Part shown: piece by piece, positions 1 through 64,000 of the stretch | Layout of the letters: each line of letters opens with the position of its first letter | How positions within the stretch are numbered: the stretch's first letter is position 1 | Source of the DNA: Epiperipatus broadwayi | Taxonomy: Eukaryota; Animalia; Onychophora | Length of the DNA: 64,000 bases | Assembly: GCA_028023455.1 (NCBI GenBank) | Contig: JAQFVV010000003.1 | Coordinates: 26,908,001-26,972,000 of the forward strand | Direction of reading: 5' to 3' | Translations under genes and position numbers: made by a program | Notes under the pieces: generated by a model | Told to the model about the DNA's origin: nothing | Database searches by the model: none | What the model saw: only the letters and a program-made list of their open reading frames with translations

Positions 1-2031
1 CTTTAGATTTTATATATATGTAAAGTGTATATACAATTATGGGGTAGATTTGAGCTGAAATGATGAAGTATCTTTCTGCTATGCTGAAATTTGGGTGAAT
101 AAACATGAAAAAAAAAAATTATTGCTCAAATTACATTTAAGGTTTTTTTTTAGATAACTAGTTTAGCAAATGGATAATTATTTACTTGTAGTTAGAGAGT
201 AAACAAAAATTGAAACCCTGCTCAAACTTTCATTATCTCACATTTTACAAGTCTAATGAGAAATGTTCTTTCTTTATTCCTTTATAAGAGAGAAAGCGTT
301 TATCTTCCTTTATTTTACAGAGAAAATATTTATATAACAACAGATCATACATTAGTTAAACTGCTGTTATTCCGTAAAGTTTTTGAAATAGTATGATTAA
401 AGTAATAAGAAAAGTGAATCATCTTATCACTCTTGAGCGAATGATTTCTTCTTCATCAGTAGTAAAGACTGCATCATTAATGGTCAGCTCACCAACATTT
501 ATATGATCATTTCAAAGTTTGCGTGATAAAGTTTCAAGTATAGCTGAAAATATTTTCAGACTACATTTGGATTTCTACTAGATCAAAAACATAGCAGACA
601 AATGCAATAATTATCCACTATATCGTGAAGCCCAACTCTCGTTTGTATATGCAAATTTTTATTTTGGATTGCTTTTTGAAATTTTTATTTTCTAATTTTA
701 AAAATAGTTACTGAATGTATATACTATTTTTAAATCCTATAAACTATTTTTAACTGATTTTATTAAATACTGTAAAAAAACAGTTTTTATATAAGGATAT
801 GTGAGTAGCATGTTTGAAATTCACTACAAATGCATACTAACATTTTGGCTTATTTCCATCTCATCCTCCATTGACCCCACACACTTTCTCTAGATAGTCA
901 TATATCAGAATAGAAATATTACGCCTCTTTATAATTGATTTTAAAAATAATTTTGTTTGTTAAAAAAAAAGCCTAGTTTATAGATCAATTATATGATTTT
1001 TAATTATTGCATAGTTAGTATCTATTCAACCGTGAGCAAGAACACACACATCTTTGAATGTCTTTTCCATGAGGGTACACCCTGGAAACTTCACCAGTTA
1101 TTTTCTTTTTTAAAAAAAAAAATGTTAATTATGTTTTGGTAGACAGAAATAAAGATTAATTTCAAATCGTCTTTGTTATATATATAAAAAAAATAACTGT
1201 TTCCTTAGTAGCAATATTATTTTCATTTGTCGCTATTCGCTTTTACAAAAAAAAGAAAAAAGATTATTCACACTAAGAAATAATTCAACTGATCACATTC
1301 AGACTTCCCCATATCACATGATCAAGCAGACAGTGTCACCTTCAGGAATGATTGATATTAGAAGGTGTTTTTGTTTTGAAATGTAATAAATAATTCATTC
1401 GGATTTCTCAAAGAATAAAAATATTCTGTGTTGTCAGCTGATTATTATCCAATGGTTTGTTTTTGAGATTAGAGAAATGTTTTTTTTTTTTTTAAATAAA
1501 CTCTGATGTAAAGATTTGAAGTATGAAAATGACTTCATAAATAGCAATAACACATATTTAGGTTATCCTTTAAAAATAACAAAAATATTAAAGGTAGTTA
1601 TAGTTGTAGATAGGGCACGCGGCGAAAAGTTTGCTTAGTAATCATTAAATAGTTTTTAGTGTGGATGCGGTCCCTATTTAATTTTTGAAAACGTAGAAAA
1701 TCTTGGTTTCTTGCCAAATCATTTGATTGTTATTGTTTAAACCGCTTAAATGAAATAAAAACAACAATGGAAACGGTGAAACGACATTTAAATCTTCAAA
1801 TTAATACTTTATTTTATTTTTTGACTTGTAGTTAAAATGAATAAAATACATTGGAAAAGAAGTGAAAATAAAATAATTGATAAAATCTGTGAAGGTTTTA
1901 TGTGAGTTCTTTACCCCCCCCCCTCCATTTTTCTTTTTATGAACTAGAAGGCTAGTATAATACATTTTGCAATGAAATAGTAATTTCTTACTAGTTATAC
2001 CACAGAGATTTTTTTCCCCGAGAAAATTAAG

Positions 2032-2061
2032 ATGAGTGAGAAAAAGATAGAAGTTGAAAAG
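2032..2061 (+). CDS. Candidate first coding exon of ninjurin (MSEKKIEVEK)
   Basis: ATG at 2032 and ten codons, then GT (AAG|gtagtt) in phase 0, matching the phase-0 acceptor at 8059. A possible upstream acceptor (cacag, about 2005) and CpG-containing DNA at about 1610-1800 lie nearby. The donor is weak and there is no homology support. Confidence 0.35.
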
Positions 2062-5000
2062 GTAGTTCATTGTAAGGATGGATGGTTTAAAGAAAATAAT
2101 TAGGAATAATGTGTGGAGCTGCTTTTGTAGGTGAAATTCTTTAATATATGGATGCAGTCACATTAATCCAGCATTGTTTCTTTCAAGGTATGATATATTT
2201 TCGGAATATCATGGAGTATCCTTAATTTATGATTGACATTTTACAATTAATTTGGTAGGAAAACAGTATTATATAAAGCCATTAAATTTAAGAGGCTACA
2301 TTGCTATGATAATTTATTAATTGCAACTGCAGCCCATTTAAACTTATCATCTCGCTACCTTTCTACTTAAATGGAAACATGAGTATTGCTAAATATATAT
2401 ATAACTAAAAAAAAAATGTCTTCAACTTTAATAATCACAATCTTCAACATTCGACTTTGTAAAATATTTTGAAGTCATCACAAAAAACATTGCTATACTT
2501 AAGACTTAAATATGTTTTTCAACTATACCAACATTAACTTCAGAATTTGTGGTATCTCTCGAATTAGTATAATTTACTATAGAATATCTCACATTGTTAC
2601 GAAATGCTTTATAATCTTAAATGTTATTGCTTAATATTTGTCATGTACTAATGTGCATCTTTGCATGACCTTGAATTTATGCATCCAATATATATATATA
2701 TTTAAGAAAAATACACTAACATTTATAATGTTATACCACTTATTCATAATCTAAAAATAGTTAGATTGTAAATTAGTGATGAAATAAATTATATGATTGT
2801 TTAGAGTGAGAATAGCAGTTCCATTCAACTTTTTATTTATTTCGGGAACTTGGAAGTTCTTAAGTCCACTATTAATTATGGAGCTAAACTGCTCAGAGCA
2901 GATATCAATTTACTTTCAATTATAAAAACGAATTGCATTAAAAGTGAATGATAAAATATAGCTGCACCTATTTTTCAAATGCATAAATTATTTTTTCAGT
3001 AGCAGTACAAAAAGTGTGATTGATAAAGAAAGCAAGTTTTATTAATGTATACCAACCAAAACCTAAAATACTGATGTGAACGCAAATAGATCTAATTATC
3101 TGATAAATGACAATAAGTGAAGTTGTGATCACAAATATTTTTTTTCTACTAATTCAGATTTATGAATTATGTCATTTCCTTTTACATTATATTAAGGGCA
3201 ATAATCCATTCTATATACTGCAGAAATATCTATTGTAAATATAGGTATTCAATAGATATTACATAATAATGCTAATCAAATGTTCTGACTAATTTTCAGT
3301 TCTTGGTTTTCATTAATAATGGGTATTAGATTGCACATATATGTCCAGCTGCCTTCTTTATTTCTTTTATGCTATCCAAGTTAACAATTGGAAGTTTCTC
3401 ACTCTCTTAGGCTTTAATTCTAAATCAATTAGTCTAACACTAGACCAGTGTTTATATACTTTAGATTTTAACTAGGGGCATTCGTAATTGTATGTAATTA
3501 CTCTCCTGCATCTTACTTTCTCTATTACAGTGGAATGAAGTTGATTGCCAAGTAACAAAGATCCATCCATACTAATATTTTTATAAGAAGAATCTCATAA
3601 ATGCCATAATTGACTTATGAGCCTTGAATTATATGAAATTTAGAATTTTTTAGATAACTGAAGATTTCTAAATAAACTTTTTTTTTCCGATAGCCTAGTT
3701 AATCATTCAATTGTTAGCCAGCAAATGAGTCATCTAATTATTATTAGTTGGTGGATAAAGATTTTAGATTAAATTTAAGTTGTTTCTACTTACATTGATA
3801 AGCTGAATGTAATACAAAATTTTAAATATGACTATAATAGTACTAATTATATGACTTAATACTCTGGAGTTGGAAATGAAAGAGATGGATTGAGATCTAT
3901 TAATGTGTATTCCACTTTAGCACTGGATCAAATCATGAAGGGCTTCTATTTTGTTCTTATCATGAAATAGTCCAGTTCAACAGAAAAATGTATAATACCT
4001 CAAAAGATTGTAATGGAAAAAGGGGAAACCAGCAAACATGATTTATCCATGCAACTTTTGTTTGATGAGAAAGTTATATTTCTTCAAATATAACACCATT
4101 TCATTATTTTGTGGTATAAAACATTTCTATTATTTATTTGTTAATATTCTCCATCAATTAATAGTAGTTATGCTGCTCCCTGATGTGATTTTAAGTTTTT
4201 TCTTCTTTTAAGTGCTAATTATTACTGACTTCTGACCACTGGAAAAATTCAGTTAGCCGGATTTTTTTTTAAATGATTTTTTTTATTAATGCAGTATTTC
4301 TTAAATGTTCACATTTTTTCTTTAGTTAATAATTGAGCTGGGAACTTTTGCTAATAGTAAGAGCCTTTTCCAATTAAGCCAATATCTCATTTCTTTAGTG
4401 AATAAGTACTAAATCCTACATTATTCATAAAAATATATATTTAAAAAAATTAAGTTTATTTTTCTTTTAATGAAATATATCCTGGGTATTTTAGTACCAT
4501 AATAGAGCAGAAACTCGATGGCTAAAGATTTCTTAATTGTATAAAGTTAAAAAAAAAAAATCACTTTAAAAATTTATTGGAACTATCAAACTTACATTAT
4601 TATTTAGGTACTCTATTATGGCTAACTGATATTTTAGAAAAAATTGAGTGCTGTTTACATATGTTAACAAGATAGTCAGATCTTTTCTACAGTTTTATTT
4701 GAAATTCTGTTAGACACAAACAACTGTTTATATTTTATAATAAATAAATAAAAAAATCATAAACAATAATTATATATATATATATTAATAATAATTACAC
4801 ATCAACCTTTTTGGCACATAGTTTTGTGCCCTTAACAAAATAAAACATCAGTAAAATTGAATTAAAAAACTTTCATATAGAGATTCAATATAATTTCAAA
4901 GAATTGATTATAATGTAACAATATACAAGTAAATAAAACATACACTATATAACTTTATATATACTACCTTATATAATTTTCCATTAATTTTTAATCAAAT

Positions 5001-6002
5001 TTTTTGAAGTTTTATAAATATTCACTCAATTATTTAAGATCTGCTTAATATAAAATGTTTCATATATTTACGTTTAATATAAAATATTTAATATATTTGT
5101 TTTCTTTTTATATCTTTAATGTAATTTAATATTTTATATCCATATGTTAAATAATGAATATATAAAGAAGATTTATCATCTCACCTATTAATTACATTGT
5201 TGTGTTCCTCAGTTCTTACTTCTATTTTCCTGAATGATCACAATTAATTTTATATACTATTTCTTTTTGCATTTTACATCATCTCTTAATTTATAATTAC
5301 CTGTTAATTTGTACAGACTTTTACTATTCAACAATCCAATATTTATATGCTTATTAATATAATTTTTGTTTTTTTACTAATGTATTATAAATTTTGCATG
5401 GAAATGTTATTATTTAATATAGATTTTTTAGAATTAAAAAGTATATATTTAATAGTTTTGGGGTTAAATATATAATTTAATAAATTGATTTTTTTGTAGA
5501 TCAGTTACATTTTTATCTGTATTATATTTATCATTTCTATATTTAAAATTTTTAATGACTGCCATTGTACCCATCTTTGTTGCCTCTAAATAAAGGAAAA
5601 ATATTTACATTTTCAAAAATAACTTTTTGAATTAAATATCAAAAAACTTACAATATGAATTTTTTAAATCAGAGTACATCCACAAACATCACAGATATGT
5701 ATCATAATTAGGAGGAACATTGAAAATGAAAGGAAAAAGAAGTCTTAAAGATAGTTTTGATAAAGAAAGTTTTTTTGGTTTATAATGGATAAAAGTTCTG
5801 CCTGATAATAAATAATTGAATTGAATATGTTAATTCAGATATTTACAGATCATTTGAAAAAGTGGATGTTATTTTGTTTGTGACAGACAAATCACATGAT
5901 AAAATGTTACATGCCTTACTTTTTTACCACTCTCTATATTCTATATGAAATATTATGACTTTATCCTTTTTATTGCAATGCCAAATCCATATAATATTAA
6001 TA

Positions 6003-6870
6003 CAGAGGTGGGCAACTTTTTTCATCAGCGGGCCAAATAAAATTTTGTATCATAACATGGGCTGGAATAGATTGAACGATTTAGCAAAAAAAAAAATCAA
6101 CCTAAAAAATGTTATATTACTTGAATTACCAAATTATCAATGTATTTAAAAAAAAAAGTAAATACAATATGTAATGACTTAAATGGGAATTGATTATAGA
6201 TAATTTATGTTTTGTTGAAAAATACCTTTTTAGACTATATTCTTTAAAAATGGAAATAGTTTCATTACAAATTAAACAAACAGCTTTACTGTCTATATTT
6301 GCAAATAAATATCTGAATGTCCAATTATCATTGAAAATACGGTATTCAGCATCAATTTTTCTTTTTTTTTAATTGGTTCATTTTATAGGCTAAGTTATAT
6401 TAAAATTAAAAATTGTAATAATTAGAAAAGGCATAAATTTATTTATAAAATATCATGCACGAATATCATTTTTTTAAATAAGAAATTAAACCCAAATGAA
6501 CTTCATTTGATTGATGCTACAATAATAATTAGGGAATAATACTCTGACGCTGCACAGAAGTATTCTTTAAAACCCGAAATTAATGTTATTTGCAATGTGA
6601 TACCTCCCATATTTTTATATTTTGTAATATATAATTGGTATTTTGGAAGTTATAATTAAATTTATTTAAGTTATGATAAATTTTTAATTTTTATAATTAG
6701 AATTTTATATTTCTCATGTCATTATGATAAAGTTAATGTTATATGAACATGTGAGTGATAGGCCTAGAAATTTGATTTACAAGTGTAGTCAGGTATGGAT
6801 TTTCTATATTTAGACATTTACATGGTGGGTTGGATTCAACATCATCATGGACTAGCATTGCCCACCCCTG
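6003..6870. mobile_element. Non-autonomous hAT-superfamily element
   Basis: TIRs CAGAGGTGGGCAA (6003) and TTGCCCACCCCTG (ends 6870). Identical 8-bp TSD TATTAATA at 5995-6002 and 6871-6878. Confidence 0.9.
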
Positions 6871-6880
6871 TATTAATATC

Positions 6881-7073
6881 ATCTATATTCTTTATTTTTA
6901 CAATGCTTTTTCACAACTCATGACAATTTTGATTGCCCCAGCAATCTTCTTCAGAACTTCTATTTGTATCTATATTCTTTATTACTTTTTACAGTGGTTT
7001 TTTACAATTCATGACAGTTTCAAAACTGTCATGAGTTGTAAAAAAGCCTTGTAAAAAGTAATAAGGAATATAG
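6881..7073. mobile_element. Small fold-back (two minus-strand copies and one plus-strand copy) with a decayed hammerhead motif; PLE-terminus-like
   Basis: The minus strand at 6954-6921 reads CTGAAGA-A-GATTGC-TGGG-GCAATC-AAAAT-T-GTC-A. The second minus copy retains GAAAC-T-GTC. The inverted arm spans about 7021-7073. Confidence 0.55.
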
Positions 7074-8058
7074 ATATTAATATTATATCTCTATATTCTA
7101 TATTTTTAAAGTAATAAATTGTTATTATATATATAAATTCAGGTGATAATTATTAAGTACAATATTATCAATTAATAATTGAATTGTCCTCTATATGCAT
7201 GTTCTCTATAACTTTTTAAAAACAGCCATCTATTGCAATTGCAATTTTTTTATATAGAGTTATCCAGAATGACAGCCAGAAGTATGATCTCAAACCAACC
7301 TATAAATTTTAATATAAATTTATATTTAAAATAGCTGATATTTAAATTTACAGAGTATAACTATTTAACTCATTTTAAAACTCTGTAAACTTAAATGTCA
7401 ACTTTATAGTAAAATATATAGACTGATGTGAGATTATTCTTCTGGTTGTTATAGTCCTAGATAACTCTATAAAAAAAAAAATCAAAAATCAATAAGAAAC
7501 TATCATTTGCTTACTTTAAAAAGTTACTGAGCATAGCAACCAAAGGGCAATTTTATTATTAATTAATGCAATTTGATAATTATCACTGATATATTTCAGT
7601 ATAAAATATTATTTATTATTATATATATTTATAAATGTATTTTTATACATTATAGTAAATGACAAAGCACACTGTATGTTGGCACAATTTTATTATTATA
7701 GTTCTAAATGTAAAGTCTTCTATATTTTAAATGTTACCAAGCATAATTGCAATATTGTGTTTTGATTAAGGAAACTGTTAACCTTATCATCTCTACTAGA
7801 AGTCAAAACATATGTTTTCTACATTAACACAGCAATAATAATTTCATTTACTTTAATTCATGTCTATCCATTTTGTTTGCAAAATAAGAAAATTATTACT
7901 TCACATAAAATTTGTAATCTATTTAAACAATTTTTTCAATATTTAACACTTTACATAAATTATGGACAATTTTAATAACTTTATTATAATTAATATTTAT
8001 TATAAACATAATATATAAATATGTATATTAATTTTTGATTTTTTTTTTTTTTTTTTAG

Positions 8059-8472
8059 AATACACTTCGTTCAGTACCTCGTCCTTTAAATCACAATCTC
8101 TATGCCACCAAAAAAACCATGGCTGAAGGAATGCTTGATGTAGCTCTTTTAACTGCCAATGCATCACAGCTGAAAAGTATTCTCCAAACAGATGGAAAGC
8201 ATGATTACTATTTATTCATGTTAATTATTCTTATACTTTCAATCATTCTGCAACTGATTGTGGGTATTCTTCTTTTGTACTTGGCACGACTTGATATCAG
8301 CAATGAAGACCAGCAGCAACGAGCAGATTTAATTAACAACATCAGCATGGCAGGGATTTGCTTAATCACAGTAGCCAATATTTTTATTTCAGCTTTTGGA
8401 ATTTCAAATGAAAGTACATCAAATGTAGGTTTCCTGGTAAATGCTGATAATGCTCCACAAATCAGTATGTGA
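8059..8472 (+). CDS. Ninj: Ninjurin-family membrane protein, main (last) coding exon
   Basis: A polypyrimidine acceptor (t16-ag, AG at 8057-8058) is followed in phase 0 by NTLRSVPRPLNHNLYATKKT-MAEGMLDVALLTANASQLK. This is the ninjurin signature (YATKKT.A.G.LD.ALL.ANASQL), followed by two hydrophobic helices and a TGA stop at 8470-8472. The supplied ORF starts at an internal Met. Confidence 0.93.
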   Translation, partial: NTLRSVPRPLNHNLYATKKTMAEGMLDVALLTANASQLKSILQTDGKHDYYLFMLIILILSIILQLIVGILLLYLARLDISNEDQQQRADLINNISMAGICLITVANIFISAFGISNESTSNVGFLVNADNAPQISM

Positions 8473-9624
8473 CCACTCTCAACAGTTCTCCAAATTATTA
8501 TGATCCAAACTAGTAATAATAAATAGCAATAAAAAAAGGGTACCTTAATTTTATTATCTTAAAAAAAAGTTTGAAATTTGAGTGCTACTATCATGATGAT
8601 AACTCTTAATGGGTAATGCAAACTTACTGTTAGGTGTTTGCCTTTCCAATTCATTAACATTAGAAGTTGAAAAAATTCTAGTATTCACCCTAGAATAATA
8701 TTATTGCAGAATCTGTTAATGTTATTATTACAGGATTCTGTTTAAGCAGATGTAACATTATGATATGGTTGCATATAAATATTATGTGCAAATATTTTGA
8801 ATTTTATCTGTATAATTTTGAACTATGGATAGCTCATTGTAAATGACGTAATGTTTAAAATTTGAATCTATTTTCAAATAGTTTTTGCAATAATATTTTT
8901 CTTTTAGGTGTATTCTTTAATACTTTTATACCAAATAGATGTTTGTATTTTTATAAGTTTTTTTTTTGTTTGTTTGTTTTCTTGTTCATAAAAATCCTTA
9001 TGTTGCAGGGTTGTTTTTTTTTTTTATAAAAAAAAAAAAAGAGAGAGAGGTAAAACAAATAATTGAAATAGTAATATCTGCTATTTTTTATATATCTATT
9101 TGATATTATAAAGATAAAAATGCATCAAAAATTATTTTTATGTTTTATATCTTTTAATTAAATTATTTGAAACAGAAATGGGAATTATTTTATCTTGTTT
9201 TGAATGACAACATTGAAATCATACGAGTATAAGAGTGCTTTCAGGACATGGCAGTTGATCAACAATGAAATATATGAATTTATATTTTTTATTTTTGTAC
9301 CCAGCATATACATGTACCCATTATTTGTTAAAAATTAGGGGGATGGAGAAAGCAATAGAAACTTAAGTCTCTTAGCAATCATATTCTTATCACTTGATCA
9401 TAAAATACTCTAGTTGGAATAACTGGAATTTCAACAGTTCATATAATAGCATACAAATAAATATCTTTATATATGTATACATGTGTGTATATTTATATAA
9501 ATATTAATGTTGTAAAGATTAGCTTTAAAATGTCATTTTAATTATAATTTAGATCTTTTTTGTTCTTAATTAATAACTTGACAAATATGCACTGAAACTT
9601 ATTTAGATATTTGTCATATAAACT

Positions 9625-9976
9625 AAATTAAACATAGCTCAATTATACATAAATAAAGGTAGTAAATCACCCTCCCCCAGGCTATGACTTAAAAGCATTC
9701 TAAATGTTGAACAAAAGATCAAGAATAGAATGAATCCACCTCTGATGTCTATAAGCATACCTTTGTCAATATTGCTGGTATTTCAAAATGAAATTAATTT
9801 ATGAACAGATGGAATAAGGGATTTTAGTGTTATTAAACTCATAATTAATTATACAAGGCTGGAGACAGCATCTCATTTTTAAATTAAACATAACTCAATG
9901 TATATGTAAATAAAGGAATAAATAACTTCTCCCACAGGCTATGACTTAAAAGCAGTCTAAATGTTGAACAAAGAAT
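9625..9976 (+). repeat. Diverged direct repeat of about 95 bp (about 9625-9720 and 9881-9976)
   Basis: Both copies read aaattaaacata.ctcaat...caggctatgacttaaaagca.tctaaatgttgaacaaa. Confidence 0.75.
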
Positions 9977-12158
9977 CATGTTTATATTTATCATTTATAT
10001 TTAAATCTTTTTGTGATTCCTATCTGAAGCTATCAAAGATAAAAGAATTTCAGTTATCTTTTATTACTAAATATTTAAAAATTATTTATTGTAATCTTTG
10101 CTTTGATTTTACTGCAAATAAGGGGGTGGGGGACTGTCACAAGACAGCTGGTAATTTAGTTACAAAAACTGCAATAAAAAGAAATATGTTGAAAAAAATC
10201 AAAAATTAATTTTTATTTTTAATTAAGAATAAATTAAAAAAAGATACTTGTGTGTTTTACTGTCTACTATGCTTGGCAGTCATACAGCCCCTTCCGGGGG
10301 GGGGGGGGCTCCAATTTTCTATTACTGAATATGTGTTAGTTGTTCAATTTTAAAACATTAAATCGATTATAAATTCCATTCTGAAGGTTTTATTTCATTT
10401 TTTTTATAAAGTTGTTTCTATTTTTCTATATTAATACAAAAAAGTAATAATAAATAAAGTGGAAATATTCTAATTAATCATAATTAATGATAATAAATTA
10501 AAAGTAAATATTATGTGTGAATACTGATGTCTCCTCATGCTTCTTTATAAACATGTTTCATTTATTTTTTTATATTTCTAGATTAATAAGTTGATGTCTG
10601 CATTAATGGACACAGTATGAGGGCTTTATGTTTCTATTTTTTATTTTATATTAATAAGTTGACTTAATATAAAAAATAATACATAAAGTGGAGATATAAT
10701 TAATTTTTAAAGAAGTGTTTCTTTTTTAAACATAACAATAATTAAAAACACATAAATATTAAATATGATGTTTATTTCTTATCAGCTATTTTTTTATAAA
10801 CATTTTTGGAAGCCCCTGAAACTATATTTGTAATAAAAAAAAAAAAAAGGCAGACAAGCTTGGTAGACAGTAAACTCACAAATATCAAAAAAATTATTAT
10901 GCAAATATAATTTACCATATTAGTATTTTTTCTTCTTTGAAATTTGCCATTGCAATATATAAAAAAATGAGTGTGTATAATTAAAAATCTGGGTTAATAA
11001 ATAATGTAGAAATAATAGTGATAGGTCTGCTAACCTCTTTGGTACTAGTTGATTAGCCATCGCACACCACTTGATGGCATTGTTGTTAGACAAAAATGAT
11101 TCAATATAACTTTTCTGGAGGCGTGACTCAATATAACATTTTCTAGTGTAATTTTATTTTTTGTAAGTAAAAATAACATTTTTTAATTCAAAGTAATCTT
11201 TTTTTTAAAATCTATTTTTAATTTTACTTTTTTTTAAAAGGCATTTTTTATTTTTTAACTAATCTTGACTTTGATCGTATTTGAATTAACTACAAACAAA
11301 TTAGAAAAAAATGTTTTTAAATTTGTTTTAATTTTGCCAAAACATTTGTTTTCAAAAGATTAAAACAAATAACACAAAAATGTTTCAACTCCTTTAATAA
11401 TGCCTTTTGCCATTTATTTATTTAGTAAGCAAACAAAACCCCCTCCACGGGCCATTTTATAATTCGTGAATATAAAACCTCATGAATGATGTGACTTCAC
11501 CAGACAGCTTCTGAAAATGTTTGTAGACCACACCCTTTTCCAAATTTTGTCAATTGACAATGTCTCTTATGATTGTTGCTTGCAATGTTAAAATTTAAAA
11601 TAACTAATGCTACATATATTGAAATTAGTCAAAAAATTAAAAAATAAACATTTGCAGAGTTACTTCAAATTAAAATCTCCAATCCCAAAATAAAACAAAT
11701 ACCATAAATGTTAATTGCAAGACTTTCATAGAAACTGCTAAGCATGTTGTAGGTATTGAAGAGTGATTTTGCAAAAGACAATGGTCGCAAAAAACAACTC
11801 GCATTTAAGATATGTATGTTTACGGTATAATATTACTAGAGAGCATATATATGTAGACTTACTAAATGGTAGGCCTAGTAAATGGCATTTTACTGTGCTT
11901 TTACATAGGTATAATGTCGTCAAGTGATGTGCAATAGCTAATCGACTAGTACCAATTCTTTCATAATTTTTGCCAATAATGATGCCATTCTTTCACTTTA
12001 AAAATCAGTTAAAAGCTACTTGATTTAATATATATGAGAAACTAGATTGAGAATATAACTTAACTTTTCTTTGAGTCTATAATCCTCTTTTAGTACAAAA
12101 AGAGAGACTATAAATAAAATAAGACGATTATATATCAATAATAATATTTTTGGGGTAC

Positions 12159-12977
12159 CAATAATGCCATTTTGAATTTTATAACTCACCCAAAATACCT
12201 GCAGACACATGCAAGTGATAAATGACATAATTATCAACAAGCATACTAATCATGAATGTCATATTATATAACAATTGTACTTTATTTTTAAATTTAATGT
12301 ATTTGTAATCATCTAGCCAATTTAAATTAATCCATCTTCTTTATCTTCTAGTTAAGAAACAAAGTATTGGAAAAAAAATCTTAAACTAGTTTTCAGTCAA
12401 CACAAGTGCATATAACACTTAAATACAGATTAGTTAATTATTAAAAACAATATTAATAAGATTATGGAGTTTATAATTACTTAAAAAAAAAAACCTTCAA
12501 GTGATCAACAGTAGAAACAAAGAATTTCTGATAAGAAAAAACTAAAATCCTATTATTTGTAAAAATAATATGCTGCATTTTGTATTTTACAAGTTATAAT
12601 CTTTTGGCATATTAATGAAAAATAGGTTAATTAGTTTTTTTTAGTTTTTTTTTAAAGTAGAAAATGTAAATTGCCTTTTGATTTCTTTCATAGGTTTATA
12701 ACAAACGTAAATTGCATTTTGATTTTTGAAAAATTTATGTAAATTGTGATAACATATGTTAATGCAAAGTATTTTACTTACATTGTTTGATTTTGATTTT
12801 TAAATACTCGATGACAATTGCAAACTTTGCATTTTGATTTTTTAATTAATGATGAAATTTGCGATTTTGTAACCATCTTTTTTTTGAAAACCACATGTTG
12901 ATAATCAATGTCATTTATCGCTTGAATGTGTCAGCAGGGATTTTGGGTGAGTTATAAAATTCAAAATGGCGTTGGTG
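12159..12977. mobile_element. MITE-like element with TIRs of about 85 bp and internal short tandem repeats
   Basis: gccattttgaattttataactcacccaaaat...gataaatgaca at about 12166-12225 is inverted at about 12920-12970. Repeats of the type gtaaattgcattttgattt lie inside. The same TIR family occurs at 33620-34097. Confidence 0.65.
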
Positions 12978-15258
12978 TTTACATTAGTTGATTTAAAAAT
13001 ATATAAATATTATTTAAATTTTTGACAGATAATAATAAAAATATTTTATCATTAAAATACAGTACATATTTTAAATAATCTTTAATTGAATTTTTTTATT
13101 CTAATATGTTTTTTATTGTTTAAAAAAAGTCAAATAATTAGTCACTCAGGAAGTCATCCAGCATCAGAAGTAGCAGATTAAAATTCCATCTATGCATCTT
13201 TAGGTCTTTCTTCTATTATTTTTCCACTGCACAATGCACCTATAAAGTGAAACCTAGAATTTACACAGAGTCAAGGAAAGATGATATTATTATTATTGTG
13301 ATGATGATGATGATGATAACAACAACAACAACTCAAAGCTCTATTTAAAAAATATTAGAAGTCAAATTTAAAATACATAAAAATCGGTTTATTTTTAATT
13401 TGGTCAGCTAATGAAGTATACTTAAGGATTTAACATTGTCAAAGGTTAGCTTTAATTAGTCTAAATGCTACTATGCATCAAAAACATAAGTATGGCATTT
13501 CTTGCACCATTTTTGTCTATCAAGTGCTATTCACAACATTCATTTATATTACTTAATCCTTCACATATGGTTTTCTTGAATAAGAATGTTTGTAGCTGTT
13601 GGTGTTGTTTTTTTTAATCTACAAAATTGAATACTTAAAATATTTCCACAATTATAAAATGTCTTCTAGTTTTGGAAGCTATTCTGCATTTATTTTTTTC
13701 TCCTAATGTGTTTAAAGAAAGAAAATTAAAATCTATAAATACATTTACTCAGAGAAATGTACCTTGATTAATTAAGTAAAGTGAAGGAAGTTAGTAGCAT
13801 TACTTGATAGATCAAGATCACTCTATAAAAGCCTATATGCACAATCCCATTGCATGAAAATATTTAAGTTTTCAATTTTAAAATTCTGGAATTCTATATA
13901 AATAGACAACTCATTTTAATATGCTAGTTAGCACTTTACTATTTCAAAACAGCCTCCTCCCCCTAGTTAATATATGTAAATATATATATATTGTTTAGAG
14001 ATAATACATTAAAAGTGTTATCCAAAGTTACATTCTATAGGCAAAATGCTCATACTTTTTATAATTATAGCAGTTTCCATATATTTATGATTTTTATATT
14101 TGTACTTTCCATTATCTGCAATTCAAAAAAATATTAAATAAAAAAGTTAGAAATTTATAAATAAATAAAAAATGTTAATTTTTACATTTTATTTTTTTAC
14201 TTCACAATACATAAAGTAGAAGGGATATGTATGTTTTCAATATGTTTGTAATGTATATACAGCCACTTACATATTTGTGCACACATCTAACATATGTGTG
14301 CTTAAAATGCATTATAGAAATGATTTGTTATTGTCCATGAATTTCATTATTTGGGCAAATGCTTGGAACTGAATATGGTAAGTATGGAAGCACTCATTAT
14401 TTTTAATTTGTTGTTAATATTACATTGCTCTTTCTTTCTAATGTTTCATATAAGGATATCTTGTTGTTGTATATTAAATATTTTCTACATAATTTTTTTT
14501 TGATTGCTTCATTTGACATTGTAGTTTTAGGATATGCTTAATCCAAAAATGATTTGTTGATGGAGAGGGTTAAAAGAACAAATCATTAGGTAAACTGCAT
14601 TGAAAGTCAGGAGATTTGACAACATAATGCTTATTCAAATGATATGAATATCAATTTCCCCCCCCCAAAATTAATTATTCAACCCCCCTAATTTTTCTAA
14701 TGGAATGGAAGCAAGGCAAACTTGAATACTAATGATTTCTGAGAAAAGCTAAAGATGGTCAAATGAAAATTAAATGAATATTTTTTAAAAATTTGAACTC
14801 TTAGTATTATAAATATATAGTAACCATATCTTTTTCTTTTGTAATTAGTTAATTAAATGTAACTTACATCTGCAGTTTGATTTAATCTATGAAATGTATA
14901 TAGTTCATATATTGGATATGCATTGATCTTGTTCATATTTCCATAAGGGCTGATTTTGTTTATTTTAATTAGCTTATATAATCCAATCAACAATCAAAAT
15001 ATTTTATAAAAATACTTTGAAAAGTTTTGTGTAACAATTGGGAATATATAGAGAGAAAGTATAGTGTTAACAAAGGAATGCTATATATCCTAATCTTAAT
15101 GGAAACATTACTGATATATGAATTTGTGAATACACGTTGAGATACAACATTTATAAATTTAATATATATATATATTAATGAAATATAAAGAAAAACCATT
15201 CAAAAAAATGACTTGTTTTTTTAATTAATTCTAAAATTAAAGTTTTACAAACATTATG

Positions 15259-16670
15259 TAATAACAAAATAAATAGTGATGGTATATTATGCTGGAAAGA
15301 TTATAATTTATTTACAATTACAGCTGCTTTCGACCTGGGCAGGTTTATATAAATAAAATTTATAAGTTAAATAATTTAAATATACTATTTACATGATAAT
15401 GTAATGCATGGATCTTTTTTGTTTATTGTGTTAATTTTATTTGCAGAAAACTATGCCTCTTTATATATTTTTTTGTTGATTATTGTGCTCAGTACAAACA
15501 GCTTTAATATTATAATATTATCATTTATTTTCTTTATTACTTTTACAATGCTTCATATAATTCCAACCCACTACTGATGCAATAGTGAGTTGTAATTATA
15601 TGAAGCACTGTAAAAGTAATAAAGAAAGTAAATGATATTAATATTATATGGATTTGCCAATGCAATAAGAAAGAATTTTAATATTAACTGGACTGAAATT
15701 GTGGCCAAATTCAATTTCATGTTCCAAAAATATAGATTTAATGTTGGGGTCTGTTTTAGCATATATATATATATAGTTGTGATGTGCTAATCTTGTAGTG
15801 CAAATGGGACAAGACTCACTATAGTAAATTGTATTATATATTGGTCCATTGCATTTAATTTTATAAACTATTTGAAGAGTTTAGTCTGGAGATAATTTGT
15901 CTTTAATATTGTTCAACATTTGATTATGATTAGGTGGTGTTATAAAACTAATATTGAATTCGTTGGAGCAAATTGTTTTAATCTTTTTAGATATACATGG
16001 ATCAGCTTTCTTTTTATACCATGTATATCTAAAAAGATGAAAACAATCTGCTCAAATGAATTCAATATTAGTTTTAGAACACTAAGATGAAAACAATTTG
16101 CTCCAATGAATTCAATATTAGTTTAATAACACCACCTAATCATAATCAAATGTTGAACAATATTAAAGACAAATTATCTCCAGACTAAACTCTTCAAATA
16201 GTTTATAAAATTAAATGCAATGAACCAACATGTAATGCAATTTACTATAGTGAGTCTCATGCCAATTGCACTACAAGATTAGCACATCACAACTATATAT
16301 ATATGTATAAACTTGCTAAAACAGACCATAATATTAAATCTATAATTTTGGAACATGAAATCAATTTTGGCCACAATTCCAATTCTCTTAATATTAAAGC
16401 TGTTTGCACTGAGTACCATGATTGAAAATTAAAAATAAAGAGGCGTGATTTATTGCAAATAACATCAATGCAATAAACAAGAAAGACTCATGCATTGCAT
16501 TATCATGTAAATGGTTTATTTAAATTATTTAACTTACAAATTCTATTTATATAAGTCTATAATTAGTTCTATGAATATGACCGACCTGGTCGAAAACAGA
16601 GCTAAACTGTAATTGTAAATAAATTATAATCTTTCTAGCATAGTGTACAATCACTATTTATTTTATTATA
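15259..16670. mobile_element. Penelope-like element 3' fragment (GIY-YIG) as a head-to-head inverted duplication
   Basis: Arms of about 650-750 bp are inverted around about 16010. The plus arm from 16087 translates as ...IKDKLSPD*TLQIVYKIKCNEPTCNAIYYSESHANCTTRLAHH...KSIILEHEINFGH, matching the PLE GIY-YIG pattern (VYKI.C..C...Y.GET...TR..EH...S.I.EH). An HHR-like tail GACC/GGTC-GAAA lies at 16579-16595. Confidence 0.85.
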
Positions 16671-19600
16671 TTTAAATTAAGGAAAGAAGAAATATTATTG
16701 AGTTATATTATGAAATAATATTTACCTAATGTAAAAATGTTTTTTATCTATAAATGCTTCATATCTTTAAATAAAATATTTATCTGATCAGCTAAAGATG
16801 AATTCTTTATGTTGGCAGAACACAGTCATTTATTTTTATAAGTGGATAGTCAAAAATGTTCCCCCATAAATTTAATTGATGAATTAAACAGGAACCTTTG
16901 CTTTTTACAATTATTTCTTAGTTTTAGAATAATTGTTCATTGTGATCATAAATTTTGCTAATGGTTATTATCAATAGATGCAATTTTAATTAATGGAATC
17001 CATATTTTTTTTTAAAGAATTATTAAATCGATAGAATATTCATGATTCATTAATTTTTATCGTAGTTTTAATAATTGTGTTATATATAGAATTTAATTAT
17101 TTAAAACAACCTTTAAATAACTAACTGTGTTTTCTAATAGCTCGCCAAAAAAAGAATAATGAAGGAAAAGCCATTAATCACCAGGCTATGAGAGTTTAAT
17201 CATTTCTCTGTTTTCTCCCCATCTAGCTAAGAATACTAGTTATTTATTTACCAAACAATAATCAAATGACTGTCTAAGTTAGCTATAAGCAAGCTATCTT
17301 GATAGAAAAATTCTAAACTTTTTCATAACCTGAAAAGTAATCTAAATGTCACTTCATACCTTCTTGTCATATATATAACAAGAGTGCTTGTTTCTCCAAT
17401 TGCATCTCAAGAACATATTCTTTCTAAATCAAAACTGAGCTTAAAATATTAATTATAATCTATTACAATATTCTCAATTGCACAGAATAAATTTAACCTA
17501 TTTTCTAATATTTCTAAATTTTATAATATTAGGCTTTTATCCGAAATGATCATACTGATGAACATCATATGATCATTAATTACATTTGTTGTTCGAAGAA
17601 TTTCTCTATTCTCCCCCCCCCTCCAGAACCATCTTTTTTATGCTTGAATAATCAATAGAAGCTTAGCAATATTAATATTAAATCTACATTCAGTACTATC
17701 CTAACCAATATCTTTAGTCTCATTTTTTGTTTATGGTCTGCATCAATGAAGAATTGGGATTATTGATAGAATAGCAATGGAACCATCTAGTATTTATTAA
17801 AAGTTTACAATAGATAGCTCTAAAGTAAATAAAGAGAATTGATGTAGTAGTAGTCATGTGATGTTGCTGGTTTTATAATATCCTTGTCCACACTCATTAT
17901 AAAACTGAGTTTACTAAAATATATTGTTGATGGTCTCAGTGCACATCTACATAACTGTGCAAGTAAAAACAAAATATTAAAGTGTTTAATTTTAAAGGGG
18001 CATCTGATGAATTGATTCCAAGTTTCTCCTAATGAAGACCATAAGTCAGAAATTAATTTGAGAGTGTGAATAAGATAGGGCGGATAGAGATTTAATAGCA
18101 TTATCACTTAGTGGCTATTAATTACTCAAGTTTATAATAAAGAGCTTTGAAATAAGGAAAATTAATTTTAGCTGAAGAAATCCAAACTGTTGAAAGAAAA
18201 ATTACTGGTCATTCTATAAAGAAAATAACTTAAGATAATGGTGAAGGATATATCTTAAAACATCTTATGATCATTTTTTGGTCAGTTCAAGAACTATTTG
18301 TTTTAATTATGTAGATTGTTATCTTTCATCAGTGTTTCAATAAACTAGAATTCAGCTAAACTTTCATGTGATGCCTATGAGGAGCATATAAAATATTATA
18401 GTAATAGGAGATTTCAGTTCAAATTCTAAAAAGCATATCACATAAGCAAAGCTAATATCTATGTTATGATGTAAAAACCTTTTTTAAAATACATTCTATC
18501 TCTTAAAATATATATGATTGTTGTTCAGTTATCTATCTTAAAGTTAGATAAAATAACCAAGCAATAGCAATTAGTCATAATCGATCATAGTTTGCCGTTG
18601 CTTATTACACTTTAGTACAATTTATTCTTGCATCTCCATTTCAGAGCTGTGTAATAAAATTTAACAAGTCCTAACATTTATTATGATAAGGTCCATAAAA
18701 AATAATATAGAAAAGTAATAACCATGAAGCCTTGAAATAAAACTGAATCATACCTGCATAATCTTATAAGCGAAAGCATACATGTCTGAAGCATATCATG
18801 CTAATAAGTATCAAAAGGTTCTAAGCCTGGAGAAATTAATAATAAATTATATATTTATCATTTTCAGGGGAAGCAAATGTACTACTACAGGATCATGGTT
18901 TAAGTGTGTTAATATATACAAAGTATGTGTGCTTTTATAAATACTTTTTTAAGAATAGTTTGCATAATCTGTTTGTTATCATGATGAGTAATAATTCACA
19001 AGCTTTATTGACTTGATATTATCTATATGTATCTTTTATCTTCGATATTTATATTTAGTGACAGAAGAATTATTTTTTTATATAAATTTTTGAAGTAATT
19101 ATTTAGAAAATTTAAAATAAAAATTGGAAAAACTGCTAAATTAAAGCTAAAAGAAATAACAGTAAAAAAAAAAGATAGCATAAGATTATTATTGTAACTA
19201 ATTAATTGGTATCTTATCAGAAAAATTATTTTTTTGCGAATAAAGTCTTCATTAAATTGATGTGAAGATACTTTTATCACAAATTATACAATTTATTTAA
19301 CTGAGGAAATTTGTTTTTCTGATTCAAATGTAAATATATACATAAGTTTATAAATTAACTATTTAAACAAAGATTAAACAAACTATCCGATCAAATCATC
19401 AGTAATAATTATGTATATATATATATGACTCAGTGTCTTCACTGAACTTTTATTATTCAATTTAATTCAAAACATCACTTTTCTTTTTTGCATCTTCAAT
19501 TCACTTTTTAAATTTTATTTTGGATGAATCTGTAGTCTTCAAGTTGTTTAATTTTTACATAGAGGAACAGATCTCTGATGATGCATTTTCACCTGAAACA

Positions 19601-19734
19601 ATGAGAAGAAAATAAAGTTGTTTGGGAAATCATAAGCAGAAATGATATTATTGAATTTATATAAATTAAAATTATATTTACATTCTCAATACAGATATAT
19701 TTGCTTTTGGAACTGCACTTTTATTTTGTTACAT

Positions 19735-20288
19735 TTGTAATACATTTAAAGATCAGCCTTTCAAGCTATTGTGCATACGCTTTTTACAAGTGTTAATAAT
19801 AAATGAATACTTTCATTCCCAACACGAGATATAGTATTTATGAAAGAATAAAATGAATCACTTATTCTTTCCAACCCAAATGCTTATATATGGGCAAATC
19901 TTAAGTACTGGAAATGAAAGCGTGAGGATAAACCACTCACTTTAAATTACTGTTTACGATATTTGAATGAATGACATTGACAAAATTATCTGGAATTTGA
20001 TTTCATTTGAAAGTGACATTTAGTAAATTCCAGATAATTTCATCGACGTCATTCATTCAGATATCATGAACAGTAATTTAAAGTGAGTGGTTTATCCTCA
20101 CGCTTTCATTTCTAGTACTTAAGATTTGCCCATATATAAGCATTTGGTTTGGAAAGAATAAGTGATTCATTTTATTCTTTCATAAATACTATATCTCATG
20201 TTGGGAATGAAAGTATTCATTTATTATTAACACTCGTAAAAAGCACATGCACAATAGCTTGAAAGGCTAATCTTTAAATGTATTACAA
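19735..20288. repeat. Near-perfect inverted repeat, arms about 265 bp, spacer about 26 bp
   Basis: 19735-19998 is the reverse complement of 20025-20288 with scattered substitutions. Confidence 0.9.
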
Positions 20289-20702
20289 TTATAAACATAG
20301 CGCTATATAAAATAGATGCTTATTTACATTTATTTATTTGGAATATATAAATAAACATAATACAATTATGATTCTAATATTGGTGGACATTTTTTAGGTT
20401 CCGGTCGAACTTAGATATATATAACTGACCCATAATTAACTGAGTTCAGTCATTAAATTATTCATTAGTAAATATGTGTCTAATTATTCTTAACAAGAGG
20501 ATAAAATCCTCATCACCCAGCATTTAATTAACTGGTAAATAATATTTTCTTTTTTGCGTTTTTTTTAAAGAGATGTTCAAAACTTCTTTTTCTTGCAATT
20601 GATTATTTGAAGAGTATTTTACTATTTTTCTTCAAATCTTTATGTATTTAATTTTTAAAAAAATAATAAGTGTAATAATGCTCAAGACTAAACAGGTTTA
20701 TA

Positions 20703-20877
20703 AGTAACCATTAAAAATCAGTCAACATTTAGACAATCAACAATTTCAAACTGTTGTCAAGGCAATCCTGGGATTCCACCTTTATTGTTAAAAGATTGCC
20801 TTGACAACAGTTTGAAATTGTTGATTGTTATCTATATTGGGATTGTCTAAATGTTAACTGTTTTTTAATGGTTATTT
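20703..20877. repeat. Small fold-back with arms of about 65 bp
   Basis: caacaatttcaaactgttgtcaaggcaatc is inverted as gattgccttgacaacagtttgaaattgttg, and the outer arms also match. Confidence 0.8.
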
Positions 20878-23480
20878 AATTTTGAATACTTTATAATATT
20901 TTAGTTAAAATAACAATAACTTCCATTGTTTCATCTATAATATAGGATCATATTTTTTTAAAAATTGACTGTAAATATCTATTCTTTCAGAGTTTGTGGA
21001 TGCTTTTGTGATTGAAGTACTAAAAACCAGTCAACTTCAATTAAAATATATTGGATTTTATACTTTATATACATATATTTATAGTATTTCTAAAAAAAAA
21101 ATTGTTTTTACAATTTATTTAGAACATGCTTTCAGAGTAACCAGGTCTTTCTATTAAGAAATAATTAAGAAGATATTACTCAGCTAGCAATTGATGATGG
21201 TTTTAATACTTTTTATTCTTGTTTTTGCCTGTAGCTAAGAATAGCTCGATATCCATTTACTGACCAATATGTATGTTTATCTGGATTTGATATAGACAGG
21301 CTGCTTGAAAGAAAAATTTACCTGATTGAAACCTTTTTTACCCAATCTGGATTCAAACTCAGGTTATGGTATGGCAAATGGATTACCCTGTATTTACATA
21401 ACAAGGCTCTTGTATTGTGATTACATTATTAAATCTTGATCTGTATGGTTTGGTGCAATGATAAGGTGACAGAATTCCCAAGCAATAAATCATTCTTTAT
21501 TTATTTACAGAACCTTGAAATAACTATAAGTCATAGTAAACCTTAAAAAGACCTCATACAAACATCAATTTTTTTGCAACTCAAAAAGGAAGTGAGCAAA
21601 AAGTGGAGAATCAACAAGGCAGGGTTTATCATCAATGCAAATAATGTCTTGAGTAAACAACTACAGAGTAGCAGTGTAGTTAAGCAAACATTTATAACCT
21701 ACAAGAAAAAACATCTATATATAATGTAAAAATAGATTCGTTTTGTCAAATTATATTAATACTAAAAAAAAAAAAAAAAAGCATTAGGATTTTATTTTTA
21801 AAAAATTGGAAACGTATTTATTCTTCAGTGCAAGCATAAGCATTAATAATGTAATTCATGCTACATATACAGAAAAAATTATTGTATATTAAATTGGATA
21901 GTAAACAGAGCCTATTTGTGTTTTTCATTTCTTTTTAAAACGTTGATAAAAAGAAAGCAAAATTGTATTGTATATTATTAATAAAACAATTTATCAACTC
22001 TTGCATTATGATAATAAATAAATAATCAAATGGTTAATTACTCAGAAGATCATATGACATCAACACTAAGGGACAGATTGGGTTTTGATTTAGAGTCTAA
22101 CGTTTTATTAATGTGCTCAATTGCTCAGAAAACATCATCAATGTAAAAGTAATAATAATTGTGATCTGGAAACGAATATTTAAAAAATTGGGTTTTATAC
22201 AAAATCTGTATGTGTATATTTATGTGGTCAGTCAAAGGAAAATCAAGAACCAATTCCGAGTCCTGATAAAGGCTCTTAATAAATCCCCAAAGCAAATATT
22301 TTTCTGTTTTATTAATAGCAGAAATAATAATAACAAACAATATTGAACTTTAAAAAATCAAAATAGTAACAACTAATATATATTTTTACAAAAAACTATT
22401 GACAATTCCAAGCTCCTATGTTTTAAGGAAAGTAGAGAAAGCATTTAGCAGATTAATCAAGAACGGCTATTTATTGTGATTCCTAACACATTAAAAATAG
22501 ATAGTCGAATATTTGTATTGATGGCTATTGAAAATTATACATCTTGAATTTTTTAGTAAATTGTCATTCATTTAAGTTAGAAGTTTTAAAATAGGTTTTG
22601 GAGAATCCTGGATTGAACTCCTTATCTAATCTATAAAAAAAAAAAAAGACTAATTTTCTGGAAGTCTTTAAAAAGATTAATCCAATGAAGAAGAAAAATT
22701 CTCGTAGAATATAAACTATTGGTGAACACAAAACTCTTAGCAATGAAACTTTTAATAATTGGATTGTTTACTAGTTTATACTTTGGTTTCATTGTTAAAA
22801 CTTGATTAGATAATTATACATGTATGTATATAGTCAATCTTTTTTTTTCTTTTCTGGTTTATTCAGAATGCAATTATTTACTATAATGAGATTTTTAATG
22901 ACCATAACAAAGAAAAATAGAAAGATATTTATAATAATAATTGATAGATTACAAAAGCTGAGTTGGAAAGGAAAGGTTAGATCAATGGATTAAGGTAATT
23001 CTTATTTGGATTTCAAGAGAAAAGTATCTTTAAAAAAAGATATTTGAAATAAAATGATGAGAACAGTTTGCTAAATTGTTATTCAAGTATGATAATAATA
23101 TCAAAAATATATCAATTCTTAGAACACTAAAGAAAAATGTTTCAAACTTCAAGTTCCCAATTTATAAGAAGATTCTGTATAAATTTAAGATCACGATTAG
23201 CAAGTTGGGATTTTATTTTTTCAACATTCATTCCATATTCAATATAACTAACAATCTAACATTGGTCAGTAAATGAATATCTAATTATTTTTAGCTACAA
23301 TGTTACAAATCAATCTGAATTGATCAGATGCATATTGAAGTGCTTATTGTAAAACAATAAATAAGAATGTAATACACTGTGACTTTCATTAGATGATGGG
23401 AGGAAATGCCATACTTTATGAGGACTGAGCCTGTGAATTATCTTTACTTCATGATGATAAAGGTTTTATTATTTTATATT

Positions 23481-24508
23481 CATATATATAAATGAATACA
23501 CCAAATTTTTTTTAAAATTTGTTTTTATATGACTATTATAAAAATAAAATAATACACCAACGTTTTGACTATTTTATAATATAGTCTTTTTAAGGAACAC
23601 TAAAAAATATAAATATATAATAAATATCACATATTCCAAACAAATTCAAAAACATTAAAAAAATACTAAAAAATTATATTTATTTCAACATCTTTTCTAT
23701 TACAAACAATCTTAAAACTTTATCAAATTTTTTTCATTTATATATCCATTCAAAAATCCCCTAAAAACATTTAATTAACAAATCTATTATTTTCTTTTCT
23801 ATTAGCATTCTATTTAATTCTGGTTTAATTTCATTAATGTAAATTCCTTCCTTTATTATTCTTTCATGATATGACTTTATACATTCTAAAGGTTTTATTT
23901 CAAAATCTTTATGGTTAAATTTATTCTTATGATTATAAATAGCAGAATTTTTATCACTTAAATGCTATTTTAATCTAGTTTCTAATTGTACAAAAAATAA
24001 ATTAGAAACTAGATTAAAACAGCATTTAAGCGAAAAATTCCACTAGATTAAAACAGCATTTAAGTGATAAAAATTCTGCTATTTATAATCATAAGAATAA
24101 ATTTAAACATAAAGATTTTGAAATAAAACCTTTAGAATGTATAAAGTCATATCATAAAAGAATAATAAAGGAAGGAATTTAAATTAATGAAATTAAACCG
24201 GAATTAAATAAATGCTAATAGAAAAGAAAAAAGAAAGTAATAAATTTGTTAATTAAATGTTTTTAGGGTATTTTTGAATGGCTATATAAATGTAAAAAAT
24301 TTAATAAAATTTTGAGATAAAGAGAATTTTTTAGTATTTTTTTAATGTTTTTGAATTTGTTTTGAATATGTGATGTATTTGTATTTTTTAGTGTTCCTTG
24401 AAAAAGACTATATTATAAAATAGTCAAAACGTTGGTGGGTTATTTTATTTTTATAATAGTCATATAAAAAACTAAAAAGAAGTTTGGTGTATATATTTAT
24501 ATATATGG
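23481..24508. mobile_element. Penelope-like element 3' end (GIY-YIG C-terminus plus pLTR) as a head-to-head inverted duplication
   Basis: Arms are about 23481-23986 and 24001-24508. The plus arm from 24042 reads TRLKQHLSDKNSAIYNHKNKFKHKDFEIKPLECIKSYHKRIIKEGI*INEIKPELN, the typical PLE endonuclease tail (TR..EH...SAI..H...R.I.E...I...P.LN). Each arm carries a different premature stop. An HHR-like motif lies at 24396-24435. Confidence 0.9.
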
Positions 24509-24996
24509 AAAATTATGAACTATTTTTGAAATAAAAAATGTGTAGCTATTTTAAAATTTGTTATTTTATATTTACAAATTTTAACACATAACACTCATCT
24601 AATCAATCTAAAATTTTCTGGGATTTTTATCTTTCAGCTAAGAAAAAATAGACACTGAACAGTTAATTAGATTAGCTATGGTCTAATCATTTTCAAACAT
24701 CTAGAGTGGCCTCAAAAAAATTTATTAATTATCTGGAAAAAATCTTGAAACTTCATATATGAATTCCAGATTATAGACATAGCAAAAGCTAATCAACATG
24801 ATTGCAATAGGGGGTGTATGTTTTATCATAAAAAAACTGGAAGTTGGAAACATTTTTGACTTTATTGTATAGAACTGCAAGTATCAATAGAAATTATTGT
24901 CTGAAGGAATAAATAATAATAGTAATAAATACTGTCACCCCCAAGAATTTGAGCTACGAAGTAATCCATAATTTTGTTTGAGCAATTTATTAGAAA

Positions 24997-25160
24997 AAAT
25001 ATTTGAAATGTTCTCAGCTATATTGTTTCAGCCACAGTCCTTCTTTAAAATAAAGAATAGCCTGATTTTTTTTCAATGGGCTCTAAAAATTCAGGCAATT
25101 TTTTTTATTTTAAAGGTGTGTGACTGAAACAATATAGCTATTGGACGTTGCAAATATTTT
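24997..25160. repeat. Small degenerate fold-back, possibly a PLE terminus
   Basis: agctatattgtttcagccaca is inverted as tgtgactgaaacaatatagct; the inner cctga/tcagg also match. Confidence 0.7.
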
Positions 25161-28100
25161 ATATAGATTTCAGGTAGCGTTATTAATTATTTCTATTTCT
25201 TAGAAAAAAAAAGTTTTTTTTTTTTGAGTGATTTAAACTTTGCTAGAAAATTGATAGCTTATCATTATTTACATTTTTTTTATCTCGACTGTGACTGTCA
25301 TGAGTTTTGCACCTATATTTAATCTTTTTTCGGCTAGCTGTATACAAGGTTTGAAAGTTGGCATATAATATTTAATGCGATTACAGTAGAAATTGAACAA
25401 GTTATATAACCTGTTCTTTTTCGTTATTAAGCCACAGTTTTAATTAACGTAGATAATTTTTTTTCTTTTTCAATTTTAGCAATATTTAAATGAAATAACT
25501 TTAAAAATGAGCATTTAAATTATTATTAATATTTCAATCTTTTTTTTTTTTTGTAATCAAAATAAAACTATAAGGTATACTTGTTTCTTTTATATATGTA
25601 CTTATAAACACGCTGAACATAATTATCCTCAATAACCAAGATAAGGGCAATATTTGAGTCTATAAACATTCCACTAGTTTTAATATATGCAAATTAGTCA
25701 AAGTTACTGGAATTCTTATCATATTAAACATTACATTTTTTTAAGTTGTGTAAACTAATTAAGATATTTTCCCAAGTGCAGAATCCTAAGAATGTGGCAA
25801 CATATATTTGTCAGGAAATTTCTATCAGTTTTATAAGATTGTACGACGAAGTGTCAAATCTGAGTTTAAAAAAACTAAACTGGTATTATCTACCAGCTAA
25901 TACAATCAGTATTTAAAGCATCTCAATTGAACAACATTTTATGGTTAATAATAAAACCAGAACCTAGTAGAATCAGTTATAGGCATAAGTCAATGCATAA
26001 CTATGGAGGATTAATAGACATTATGAAGAATTGTAGTCAAAGTACACTGAACCAAAATCATTGCAATGGATAGCACACATCTGAATGATCTAGTGTTTAC
26101 ACAAACAACCCATTGTGACTTTCATTATCAGAATATTTATTGCTAATTTGCCATCACAAAGTTATCATTATAAATGAATAAAAGTTATGGTGCAGAAATA
26201 AATACATGAATTGGACAGTTAATGACTAAAAGTATTTTCAACCTTGGAAGAGTTTATGCCCAGCAATCATCAAAAGAAGTTTCTTAACCAAACTGCCTTT
26301 AGCTTACAGTAAAACAAGTCATACAAACTATCATAATTTAAATAGTTATATTAGGTTTCTTTTGGTTCAAGTTAAATATGTGTAAACATATATCAATAAG
26401 CTCCAAACATTTAAAGATGCAAAAGAATGTTTTCAGACATTTTCATCTTTCTAGATAGTAAGACTCCAATTCATATGGCTTTTTCCACGAAGCTGTATTG
26501 ATTTGAACAACATGAGAATGATATTACACATTTCTTATGACTCTCAGTCATCTGATTCAAATATTAAGACTTGATAGTCATTCCTGAACAATGGGTGAGA
26601 AACCAATATCATAAAATATCTCTTATAATAAGTCATATTAACTTATCTATCTAGGCAACATTACAATATGTCATTTTGTCCTCATCAAAATAAAAAGTTC
26701 TTAATACAAATGATTCGATGCTATTAATAAAGATTTCAGAACTTGTGTTATTTTGTCTATTCCTTAAATACATTAACAATATATGTCTAGGAAATACATA
26801 TATTATTGTATCAAAGCATATGATTTTTATCTCTGTGTGTGTAGGAAAATAGTATAAAAAATACTGCAGGTGAATCTACAAATTCTAATGCTGATATATA
26901 TATAGTATTTAATGAAGAAACAATTTGTGTAAATTTATAATTTGTTAAAGCAATCTACAATATTGGTAGCTTGATGAACTCAAGAGCTCAAGGTCCCTAA
27001 ATTGATTCTTAATTGAGTAAAACAGATAAAAGTCTCAGTTCAATCTGTTGAATGGAATTGATTCACTTAATCTGTCATCACCCTAGCAACTAATCATATG
27101 ATTATTATTGATTTAATATTATAACATTGGAAGTTTTTATGGGAATTATCATGATAATCTAAAAATCCTTAAAATTATTACTTTTTAGAAATATAGTTTA
27201 CTATCTCTCCACTAGTATCACAGTTATTTTTGCTGGGTGTTTATTATTATTATATATAAACTTTTTATCAAGGACTTTTCTTATCATAATACTAAAGTTA
27301 GAAAAGACTCACTTTATAATAATATTAAGATCGGAAACACCTTTACTGATAATGTTATCATTAAAAAAATTTTGAATTAATTTTTTATATATATTTATGT
27401 AATATTAATATGTTTATCTTATGTATTAAGCAAATCTCATACGTCAGCACAGAATTATTTCCTTTTTAAAAAAAAAATAGACAATTTAGTTACGCAAATC
27501 AGCATTTATGGTTTATAGACCCACGGATACAAACTCATGAACATATATATCTTGTACATATGCATGGCCAGAGTTGAGTGAAATTTTACTTCTTAACGAT
27601 AATTCAGGGATTCCATTTTTGTATTTTCAAAATAAAAAATGTTTATACAAATGTAATACTTATATATACAATTGTCATTATCTTGATTCAAATTTTGACC
27701 AAATAAATATTTTTTTTCAAATTTCAATTAGACATTTTTTTTTGTAAATAACCAGCCCATAAGTAAACATGGTATTGATTAATAAATAAATGTCTAGCTA
27801 TTTTTAATTATAGAATAAAATAAGAATAATTGTGGTGTTTTTGGCTTATACAGTTGTTGAAGAAAAGTTTTTAAAACGGGTCTTGTGAGTTATATATTTT
27901 CAAATTCAGAATTTGGCTATGCATGCAACATCTCACATTTTTATTTTCGTAATGACTTTATAGAGGGCGCTTAAATCCTCTAAATTCATAATGTATATTT
28001 ATTTAAATAAATTATTGCTGTTCATGGCTGAACATGAAATGGCTGAAAACTTGTTGTAATAACATGATAATTATTTTATGAGAGATCACATTTATTCATA

Positions 28101-28789
28101 ATCATTGAATTATATAAATATTATTAAATAATAATCAATATAATAGTAATTAGCTATTATGTACAATCTAGCTATTATGTACAATCTTTAAATCCGCAGA
28201 AGTACTTTGGTTAAAATATACATAGCCAGCTTACAATCAAATTAGATAATTATCTAATTGTTGTTTAATAAATGGATGTCTACTAGATACTCTTCTCTTT
28301 CATCTGTTTCTCTATTTAAAGAAGGTATAGAGGTTTTGCAAAAAACTATTTTACTTTTTACTAAATATTCTTTCTCAAACTCAAATATATATAAAAAATA
28401 TCTAATTTCATTTAACATGTTTCTTCATTTAAGATTTAATTTTATTAATGATTGCATGAAAGTGAAACAATTTAAAGGGCGAAATGTATTTTTAGAAATA
28501 TGATATTTCCAAAGAACTTTACTATTCAAATCTAATAACATTTTCGCAGTAACATCAAATGGAAGTATTTCGTGTGTTTCAATAATCACTGACATTTGTT
28601 ATCAAAAATCATTATTCTTTAGTAACAAAAGAGTTCTTCATTATTTAATACAATTGCATGATTTGAAATTTATCTAAAAACTTTCTTTTAATAATAGTTA
28701 AAATGTCAGAAAGTTAAACACATTTTCAAAAGTCAAATCATTTTTTAAAAAAAAAGATATTATATATAATAATGCTTTGGAGATAAAAA

Positions 28790-29140
28790 CAAAACAGTTT
28801 TTAAATATCTCACTGCATGACAATGGTCTCTGCAGTAGTTTTTATATAGAAACAGTGAAGTGTGACACATCAATTAACAAGATTTCCAATTGTCAAGTGG
28901 CGAAAGCCTAGGTTTTTTTAAATATCTGACTGCAAGGTAAATGCCTTCCAGTAGCCTTATAGAAACAGTGAAGTGTAAGACATTATTCATTAGTTTGATA
29001 ACTGTCAGGCGGTAAAAATATCTCACTACGGGACAAAGATTTCTCCAATAGTTCTTATGGAAATGGTTTGTTCAAGTGGTAAATATTTGAGTATCTTAAA
29101 TGTCTCACTTTTGTGCAAAGAAAGCTCTCTAACAGCCCTT
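28790..29140 (+). repeat. Three to four degenerate tandem units of about 100-120 bp
   Basis: The blocks aaatatctcactgc...agtag...tatagaaacagtgaagtgt recur at about 28802, 28920, 29015 and 29098. Confidence 0.6.
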
Positions 29141-29478
29141 CTTATTGTATCGTTGAAATATGATGCATTTCTCACGAATTTTGCTAATCGCTGGAGCGTG
29201 ATTTGAGTGGGGGGGGGGGTTTCATCATTGTTTTACTCTTTATCTAAAAGCAGCTAGATTCGCATTTGATCCTTTGACTAAACTTCATTTAGAAAAATAT
29301 TAGTCACTAATATTATTGGCTGATTTAATTAGTTTTTTTTTTTGCAATCATACAACTTCTCAAGATTATTATTAAATTAAATATCTATTTTAATATTTAT
29401 TTTGGTAACATTACAAACATTTTTATTGTAAAGTGAACTTTAACAATGTTACTAAATATTTGAACAAGCTATAATATT

Positions 29479-30033
29479 AAAACAGGCAAAACTCTCCATA
29501 CAGTAGTGCCACTCAGTGCAAGCCAGAGTAATCAATGGATACCAGATGGTTTGTGCATAAAATTCCTATCTAGTGCCTACTCATCCAATATCCCCAGACT
29601 AGTTTCTGGCTTATGGCCTTCATTAGTGAGGAGCCTTGGACTAAGAACACTGCACTTAGATCTTTAGCCCAGACTAGTTTCTGGCTTGTAGCCTTCATCA
29701 GTGAGAAGCCTTGGATCTGAGAGCCCTGCACTTAGATTATAAGATCTAGGTGCAGTGCTCTCAGATCCAAGGCTCTTTACTCTCGAAGGCTAGGATCTAG
29801 GTGCAGTGCTCTCAGATGTAAGTCTCCTCACTGATGAAGACCACAAGATTGAAACTAGTCTTGGAATATTGGATGAGTAGGCACTAGATAGGGATTTTGT
29901 GCACAAGTCTTCTGGCATCCATTGATTACTCTGGCTTGCACTGAGTGGCACTACTGTATGGAGAGTTTTTCCTGTTTTAATAACAGTTATGAGCATGCAT
30001 AAGAAATGGTGATCATGTTATGTTTGATGGTTT
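29479..30033. mobile_element. Retrozyme-like HHR repeat, locus A (minus arm then plus arm; 3 HHR copies)
   Basis: HHR copies lie at 29591-29632 (-), 29666-29706 (-) and 29825-29866 (+). The inversion centre is at about 29740. The candidate 13-bp TSD AAG(C/T)TATAATATT is at 29466-29478 and 30034-30046. Confidence 0.88.
29666..29706 (-). ncRNA. Type I hammerhead ribozyme motif, intact core, 4-bp stem I
   Basis: The minus strand reads CTCA-CTGATGA-A-GGC-TACAA-GCC-A-GAAAC-TA-GTC/TGGG. Confidence 0.7.
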
Positions 30034-31258
30034 AAGTTATAATATTCTGGTTTGTTTATATTCATTTCAAGTTGTGATCCAAACATATTTGAATTTAAAT
30101 AATATAATAATAACCTTATAAGAGTTGTCAAGTCTCAAGAATATTGTTAACTTTTATCATATGGATATAGAAAGATAAATAAATGTTTACATATTTAGTG
30201 GGGGGGAAATTCAAATTTAAATCTGAGAATTTTTAAAAGCTGTGTTATTGTCTTAAATTTGTTCTGTGAAGAAATAAATTAGGCAACTATTGGCATTATA
30301 TTTTATAAACTAAATTAAGCCATAACCATGTAGGATGTATAAGTCATTTCATTTGTAAAAGTGGTCAATATGAATAAATTGTATCATATACAAGTTGCCA
30401 AAAGGGTCATATCCATGTGGTTCAAAGCAGAATCATATTTGAATGTTCTGGATCATTGATTATGTGGCACATGTGAGACTTATGAAATGTTTAATCTATA
30501 AGAGTTTTTTTCCTCAGTAATCCTAAAGTTATATACAGGTGGGACCAAAAGTGTGATCTTAATTTATATTAACTACTGTGAGAGATATAATATTTGAAAA
30601 ATGAGATTTTATTGATATTCTTCTAGCTCATGTGATTTTGGTTATTTTGATAATGCTATGTGGTAGAAGAAAATAATATAGACTTCAGAGACTCAGATTA
30701 TTCTTACTGAAATCTCACTTTGAGATACTATCACAATTGCAATGAAAATATTAATTGTAAAAGAAACTATTGATTTTTAGAGTAAATAAAAATTATTTCT
30801 GATACTCCAACAGTAGTTGATTTATAGTCTTTAATAATGAAAGTTAAATTTGAGATGGCAATTTTTATTAAATTTTTTTTTGAAAGCTATCATTAACTCT
30901 GTGTTTAATAATTCTAGTCTTTACCAACAAGTTTTTGAAAGACTCAAGATTATCAATTAGTAATTGATGGTTTCCAGACGGCATCAAAATACATAATTCA
31001 ATATATACATATATATGGATGTAATAAAACCAAATGATAAATCACGTGACCTAAATAGCTTGTAATTATCAATATGTAAAAAAGAACAAAATAAAATAAG
31101 CTTGTTTAGAAATATTTTTTCTTTATTATTTATAGATGTGTATATATGAATGCAGTAGTTCTCACATATTTGCAATATATAATTCCAAGCCTATACCAAA
31201 ATTCATGGATAGTACTGAATCATATAGCATTTTTAACATACTCAATATATATATTTAA

Positions 31259-31486
31259 AATGTGTATAATATATATATATGAATTTATAGTATTATTTCC
31301 AGGAGCTTCCATTTAATAAAAATATAATAGCTGATGTTTCAGCAAGTACTTTCCTTAGAATTTCTTCTTTCTCAAATCATAAGAAGAAGCTCTGAGGAAA
31401 GTATTTGTTATTGTACTAAAACGTCAGCTATTTAGCTATTATATTTTTATTACACAGATGCTCCGGACATAATACTATGAATTCAT
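31259..31486. mobile_element. Fold-back of about 230 bp carrying decayed type I hammerhead motifs in both arms
   Basis: Plus arm 31388-31429: AGCT-CTGAGGA-A-AGTAT..GTACT-AAAAC-GTC/AGCT. Minus arm: CTAAGGA-A-AGTA..TGCT-GAAAC-ATC-AGCT. Confidence 0.7.
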
Positions 31487-33619
31487 CATTTATCAATGAG
31501 AATATTAGAATTAACATTTATATGTATGCAAATACTATAGATGCATTGCAAACTAAAAAATTAATAAGTAGAAAAATATATTTTTATTTATCTTTTGTGC
31601 ATGATAGATAATTGAAATTATGAATATGAAAATTGTAGATATAGGAGATTATTATATGTAGAAATGTTTTTTCTTTTATTATAATCACTATAAATACTGA
31701 AAACCATTGTGAATTTGTACCATATTATTACTGTTAAACTTGTATGATGCAATTTTTTTTGCATATATGGCATTTAACACAATTATATGACATTATATAA
31801 ATATTAAACTACAGAAAAGTGTAAGAATTGATTGGCTTTGGAGTTTTTTTTAATAGATAAAATTTTGATTATAAGTATTTATCTATTTATTTTGCTACTG
31901 CCTAATAATAATATGGAAAGCATGTTAACAATGTAGTTTTATGAACATTTTTTTTTAAATATATTAGTAAAACAGGTCAGTGATTCATAAAAGTCATTCA
32001 AAACATTGCTATGCAAATCTTTAAGGATCTTCAGGGTATTCTGTTATATAGTAGTTGTTATTACCTGAATGTGTTTTGTTATATATGTGTTTTACAATTT
32101 TATTGTTTTGATATTTAATTTTAAAAGTTATCTTTTATATAACTTGTGTGCAAAAAAATATTGTGTAATAAATTTAGTCACATTTTTCTAATGAAATTAT
32201 ATAATACTCTACAAATATAATACTCTACAAAATACAAAGAAATAATATCAGCAAATATTAAATATTTCATTAAAAGAGTAGAAATCATTTCACATTTAAA
32301 AGCACGAATCTCTTTATTCATATTTGTGTTTGGATTTTTGAATATTTACGTCCATTTGCTATTATCTGTGACTGCATATTGATAAGAGCAGTTAATCAAT
32401 ATTTCTACAAATTAATATTGCTGTTGTTATTTTTCATTATTCTGATAGATAACTATTAATCCAAATATCTTTAATTCAAATACTTTTATCCAAACAAGAT
32501 TATTAAGTATTGCTTTAATTATTGCTATATAAAAATATTGTGTGAATATAAATATAAACATGTTCTATATTATATTATTATTAATAAAATAAATGTATAT
32601 AATACAAAGTTATAAAGAAATTAAAGATAATATAATGCTGTTTCATACATGGAAAACATATTGAAAACATTCAACACAATCTTTAATGCATTAAATGTTA
32701 TGTTTAATGTTTTCAATATTTCTCCATGCATAAAGCAGAATTGCATTTCAAAGACAGAACTGCCATGTTTTTTTAAAAGCTATAAATAATAAAATTAATA
32801 CTTATTTAAATTGTCAACAGAGTTTCAGTTTATAATGAAGGGGATGTGGAGTATTCTTTGAAATCTTAAAAATTCACAAATCCAAAAAAGGTCCTGGAAC
32901 TTAGGGATTTTGGATTAATAGTAGTCTAACTTTACATAGGTTTTTCTCCTCAATAAATCTCCTTTACTTTGTAAATTTTTAAACTAATTCTTCTTTTTTT
33001 AAAAAAAAGAAATAATAATAAGAATTATGTATTATCTACCTCTCTCAAAACATTATGAAATATATACTAGATGTAAAAATAACTACAACGAAAAATTAAA
33101 ACTATTGCCTTAATGCTTATGCATTGAAATGATAATAATGTATGTATATCAGTAAAAATAGAGTAGTACATGGATATTCTGTACAGATGAATCTAGTCTT
33201 TCTTTTTCATTTTTATAACTGATCCAATATTGTTGAACAATGATTGTAAAAGAAATTAATCCCATTGAGTTTGCATATACATATATCACTTTTTATATTT
33301 TTTCATAGGTCAAAATGTATTTTGCTTGAAAAGTTTTATAAATTTGCTTATACATATTATATTTTATATTATTATTTTTTCCTCTTTTATGTACTATATG
33401 CGAACATATTTTAGATAATGTATTTTATTTTGCTTTTTGTAAAAAAAAAAAATTATATCAATATATTTCCAATAATAAAATTATTATATTCCTTTATTAA
33501 TGTTTTTAGTGTGGATTTATTTCAAAAAGGTGGAATTTATTTCATTAAATGAAATGCAATATTCATTCATTCCTTGAGTTTTGGGAGCGAATCAGTAACT
33601 GCCTTTTTTTTTGGTCCTG

Positions 33620-34097
33620 ATTTAGTTTGTACTCATGGCCATTTTGAAATCTAAAAACCACCACTGACACATCCAACTGATAAATGACATAAATATTGAA
33701 TAAAAGTACTTTAAATTCATTATTTAAAAATTATAAGCTAGTAAAAATAATATGCTTTATTTTATTAGGAGTATTTTTTTAAAAAAAATTTACCTTCATA
33801 AAATATTTGAAATATGATGGCATAAAGTGCTGGAATTTGTGGGGAGGGGCAAGGATGTTTTGGTTGATATCCAAAAGTTGCAAAAGTCTGATCAAACCAA
33901 GCTTATAATTTCCAAATACTAAAAGATTTTACTATATGCCCATGTAAAATAAAGCATATTATTTTTATTAGCTTATAATTTTTAAAATATGAATTTAAAG
34001 CACTTTTATTCAATATTTGTCATTTATCGTTTGAATGTGTCAGCGGTGGTTTTGGCTGATCTTTAGATTTCAAAATGGCCATGAGCGCAAACTAAAT
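33620..34097. mobile_element. MITE-like element with TIRs of about 100 bp (same family as 12159-12977)
   Basis: atttagtttgtactcatggccattttgaaatctaaa... is inverted as ...tttagatttcaaaatggccatgagcgcaaactaaat. Confidence 0.75.
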
Positions 34098-34699
34098 TGG
34101 CACCACCTTTTTGGTAATGGAGAAGAGAAAACACTAAATGTTTGGATTGCTTAGGATGCCAGGAAAAAATCATTATGGATCTACATCTTGGATACACTTT
34201 TCATTTTCAAGAATTATTTTCCAGAAAAATAAATTGAAATAATAAATTTATATTAATAAAACATGCTTTAAATAAGGTCAAAGATCTCTGAGGTAAAAAA
34301 AAATAATAATGATATATATAAAAGTAAAATTTATTAAAATAAAAAAATAGTATGTGAACAAAAAAGAAAGAAATTATTTTTAAAAATTAGACATATAAAT
34401 AAGTAACAAAAAAAAATTAGTCAAGAAAATTTTAGAGATTGCAAAAAAAAAATCCCAATACATATGCATTGGGTGGTATTTGTGGGCAAAAAATGAGCCT
34501 CAAGATTGTGGATTTATTATAATCCAAGGAAGTGGAATTTTTTGGATGGTTACAAATATATGAATGGAAAAAAAGAGTTTAATTGGCTTCTGATGAGAAA
34601 CTCAAAAATGTGTTTAGGCAAAGAAAGTTTTTACAATATGCAATGATAATAAATAGAGAATTAATTTCTATGTATTTATATAAAAATCGGAGAAATATA

Positions 34700-34960
34700 T
34701 TTATTATCATTTTCATCCATTATTAATCCACTATAGGATGAAGATCACTCCAAGTTTTTAATCTCTAGGCTCTCTTCTTCACAACACACTATCAAGCTTC
34801 CTATGTGGTTTCTTTCTCGGTCTTTTACAATGTCTTGAAATTCAGTTTAAAATTCCAACAGTCCATTTATTATTATCTCTTCTAGAAATATGTCCAGCCC
34901 AGCTCGCTTAAGGCTCTTAATTCTTTCAATGATATCAAAAATACTTAAATGTTTTGTTAC
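34700..34960 (-). mobile_element. RTE-like LINE 3' fragment (decayed)
   Basis: The minus strand reads DIIERIKSLK/(frameshift)WAGHISRRDNNKWTVGILN*ISRHCKRPRKKP, matching the RTE C-terminal W.GH..R....W......W.P...KR..GRP pattern. Confidence 0.8.
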
Positions 34961-35189
34961 CTACATATTTTATTTTTGATCCCTTCTTGTTACTTCTAAT
35001 ATACTGTACCGTTTATTTATATGGTACAAATATATTGGCATCCGGTAAGATATTTAAAAGCTAAGAAAAAAAAGAAAGAGTAAATTTAGCGTTCTTTCGT
35101 TTGTATAATCTTTTTTTTTAAAAAACGTGCAATGAAAGTAAAAATTTCGCCCATATTTTTTGTTGTATCTAATTAAAAATTAAGGTAAA

Positions 35190-35900
35190 AATTGGAAAGA
35201 ACCAAGACACACAAATTACTAATCCAGATAAGCTAAAACGAAAATATTTTAGCTAATTAAAGATGGCAGATGGACTTTGTGAAAGGAGGACTTTGTAACT
35301 TAAATTTAAGAGAGAGTGTACAAGATTATTATCTTATATGCTAATAAAAGGCAAAAGGATGTGCAGAAGTTTCAAAAACAGGATCGAGGTATAAAAAGAG
35401 GACAACTTCGATTTGGGTCTTCTCTTTACCTTCTAGTTACTTGTCTGAGAGTTAGAGGTTTCCGCGAGCAATACCTGTGGCAGTAATATACTTCTGCACA
35501 GATACGCCACTTGTTGTACCAAGCTGTCATGCAAGCATGGAAACGGGCCTTGTGAAGATCACTTTTTGCAATGAAAGGGTCACTACAACCGTGCCTTTTC
35601 TCCAGCTATAGAACGGAACAATAATGGAAGACGCCGGCAGGAGAGACCAATGGAAATTCTTATGAGCTCGGGATCCCATAAACCTACACCAACTTACCAA
35701 GTAAGTTAAGAGTAACTTTTCCCGATTGTGACAAAGTTTGCAAACATTTCTTAAAACAAGCTTAAAATAATCCCGATAAAGACTTCAAATTCTATTATCA
35801 AGAGGCTCTTGTTTACCTAAGAACTATAATTATTGAACTGTGTTTTTTATTAATTGATTCATATCTGGATTAGCGTGTGCGTCATCTTTCCAATTAATTA
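35190..35900. promoter_or_regulatory. CpG-retaining, GC-richer island with a TATA box and strong splice donors; promoter/first exon or solo LTR
   Basis: Many CpGs occur in an otherwise CpG-poor window. TATAAAA is at 35390-35396 and is followed by a pyrimidine tract. GTAAGT donors lie on both strands at 35691-35707. Confidence 0.4.
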
Positions 35901-36577
35901 ATTCATAATGTGTTTTTTTTATTTTTATAGTTTAATTTGTTAGAATAGAAAATATTTATTTCTAATACCAACTATTCATTGTATGTTATTAATAAATTTA
36001 TTAATGTTAATTATTAAGATTTGAAAATATAATTTACCTTTGCCAACGCTGTACTGAAACTCAATCTCCGGAGTTTCCAGTTAATTTCATCGTAACTAAA
36101 TAAATAAAAGGAGTTTAGCCAGTGAATTCCGATACGGAATCGTGGCACCTTTCAAATAAATTAAAAGCTGGTTTACTTGATCCCATTATTTTAGTTACAT
36201 TAGTTAAAAGGGTATTGTGTGACCAGGAAAAATAATTGCGTCAATTAAATCTTACTGAATTGTCTGACAAAACAAATTTAATAGATAGGACGTAATTTGG
36301 TCACCCAGTATGGGTAGTCAACTCGAAAAAAACCCTAATAGAGCAGTGGATGTTACAATACATTTCTCCATACTTCATTTATTTCTTAAAAATGGATTTT
36401 TTTTTTTTTAAATATGTAGGTATATTTCCTTTTAATATTAAGTTACTTTTAATAAAAGCACTCCAAGTTTAATTCTATGACTAATTTCATCATTATGTTT
36501 CCATCTGCATTAATAATCTAACCAAGATATTTATAATTATTAATTTCTTCTAATTCATCATTATCAATCTTCATTTT

Positions 36578-37187
36578 ACTAGTCTGGGGATATTGGATGA
36601 GTAGGCACTAGATAGGAATTTTATGCACAAGCCTTCTGGCATCCATTGATTACTCTGGTTGGCACTGAGTGGCACTACTGTATGGAGAATTTTGCCTGTT
36701 TTAATAACAGTAATGTGCTAGCATAAGAAATAGTGATCATGTGATGTTTAGTGGTTTAACACCAATCCTGCATAATAGGATAGTGGTGTCTATGGTTGTT
36801 AAAGAGCCAAAGACACCTAAATGTATGGGTATTGAATTGGGTTCAGACCCATATGACTATATAAGCTATTGAACTTAGATTGAAAATATTATTGTGTTTT
36901 GAATTTTATTCTCATAGTTTTGTAGTTAAGTAGAGATAAAAGGTGGCTGCTGGAGAGTTGCATTAGATCCTAAGATCTAGGTGCAGTGCTCTCAGATTTA
37001 AAGCTCACTGATGAAGGCCACAAGCCAGAAACTAGTCTGGTGATATTGGATGAGTAGGCACTAGATAGGGATTTTATGCACAAGCCTTCTGACATCCATT
37101 GATTACTCTGAGTGGCACTACGTATGGAGAGTTTTGCCTGTTTTAATAACAGTAATGTGCTAACCTAAGAAATAGTGATCATGTGAT
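36578..37187 (+). mobile_element. Retrozyme-like HHR repeat, locus B (about 1.3 tandem monomers, 453-nt period)
   Basis: It begins with ACTAGTC/TGGGGA (the 3' half of the HHR), and the next HHR is at 37002-37043. The distance between predicted cleavage sites is 36584 to 37037 = 453 nt. There is a direct terminal redundancy of about 150 nt. Confidence 0.9.
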
Positions 37188-37346
37188 ATAATTCCATTGT
37201 TACTGGAGCTTTTTTCTTTTTCATAGATTTAATTGCATATCTCATTTCTTCATATAAGATGTTCTGCAATTCAGTACATGTATAGAATACTTCAGAACCT
37301 TTCATAATATAATCTCTGTTTTTAGTAATAGTTACATCTTTTTTTT

Positions 37347-37862
37347 AAACCACTAAATATCACATGATCACCATCACTTATGCTAGCACATAACTGTTAC
37401 TAAACAGGTGAAACTCTTCATACAGTAGTGCCATCCTATGCCAACCAGAGTAATCAATGGATGCCAGAAGGTTTGTGCATAAAATCCCCATCAAGTGCCT
37501 ACTCATCCAATATCCCCAAAATGTATGGGTGCTGAACTGAGTTCTGACCCATATGACTATATAAGCTTATGACTATATTGAGCTTAGATTGAAAATATTG
37601 TTTTCAATTTCATTCTCATAGTTTTGTAGTTAAGTAGAGATAAAAGATGGCTAATGGAGGGTTGCATTAGATCCTAAGATCTAGGTGCAGTCCTCTCAGA
37701 TCCAAGGCTCCTCACTGACAAAGGCCACAAGCCAGAAACTACTCTGGGGATATTGGATGAGTAGGCACTAGATGGGTATTTTATGCACAAGCCTTCTGGC
37801 ATCCATTGATTACTCTGGTTGGCATAGGGTGACCCTACTGTATGGAGAGTTTTGCCTGTTTA
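37347..37862. mobile_element. Retrozyme-like HHR repeat, locus C (minus arm 37347-37518, plus arm 37519-37862)
   Basis: The plus-arm HHR at 37709-37750 is mutated (CTGACAA, CTC). The candidate 9-bp TSD ATCTTTTTT is at 37336-37344 and 37863-37871. Confidence 0.88.
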
Positions 37863-37931
37863 ATCTTTTTTCTTCTTATTAGAAGTATATACTCTTATTC
37901 TTTTTCTTTACTTTCTTTGCATTTCTTCTTA

Positions 37932-38160
37932 TATTCATATATATTGCTTATAATAACTCCTCTTATATACGCTTTAATGTAAAAAAAATTTTAATGGAAC
38001 TTTAGTTTCGTGACCAGAAATCTTCATCAGAGCATTCTCAATTTCAAGAATGCTCTGATGAAGACTATTGGATAGTCAAAACTGTTAGGAAAATAAAGAA
38101 GCTTTATTAAAAAAAAAATTTGCATTAAAGTGTATATGAGAGGAGTTATTATAAGCAATA
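37932..38160. mobile_element. Fold-back of about 230 bp with hammerhead motifs in both arms; PLE-terminus-like
   Basis: Central hairpin cttcatcagagcattct/agaatgctctgatgaag. Plus 38051-38090 reads TGCT-CTGATGA-A-GACTAT-TGG-ATAGTC-AAAAC-T-GTT/AGGA. The outer arms tattgcttatataataactcctct and agaggagttattataagcaata match. Confidence 0.72.
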
Positions 38161-39215
38161 TCTTTTTCTTACTACAAAAAGTTTTCCTCTGAATACCAAA
38201 ATATTCTTTACACTTTTGAGACTTTTTCCCTCTTCTATTGCTTTCCTTTTTAATTCACAATTATATTTTCTTATATTGTTATTAACTCTTTTTCATACCA
38301 TTTTACAAAACTCTAGGTATTCAATTCTTTTTAATCAATTCTTTTTATATATTTCCATAATCCTTCTTTTGTTTATGTATTGTTTCAGTAAAAAAAATTA
38401 ACTGGTTAAATCTTGCAGTTCTTAATAGTGTATCTGTTATCTTTCTATTGATTTCATTCAAATCTGAACTGTTTCAAAATCTATTAATATTTTAAAGCAA
38501 TTTGCATGTTTGAATTTAAATTCATTGGAGTATGTCTGAAGGTTATGAATATCATCTGCAAAAACTTTATTAATAATTTTTATCTCTCTCATTTTAATAG
38601 ATGATCATTTCCTATGTTGAATTTATTAAAAGCATTACGATCTTGAAATAAATATGATCTGTTAGACAAAGTCCATTTGTGTTTACTATTTTTTTTTCAG
38701 AGAGAAAACTTATAATATAAAGTTTCTCTTTTTCTGAAAACTCCACAAGTCTGTGTCATCTCTTATTTCAATTATCATAAATTCATCCACAGCACTTTCA
38801 ATTGTTGCCAGTTATTATTAAAATCTCCCATAACAATTTTAAAATATTTTTGATCTGATAAAAAGCCTTTTTATAAAAATCTTTTACTTCATCACAATGG
38901 GAACTTATTGGGGCATAGATGTGAATTATCTGTGTTTGGTATCTTCCATTAAGTTGAATCTTGCCAGTTTGTCTGATATACCACCAATCTCCACAATGAT
39001 TGTTCTTCCATTTTTTATTTATAATGAATTACATTTCACTTGTGCTTCCAATATTTGTACATTTGTAATATAGCACATATCCACTTTTTAAATCAATTCT
39101 CTCTTCACTTTTCTTCTAACTTCACAAAGACTAACAATGTCCTATTTCCAGTTTTTGCAATCTAGTTTCACTTATAAGTGATTTGCAGTTATAAGTACCC
39201 AAGTAAAAAATTATC
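38161..39215 (-). mobile_element. RTE-like LINE endonuclease (APE) region, decayed
   Basis: The minus-strand motifs LGTYNCKSL, DIVSLCEVRRK, LNGRYQTQIIHIYAPISSHCD, IVMGDFN, KWT and NKFNIGNDH occur in APE order. Confidence 0.85.
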
Positions 39216-40471
39216 AAATGGTATCTTGGATCTGCAATCAGAGGATTCTTAGTACCCTCTTGCTTTCAACTATCAACCACTGCCTTGATTGGCAACTTTA
39301 CAGCCTTCTGGAAATAAAGGTCATAATTTAATTTTATCTCTCATGATTTTAAATATCTATTTTTAAAAATTTCATTTACACACACATTCTATCTTAAAGA
39401 AAACATCGGATATTTCATTTGAAAACTATCAGACAACTAAGAAGAAAGATTTTAGATAAAAATAAATAATGTACAGTATAAATAATTAAAAAGATGTATG
39501 ATAACACAAGAGGGTGCTTTCCGGGGGGTGGGGGTGAAATAAGAATTTAGATTATAGAAGTAATTGGCATCACCATTGAGAGAAATTATTGGATGTTTAT
39601 TTTTCAACTGTTGAAAATAAACAGGATAAAGAAATTTTAATATAAAGAGAGTTAAAAAATAGATTTTTTTTTAAATTGTGAGGATAGGATAGTAGATTAC
39701 TAAAACAGTTTTTATTAAAATGAGATGGGGGGGGGGGGGGATCAGGTATAGAAAAATTATTTCATAATGTTATTTTTAACAGTTTTGTAGGAAGGGACTG
39801 GTTAACTTGGCTAACAGTTTTTCTGTCCATATAACTAACTCCATTTAAAAAGCAAATATTTCACATCAAAAGGAAAAATATAATATGCATTCTGAAACTT
39901 CTGTATTATTTTTTATTAAATGGATGTAACTGCTTTGGGTGCTTAGAAAATTCTTAACATAAAATAGAAAGATGCATCAAATATTTATTACTATGAAAAG
40001 CTATAATACCATTATAGCATGTTTTCAAGTAGTCAATTATCCAGTAATTGCAATGAGAATGTAGTCACCATTCAAATCATAATTAGATATTTTTAGAGAG
40101 ATTGGTCTACTTTTTACACTGAATAGCAACCATTAATTTTCAGTTACCTGAAAAGAGTGGTGACATTTGTTCATAGGTTTATTTACAGTCTGACTTGTGA
40201 CTTAATTTCGTATTTAATCTCTGTGTTAATAATGTTTAATAAGATATGTAAAAATCATAAGATAGAAATTACCTCTACTTTTTGGCATATTGTAAGATTG
40301 ATTTGAACATATTTAATTATGATTGTGGGTTTACAAAATTAATACATTAAAAAAAAAAGAGATAAGCAAAACATCTGTAAATATAAGAAGTTATATTGCT
40401 ACTCTAGCATGTTTTTAAGTGTTCTAATTTCCAGATATCTGAAAAACTTATATATTACATGAAACAGTTAT

Positions 40472-41440
40472 CACATGATCACATCTCCAATACTAGCACA
40501 TAATTGTTTATAAACAAAGCAAAGCAAAACTCCATATAATAGTGCCACCTGTGCTAAACAGAGTAATCAATGGATGCCAGAAGGCTTGTGCATACAATCC
40601 CTATCTAATGCTTATTCATCCAATAGTTTCTGGCTTGTGGCCTTCATCAGTGAGGAGCTTTGGATCTGAGAGCACTGCATCTAGATCTTAGGATCTAATG
40701 CAACCCTCTAGCAACCACCTTTTATCTCTACTTAACTACAAAACCATGAGCATGAAATTGAAAACACAAAAAATATTTTCAATCTAAGCTCAATAGCTTA
40801 TATAATCATATGGGTCTGAACTCAGTTCAGCACCCATACATTTTGGTGTCTTTGGCTCTTTTACAACCATAGTCACCACTACCTTATTAGGCAGGATTGG
40901 TGTTAAACAAGCAATCATCACGTGATCACATCTCCAATACTGGCACTACTATATGGAGTTTTGCTTTGCTTTGTTTATAAACAATTATGTGCTAGTATTG
41001 GAGATGTGAGCATGTGATGCTTGCTGGTTTAACACCAATCCTGCCTAATAGGGTAGTGGTGGCTATGGTTGTTAAAGAGCCAAAGACACCAAAATGTATG
41101 GGTGCTGAACTGAGTTCAGACCCATATGACTATATAAGCTATTGAACTTAGATTGAAAATATTTTTTGTTTTCCAATTTCATGGTTTTGTAGTTAAGTAG
41201 AGATAAAAGGTAGTTGTTAGAGGGTTGCATTAGATCCTAAGATCTAGATGCAGTGCTCTCAGATCCAAAGCTCCTCACTGATGAAGGCCACAAGCCAGAA
41301 ACTAGTCTGGGGATATTGGATGAGTAAGCATTAGATAGGGATTTTATGCACAAGCCTTCTGGCATCCATTGATTACTCTGTTTAGCACAGGTGGCACTAC
41401 TATATGGAGTTTTGCTTTGTTTATGAAACAGTTATGTGCT
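40472..41440. mobile_element. Retrozyme-like HHR repeat, locus D (about 1 kb palindrome of two roughly full monomers)
   Basis: The minus arm is 40472-40940 and the plus arm 40941-41440, with a 451-nt period (40941 vs 41392). The candidate 13-bp TSD ATGAAACAGTTAT is at 40459-40471 and 41423-41435. Confidence 0.92.
41272..41313 (+). ncRNA. Type I minimal hammerhead ribozyme, best-preserved copy; predicted cleavage after C41307
   Basis: The motif reads TCCTCA (stem I 5') CTGATGA A GGC CACAA GCC A GAAAC TA GTC / TGGGGA (stem I 3'). Stem I has 6 bp including one G-U pair, and stem III is the loopless palindrome ACTAGT. The base of stem II has a non-canonical A.A apposition. Confidence 0.85.
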
Positions 41441-43119
41441 GTAAAAGATTGGTCTGTTTTTACATTGAATAGTTGTTATCATTTGGAAATCATAAAGAGC
41501 CCTGAAACCACTCACATGATTATGCATATATATCCTGAGGTAATAATAGTTTTATAAGCTAATAAGGGTAAAATTCAAAGTAGCTAAACAGAATAATTTA
41601 TAAAGTAAAATAAAGCATAAGAACCAGAATTTATGATTATAGGGAGAAAAAAGCATTAAAATAAATGTAAGGATAGTCTTTTTTAAAGGTCTGAAAGATA
41701 ACCTCATCTAAAATGAATTACATGTTATCTAGAGCAGTGGTACTGATCTAATGGACCATGAGTCTTTAAGAGAGAAATGACGAATTGGGGGGGAGATGTC
41801 TCAAGAAATTTGTATCTGACAAAAAAAAGTATCTACAATAAAACAAATGACACATTTATATATCACTATAAAATCAAATCAATAGCAGTGTTTACCCCAT
41901 CATTGTACTTCCACCACTCATGGGTTAAATAAACTAGTGCAACTGTGATTCAAAAGTTGATGAAAATAGTGTTCTATTTTAAAATTATCCTGTTTTATTT
42001 AGGTGCATTTTTACCACACTAATTGTTAATTACATATTCAATTATCACTATACTAATAAACAAATGATTAGTATTTTTAATTTTAACATCTTTTTAAATG
42101 GAAAAGAACAATTAATTGACCTTTCACTCAATGAAATATTGTGTTCCTAATTTAACTAATTGACCTGTCAGAAATTTTGACTATCTATGGGAAATGATTA
42201 TTTTGATTTGAAGAAAAAGTTCAATAAAAGGTTTTAATTCAATTTGCATCAACCTTCTAATGTAAAATTAACGTTTCAAAATTAGTTGCTATTGAAATGA
42301 AATATCATATTAGATCCAAAAAGTGTTTTTTATCTTATGATCTTTAGAATAACTCCAAACATAGAAACAATTATGAGCTATATGAAATCATAAGTTTCAT
42401 ATTAATTATTTGTTAAAATTTTCTTCAAATTCTTTTATTTAAGTTACAATATCTGTTTGTTTATAAAGTATTGTAATCATTTTATTATTTGAGTTAAAAT
42501 AAAATTGAAATCAATAGAATTTGATCGAATTTGTTACTAAGAAAGAAGTATCAGGAAAAGCAATATGGGACTATAATAGTTTAAGTAAGTGACCTAGTTT
42601 TTTAGATCTGAACTAGTGGGAGGGGAAATTTTGATGACAAATTTAAATTCATTTTTAGAACTTTAATATAATTTCAATAACACTAGCGAGAAAATTATAT
42701 AGAGATTTTTTTGGGTTTCAATTTAAAGTGCAATAACATTTTGAACTCATGGTTTAATAGATTTAAATTCAATATAATTTATTGTAATTTTGGACATTTT
42801 TAAAAATTACTACCAAAGTGATAGGGTGCTATAATATTTTAGGTAGATAACTTAGTTTTTTACATATGGAACACTGAGTTTGAAAATTTTGATTTCAAAT
42901 TTAAAAATTGTTTTTAGAACTTCAATATGTTTTAAGTAATTAATAATTTTTATTACACTAGAGATTATCAACTTAGTACATGTGATTTTCCAAAACTCCT
43001 TTTGTGCCCCTTTTCAGCAGTTTAGATTTTAAACTGAGCTTTCATAGAAGTGGTAAGTCTTACACTTATGGGTCTCTGACCATTCAATCTGCCATTTTGT
43101 TATGTTTAAAATGATGTAT

Positions 43120-43475
43120 AATTTTTTTTCTATTATGAAATTAAATTTTTTTATGATTTTTTTTCTGAAATGCAATTTTTAACCCCTCCCCCTCTTTTTG
43201 GTTAGATTTAGCATTCATAAAATGTTTTTCCTCACTGAAAGGGACTCTTTCACGGATTGCTTTGATTATTCAATTGCTGACATATATATATTTGTGAGCC
43301 TTCTTATTATTCAAAAAGGTGTATTTTTTTTTACGATGAAATTTATATTTTTTATGATTTTTTTTTTCTGAAATGCAATTTTTAATTTTTTTTTCTCTCC
43401 TTTTTTTTTTAGATTTAGCGTTCGTAAGATATATGGACTCTCTCACAGCTTGCTTTGATTATTCAATTGCCATTG
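43120..43475 (+). repeat. Diverged tandem duplication, period about 200 bp
   Basis: atgaaatt...atgattttttttctgaaatgcaattttt...ttagatttagc.ttc.taa...ggactct...ttgctttgattattcaattgc is present twice. Confidence 0.75.
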
Positions 43476-43919
43476 TATGTATTTGTGAACCTTGTACAAG
43501 CTAATTTTAGTGATAATTCAGATCTAGAAACTGCAATGACCAAAAAAAAAATTGGTGAAGTCATTTTATTTGCAAGGACAAGCATGGGAATTGCATCTAC
43601 AGCTTCTTCATGACCAGAATTCGAACTTGGACGTTGTGTCACACCAGCCAGGAATCAATTTTCCCATCAGTGAGTATTAACTTAGTGTTTTTTATTTCTC
43701 ATTTTTTATTACTTATATTTTTATATGATGAAATATGTGTAAAAAAGCAATAAATATGCTGTAGAATTTTAGGAAATTCACTTCACTGACAATAAAACAT
43801 GCACATCCACACTCAGAGAATCATATACCTAAATGGTATTAGTGCAATAGACAAGATATATTATGATTTTATTTATACAATCATTCATTTATTGCATGAT
43901 TACAGTAGCATTGTACTCA

Positions 43920-44400
43920 TTTGTTATAATTTTGTAATAATCTCTTGAACACAGATTTTTAAGCACCCTCAGCCATTCACTATCTCATATATCTTCCACA
44001 CATATACATAATCAGTGCTCATAATAAATTTGTTTATTTTAATGTTTATTGATTTAGTTTTTATTCATTTTTTCTTAGAGAAATTTTTGTTTCATATTTA
44101 TTTTTTGACTATACTTTTTTTATATAATAATCTCTTGAACACAAATTTTCAAGCACCATCAGCCATCCACTTTCATACATCAGTTGATCCATATGATCAT
44201 CTCCCACACACATATATAATCAATGCTAATAATAATAAAAATTTATTTTGTTGTTTCTTGATTTACTTAGTTTTTATTCATTTTAGAAATTTTTGTTTGA
44301 CTTTTTTTTTTGAGTACACTTTTTATTTGAAAAGAATACATATTTTAGGTCATACCCCATTTTTCAATAATACAATAATCAATATATAATAATACATTAT
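43920..44400 (-). repeat. Tandem copies of an RTE-like 3' tail fragment (related to 52820-53100)
   Basis: The units ataatctcttgaacaca.attt..aagcacc.tcagccat and atcatctcccacaca.atat recur here and at about 52950. Confidence 0.5.
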
Positions 44401-45007
44401 AATTTACTAAAGTTCTCTTTGCATAATATCTCATTAACTGTTCTTACTGTTATTTTTTCCTCCACTAAAAAACCAAACATATTTCTAACAGATATCCTGT
44501 ATGGAAAGACAACCAAACATTTCTAGCAAATACCCTGATATGGAAGGACAGGATCTGGGTCAACTAATAAAAATGAAAGTCACCAATAGCATTATTTTTG
44601 TAATTTTTACAATGAAAATTTACTTCAGATAAGTCATGTTACATATCACTTTTGTTCAGCATTTTATGACAAAGGTGATGATGCTGTCTATGAAATTGTA
44701 ATTTTTCTTTCAAAAGTTAGAATTTGTGAACCAATGTAAAAATAAACATGTTTAAAATTGTAAAAATCTTTTTTTTAATTTTTTTTAGGTAATGACTATT
44801 TTATTAGTTTTATTATATTTTTTCATATTTGCTTCTTCTAATAATGTATATAAGTTTATATTTATTGTATTCAAACAGAAGATATGTTATAAAGTATATT
44901 TGTTATAATCTTTTTAGGGATTATATAGAAAATATCTCTTAAAAACAGGTTGTGAAAAGAAAAAGTTTGTGCACCATTGATTTAAAGAAACAAAATAAGC
45001 TGATGTC

Positions 45008-45699
45008 TGAAATGTTTGTGCATATAAAACATATGTAAATAATGATCATTTATTTTTGTAACTACATATAGATTTTTTTCACTTATAAAATATTTAGAAA
45101 ATCTGCAATTATCATGACAATAACAAATTTAATTGAATAAAAATTTATGCAAATAAAGTAATTTACTTACAAATGAGCAGAGTAACTAAAGCCTAATGCA
45201 TTCACATAAAACAGAAAGAGGAAGAATATGTGTTGTCAGTTAAAAATAGTTACCAAAGAAAGGGTAATTAACTAAACTTAACCCCAAATCACAAGTGAGA
45301 ATAATAGCAGAATTATGGTTAAGTAAATGTGAAACTGTGTTTGTCAAGAAAGCACTCAATTGCAAACTTTAAAGAGTTTGTGTATATGGAAATAATATAT
45401 TGTCTTTAAATTTATTTAAATTGTGGAATGATAGTTGTTTCTAAAGGACTATATATATGCAAAGATACATATGTGTAAGATTTTTAAAGTGGAATCATGT
45501 GAAATTAGTTGGCTTCTTGTGTGAATAATATCCATTTCCATTCAATGATAAATTTTTGTTTATTTGAATTAAGGGATTATCACAATATTAATGATTTTAC
45601 ATCATTATTATTCTTGAATAAATATATATAAATTTATGTGTATGTTATTATTTATTTTATTGCTTTCTGGTTGGTATTAGTTACCTTTATGATATAGTA
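45008..45699 (+). repeat. 5' LTR of the Gypsy element
   Basis: It is colinear with 49194-49901 but clearly diverged. Confidence 0.85.
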
Positions 45700-48600
45700 G
45701 AGTGGCACAAGTCAATTGTCATCAATATAGAGATAATTGTAGAATGGCTACAATTGGTTACTTGTGAAGAACTTGGGTATAAATAGAAAATGACAGTATT
45801 GAACACTATTATTTGAGAATTTGACATTAATAATGTTGCTTCATGGAAGATTATATTAAACATGTTGAATGTTATATGTTCATAAATAAGGTAGAAGATG
45901 AGCAGCTGAAAATGTCTACACTTCTGTTTTGCAGGTCAAAATGTAATATAGTTAATGAATAGATTAACTGATCCCAAATGATCAGAGGAACTTGCATATA
46001 AAGAAGTTGAGAAATTAAATTGATATTCTCCAAAATATCAAAATGGCTGATATGGTTGAGATTGAAAAATAGAAGGCAGTTATGTTGACTATGACTTACC
46101 TTTAAGAAAATTAGCTAAAGATTGTGAGTTTTGTTCTGAAATTAGTGACATGTTATTAGAACTATTTTTATATGGCACAATGGATGAGAATTTTAGGAAA
46201 GTGTTGTTGAGTATCCTTGACCTAAATTATAAATGAGGCATGGAAAAATGTGTCATACAAAAACTATGCTAAATAACACATCAGATGATGCATTACCACA
46301 ACTGTTGAAGAAAATCTCACTGTCTGTACAAAAAAGCAAGAAAAAATATTTCAAACCCAAATAAAGAAAGAAAAGATGAATTGTTTTATTTTTACACTAA
46401 ACCTCATCATTTGAGAAATGATTGTAAACACAAAAATAAAATGTGCAGAAATTGTGCGAAAAAGGACATAACAGTTTTCTATCTTTTTAAGGAGTGCAGA
46501 TCTATTAATAAAGGTTGAATTACAAATCTGGGGGAGAAATAGATTATAAGAGTATTAATGTAAATATTCTTAATGACATTAAGATGGGCCACATATTACC
46601 AGATGTCGATATTTGTGATCTAATAGTAATGATGGAGGTGGACAACAAAACTGATTTGTCACTGATATTTAATAGATATTGGGTAAACATCAGTGAAAAG
46701 TATAATAAGAGTTTATACTTCAAAATATGGATATGATTGCTACAGACATTTAATGGAAACAAAATAGGTATTCACAGAAAAGTTTGTAGTACTAATAAGG
46801 CTAAATTTGAGAATAAAATTTTTTATGCTATATGTAGTAAATAAAGATTTTAGTCCATTTCTGGGAAGAAACTGGTTTCAACCTCGGAAAATTCTTGTAA
46901 ACATTATACAGTTCAAGTAGAAATTCTAATATAATTGAGATAGATACCTGGGATTCACATCTGGATTAGCAGAGCTGAGAACATAACAAGTGGATGCAAA
47001 GTCAATTAAGAATGCACAATTAGTGTCATTCACCTTGAAAAAAAGTAGAGAAAAATCTGGATAAGATGATTTCTAAAAGTATCTTATATCCAACTGAAGA
47101 TTCATCTTGGGACCACACTAATGGTTATTATGATAATGAAGCCAGATGGAAATTTGAGATTTTGCAACGATTATAGAGTCACATATTAATAAAGGTTCAT
47201 ATCCAGCCCAAGCATTGCAAAAAGTTACTTACTTCAAGATTGATTTAAAGGTTTCATTTTATCAAATATCAGTAACTATAAAAACAGCAGAAATTTTAAT
47301 ACTGATTGCTCTTAGAGGAGAGTATAAGTGCAACAAATTGCATTATGATATCACAGTAGTTCTGAATATTTTCCAGAAGAAAATTGACATGGTTTTTAGA
47401 TCTATGGTAGATGTGATTTCCTATTTATATACCATTTTGAATATTGCTAAGATGGAGTTGAAATGCAGTCTGCTCAAAGTTAGAAAAGGTGAGGGCTAGA
47501 ATAAATATTGATAAAAATATTTGGTTCACTAAAGAAATAGATTCTTGGACACAATAATAAATGCAAATGGAAGATATCAATGCAGACAAAATAAAGGCAT
47601 TAAAAATGTCATAAAGTCTAGAAATGCAGGTGTTGCTGTGACTTTTACATTTTTACTAAAGTTTTTTGAAAGCTGCACTGATAGTCACCATTGTATCAGT
47701 TTCTGAAAAAGAAACATTGGACGTGAACCAGCATATATGATTTAGCTTTCAAAAAGGCAAAAGATCTTTTAATATCTGACAAATTGTTGTTTCATTACCA
47801 TAGTGATTTAGATCTTCTAATGACTGATTCATCAGAATATGGTATTGGAGGTAAACATTCAATAGAATCTCAAGAGCATTGTCAGCAGTTGAAAAAAAAA
47901 TTGAACATGCTGATGCTCTCTCTATCTTGGTTATCTGACGTTAAAGAGAATAAATATGTAGTAAGCAAAATTGACTATATAGACATATTAAACTGTAACT
48001 CTTAATAATTCAGGTATATTCAAGTGGACTTAGAAAGACAAAGAATATATCTAATTCATGAATTGGATAAAATATGACTGGTAAAACTAATCCTGTAGAG
48101 GTGGTAAAATTGATCTGGAATGTATAAGATGATCTTTCAATCTGCAATGGATGCAGGCTGATGACAGATCACATACTCACACACACCCCTCCTCCAGAGG
48201 TAGAGCACACATTGGATCTTCTGCATCAAGGTCATTTTGGAATTTGTGAGGATGAAAGCATTGGCCTGATTTATGTATGGTGATAAATTTAACTGGTGAC
48301 ATCAAGTAGATGTTTAAAAAATGTATTAAATTGCCAACAAACAATAAAAATTCCATCCAAACAATTGAAAACTTGGAGAAACTCATATCCATTTAGATTA
48401 TGCAAAGTCTTTAAATGGATACATAATACTGATACTAATTGATTCTTTTTCCTGATGGTCTCATTATAAATTAGTAAAAAGCACAAGTGCAGAATGCACA
48501 ATAACAATGCTAAAGGAAATATTTGCTTCACATAGTTATCCAAAAGTAATAGTGATAGATAATGGTATCAAACTTTACTTCACAGAAGTTTAAAGATTAC

Positions 48601-49193
48601 TTGCGAGATAAAGGGACTAAACAAATCCTTACTCCATCTTATTACCCTGAAAGTAATGAAGTGGCAGAAAAAACAGTTCAACATTTAAAGAATGTTAAAA
48701 AAACAAGATTAAAGAATGTACTGGAAGCATTAGTCGATGCTACGTAGATCAACATTTTATACCCAATAAAGCAACAAATAAGACTTTAGCACAGATATTG
48801 ATGTGTCATCCATTCCATACTCATCTAACCAAGTTGTTGCCAACCACTAATAAAAAGGATACAAACACAATTGGGAGACATTCTGAATAGGAGAAAGCAT
48901 CTATATATGATATTTTTAAATGAGAAGACACATATTGCTCTCATTTTGGTGAGTCATCGCTGGACATTTATAAAAATAATTTGTTAGTGAAAGAAATAAG
49001 AAAAAAAATTGTATTATACAATCAAAATAGTGGTTATCAAGATCAATTTAATGATAAAAAAAAAAAAGAGGAGTTTTGTGAAGAAAAACAGGATGTAATT
49101 ATTTCAATAGAGAAAAGAGAAAAATCTACTCCCAAAACTCCCAGTATATCCATACTATGCAATTAGTCCATTATTTTTAAAGTAGTGGAGGAG

Positions 49194-49901
49194 TGGAATG
49201 TCTGTGCATATAAAACATGTGTAAATAAAGATTATTTACTTTTGTAAATACATACAGATTTTTTCACTTATAAAATATTTCCCATTTTAAAACTACTCTA
49301 GAAAATTTACAGAGATCGCCACAATAGCAAATTTAATTGAATAAAATGTGTATTCAGATAATGGCATTTACTTACAAATGAGCAGAATAAACAAACCCCC
49401 ATGCAGTTGAAGTGGAGCAGTGGGAAAGAGAAAGAAGTATTAGTTGTCAATTTAAAATGGTTACTGAAAACAGAGTAATTAACTGGATTTAATCAAACCA
49501 TAAGTGAGAATAATAGTGGAATTATGGTTCAGTAAATGTATGAATTATATATGCCAAGAAACTTATGTACTTTAAAGGGTTTGTGTATATACAGAAGTAG
49601 TTTAAATTGCTGAACAATTGTTGTTTCTAAAGAACTATTTGTATTTGCAAATATACATATGTGTATGTGTAGATTTGTAAAGTGGAAACACATACACATG
49701 AAATTAGTTGACACTTTGTGTGAATAATATCTATTTCCATTTGAGAATAAATTATAGCTTATTTGAATTTATAGACTATCACATTATTAATGTTTTTTTA
49801 GGATCATTATTATTGTTGAATAAATATATATAAATTTATGTGCATGTTGTTATTTGTTTTATCACTGCCTGACTAATGTTAATCACTTTCATGACATACC
49901 A
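49194..49901 (+). repeat. 3' LTR of the Gypsy element
   Basis: It follows the polypurine tract, ends in CA and is followed by the TSD ATGTC. Confidence 0.85.
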
Positions 49902-52819
49902 ATGTCATTAATGCTTTTTTGTAGCAAGATCTGTAATATCTTACAGAGATGCTAATTAAATTCACTGGTCACATGCTACTCAGATGGCATTTGAATAATC
50001 TGCAGGTTTAATAATTGAAGTGGAATTTTAGGGTAAATACTTCTAACTGAATAGTAAAGATTATATATTTTTAATTATATTCTTAGATGGCAGGAGATAG
50101 TTCACTAGTCAAATTGCACAAAATGATATCACTTGTTTTTGTTGTTGTTGTTCAGCAAAAATGATTTTAACGGTATTTTTTGTTTCAAGATTGTTTCAAT
50201 CATTCAAAGATGTTTTTATTTAATAAATATAAAATATATTGAATTTTGTAATTGTGTAATGTTTTTTTTTTTTTTAAATTTAAACTTATCATGAAAAAGA
50301 GGGGGAAAAAATTACACTTTGATTTTTTATTTTTTAAATTTTATAGCTTTTATTATTTTTCCACTTTTTAAATTATATTTAAATTTATTTTAACAATATT
50401 TTATTCTTATTTTGATATAAACTTTATTGAAGCTGAAGCCCATATTTGAATATTGCACAATTTACGTGCATTATTTTGACCAAGCAAGAATTAATTAATT
50501 TTTTGATTTGATTTTAGAACTGGTCATTTTTTTTATAATGGCTTAATTAGGCTATAGGGTCATTTAATCATTCATTTCCATAGCTATTGTATATTCTGAT
50601 CCACTATTCAGTTACATATTTTGAAGTCCAACTTTAAAATATATATTAGCTACACAAACAGCTTATCTGTTATTAACTGTTACATGTTTGATTGATCTTG
50701 TAAACTAGATATCTCCTTTAAAACTATTCTTTAATCTTTTTCTTCAGTATTTATATGTGTGCTTATCTATTTCTGTTCTAAATCATTAAACATCACATGT
50801 TCACCATTCTTTATGCTTAAACAAGTTATTTATGCAGAGGTTAAACTTTCCATATGGAGAGTTTAACCTCTGTCTATTTCTGTTCTACATAAAATGGTTG
50901 TCCAATTTGGGGCTCAAGTACAGCCATATATCTTGAAAACAAAATAGTCCAAGACATTTTTATGTAATTAGAAAGTCAATATAGATCTGATAACTTCCTA
51001 TATCTACAATCCAAGATGATTTATAATAGATAGCCTTCAGAACTATAATCAAGAAAAATATTAATAAAAAAAATAAAGTCAGACTTTCAAGAAAATACTT
51101 AAATTCATATAGCAATGTAATACAAAGAAAAAAAACATGGATGCTTATAGGCTAAAATAATTACATAAAAATATGCAAATAATGAATTATATTAAAAATA
51201 TAATAGAAAAATAATATACATTTAAATTTTTGAAAATCTGTAATATTGGTTGGTAATCATACAAAATGGAGCAAGGTCAAATGGAAAAATAATATAATTT
51301 AGTCAAATGACAATAAAAATGTTGCAAGTCATAAAAATATTAATGATAAATTGGACAAAAATTATGAAAAAGGTAAAGAAATGTTTCAGAAAAATATGGA
51401 AACTTCCTGGAGACCACTAAAATCATTTGAGCAGTGTCTCTGACAACAATAAAGCTGTTCTTTCCCTTGTGAGGGCATTAAAAAATGGCACCCCTTTCTC
51501 CACCATTAGAATGGCCATTTTCCTGCTATTCACTGTATGGCTCACCAGATGCAAACTCATGTTTAACCAGGTGAATCATAGTATCCAGTGAGTCTTCATA
51601 ACAATCATTACCACCATCAAGAATAGAGACAGATTGCTGGCTCCGGAATGGTTGCATCAGAAAACCTGGTCGCAATGCACCTTCCCTGACCATGAGATAT
51701 CATGCCAGAATGCTACCTCATTCGTAATTGATGGCTAATCACAATCTGTGTTATTTTACTATGTATATCATTTCATTGTAAATTCTAAAGTTTTCTAGAA
51801 TAAACTCCATTTTTAAACTAAAAATATGGAAACAAAAGACTTCAAACTTGATGAAAATATCATGGAAAAATTTAATACAGATAGAGTTGATGGAAAAAAC
51901 CATAAAACTAATAGTGAACATTATAGAAGAATCAGAAATTATTGTGAATAGTGTAGATAACCTAAAACTGAAAAAAAAAAAAAAATAGAATTTTAAATTG
52001 GTGAAAAAACTATTGCAGTATGGAAACTGAAAAAGATTATAAATGAAAAAATGGTCAATAAGTTAAAAGATTGATTAGAGAGGTCTATATTCTGATGTAA
52101 AAACCAGAGTATATTGAAATGAATATAGAAAACTTATTTCATGGTAAATTTTATAAAATTTTGTGTGACTCTCAAAACATTTTCCAGATATTGAAATATG
52201 AAAGGGAGATTTGTGATGATTAAGCATTATCATCTAGTTCCAATTTTATGTTTACAATAGTTCTGCAAGAATAGTGAAAAAATTAAAAATTATTTTCTAC
52301 CATCACACTACAAAACTGTTAACACTTTTATCCTGCTTCTTTAGTATCTTAACTTATGTCTATAAAGATTTATAAAGCAGCAAAGGATATGGAAAAGGAT
52401 GTAAGAATGTAAAAGAAAGAAATAAAAGCAGCGAAAAGTAAAAATAAGTGTTAATAACAAGGGTAGAATTTCAACTTATATGTATATAAAGCAAAAATAG
52501 AAACAATTGAAAGATATATTTTAATTATCATAAGATTGGGGGAGGGGGATTATTGAAATGACTTAATGGTATAGTGATATTTACTTGTCATGCCTACACC
52601 CAAAAGTTGGAATCTGAATGAAACTGGAAATTTTTTTAAAGTCTCATATTCAATTAATTTTCAATTAAAACCAATATGAAATTTGACTATCCTGATGTTT
52701 TTTGTTTTATTCAATAGATTTTTGCCTTATTTTATCTTCTATCTAGAACATTAGTGTGAAAATAGAAAGCATTTATCAATCTTTTACTCCATTCTTTTAA
52801 TATAGGGTATATGAGCACA

Positions 52820-53100
52820 GACTTTCAGATGACCCATCACTCTCCACTCCATCTAATATCACTGATACACTCAAGCACATATATGCTGAAAAGATAAATA
52901 ATCACCAATATACATATTTCATGCTAAACCAGCAATCATCAGTTGGACCAGATTATCATCTCCCACACATATATACTATAAGTGCTCAGATATATATTAA
53001 GATAGACAATCTTCCTACTTTAATGGACAGGCTCCAATCTACTACACCCTCCAACTCTTCAACCGTCCATCCAATTGAAATTGCCCTTTATAACTTTAGT
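52820..53100 (-). mobile_element. Short RTE-like LINE 3' fragment
   Basis: The minus strand reads KGQFQLDGRLKSWR, resembling the GRP..W.D C-terminal block, and shares tail repeats with 43920-44400. Confidence 0.4.
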
Positions 53101-54099
53101 AAAGATGTATAAATACTTGAATATTATATAATTTTATTTTTCAATTTTCAATTCTTTTTATAAATACATGTTTATCACTTGCACCCATCCAAAGAATTCT
53201 TTACGATTGCTTTTTTTTTTTTATAATTATAAACAATCATATCACCATCATTTGTTTATCAAAATAACGATAAGCTTTATCTTACAAATATTAATAATTC
53301 AGTTATAATTCCTTAGCATACATTAAAATAAAATTTCCAAATATTATGTTTATACAATTTTAAATCATTAAGAATGTTATCCCAAAAGTTATTAATCTAA
53401 TATTCATGGATCATTTGTGACCCATAATGCCTTATCAAATGATTTGTGTCTTCATTATTGATTTGGCATTAAACATTTTCATTTTCTCTGATCCACCCTA
53501 AATTTTAATATCATGCATGTGATACTTTGCTTAAGTAAATGAAAAATTCCACTGTGCTTGTTTGGGTTGTCATTTTAACTTGTTTCTTATCGGGTTTTTT
53601 CTCTCCATACTATCAGCACAAATATGTCATATGAAAACTATATTTTATATCTGAATTATTTTATATTATTGTTTGTGAATTACTATCAAATTTTTGCAAT
53701 ATTATATATGAGTTCGAGTTTCTCATCTTGAATATAGCTGGAAAATGGTTTTTTGATGTAAAATTTTTGGCTGTAAATAATAAGTTACTACTGTGACCAA
53801 ACAATAAAAGATCATTGATGTCTGTATATTTTTCATTAAAGATAAATATGGTAGTATTCATAAATATCCATTACTTTTTTTACCTGTAGTAAATATAAAA
53901 TAATATGCGATACTCTTTTTACCAACCAATAATATAAAAAAATACTCTTCATCAGTAGTGAACATGCTCACAAGTGCATCATATTCCCTTCACTCATGAT
54001 GTAAGCAATTCCTGTTTTTGTTTGTTTTTACAATTAATATATAATTACTTATCACCATTACACAAATTTACTGAGATTTTCTTTATAGCTAGAGAACTC

Positions 54100-54500
54100 G
54101 TTCACTAAATAATATTGGATGATTAGCAGGACTGATTTTTGATTGACTTTCTGAAAATAGGTCTTCGGTTTGCTTGGAATTAATTATCTGACGAAAAAAA
54201 TCCAAACTGCATTCCAGGTTGAATCACGTCACAAGTATGCGCTACATCACAACAAGATACGCCATACCATTTTTTTTATTAACTTTTAAAAAAAAAATAT
54301 TTTAACATCTCGCATTCAGTTGTTTCATTAATAATTACGATATAATTTGTCAGCCAAAAATAAAACAAACTCAACTCGTAAATAAAAAATAAAAATGATT
54401 AGAAAAACAAATAAACAAAAAAAAATTAGGCAGTATTACGTAAAGTTAAAAATATTAAGAAAACAATTAGTTACGGAGGTCACAAGTTATTTCAATATTA
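54100..54500. promoter_or_regulatory. CpG-retaining region, possible promoter
   Basis: Local CpG enrichment, a TCACGTCA (CRE/E-box-like) site at about 54225 and a TCAGTT initiator-like motif at about 54316. No associated gene was identified. Confidence 0.3.
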
Positions 54501-54987
54501 GGAAAAAACAAAACAGTAATGTCAACATTTCAAGTTATCTAGTTTTTATTAACAAAGATTTTTAAAAAAGTTGTCCTTTAAATGGCCTTACTTCATTTAA
54601 AACTGCTTAAGGCTTTCAAATATCCAAAATTATATCACCATACTTGATCAACTGCCACTATTTTTTATATAATTAGAAATTGATAAGTTGCCAAATTAAT
54701 TATTCAAATTCATTATAATAAATTGTATAGTTAATATTAAAAAAATGATATTAATAAATTACATTTCTTTATTATGCACCTAAATAAAATTATTAAATTA
54801 TTTAAAGTAAAACACGACTGTTTATTAATTTAAAAATTATTTATAAATGGTGAAAAATGAACTTCATTGTTAAAAGAAAGGAATGATATTTTATAATTAA
54901 TAATAAAATTTACATTTGTTTATTTCTTTATTTTCAAGTACGAGTCATTACTATAAAAACAAAAATACAAAACCGATAAAAAAAAAG

Positions 54988-57900
54988 TGATGTGCACTGT
55001 GGCTTCTCCTTTATTGGAGTCAGGAATCTCTCAGCTACTATGCCCAGAGAAACCTGTTAGACACCTTCCATTTCTCACTCTGTCTTTCCCATATTCTTTT
55101 CTAACCTGCTCCATCTCATTTCTACAACATAATCTTTGTCAACTAAATCCCCCGTATCTTTGCCCAAAGCCAGCATAAAAACCAAGAACCCACTTTCTGT
55201 ATAATCACTGTTTATATTTATTTCCCCTCAACTTCATTATTTGCACCCTTTTTGCTTGTAGGCATTACATTCAATTAACAGATGCCTAATATTTTCCATG
55301 CCTTTCTTATATAATTTGCAGACTAAATCACCCATATTTTTCCATTTATGTGCATATTACCTTATTGCTTAACATCTTGCTTGAGCCATAAACAGTAAAT
55401 TGATCTCCTTGCTATTATCATAAATTAACTTGCACCCAATATTTCTGTTTACTTTTATATATATATTTAAACTCTTTTTACTCTCCATACTATTTCTCTA
55501 TCTCTCCAACTTCCTATTTTTTATTAATACATCTATTCTATCCCATTCCTTGTCACTATAATACTCAATAATTCTCCTAACACAATCATCCCACTTTTTG
55601 TATAAGTATACTGATATAAAGTCTTTATCCAAATCTTCTGCATACCATACCACCTTTCTCACCCATCTTGTTGTGTGTCCTTTACTCATAACACAATTAA
55701 AAACTATTTTGGTTATTCTCTTATCATCCATAAATTTCAATCTACTGAACATTTTCATTTTGCTTTTTGCATCTTTCACATAAAAACTAGACCATCCCAT
55801 TTCTCCTTGAATTCCAATGACACATCTGCATCTAATGCATGCTTTCTCACTTTTCTTTGTGCTTTTTCTAAGTAAACTAACATATTTTTACTAACACATA
55901 ACACATCATTAACATAAGTTAACCCTGCTACTGCCACTTCCTTCTGTACAATTCTAACTACATATTTATTATATGAAAACACTGTTATTTCTTTATCAGT
56001 CCCTTTCTTTTTTTTGCTTCATTTATCAATTTTTTCTCCCATTCATACAAGCAATTTCTCTGACTATGAATCCCAAATAATTATACCTATTCATCACATT
56101 TAACTTTATATCCCCCAATAAAAATTATTTTTCTCTTCTCTTTCCCAGCATTTATCATCATTACTTTTGATTTTCCTTCACTAAATTTAATCCCCATCTC
56201 TTTATCCACTCTTGCACATGTCTTTAATATAACTTTCATATCTTCCTCACTTTCTGTGCACAAGAAGATATCAACAGTAACCCTACTTTCTGTGCATAAA
56301 AGACCTGATAATATATATACTCTCTTGCCACCTATTAATGATATCTCTACTATCCTTCTAGTCTTTCTATTGCTCTTTCCATTTCTCTCAAATATAACAA
56401 AAACAAAATAGGTGACATACAGCATTCTTGCCTTAGTCCCACTCCATTTTTAACTTGAACTGATTTTATTTCCTAATTGATATGTATAGTAAGTATTTTT
56501 ATACAATCTCTTAATAAGATCCACTAAAGCTCCATTCCCAAATTTTTTTAAACCTACCCATAATTTATTTCTATTTACTCTATCATATGCCTTTTTCATC
56601 TCTATAAAGACCATATATAAGTTTACTTGTATTCTTATGCACATCTATAAGTTGTGTGACTACAAATAAACTATCTCTTATACATCTATCTTATTAAAAA
56701 CCTCCTTGCATTTCTTCCAATATATTATTTTTTCCAGCCACTTTGTGACCCTTCCAGCCACCATATATGCAAAAACTTTATATAAGATTGCTGTTATTGC
56801 TATCAGTCTATAATTGTTTACCCTTCTATAATCCTTATGCTTTCCTTTAAATAATAGCCTTATTCTTGTATTATTCCAACTAGCTGGAAAATCTCTCTTC
56901 TGTGCCATCTTATTAAAACATGATAATAGATTTAATTTTGTTCTATGTCCTAAATTCATTATCATTTCTGCTGCCCATCCATCTAAACCTCTTGTCTTTC
57001 CACTTTTCAATTTCTTCCTTGCTTCATTCAATTCATTTCTGTAAACCTGATATTTCCATTACTATATGCTTTCATGTTTGTTATCACTCTGTCCTTCACA
57101 TCTAACATCTTTTCTATACCCACTATATACTTATTTAAGATTGTCACTAATTCTTTTCTAGAGATATACTCTATTTCCTCAACATCTAGTAATACTATTT
57201 CTCTCGCCCATGCATTCCTTTCTTTAATATATTTCCAAAATTTTTTACTCCTATCTTTCCCACTTTTATTAAAGGCCTCCAACAATTTATTATATAATTT
57301 CATTCTCTCTATATAATTATCTATTTTAGCCAACTTCTTTTTTTAAAATACTTTCCCCATTTAATATAAACATCTTTTTTTATTTATTCTCTGCATGCTT
57401 TTTTCCTCTTTTTTACACTCTTCTCAATATTCTTACCTAAAATCCTATTTGTCACTTTTTCTACATCACCATGGCACTCCTTATATTCATCCCCAACAAA
57501 CTCTTCCATGATTTCTTCTACTTTTATTTTTATATTTTTTTAATTTATTTTTATCATTCATTCTCCATCCACATCTTTCACTATTCTTTCTACTTTTATT
57601 TCTATTTTCCATCACATTACTAACCATTTCTATTAATAAAGAAATTAAGATCACTATTACATACTCTATCTTCATTATCAAAAACTTTTAATTTTCCATA
57701 CTTTTATTTATTCCCTCTTTATCTACTAATATATAATCTATTGTGTGAAATATGTTATTTCAGAGACTATCCATTATTGTTATCCAAGTCATAAATTTCT
57801 TCAATATGCCATTCATATCCTTTATAACCATTATTTTCTTTTCTTTTTTTCAAAACTCTGTATATCCTTAACTAGACATTCATATATGCTACTGTTCCAC

Positions 57901-59700
57901 TCCATTATAGTTTGATTATCTCCAATGTCTATATATACCATAGCCATCATTCATTATTGTCTTCCTAACCTTATCTCAAACCACAAATATTCTTAACAAT
58001 AGTATTTGTATATTTTTTGACATAACTCCTATACCATCATCCTTTTTTTCTTTTCTATTTATATTCTACCATGTCAAGTCTTTTAGTGTAGGTTCTTCTT
58101 CTCTTAGATGTGATTTCCACTACAGTTAATACCCCAAGCTCTTTATTTTTAACTACTTTATTTAATTCCAGCCACTTTTTTGATCTTTACCATCTTGCAT
58201 ATTCAAATATTCAATTTTAACAATTTCTTCTTTTCTTACTACACTTTTATGAATTCTTTTGACTTTTTCTTCTCTACTATATTTGTAAGTAACTTGCTTA
58301 CCACTAATTTTATAGACCCATTCCCTCTTCACATCTACATTTATATCTTAATCAGCTTCTCTTTGTTTATTTCTTACATCTCATCCATTCTTCTTTTTGA
58401 TAATACTGCAATTTAAAACCCTATCCTCTTTATAAGTTTTCCAAACTATACTATTTTTTATAAATCAAACTTCCTAATACTTCACTTCCTTGTTTTTCTA
58501 AGTGCAATCCATCTTTACTATACAACTTTCTCTTGCTAATGGAAAAATCACACACATTCACAAACATAACATTATTTCTCTCACATAATTTTTTCAATCT
58601 CTCATTTATAGAATATGCTCTATCTAACATATACCTATTGTAAAATTTTGGTAATAATCCAAATATTCCTACTTTTCTTTTAATCTTATTCAAATTACTA
58701 ATCAATTCTATGTACTTTTCCATTATTCTCTATGATGGCTCTGACAAATTATTTATACCATAACATAAACATCTCTACTCCTTTATTTCTTCACCTTATC
58801 TGTAGTATCCCTAATTCTAGTTCCAGGCAAACATATTCTTACATACTTATTTTTGTTTTCCTTTGCAATTATAACTCCACATGCTTTAATTAGTGAGTCT
58901 CCCATCAATACTGACTCATTGTTTATTTTCCCTACTTGATCCATGACGTTTTCCCTTTCATCTTCTGGATTTCATTATCTAGTTCTTCTTTAATATTTCT
59001 ATTCATTAATTCCTTAATCTTCTCACACTTCATCTCTAATGATTTTAATTTTGCTTCTACATCCTTTATCTTTTCCTCTGTCTTACTTATTTTTTGGCTA
59101 ACCATCTTCTATTGCACTACTTATTTTGTCATGCATATCTCTTGTCACTACACTAAAAACATACTCTATTCTATCCTCCTCAACTATATTTTGCTCCATT
59201 TATCCTGACTTTTACTTTAAACTATCTATACTTAGAAACCATTTTTTCATTCTTTTATCACATTTACATATGAGTTACATAACCACACACCTGTTACATT
59301 CTTCCTAGTCTTATTTAAGCATTTCAAATGATAAACCTCATCACATATGGTATACTCTACCACGGCATGCCTAATTTCCTTCTGACCATAATATATATAT
59401 TGTGGGATACAAATGCAATCTATATTTCTTATTTTTCCAAGTCCATTCTATATTTAAATTTATGCTTTCTCTACTACTCTTCAAATCCCTTTATACAAAA
59501 AGAGAAAAACTTTTTTTTAAAAGGTGATTGATAAATATGTGTTTCCTAACCTTATACCTCAAACATTTATCTTCTTTATCAAATAAATCACTCTCTTTCT
59601 TAAATTGAAAAATTCTTTAGTAACAGACTAAAAAAATCAACTAATCTTATTTACAACTTAGTTTTAAAGCCTCCTTGCAATAAACACACACACACACAAA
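54988..59700 (-). mobile_element. Decayed near-full-length LINE: esterase ORF1, APE endonuclease and RT (RTEX- or CR1/L2-like)
   Basis: ORF1 has SGNH/GDSL motifs VLMGDSLIK (58894-58902 = GDS) and LYSKDGLHL. ORF2 fragments are KSGKTRGLDG, SWNNTRIRLLFKGK, NNYRLIAITAILYKVF, FIEMKKAYDRVNRNKLW and GLRQ. An AATAAA lies near the 3' end (about 55010). Confidence 0.9.
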
Positions 59701-59789
59701 AAAATATAGTTTTTCTTTTTATATTAAAACGGTATAACAAACCACTTTCTAAACCTTAGCAATATTATTCCCAATTTTTTCAAATCCAA

Positions 59790-59794
<5 letters not shown>

Positions 59795-59838
<44 letters not shown>
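59795..59838. repeat. (TC)22 microsatellite
   Basis: Direct reading. Confidence 0.95.
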
Positions 59839-59841
<3 letters not shown>

Positions 59842-59939
59842 ACTCCAATTTTTTTTTTCATGTCCACCCACTAAGCAAAAATTTTTTGCAGCAACAAATT
59901 TTTTTCAGATGATACTCAAAAAAAATATAAACTTTAACT

Positions 59940-60247
59940 CAGAGGTCCCCAACCCTATGCCCATAGGCACCATGATGCCCGCAGACCATTTTATGTATGC
60001 CCACTGCTATCCGAACACTATAAAAAATTATTTATCTGATACAAATAAATTTAATTTTTAAGATTTCTTATAAATTATTGTATTATATTGTAATCAAATT
60101 GTAGGTCATACTATACTTTTACAGCATAAATGAGTCTAGTATTAGCAATATCCAACTATAAATTTACATTGAAAAAATAAATGGTGCCCACCACATGGCC
60201 AGTATTATGGAATGTGCTCTTAAGTGCAAAAAGGTTGGGGACCTCTG
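59940..60247. mobile_element. hAT (Charlie-like) MITE, 308 bp
   Basis: 15-bp TIRs CAGAGGTCCCCAACC and GGTTGGGGACCTCTG. Identical 8-bp TSD CTTTAACT at 59932-59939 and 60248-60255. Confidence 0.93.
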
Positions 60248-60310
60248 CTTTAACTTATCTTGTGGAACAAATTGGCAACTTCAGCACAGTAAGTCAGTTA
60301 AGTTAAATTT

Positions 60311-60775
60311 AAATAAAAGTACCAAACTAATGCCACCAAGTGCAAGCTTTTGTAATCAATGAATGCAGAAAGGTTTGTGCATAAAATTTCATCTAGTGCC
60401 TACTCATCCAATATCTCCAGACTAGTTTCTAGCTTGTGGTTTTCATCATTGAGGAGCCTTGGATTTGAGGGCATTAGTTTATAGTTAACCAAATAGGTAA
60501 AATGTGGCTGGTAGAGAGTTTCATTAGATCCTATAATCTAGGTGTAGTGCTCTTAAATTCAAGGCTCCTCACTGATAAAAGCCATAAGCTAGAAACTATT
60601 TGGAGATGTTGGATGAGTAGGCACTAGATAGGGATTTTGTGCACAAACCTTCCTGTACTCGTTGATTATAAAAGTTTGCACTTGGTGGCACTATTATATA
60701 GAAAGTTTGGTACTCTTATTAACAGCATGTGTAAGCATATGAAATGATGATCGTGTGATGTTTTGATGGTTTTAT
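60311..60775. mobile_element. Retrozyme-like HHR repeat, locus E (diverged subfamily; minus arm then plus arm)
   Basis: HHR copies at 60414-60455 (-, C3 to A) and 60566-60606 (+, G8 to A, cleavage triplet lost). It shares ggatgagtaggcactagatagggattttgtgcacaa with the other loci. Confidence 0.85.
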
Positions 60776-62144
60776 TGGAAAAAAAAGTAATCTGAGTAAA
60801 AAATGATAAAACTAAGAATATTAACAATAGATCAGAAAATTGTTTCTATCTCATTTTAATATGAAAACAAAGATAAAATTCCTTAAAAATACATAGATAC
60901 AGGGTGAAATAGAGTTTTATGACTCTCATTTTCATTGACTGCCCCATGCAAAAATGAATAGTGATCATGCAACTTCAAAAGAAGCAGGAAAAAAGATGAT
61001 TAACAGTATAAAATTAAAAATGAGTTTTGAAATGACATATACTAAAACACAAAACTCATTCCTATAGAAAACATCTTGCTGCTGATGTTTTTTTTTAATT
61101 TCTGCATTATTTTTTTTTCTTTCTGAAAATCTTATTTGTCTTATTGAAGATCTTTCTTGGATTCTCATACCTTTGCAGTGGAAGTGATCAAAATGCATCT
61201 CTGTAGAGTGTATTTGAGATAATCTTTAAAAGCAGTTGGAGTGTACTTCTCACATTAAAACTAATCCCAGTTTCACTGTAAAATATGTTTTAGAAAGTAT
61301 CTTATTATTCATTTACTTCACTATCCAAATACAATGAAGATTAGATCTTATGAAGTATTCTTATATGCAAATTTTCCAATGTCTTTACATTAATTGATAA
61401 AAATCCATTTTACACTTTGATGTAATAAATTTGATAGAATAACAGTATAAATTATTTATAACTTGATTGATCTCCAGGTGTCAAATATTCCGCACTCACA
61501 CTTTTTGATACCATCTACTTTAAATAAATACATTAAATACTATTATTAATCAATTATTAGGCTAGATGTTATCATATTATTTTTAATCCAGATGTAAACC
61601 TTAAACTCAATGTCCTTATGTGTTTTAATAATGTGTGAAGAATAGAAGTTTTAAGTATATTTAAATAATAGTACACTGTTTAAACTAAGGACATTAAAAA
61701 AAGATAAATGAATTTAGTTGTAACTTACTTTGGATATTCAAACAATGATTTAAGGCCTTGAGAATTTTATCAAATATAAACAATTTACTTAGAAAGGTAT
61801 ATTCCCCATAAGCAATATTAAAAGTATATGACCAATTCTATATTAAAAACAAAAATGGTGTAGAACTTGCAGTAAGATAATCTTTCATGATAAATATTAC
61901 CAAAGAGACTTATTTGACTGATTTCATAATTTTTGTGTGAAAAATTTAGATAGTAACTTACAAACATATTTCCAAAAAATGTGCAATTGTCAAAATTGTG
62001 CACATAGTTTAAATAGATATATATTTATAATATTTTAGAAATTGATCATTTAATAGCAGAAGAGAATGTAAGAATTGCAAAGATATTTTACTTTAGTCTT
62101 TTAAATTGTTGGTCATTTGATCAATTGATGTTACCACAGCCTTC

Positions 62145-62146
<2 letters not shown>

Positions 62147-62183
<37 letters not shown>
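62147..62183. repeat. (AT)n microsatellite
   Basis: Direct reading. Confidence 0.95.
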
Positions 62184-62190
<7 letters not shown>

Positions 62191-63308
62191 TATTAATCAA
62201 ATTGAAAATATCTCAAAGGCAACTAATACAAAGCTAGAAGTCATTCACAGGTAGGTTATTTTTAATCAATTCAACATTAATAAAGTGTTTATTGTAACTA
62301 TATCCTGTTGATGTGGTAAAATGGTTTTTGATTGATTCGTAGATAATTAAAAATTTTTTAAAAAAGTCTCAATTCAGGCATTGTTTTGCTAATATACACT
62401 TAACTGTCCTAATATTACATGGTTTCCTGAACAAATAACATAATTTTTTAAATGTTACTACTGCTACTGCTATTGCAACTACAACTACTACTATCACCAT
62501 TACTGCTATCACTAATAACATAATGGCATTAGTACAATAAACATGAATAAAGATATCTTTTTGGACACAAACATTCAATCACCCAATAAAAAAGACATTT
62601 GGCTTTAGTCAGAAGTTTGAGTGCTGGAAATGTGAGCCATGAATCGATTTTGGTAGCTTCCAATTCCAAATCAAGAGCTCTACTAACTGCACCAAAATGC
62701 ATAAGGTAATCAACCAACAAAAATATATTAAGCATTCCATAATGACATAAACTAGTGTATATGGTAAATGTATATTAATGATTAAACTAGTTATCAATAG
62801 CATTATTATGAATAGATCAAAAAAAGGTAATATATTTAGATTTTTTAATTTATATAAAATGTGATGAATCATGGCACAGAACATATTATAAATGTTCAAA
62901 TTATATCCTTAATAACTCAAGAACCTCATCTTTCTCTAGTCTTTTTTTTTGTGTGAGTGCTACCTTATATATTAACCTCATCATAGGCATTATATGTTTG
63001 AGAGAAAATAATGATTCTAATTGCCTATGTTAATAATACAGCAAGCGTGCATTCCCTTTTCTAAAAAGTGGCTTGCTCTAACTAATTAATACATTATGCA
63101 AATAATATGTTCATTTGTTAGCTTTTAAAGAGGGTCTTATTCCCTTACCTCTGTTACAAGCATTGCTATGTCTACCAAAAGCATTCTAATCACCACAGTA
63201 TTTTTATCGTTAATAAAGCTTTGCTCTTAGAATAATTTGTGTATTTGTATACATATTACATTCGCAGAGATAAAGCGTTCATAAATTTTACTCATTAATA
63301 TTATTTTA

Positions 63309-63350
63309 GACCATCAGACATCACATGATCACCATTCTTTACACTAATGC
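63309..63350 (-). mobile_element. Short remnant of the retrozyme-like monomer
   Basis: gaccatcagacatcacatgatcaccatt matches the reverse complement of atggtgatcatgt.atgtttgatggttt in locus A (about 30006-30033). Confidence 0.5.
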
Positions 63351-64000
63351 ATGAAGAGTTTTACCTCAGTGTAATATTCTTTTACTTGGGGTGAGAACAC
63401 TATCTTAGATTTCTTTTTTAATAGACTTATAAGTTGCCTATGGAAAGCCCATAATAATCCAAGTTTTCAGGGACTAATAAATTACCTTCAATTTTTTTTG
63501 ATACATCTTCTAATTTTTTGGGTGGAATGATCAGAGCATCTTTAAATAGGATGAACACTTTAATCAGTAAAATTGATATTAGAAATTTTTTTTAACTAAA
63601 TTATAAAAATAATGAAAATCATGACCTGAATATCCTCAAGAGATAAATAAGATCAATACTTTAATCAGTAAAATTGTTATTAACAAAACTTTTTAAACTA
63701 AATTAAAAAGTAATAGAACTTATGGATTGAATGTCTTCCAGAGAATAAAACTTCTCCAAATCTACATCATATTATTATAATCATTTTTTGCTTGTTTTTG
63801 TCACCCACATATCAACAGCGGGTTAATTCGAATCTTTACTTTCCAACTAATAATAGCTAAACACTCATTTACTGATCAATACTGGATATGTCAACTATTA
63901 AGATTTTTTTAAAAATATTACTTACTATAAAATATATAAAGCTTTATCATAAAATATAATTTACTGTTTTATTTATTAAGATTCATATTTTTATAGTACT

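Follow-up and report, generated by a model that had tools for sequence, protein, structure and literature searches.

Within the window, by which we mean the whole 64,000-nt stretch of Epiperipatus broadwayi DNA analysed here, a 951-bp insertion occupies positions 40472-41422 (locus D) inside 13-bp target-site duplications, the sequence ATGAAACAGTTAT at 40459-40471 recurring as an exact direct repeat at 41423-41435. The insertion is built of two head-to-head arms of a ~450-nt non-coding unit, about 1.05 units apiece. The left arm (40472-40946, minus strand, ~1.05 units), delimited by blastn to the monomer and by inverted repeats, meets the left edge of the insertion with its sense 3' end, which lies at unit position ~76-78 and is the 'long' end, and its inner end is at unit position ~49. 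The right arm (40941-41422, plus strand, ~1.07 units) meets the right edge with its sense 3' end at unit position ~32, the 'short' end. The arms are 92% identical to each other, and their alignments have a 6-nt overlap in common at the inner junction (40941-40946), a microhomology. The initial annotation had read this locus as a tandem array with a period of 451 nt, but that period depends on ~31 nt of second-unit overlap only, TRF found no ~451-nt tandem array in the window, and the locus is an inverted pair. Between 29 and 44 kb we found no ORF of at least 70 aa, barring one 81-aa ORF at 28258, and ARAGORN reported no tRNA-like module. Locus D is a decayed insertion in an AT-rich intergenic stretch, which is an ordinary result for the window itself.

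A complete type I hammerhead motif survives in the right arm alone (41263-41322, plus strand), recognised by sequence, pattern, covariance model and folds. Distal stem I (41263-68 pairing with 41317-22) and proximal stem I (UCCUCA at 41272-77 pairing with UGGGGA at 41308-13) comprise 6 bp each around an AGC/UA internal loop, and they enclose CUGAUGA (41278-84), stem II (41285-97, A-GGC-CACAA-GCC-A), GAAAC (41298-302), a UA loop (41303-04) and GUC (41305-07), with cleavage predicted after the GUC, at 41307/41308. The conserved core (C3 U4 G5 A6 N7 G8 A9, G12 A13 A14, A15.1-U16.1 and H17) is complete at 41278-41307, the two-part stem I and the stem II hairpin GGC-CACAA-GCC give the type I topology, and both stems form in the predicted MFE structure of the unit RNA. 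Young copies of the family read CUGACGA and differ from 41278-84 at N7 only, the one free position of the core and its only common polymorphism in the family. The sense unit RNA as a whole has an MFE of -163.7 kcal/mol (z -6.45 against shuffles; z -3.2 for the antisense).

Two features of this ribozyme depart from the standard form. The base of helix II is an A.A mismatch in place of the standard G10.1-C11.1 pair, a pair that is usual there without being obligatory, and helix III has only an A-U and a C-G pair with a 2-nt loop. Monomeric activity may be poor because of the A.A at the helix II base together with the 2-bp helix III and its 2-nt loop. The axolotl HHR_Amex2 hammerhead has U.U at the base of helix II and still cleaves (PMC7229834). 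The ACUAGU of helix III is self-complementary, and cofolding of two motifs is predicted to make an intermolecular helix (-36.2 versus 2 x -16.4 kcal/mol); on these folding models, the weak palindromic helix III would probably render the ribozyme dimer-dependent.

A strict hammerhead pattern matched seven times in the window, against 0.15 expected, and a count of seven was reached in none of 100 shuffles. Nine copies of the family motif are recognisable, the number given by the initial annotation, but the core bases, stem II and cleavage site are all intact in only three of them, at 29672-29701(-), 37008-37037(+) and 41278-41307(+). The left-arm hammerhead of locus D (40621-40650, minus strand; alignment row WIN_40596-) is defective: CUGAUGA, stem II and GAAAC are intact, and an 11-nt deletion takes out G16.2-U16.1-C17 plus the 3' strand of stem I. 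Because just one intact ribozyme remains, locus D is no longer able to release unit RNA.

The unit, which lacks an ORF, was recovered by blastn and repeat search at all five loci where it had been reported. Locus A (29479-30037), an older insertion, is also head-to-head and is complex at its centre, its short end on the left and its long end on the right, inside a 9-bp target-site duplication (TATAATATT, 29470-78 and 30038-46). It holds three motif copies: one with G5A (29588-29635, minus strand), the intact minus-strand copy named above, and one with a broken stem II (29822-29869, plus strand). Locus B (36578-37187, plus strand), which carries the intact motif at 37008-37037, is the sole simple direct array among the window's loci. 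Here the 453-nt spacing noted earlier held, in a direct 1.3-unit copy that, through 5' truncation, begins 7 nt before the cleavage site and has a 3' end of the long type; neither an inverted arm nor a target-site duplication was found at this locus. Locus C (37345-37862) is again a head-to-head insertion, with a minus arm at 37345-37518 and a plus arm at 37516-37862, flanked by the 9-bp duplication ATCTTTTTT (37336-44 and 37863-71). The sense 5' end of its minus arm coincides with the predicted cleavage site, and its plus-arm hammerhead is mutated (G8A, G16.2C). Locus E (60352-60772), likewise head-to-head, is the oldest copy at 78-85% identity, and both of its motif copies are inactivated, by C3A at 60411-60458 (minus strand) and by G8A at 60563-60609 (plus strand).

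The unit measures 451-458 nt, with ~39% GC. The high copy number suspected from five loci in the window was borne out: the family's 30-nt hammerhead box has 38,024 exact matches in the 5.6-Gb genome assembly, a control has none, and many copies are ~99% alike. Family sequence was also found in 14 sequencing runs (9 organism labels, 5 studies), in all cases as contigs and in none recorded as RNA. In one run (X8), remnants resembling a small-RNA 5' adapter adjoin family sequence, which is a hint only. Searching the literature for the motif strings in exact form returned no match.

The initial annotation had proposed Rfam hammerhead models as a check, with the lack of a match counting against a hammerhead. 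Rfam gave no hammerhead match in the window at the gathering score (RF00163), and at E<=10 none in 29-42 kb or in the 101 nt around the motif, the sole Rfam hits being matches to miRNA models, which we rejected as chance hits on foldback hairpins. A sister family in the same genome, Fam2 (unit 410-428 nt, loci L059-L066), passes Rfam Hammerhead_1 (RF00163) at 34-40 bits, though, and a covariance model (R1) trained on Fam2 alone finds eight copies in the window, the best of them at 41269-41316 with 32.9 bits and E 8.9e-8; the left-arm motif of locus D was not found by this model. The two families are only ~52% identical overall. They have in common the stem I strands UCCUCA/UGGGGA, a core identical save N7, a GAAAC-NN-GUC segment with a palindromic hexamer (ACCGGU in Fam2, ACUAGU here), head-to-head arrays and blocks elsewhere in the unit. 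They differ in that stem II of Fam2 is GACC/GGUC with the standard G10.1-C11.1 where the window family has A.A, that N7 is A in Fam2, and that the stem III loop switches from CG to UA with the palindrome kept. Alignment of the two stems II reveals two compensatory swaps, A-U to G-C and C-G to G-C. A core kept save N7, compensatory change in stem II and a kept palindrome, at ~52% identity, would be difficult to account for if the ribozyme fold were not under selection. The pair of families also offers a natural test of how much weakening of helix II and helix III a genomic hammerhead tolerates.

Elsewhere in the genome, insertions of the family run from a minus arm into a plus arm across an inner junction that varies in position. 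This order was seen at nine of nine young loci and at most of the 19 older ones, and among the first 100 exact motif sites of contig C1, neighbours within 1 kb were in (-,+) order ten times and in (+,-) order never. Arms range from 23 to 1,596 nt, up to 3.5 units, with whole-unit reiteration, and target-site duplications measure 9-18 nt, most of them 13-14. We examined the outer ends in 22 duplication-flanked insertions, namely 20 loci with convincing 11-18 nt duplications plus loci A and C of the window. In each of the 22, one end is short (unit position ~28-38) and the other is long (~67-90), a pattern with a chance of ~2^-22 were the ends independent, whereas one locus that has no duplication (L006) has two short ends. 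The interval between the short and long positions amounts to a one-sided 'tail' of ~40-55 nt, and a poly(A) or microsatellite tail is absent from both ends. At the other side of the arms, 7 of 35 unbiased 5' ends lie at, or at most 20 nt upstream of, the predicted cleavage site, against 1.6 expected for this range, which was chosen post hoc; arm 5' ends also cluster elsewhere, for example ~50-70 nt upstream of the cleavage site. Inner ends also gather near unit position 1, a cluster that we discarded as an ascertainment artefact of full-length queries.

The spread of metazoan retrozymes is generally attributed to enzymes borrowed from Penelope-like elements (PLEs), and the insertion footprint of this family matches that published for PLEs. 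In PLE insertions, partial tandems stand beside a 5'-truncated copy in inverted orientation, with a tail of 30-40 bp on one side only (Craig et al. 2021, PMC8557442). Their enzyme cuts and extends both strands, and the tail is set by two neighbouring internal sites at which the RT starts (Frangieh et al. 2024, PMC11167929), a one-tail, two-start-site signature reported as unique to PLEs (PMC11167929). The family likewise joins a partial tandem to an adjacent inverted 5'-truncated copy with a tail at one end only, and points to internal RT starts at two nearby sites with both target strands as primers; it differs in encoding neither RT nor EN and in a somewhat longer tail (~40-55 nt versus 30-40 bp). 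The Penelope-like link put forward by the initial annotation is accordingly strengthened, by the head-to-head arms and by a one-sided tail of ~45 nt in every one of the 22 insertions. PLEs are also abundant in this genome, with at least 10,242 GIY-YIG candidates, and potentially active ones are present, as open frames of 800-901 aa with RVT_1 followed by GIY-YIG (45 and 39 bits in the 901-aa frames). A Pfam scan of entire PLE ORFs returned nothing, yet pieces of the same ORF match RVT_1 and GIY-YIG; our guess is that the composition (bias) filter acts on these K/N/I-rich proteins. Across a sample of 20 PLE loci, of which 12 are GIY-YIG loci and 8 are PLE regions of larger size, the unit showed no similarity attributable to a PLE: the only matches were neighbouring retrozyme fragments and one weak match of 64% (L047) that, unlike an expected pLTR, is not repeated downstream of the ORF. 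Nor did these 20 loci contain a canonical CUGANGA...GAAAC hammerhead that clearly belongs to the PLE.

Locus D is probably, judging by its sequence, one decayed insertion of a non-autonomous retroelement, non-coding and of very high copy number, that belongs with the metazoan non-LTR retrozymes and inserts by a predicted PLE route. On this route, an arm with at least two hammerheads would be transcribed, and the transcript, as its motif suggests, would cleave itself after GUC to unit-length RNA, which, as arms of up to 3.5 units suggest, would be circularised or stay multimeric. A putative Penelope-like RT/GIY-YIG enzyme would then cut both target strands ~13 bp apart and use both 3' ends as primers for cDNA, starting at two sites within the RNA that lie ~45 nt apart, and the two cDNAs would join at a variable point through microhomology. 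The expected product is a foldback flanked by a target-site duplication, its sense 3' ends facing away from each other, the one 'short' and the other 'long'. Of these steps the last two, cutting with priming and joining, have left a footprint that is visible in the DNA, and we infer that a Penelope-like enzyme lies behind it. It is a tentative but quite conceivable extension that, as the end rule would show, the two target strands are primed in vivo, genome-wide, at two internal start sites ~45 nt apart on a retrozyme RNA that is circular or multimeric. On the same reading, the surplus of arm 5' ends in the 20 nt before the cleavage site would be a DNA fossil, left either by cleavage or by the RT stopping at the ribozyme.

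The same data could come from a PLE-dependent, SINE-like element that kept its hammerhead for another reason, such as a fold recognised by a protein, and that spreads via linear read-through multimers without cleavage or circles. The A.A at the base of stem II, the minimal helix III and the lack of Rfam matches fit such an element, as do the findings that hammerhead cleavage is dispensable in vitro for insertion by a real PLE and that no RNA-seq reads end at that PLE's hammerhead site (PMC11167929). We nevertheless regard it as unlikely, given the core, compensated stem II and palindrome that two such divergent families have kept, the cleavage of axolotl retrozymes with U.U at the same position (PMC7229834) and, with the post hoc range in mind, the arm 5' ends at or just upstream of the cleavage site.

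Other origins would dispense with the Penelope-like enzyme or with RNA altogether. A LINE reverse transcriptase acting by classical twin priming would leave inverted 5' segments and target-site duplications as well, but neither end of the family's insertions has the poly(A) or microsatellite tail, and the ends start in two fixed zones, one of each per insertion, which is the signature reported for PLEs only; we hold a LINE origin to be very improbable. A structure made at the DNA level, whether a foldback/MITE transposon or a replication-error satellite in which the hammerhead-like string is incidental, is the explanation to which we give the least credence. Foldback elements do have long inverted repeats and flanking direct repeats, but a DNA transposon should show constant termini and target-site duplications of one set length, whereas inner junctions here are unlike in every locus, arms vary widely by reiteration of whole units, duplications vary in length and the orientation is always sense-outward. 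These observations already contradict it.

We assign the repeat family to the metazoan non-LTR retrozymes, an already known class. Its ~38,000 copies with an intact motif, together with the clean duplications and the strict end rule, make a large natural data set for reading an insertion mechanism from DNA. The repeats of metazoan retrozymes have no conserved motif from which a partner retrotransposon could be deduced, according to a 2020 review (PMC7761336), and a 2026 preprint argues for the retrozyme-Penelope link from phylogeny alone. If the two-start-site reading is true, it would provide insertion-footprint evidence tying metazoan retrozymes to Penelope-like enzymes.

Compared with known systems, the arrangement resembles L1 twin priming in its two cDNAs from the strands of a staggered break, its microhomology join and an inversion inside one target-site duplication, and is unlike it in having no poly(A). 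Both arms of the family carry the same sequence because each primer would begin at a set position inside a template that is circular or reiterated. The closest likeness is to the metazoan non-LTR retrozymes described by Cervera & de la Pena (2020, PMC7229834), whose unit of 150-450 bp has no LTR, PBS or PPT. The retrozyme-like reading of the initial annotation finds agreement in the non-coding unit, the type I hammerhead, the strong fold and duplications of 9-15 bp, and its remark on a long monomer in a unit at the top of that size range. Family and class alike have a non-coding unit with GC below 50% and one type I hammerhead, duplications of more than 4 bp, a predicted stable, self-paired RNA, tens of thousands of copies and co-occurring PLEs. 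In both, as in retrozymes of the newt and axolotl satellite 2 type (HHR_Amex1, HHR_Amex2), helix III is 1-2 bp with a palindromic loop, which would imply dimer-dependent cleavage, and the helix II base can be mismatched, by A.A in the family and by U.U in HHR_Amex2. The family differs in that its motif falls below the Rfam threshold and that it forms short head-to-head foldbacks of 0.1-3.5 units per arm, whereas metazoan retrozymes form long tandem arrays; RNA circles and cleavage are on record for the latter, and the family is known here from DNA.

Blastn with the monomer recovered the family at all five loci claimed by the initial annotation, but the tandem layout proposed for locus D (40459-41440) did not hold: the sequence itself, a repeat finder and blastn agree on an inverted pair with no tandem array, and TRF found no ~450-nt period throughout the window. 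The left arm (40472-40946, minus strand) is the reverse complement of the hammerhead-bearing unit and the right arm (40941-41422, plus strand) carries it in plus orientation, each arm spanning ~1.05 units and the two alignments sharing 6 nt (40941-40946). The 951-bp body is bounded by a duplication, ATGAAACAGTTAT, with identical copies at 40459-40471 and 41423-41435. Head-to-head pairs also make up locus A (29479-30037) and locus C (37345-37862), each with a 9-bp duplication, and locus E (about 60352-60772); locus B (36578-37187) is the only direct copy of the five, with 1.3 units at a spacing of 453 nt. Because the arms of locus D are 92% identical to each other and its plus arm is ~96% identical to young genomic copies, sequence divergence marks it as an old insertion, with a drift of ~4% in each arm.

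Across the 5.6 Gb assembly, first-look candidates numbered at least 3,189 for the locus D unit; for the locus B unit, candidates numbered at least 5,687 (92-94% identity). Full genomic copies from the locus D search have a 458-nt unit and are 95-97% identical to the query and ~99% identical to one another. The exact 30-nt hammerhead box CTGAYGAAGGCCACAAGCCAGAAACTAGTC occurs 38,024 times in the genome, and its reversed control 0 times; GC content of the window is 27%.

The layout of locus D, a minus arm followed by a plus arm with the sense 3' ends outward, was seen again in 28 further independent loci, among which the inner junction varies and arm lengths range from 23 to 1,596 nt. Any arm that exceeds one unit must have been copied from a multimeric or circular template. 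In 20 loci the duplications are convincing (11-18 nt, mostly 13-14), and all 20 have one outer end at unit position ~28-38 (short) and the other at ~67-90 (long), a rule that window loci A and C also obey. L006, which lacks a duplication, has two short ends. For close neighbours, the first 100 exact motif sites of contig C1 show the (-,+) order 10 times and the (+,-) order 0 times. The duplication is often similar to unit sequence at the short end, as in locus D, which suggests annealing-assisted priming.

For Penelope-like elements (PLEs), the published footprint combines partial tandems with a neighbouring inverted, 5'-truncated copy and a one-sided tail of 30-40 bp (PMC8557442), and this is, judged from the insertion sequences, the footprint of the present family. 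The pattern also fits the enzymology of one purified PLE protein, with which both strands are cut and extended and reverse transcription begins at two neighbouring positions inside the RNA, the tail being defined by the distance between them (PMC11167929). The geometry is consistent too: left-flank-primed cDNA would yield a left arm that is antisense on the top strand, and right-flank-primed cDNA would yield a sense right arm. PLEs are numerous in the genome, which has at least 10,242 GIY-YIG candidates, as well as tandem open frames of 901 aa in which GIY-YIG comes after RVT_1; two such frames at L045:3301-9138 (contig C12394) apparently form an intact PLE in partial tandem. In Pfam, the L045 protein had no match as a whole sequence, and pieces of it scored above cut-offs. 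No partner for the family emerged from 20 sampled PLE loci, in which no sequence common to the unit could be attributed to a PLE.

The initial annotation had counted nine hammerhead copies; nine are recognisable in the window, but only three are complete and six carry inactivating changes. In the right arm of locus D the motif (41263-41322, plus strand) retains all conserved bases, and its predicted cleavage site is 41307|41308. Its proximal stem I (UCCUCA/UGGGGA) leads through an AGC/UA internal loop to AUCCAA/UUGGAU, and stem II is GGC-CACAA-GCC with a flanking A.A mismatch. Helix III consists of just A-U and C-G pairs around UA, and the hexamer ACUAGU is therefore self-complementary; in a predicted cofold it lets two motif copies pair. 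A published retrozyme ribozyme with U.U at the stem II position where this family has A.A retains cleavage, weak in the monomer and efficient in the dimer (PMC7229834). The only common core polymorphism within the family is U/C at N7. The 458-nt young unit has only one CpG, formed by C7-G8 in the core of the ribozyme (L008:1849-1850; window 37719-37720), and in older copies it is changed to UG, as in locus D, which is harmless, or to CA, as at 37715-37721, which destroys G8. These changes look like methylation-driven decay, and the occasional CUGACAA copies likewise look like CpG decay.

A covariance-model miss had been named beforehand among the refuting outcomes, and Rfam hammerhead models indeed gave no match to the family at any threshold set; however, a covariance model trained only on 18 motifs of Fam2, a sister retrozyme family of the same genome, matched 8 copies in the window (best E 8.9e-8). 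Fam2 (unit 410-428 nt) itself passes the same Rfam model, RF00163, at 34-40 bits and is also head-to-head, with minus arms then plus arms in arrays on other contigs (L059:900-2800 and L066:600-2450). The two families are ~52% identical overall and have in common both stem I strands, all core bases but N7 and, in the rest of the unit, conserved blocks: a hairpin (CUGAAC...GUUCAG) and UCAUGUGA, the latter near the long-end start zone. From Fam2 to this family, two stem II pairs changed on both sides (A-U to G-C, C-G to G-C), G10.1-C11.1 was replaced by A.A, and the centre of the palindromic hexamer changed from CG to UA with self-complementarity kept. From these sequence comparisons we conclude that the motif is a genuine, selectively maintained hammerhead of the weak-helix-III type, with predicted activity.

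Sense unit RNA cut at the predicted site has a folding energy of -163.7 kcal/mol (shuffled sequences, -122 +/- 6.5; z -6.45), and the predicted fold includes hammerhead stems I and II; antisense RNA reaches a z of just -3.2. Leaving out the arm that led to each locus's retrieval, 7 of 35 arm 5' ends lie at the predicted cleavage site or up to 20 nt upstream (expected 1.6), an excess that is only suggestive of a trace of ribozyme cleavage, as the 20-nt range for the count was picked after the data were seen and further 5'-end clusters are present. Three of the seven, including the locus C minus arm, fall within 2 nt of the site. Another 7 of the 35 end ~50-70 nt upstream of it, near the palindromic hairpin UUAGAUCCUAAGAUCUAGAUGCA, a zone that may be a reverse-transcription pausing or template-switch site.

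Of the sequencing runs that contain the sequence, none is recorded as RNA and all are in the form of contigs. In a comparison of four of them, numerous diverged copies were present in runs with several different coded organism labels, depth was greatest where the unit carries the ribozyme, and joints of both the opposite-strand and the go-back type occurred in the contigs. These data show the family's presence in sample DNA (or RNA), not transcription. When run X8 was compared with L008:1501-1958, loose ends CAGTCCGACGATC stood directly before family sequence near L008:1609; because we read CAGTCCGACGATC as the last part of a widely used 5' adapter for small RNAs, X8 may be a small-RNA library with family-derived small RNAs.

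Elsewhere in the window, a separate ~215-bp near-perfect palindrome (37945-38160) has a hammerhead-like box (CUGAUGA-A-stem-GAAAC/AAAAC) in each arm, at 38005-38030 (minus strand) and 38055-38081 (plus strand). The palindrome is a member of an older family, for which first-look candidates number at least 1,461 (70-80% identity), and it probably represents a further short insertion of the head-to-head PLE type. GC skew is strongly negative (-0.35 to -0.60) across ~6 kb at 54001-60000; the minus strand there carries four ORFs of 100-117 aa (55498-57333), and 59795-59839 is a (TC)n tract. Two short tandem duplications unrelated to the family lie at 63543-63749 (101 nt x 2.0) and 16034-16132 (50 nt x 2.0).

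Retrozymes are described as tandem repeats in the literature consulted, and our literature search found neither a head-to-head, one-tail footprint described for them nor the hammerhead motif strings of this family. It has been stated that the mobilising element cannot be deduced from retrozyme sequences (PMC7761336), and a 2026 preprint argues PLE ancestry from phylogeny. The initial observation holds in part, and the retrozyme-like interpretation is supported. In the size and composition of its unit, the type of its ribozyme, the fold predicted for its RNA, its duplications and its copy number, the present element fits the metazoan non-LTR retrozymes, and its insertions carry the PLE footprint.
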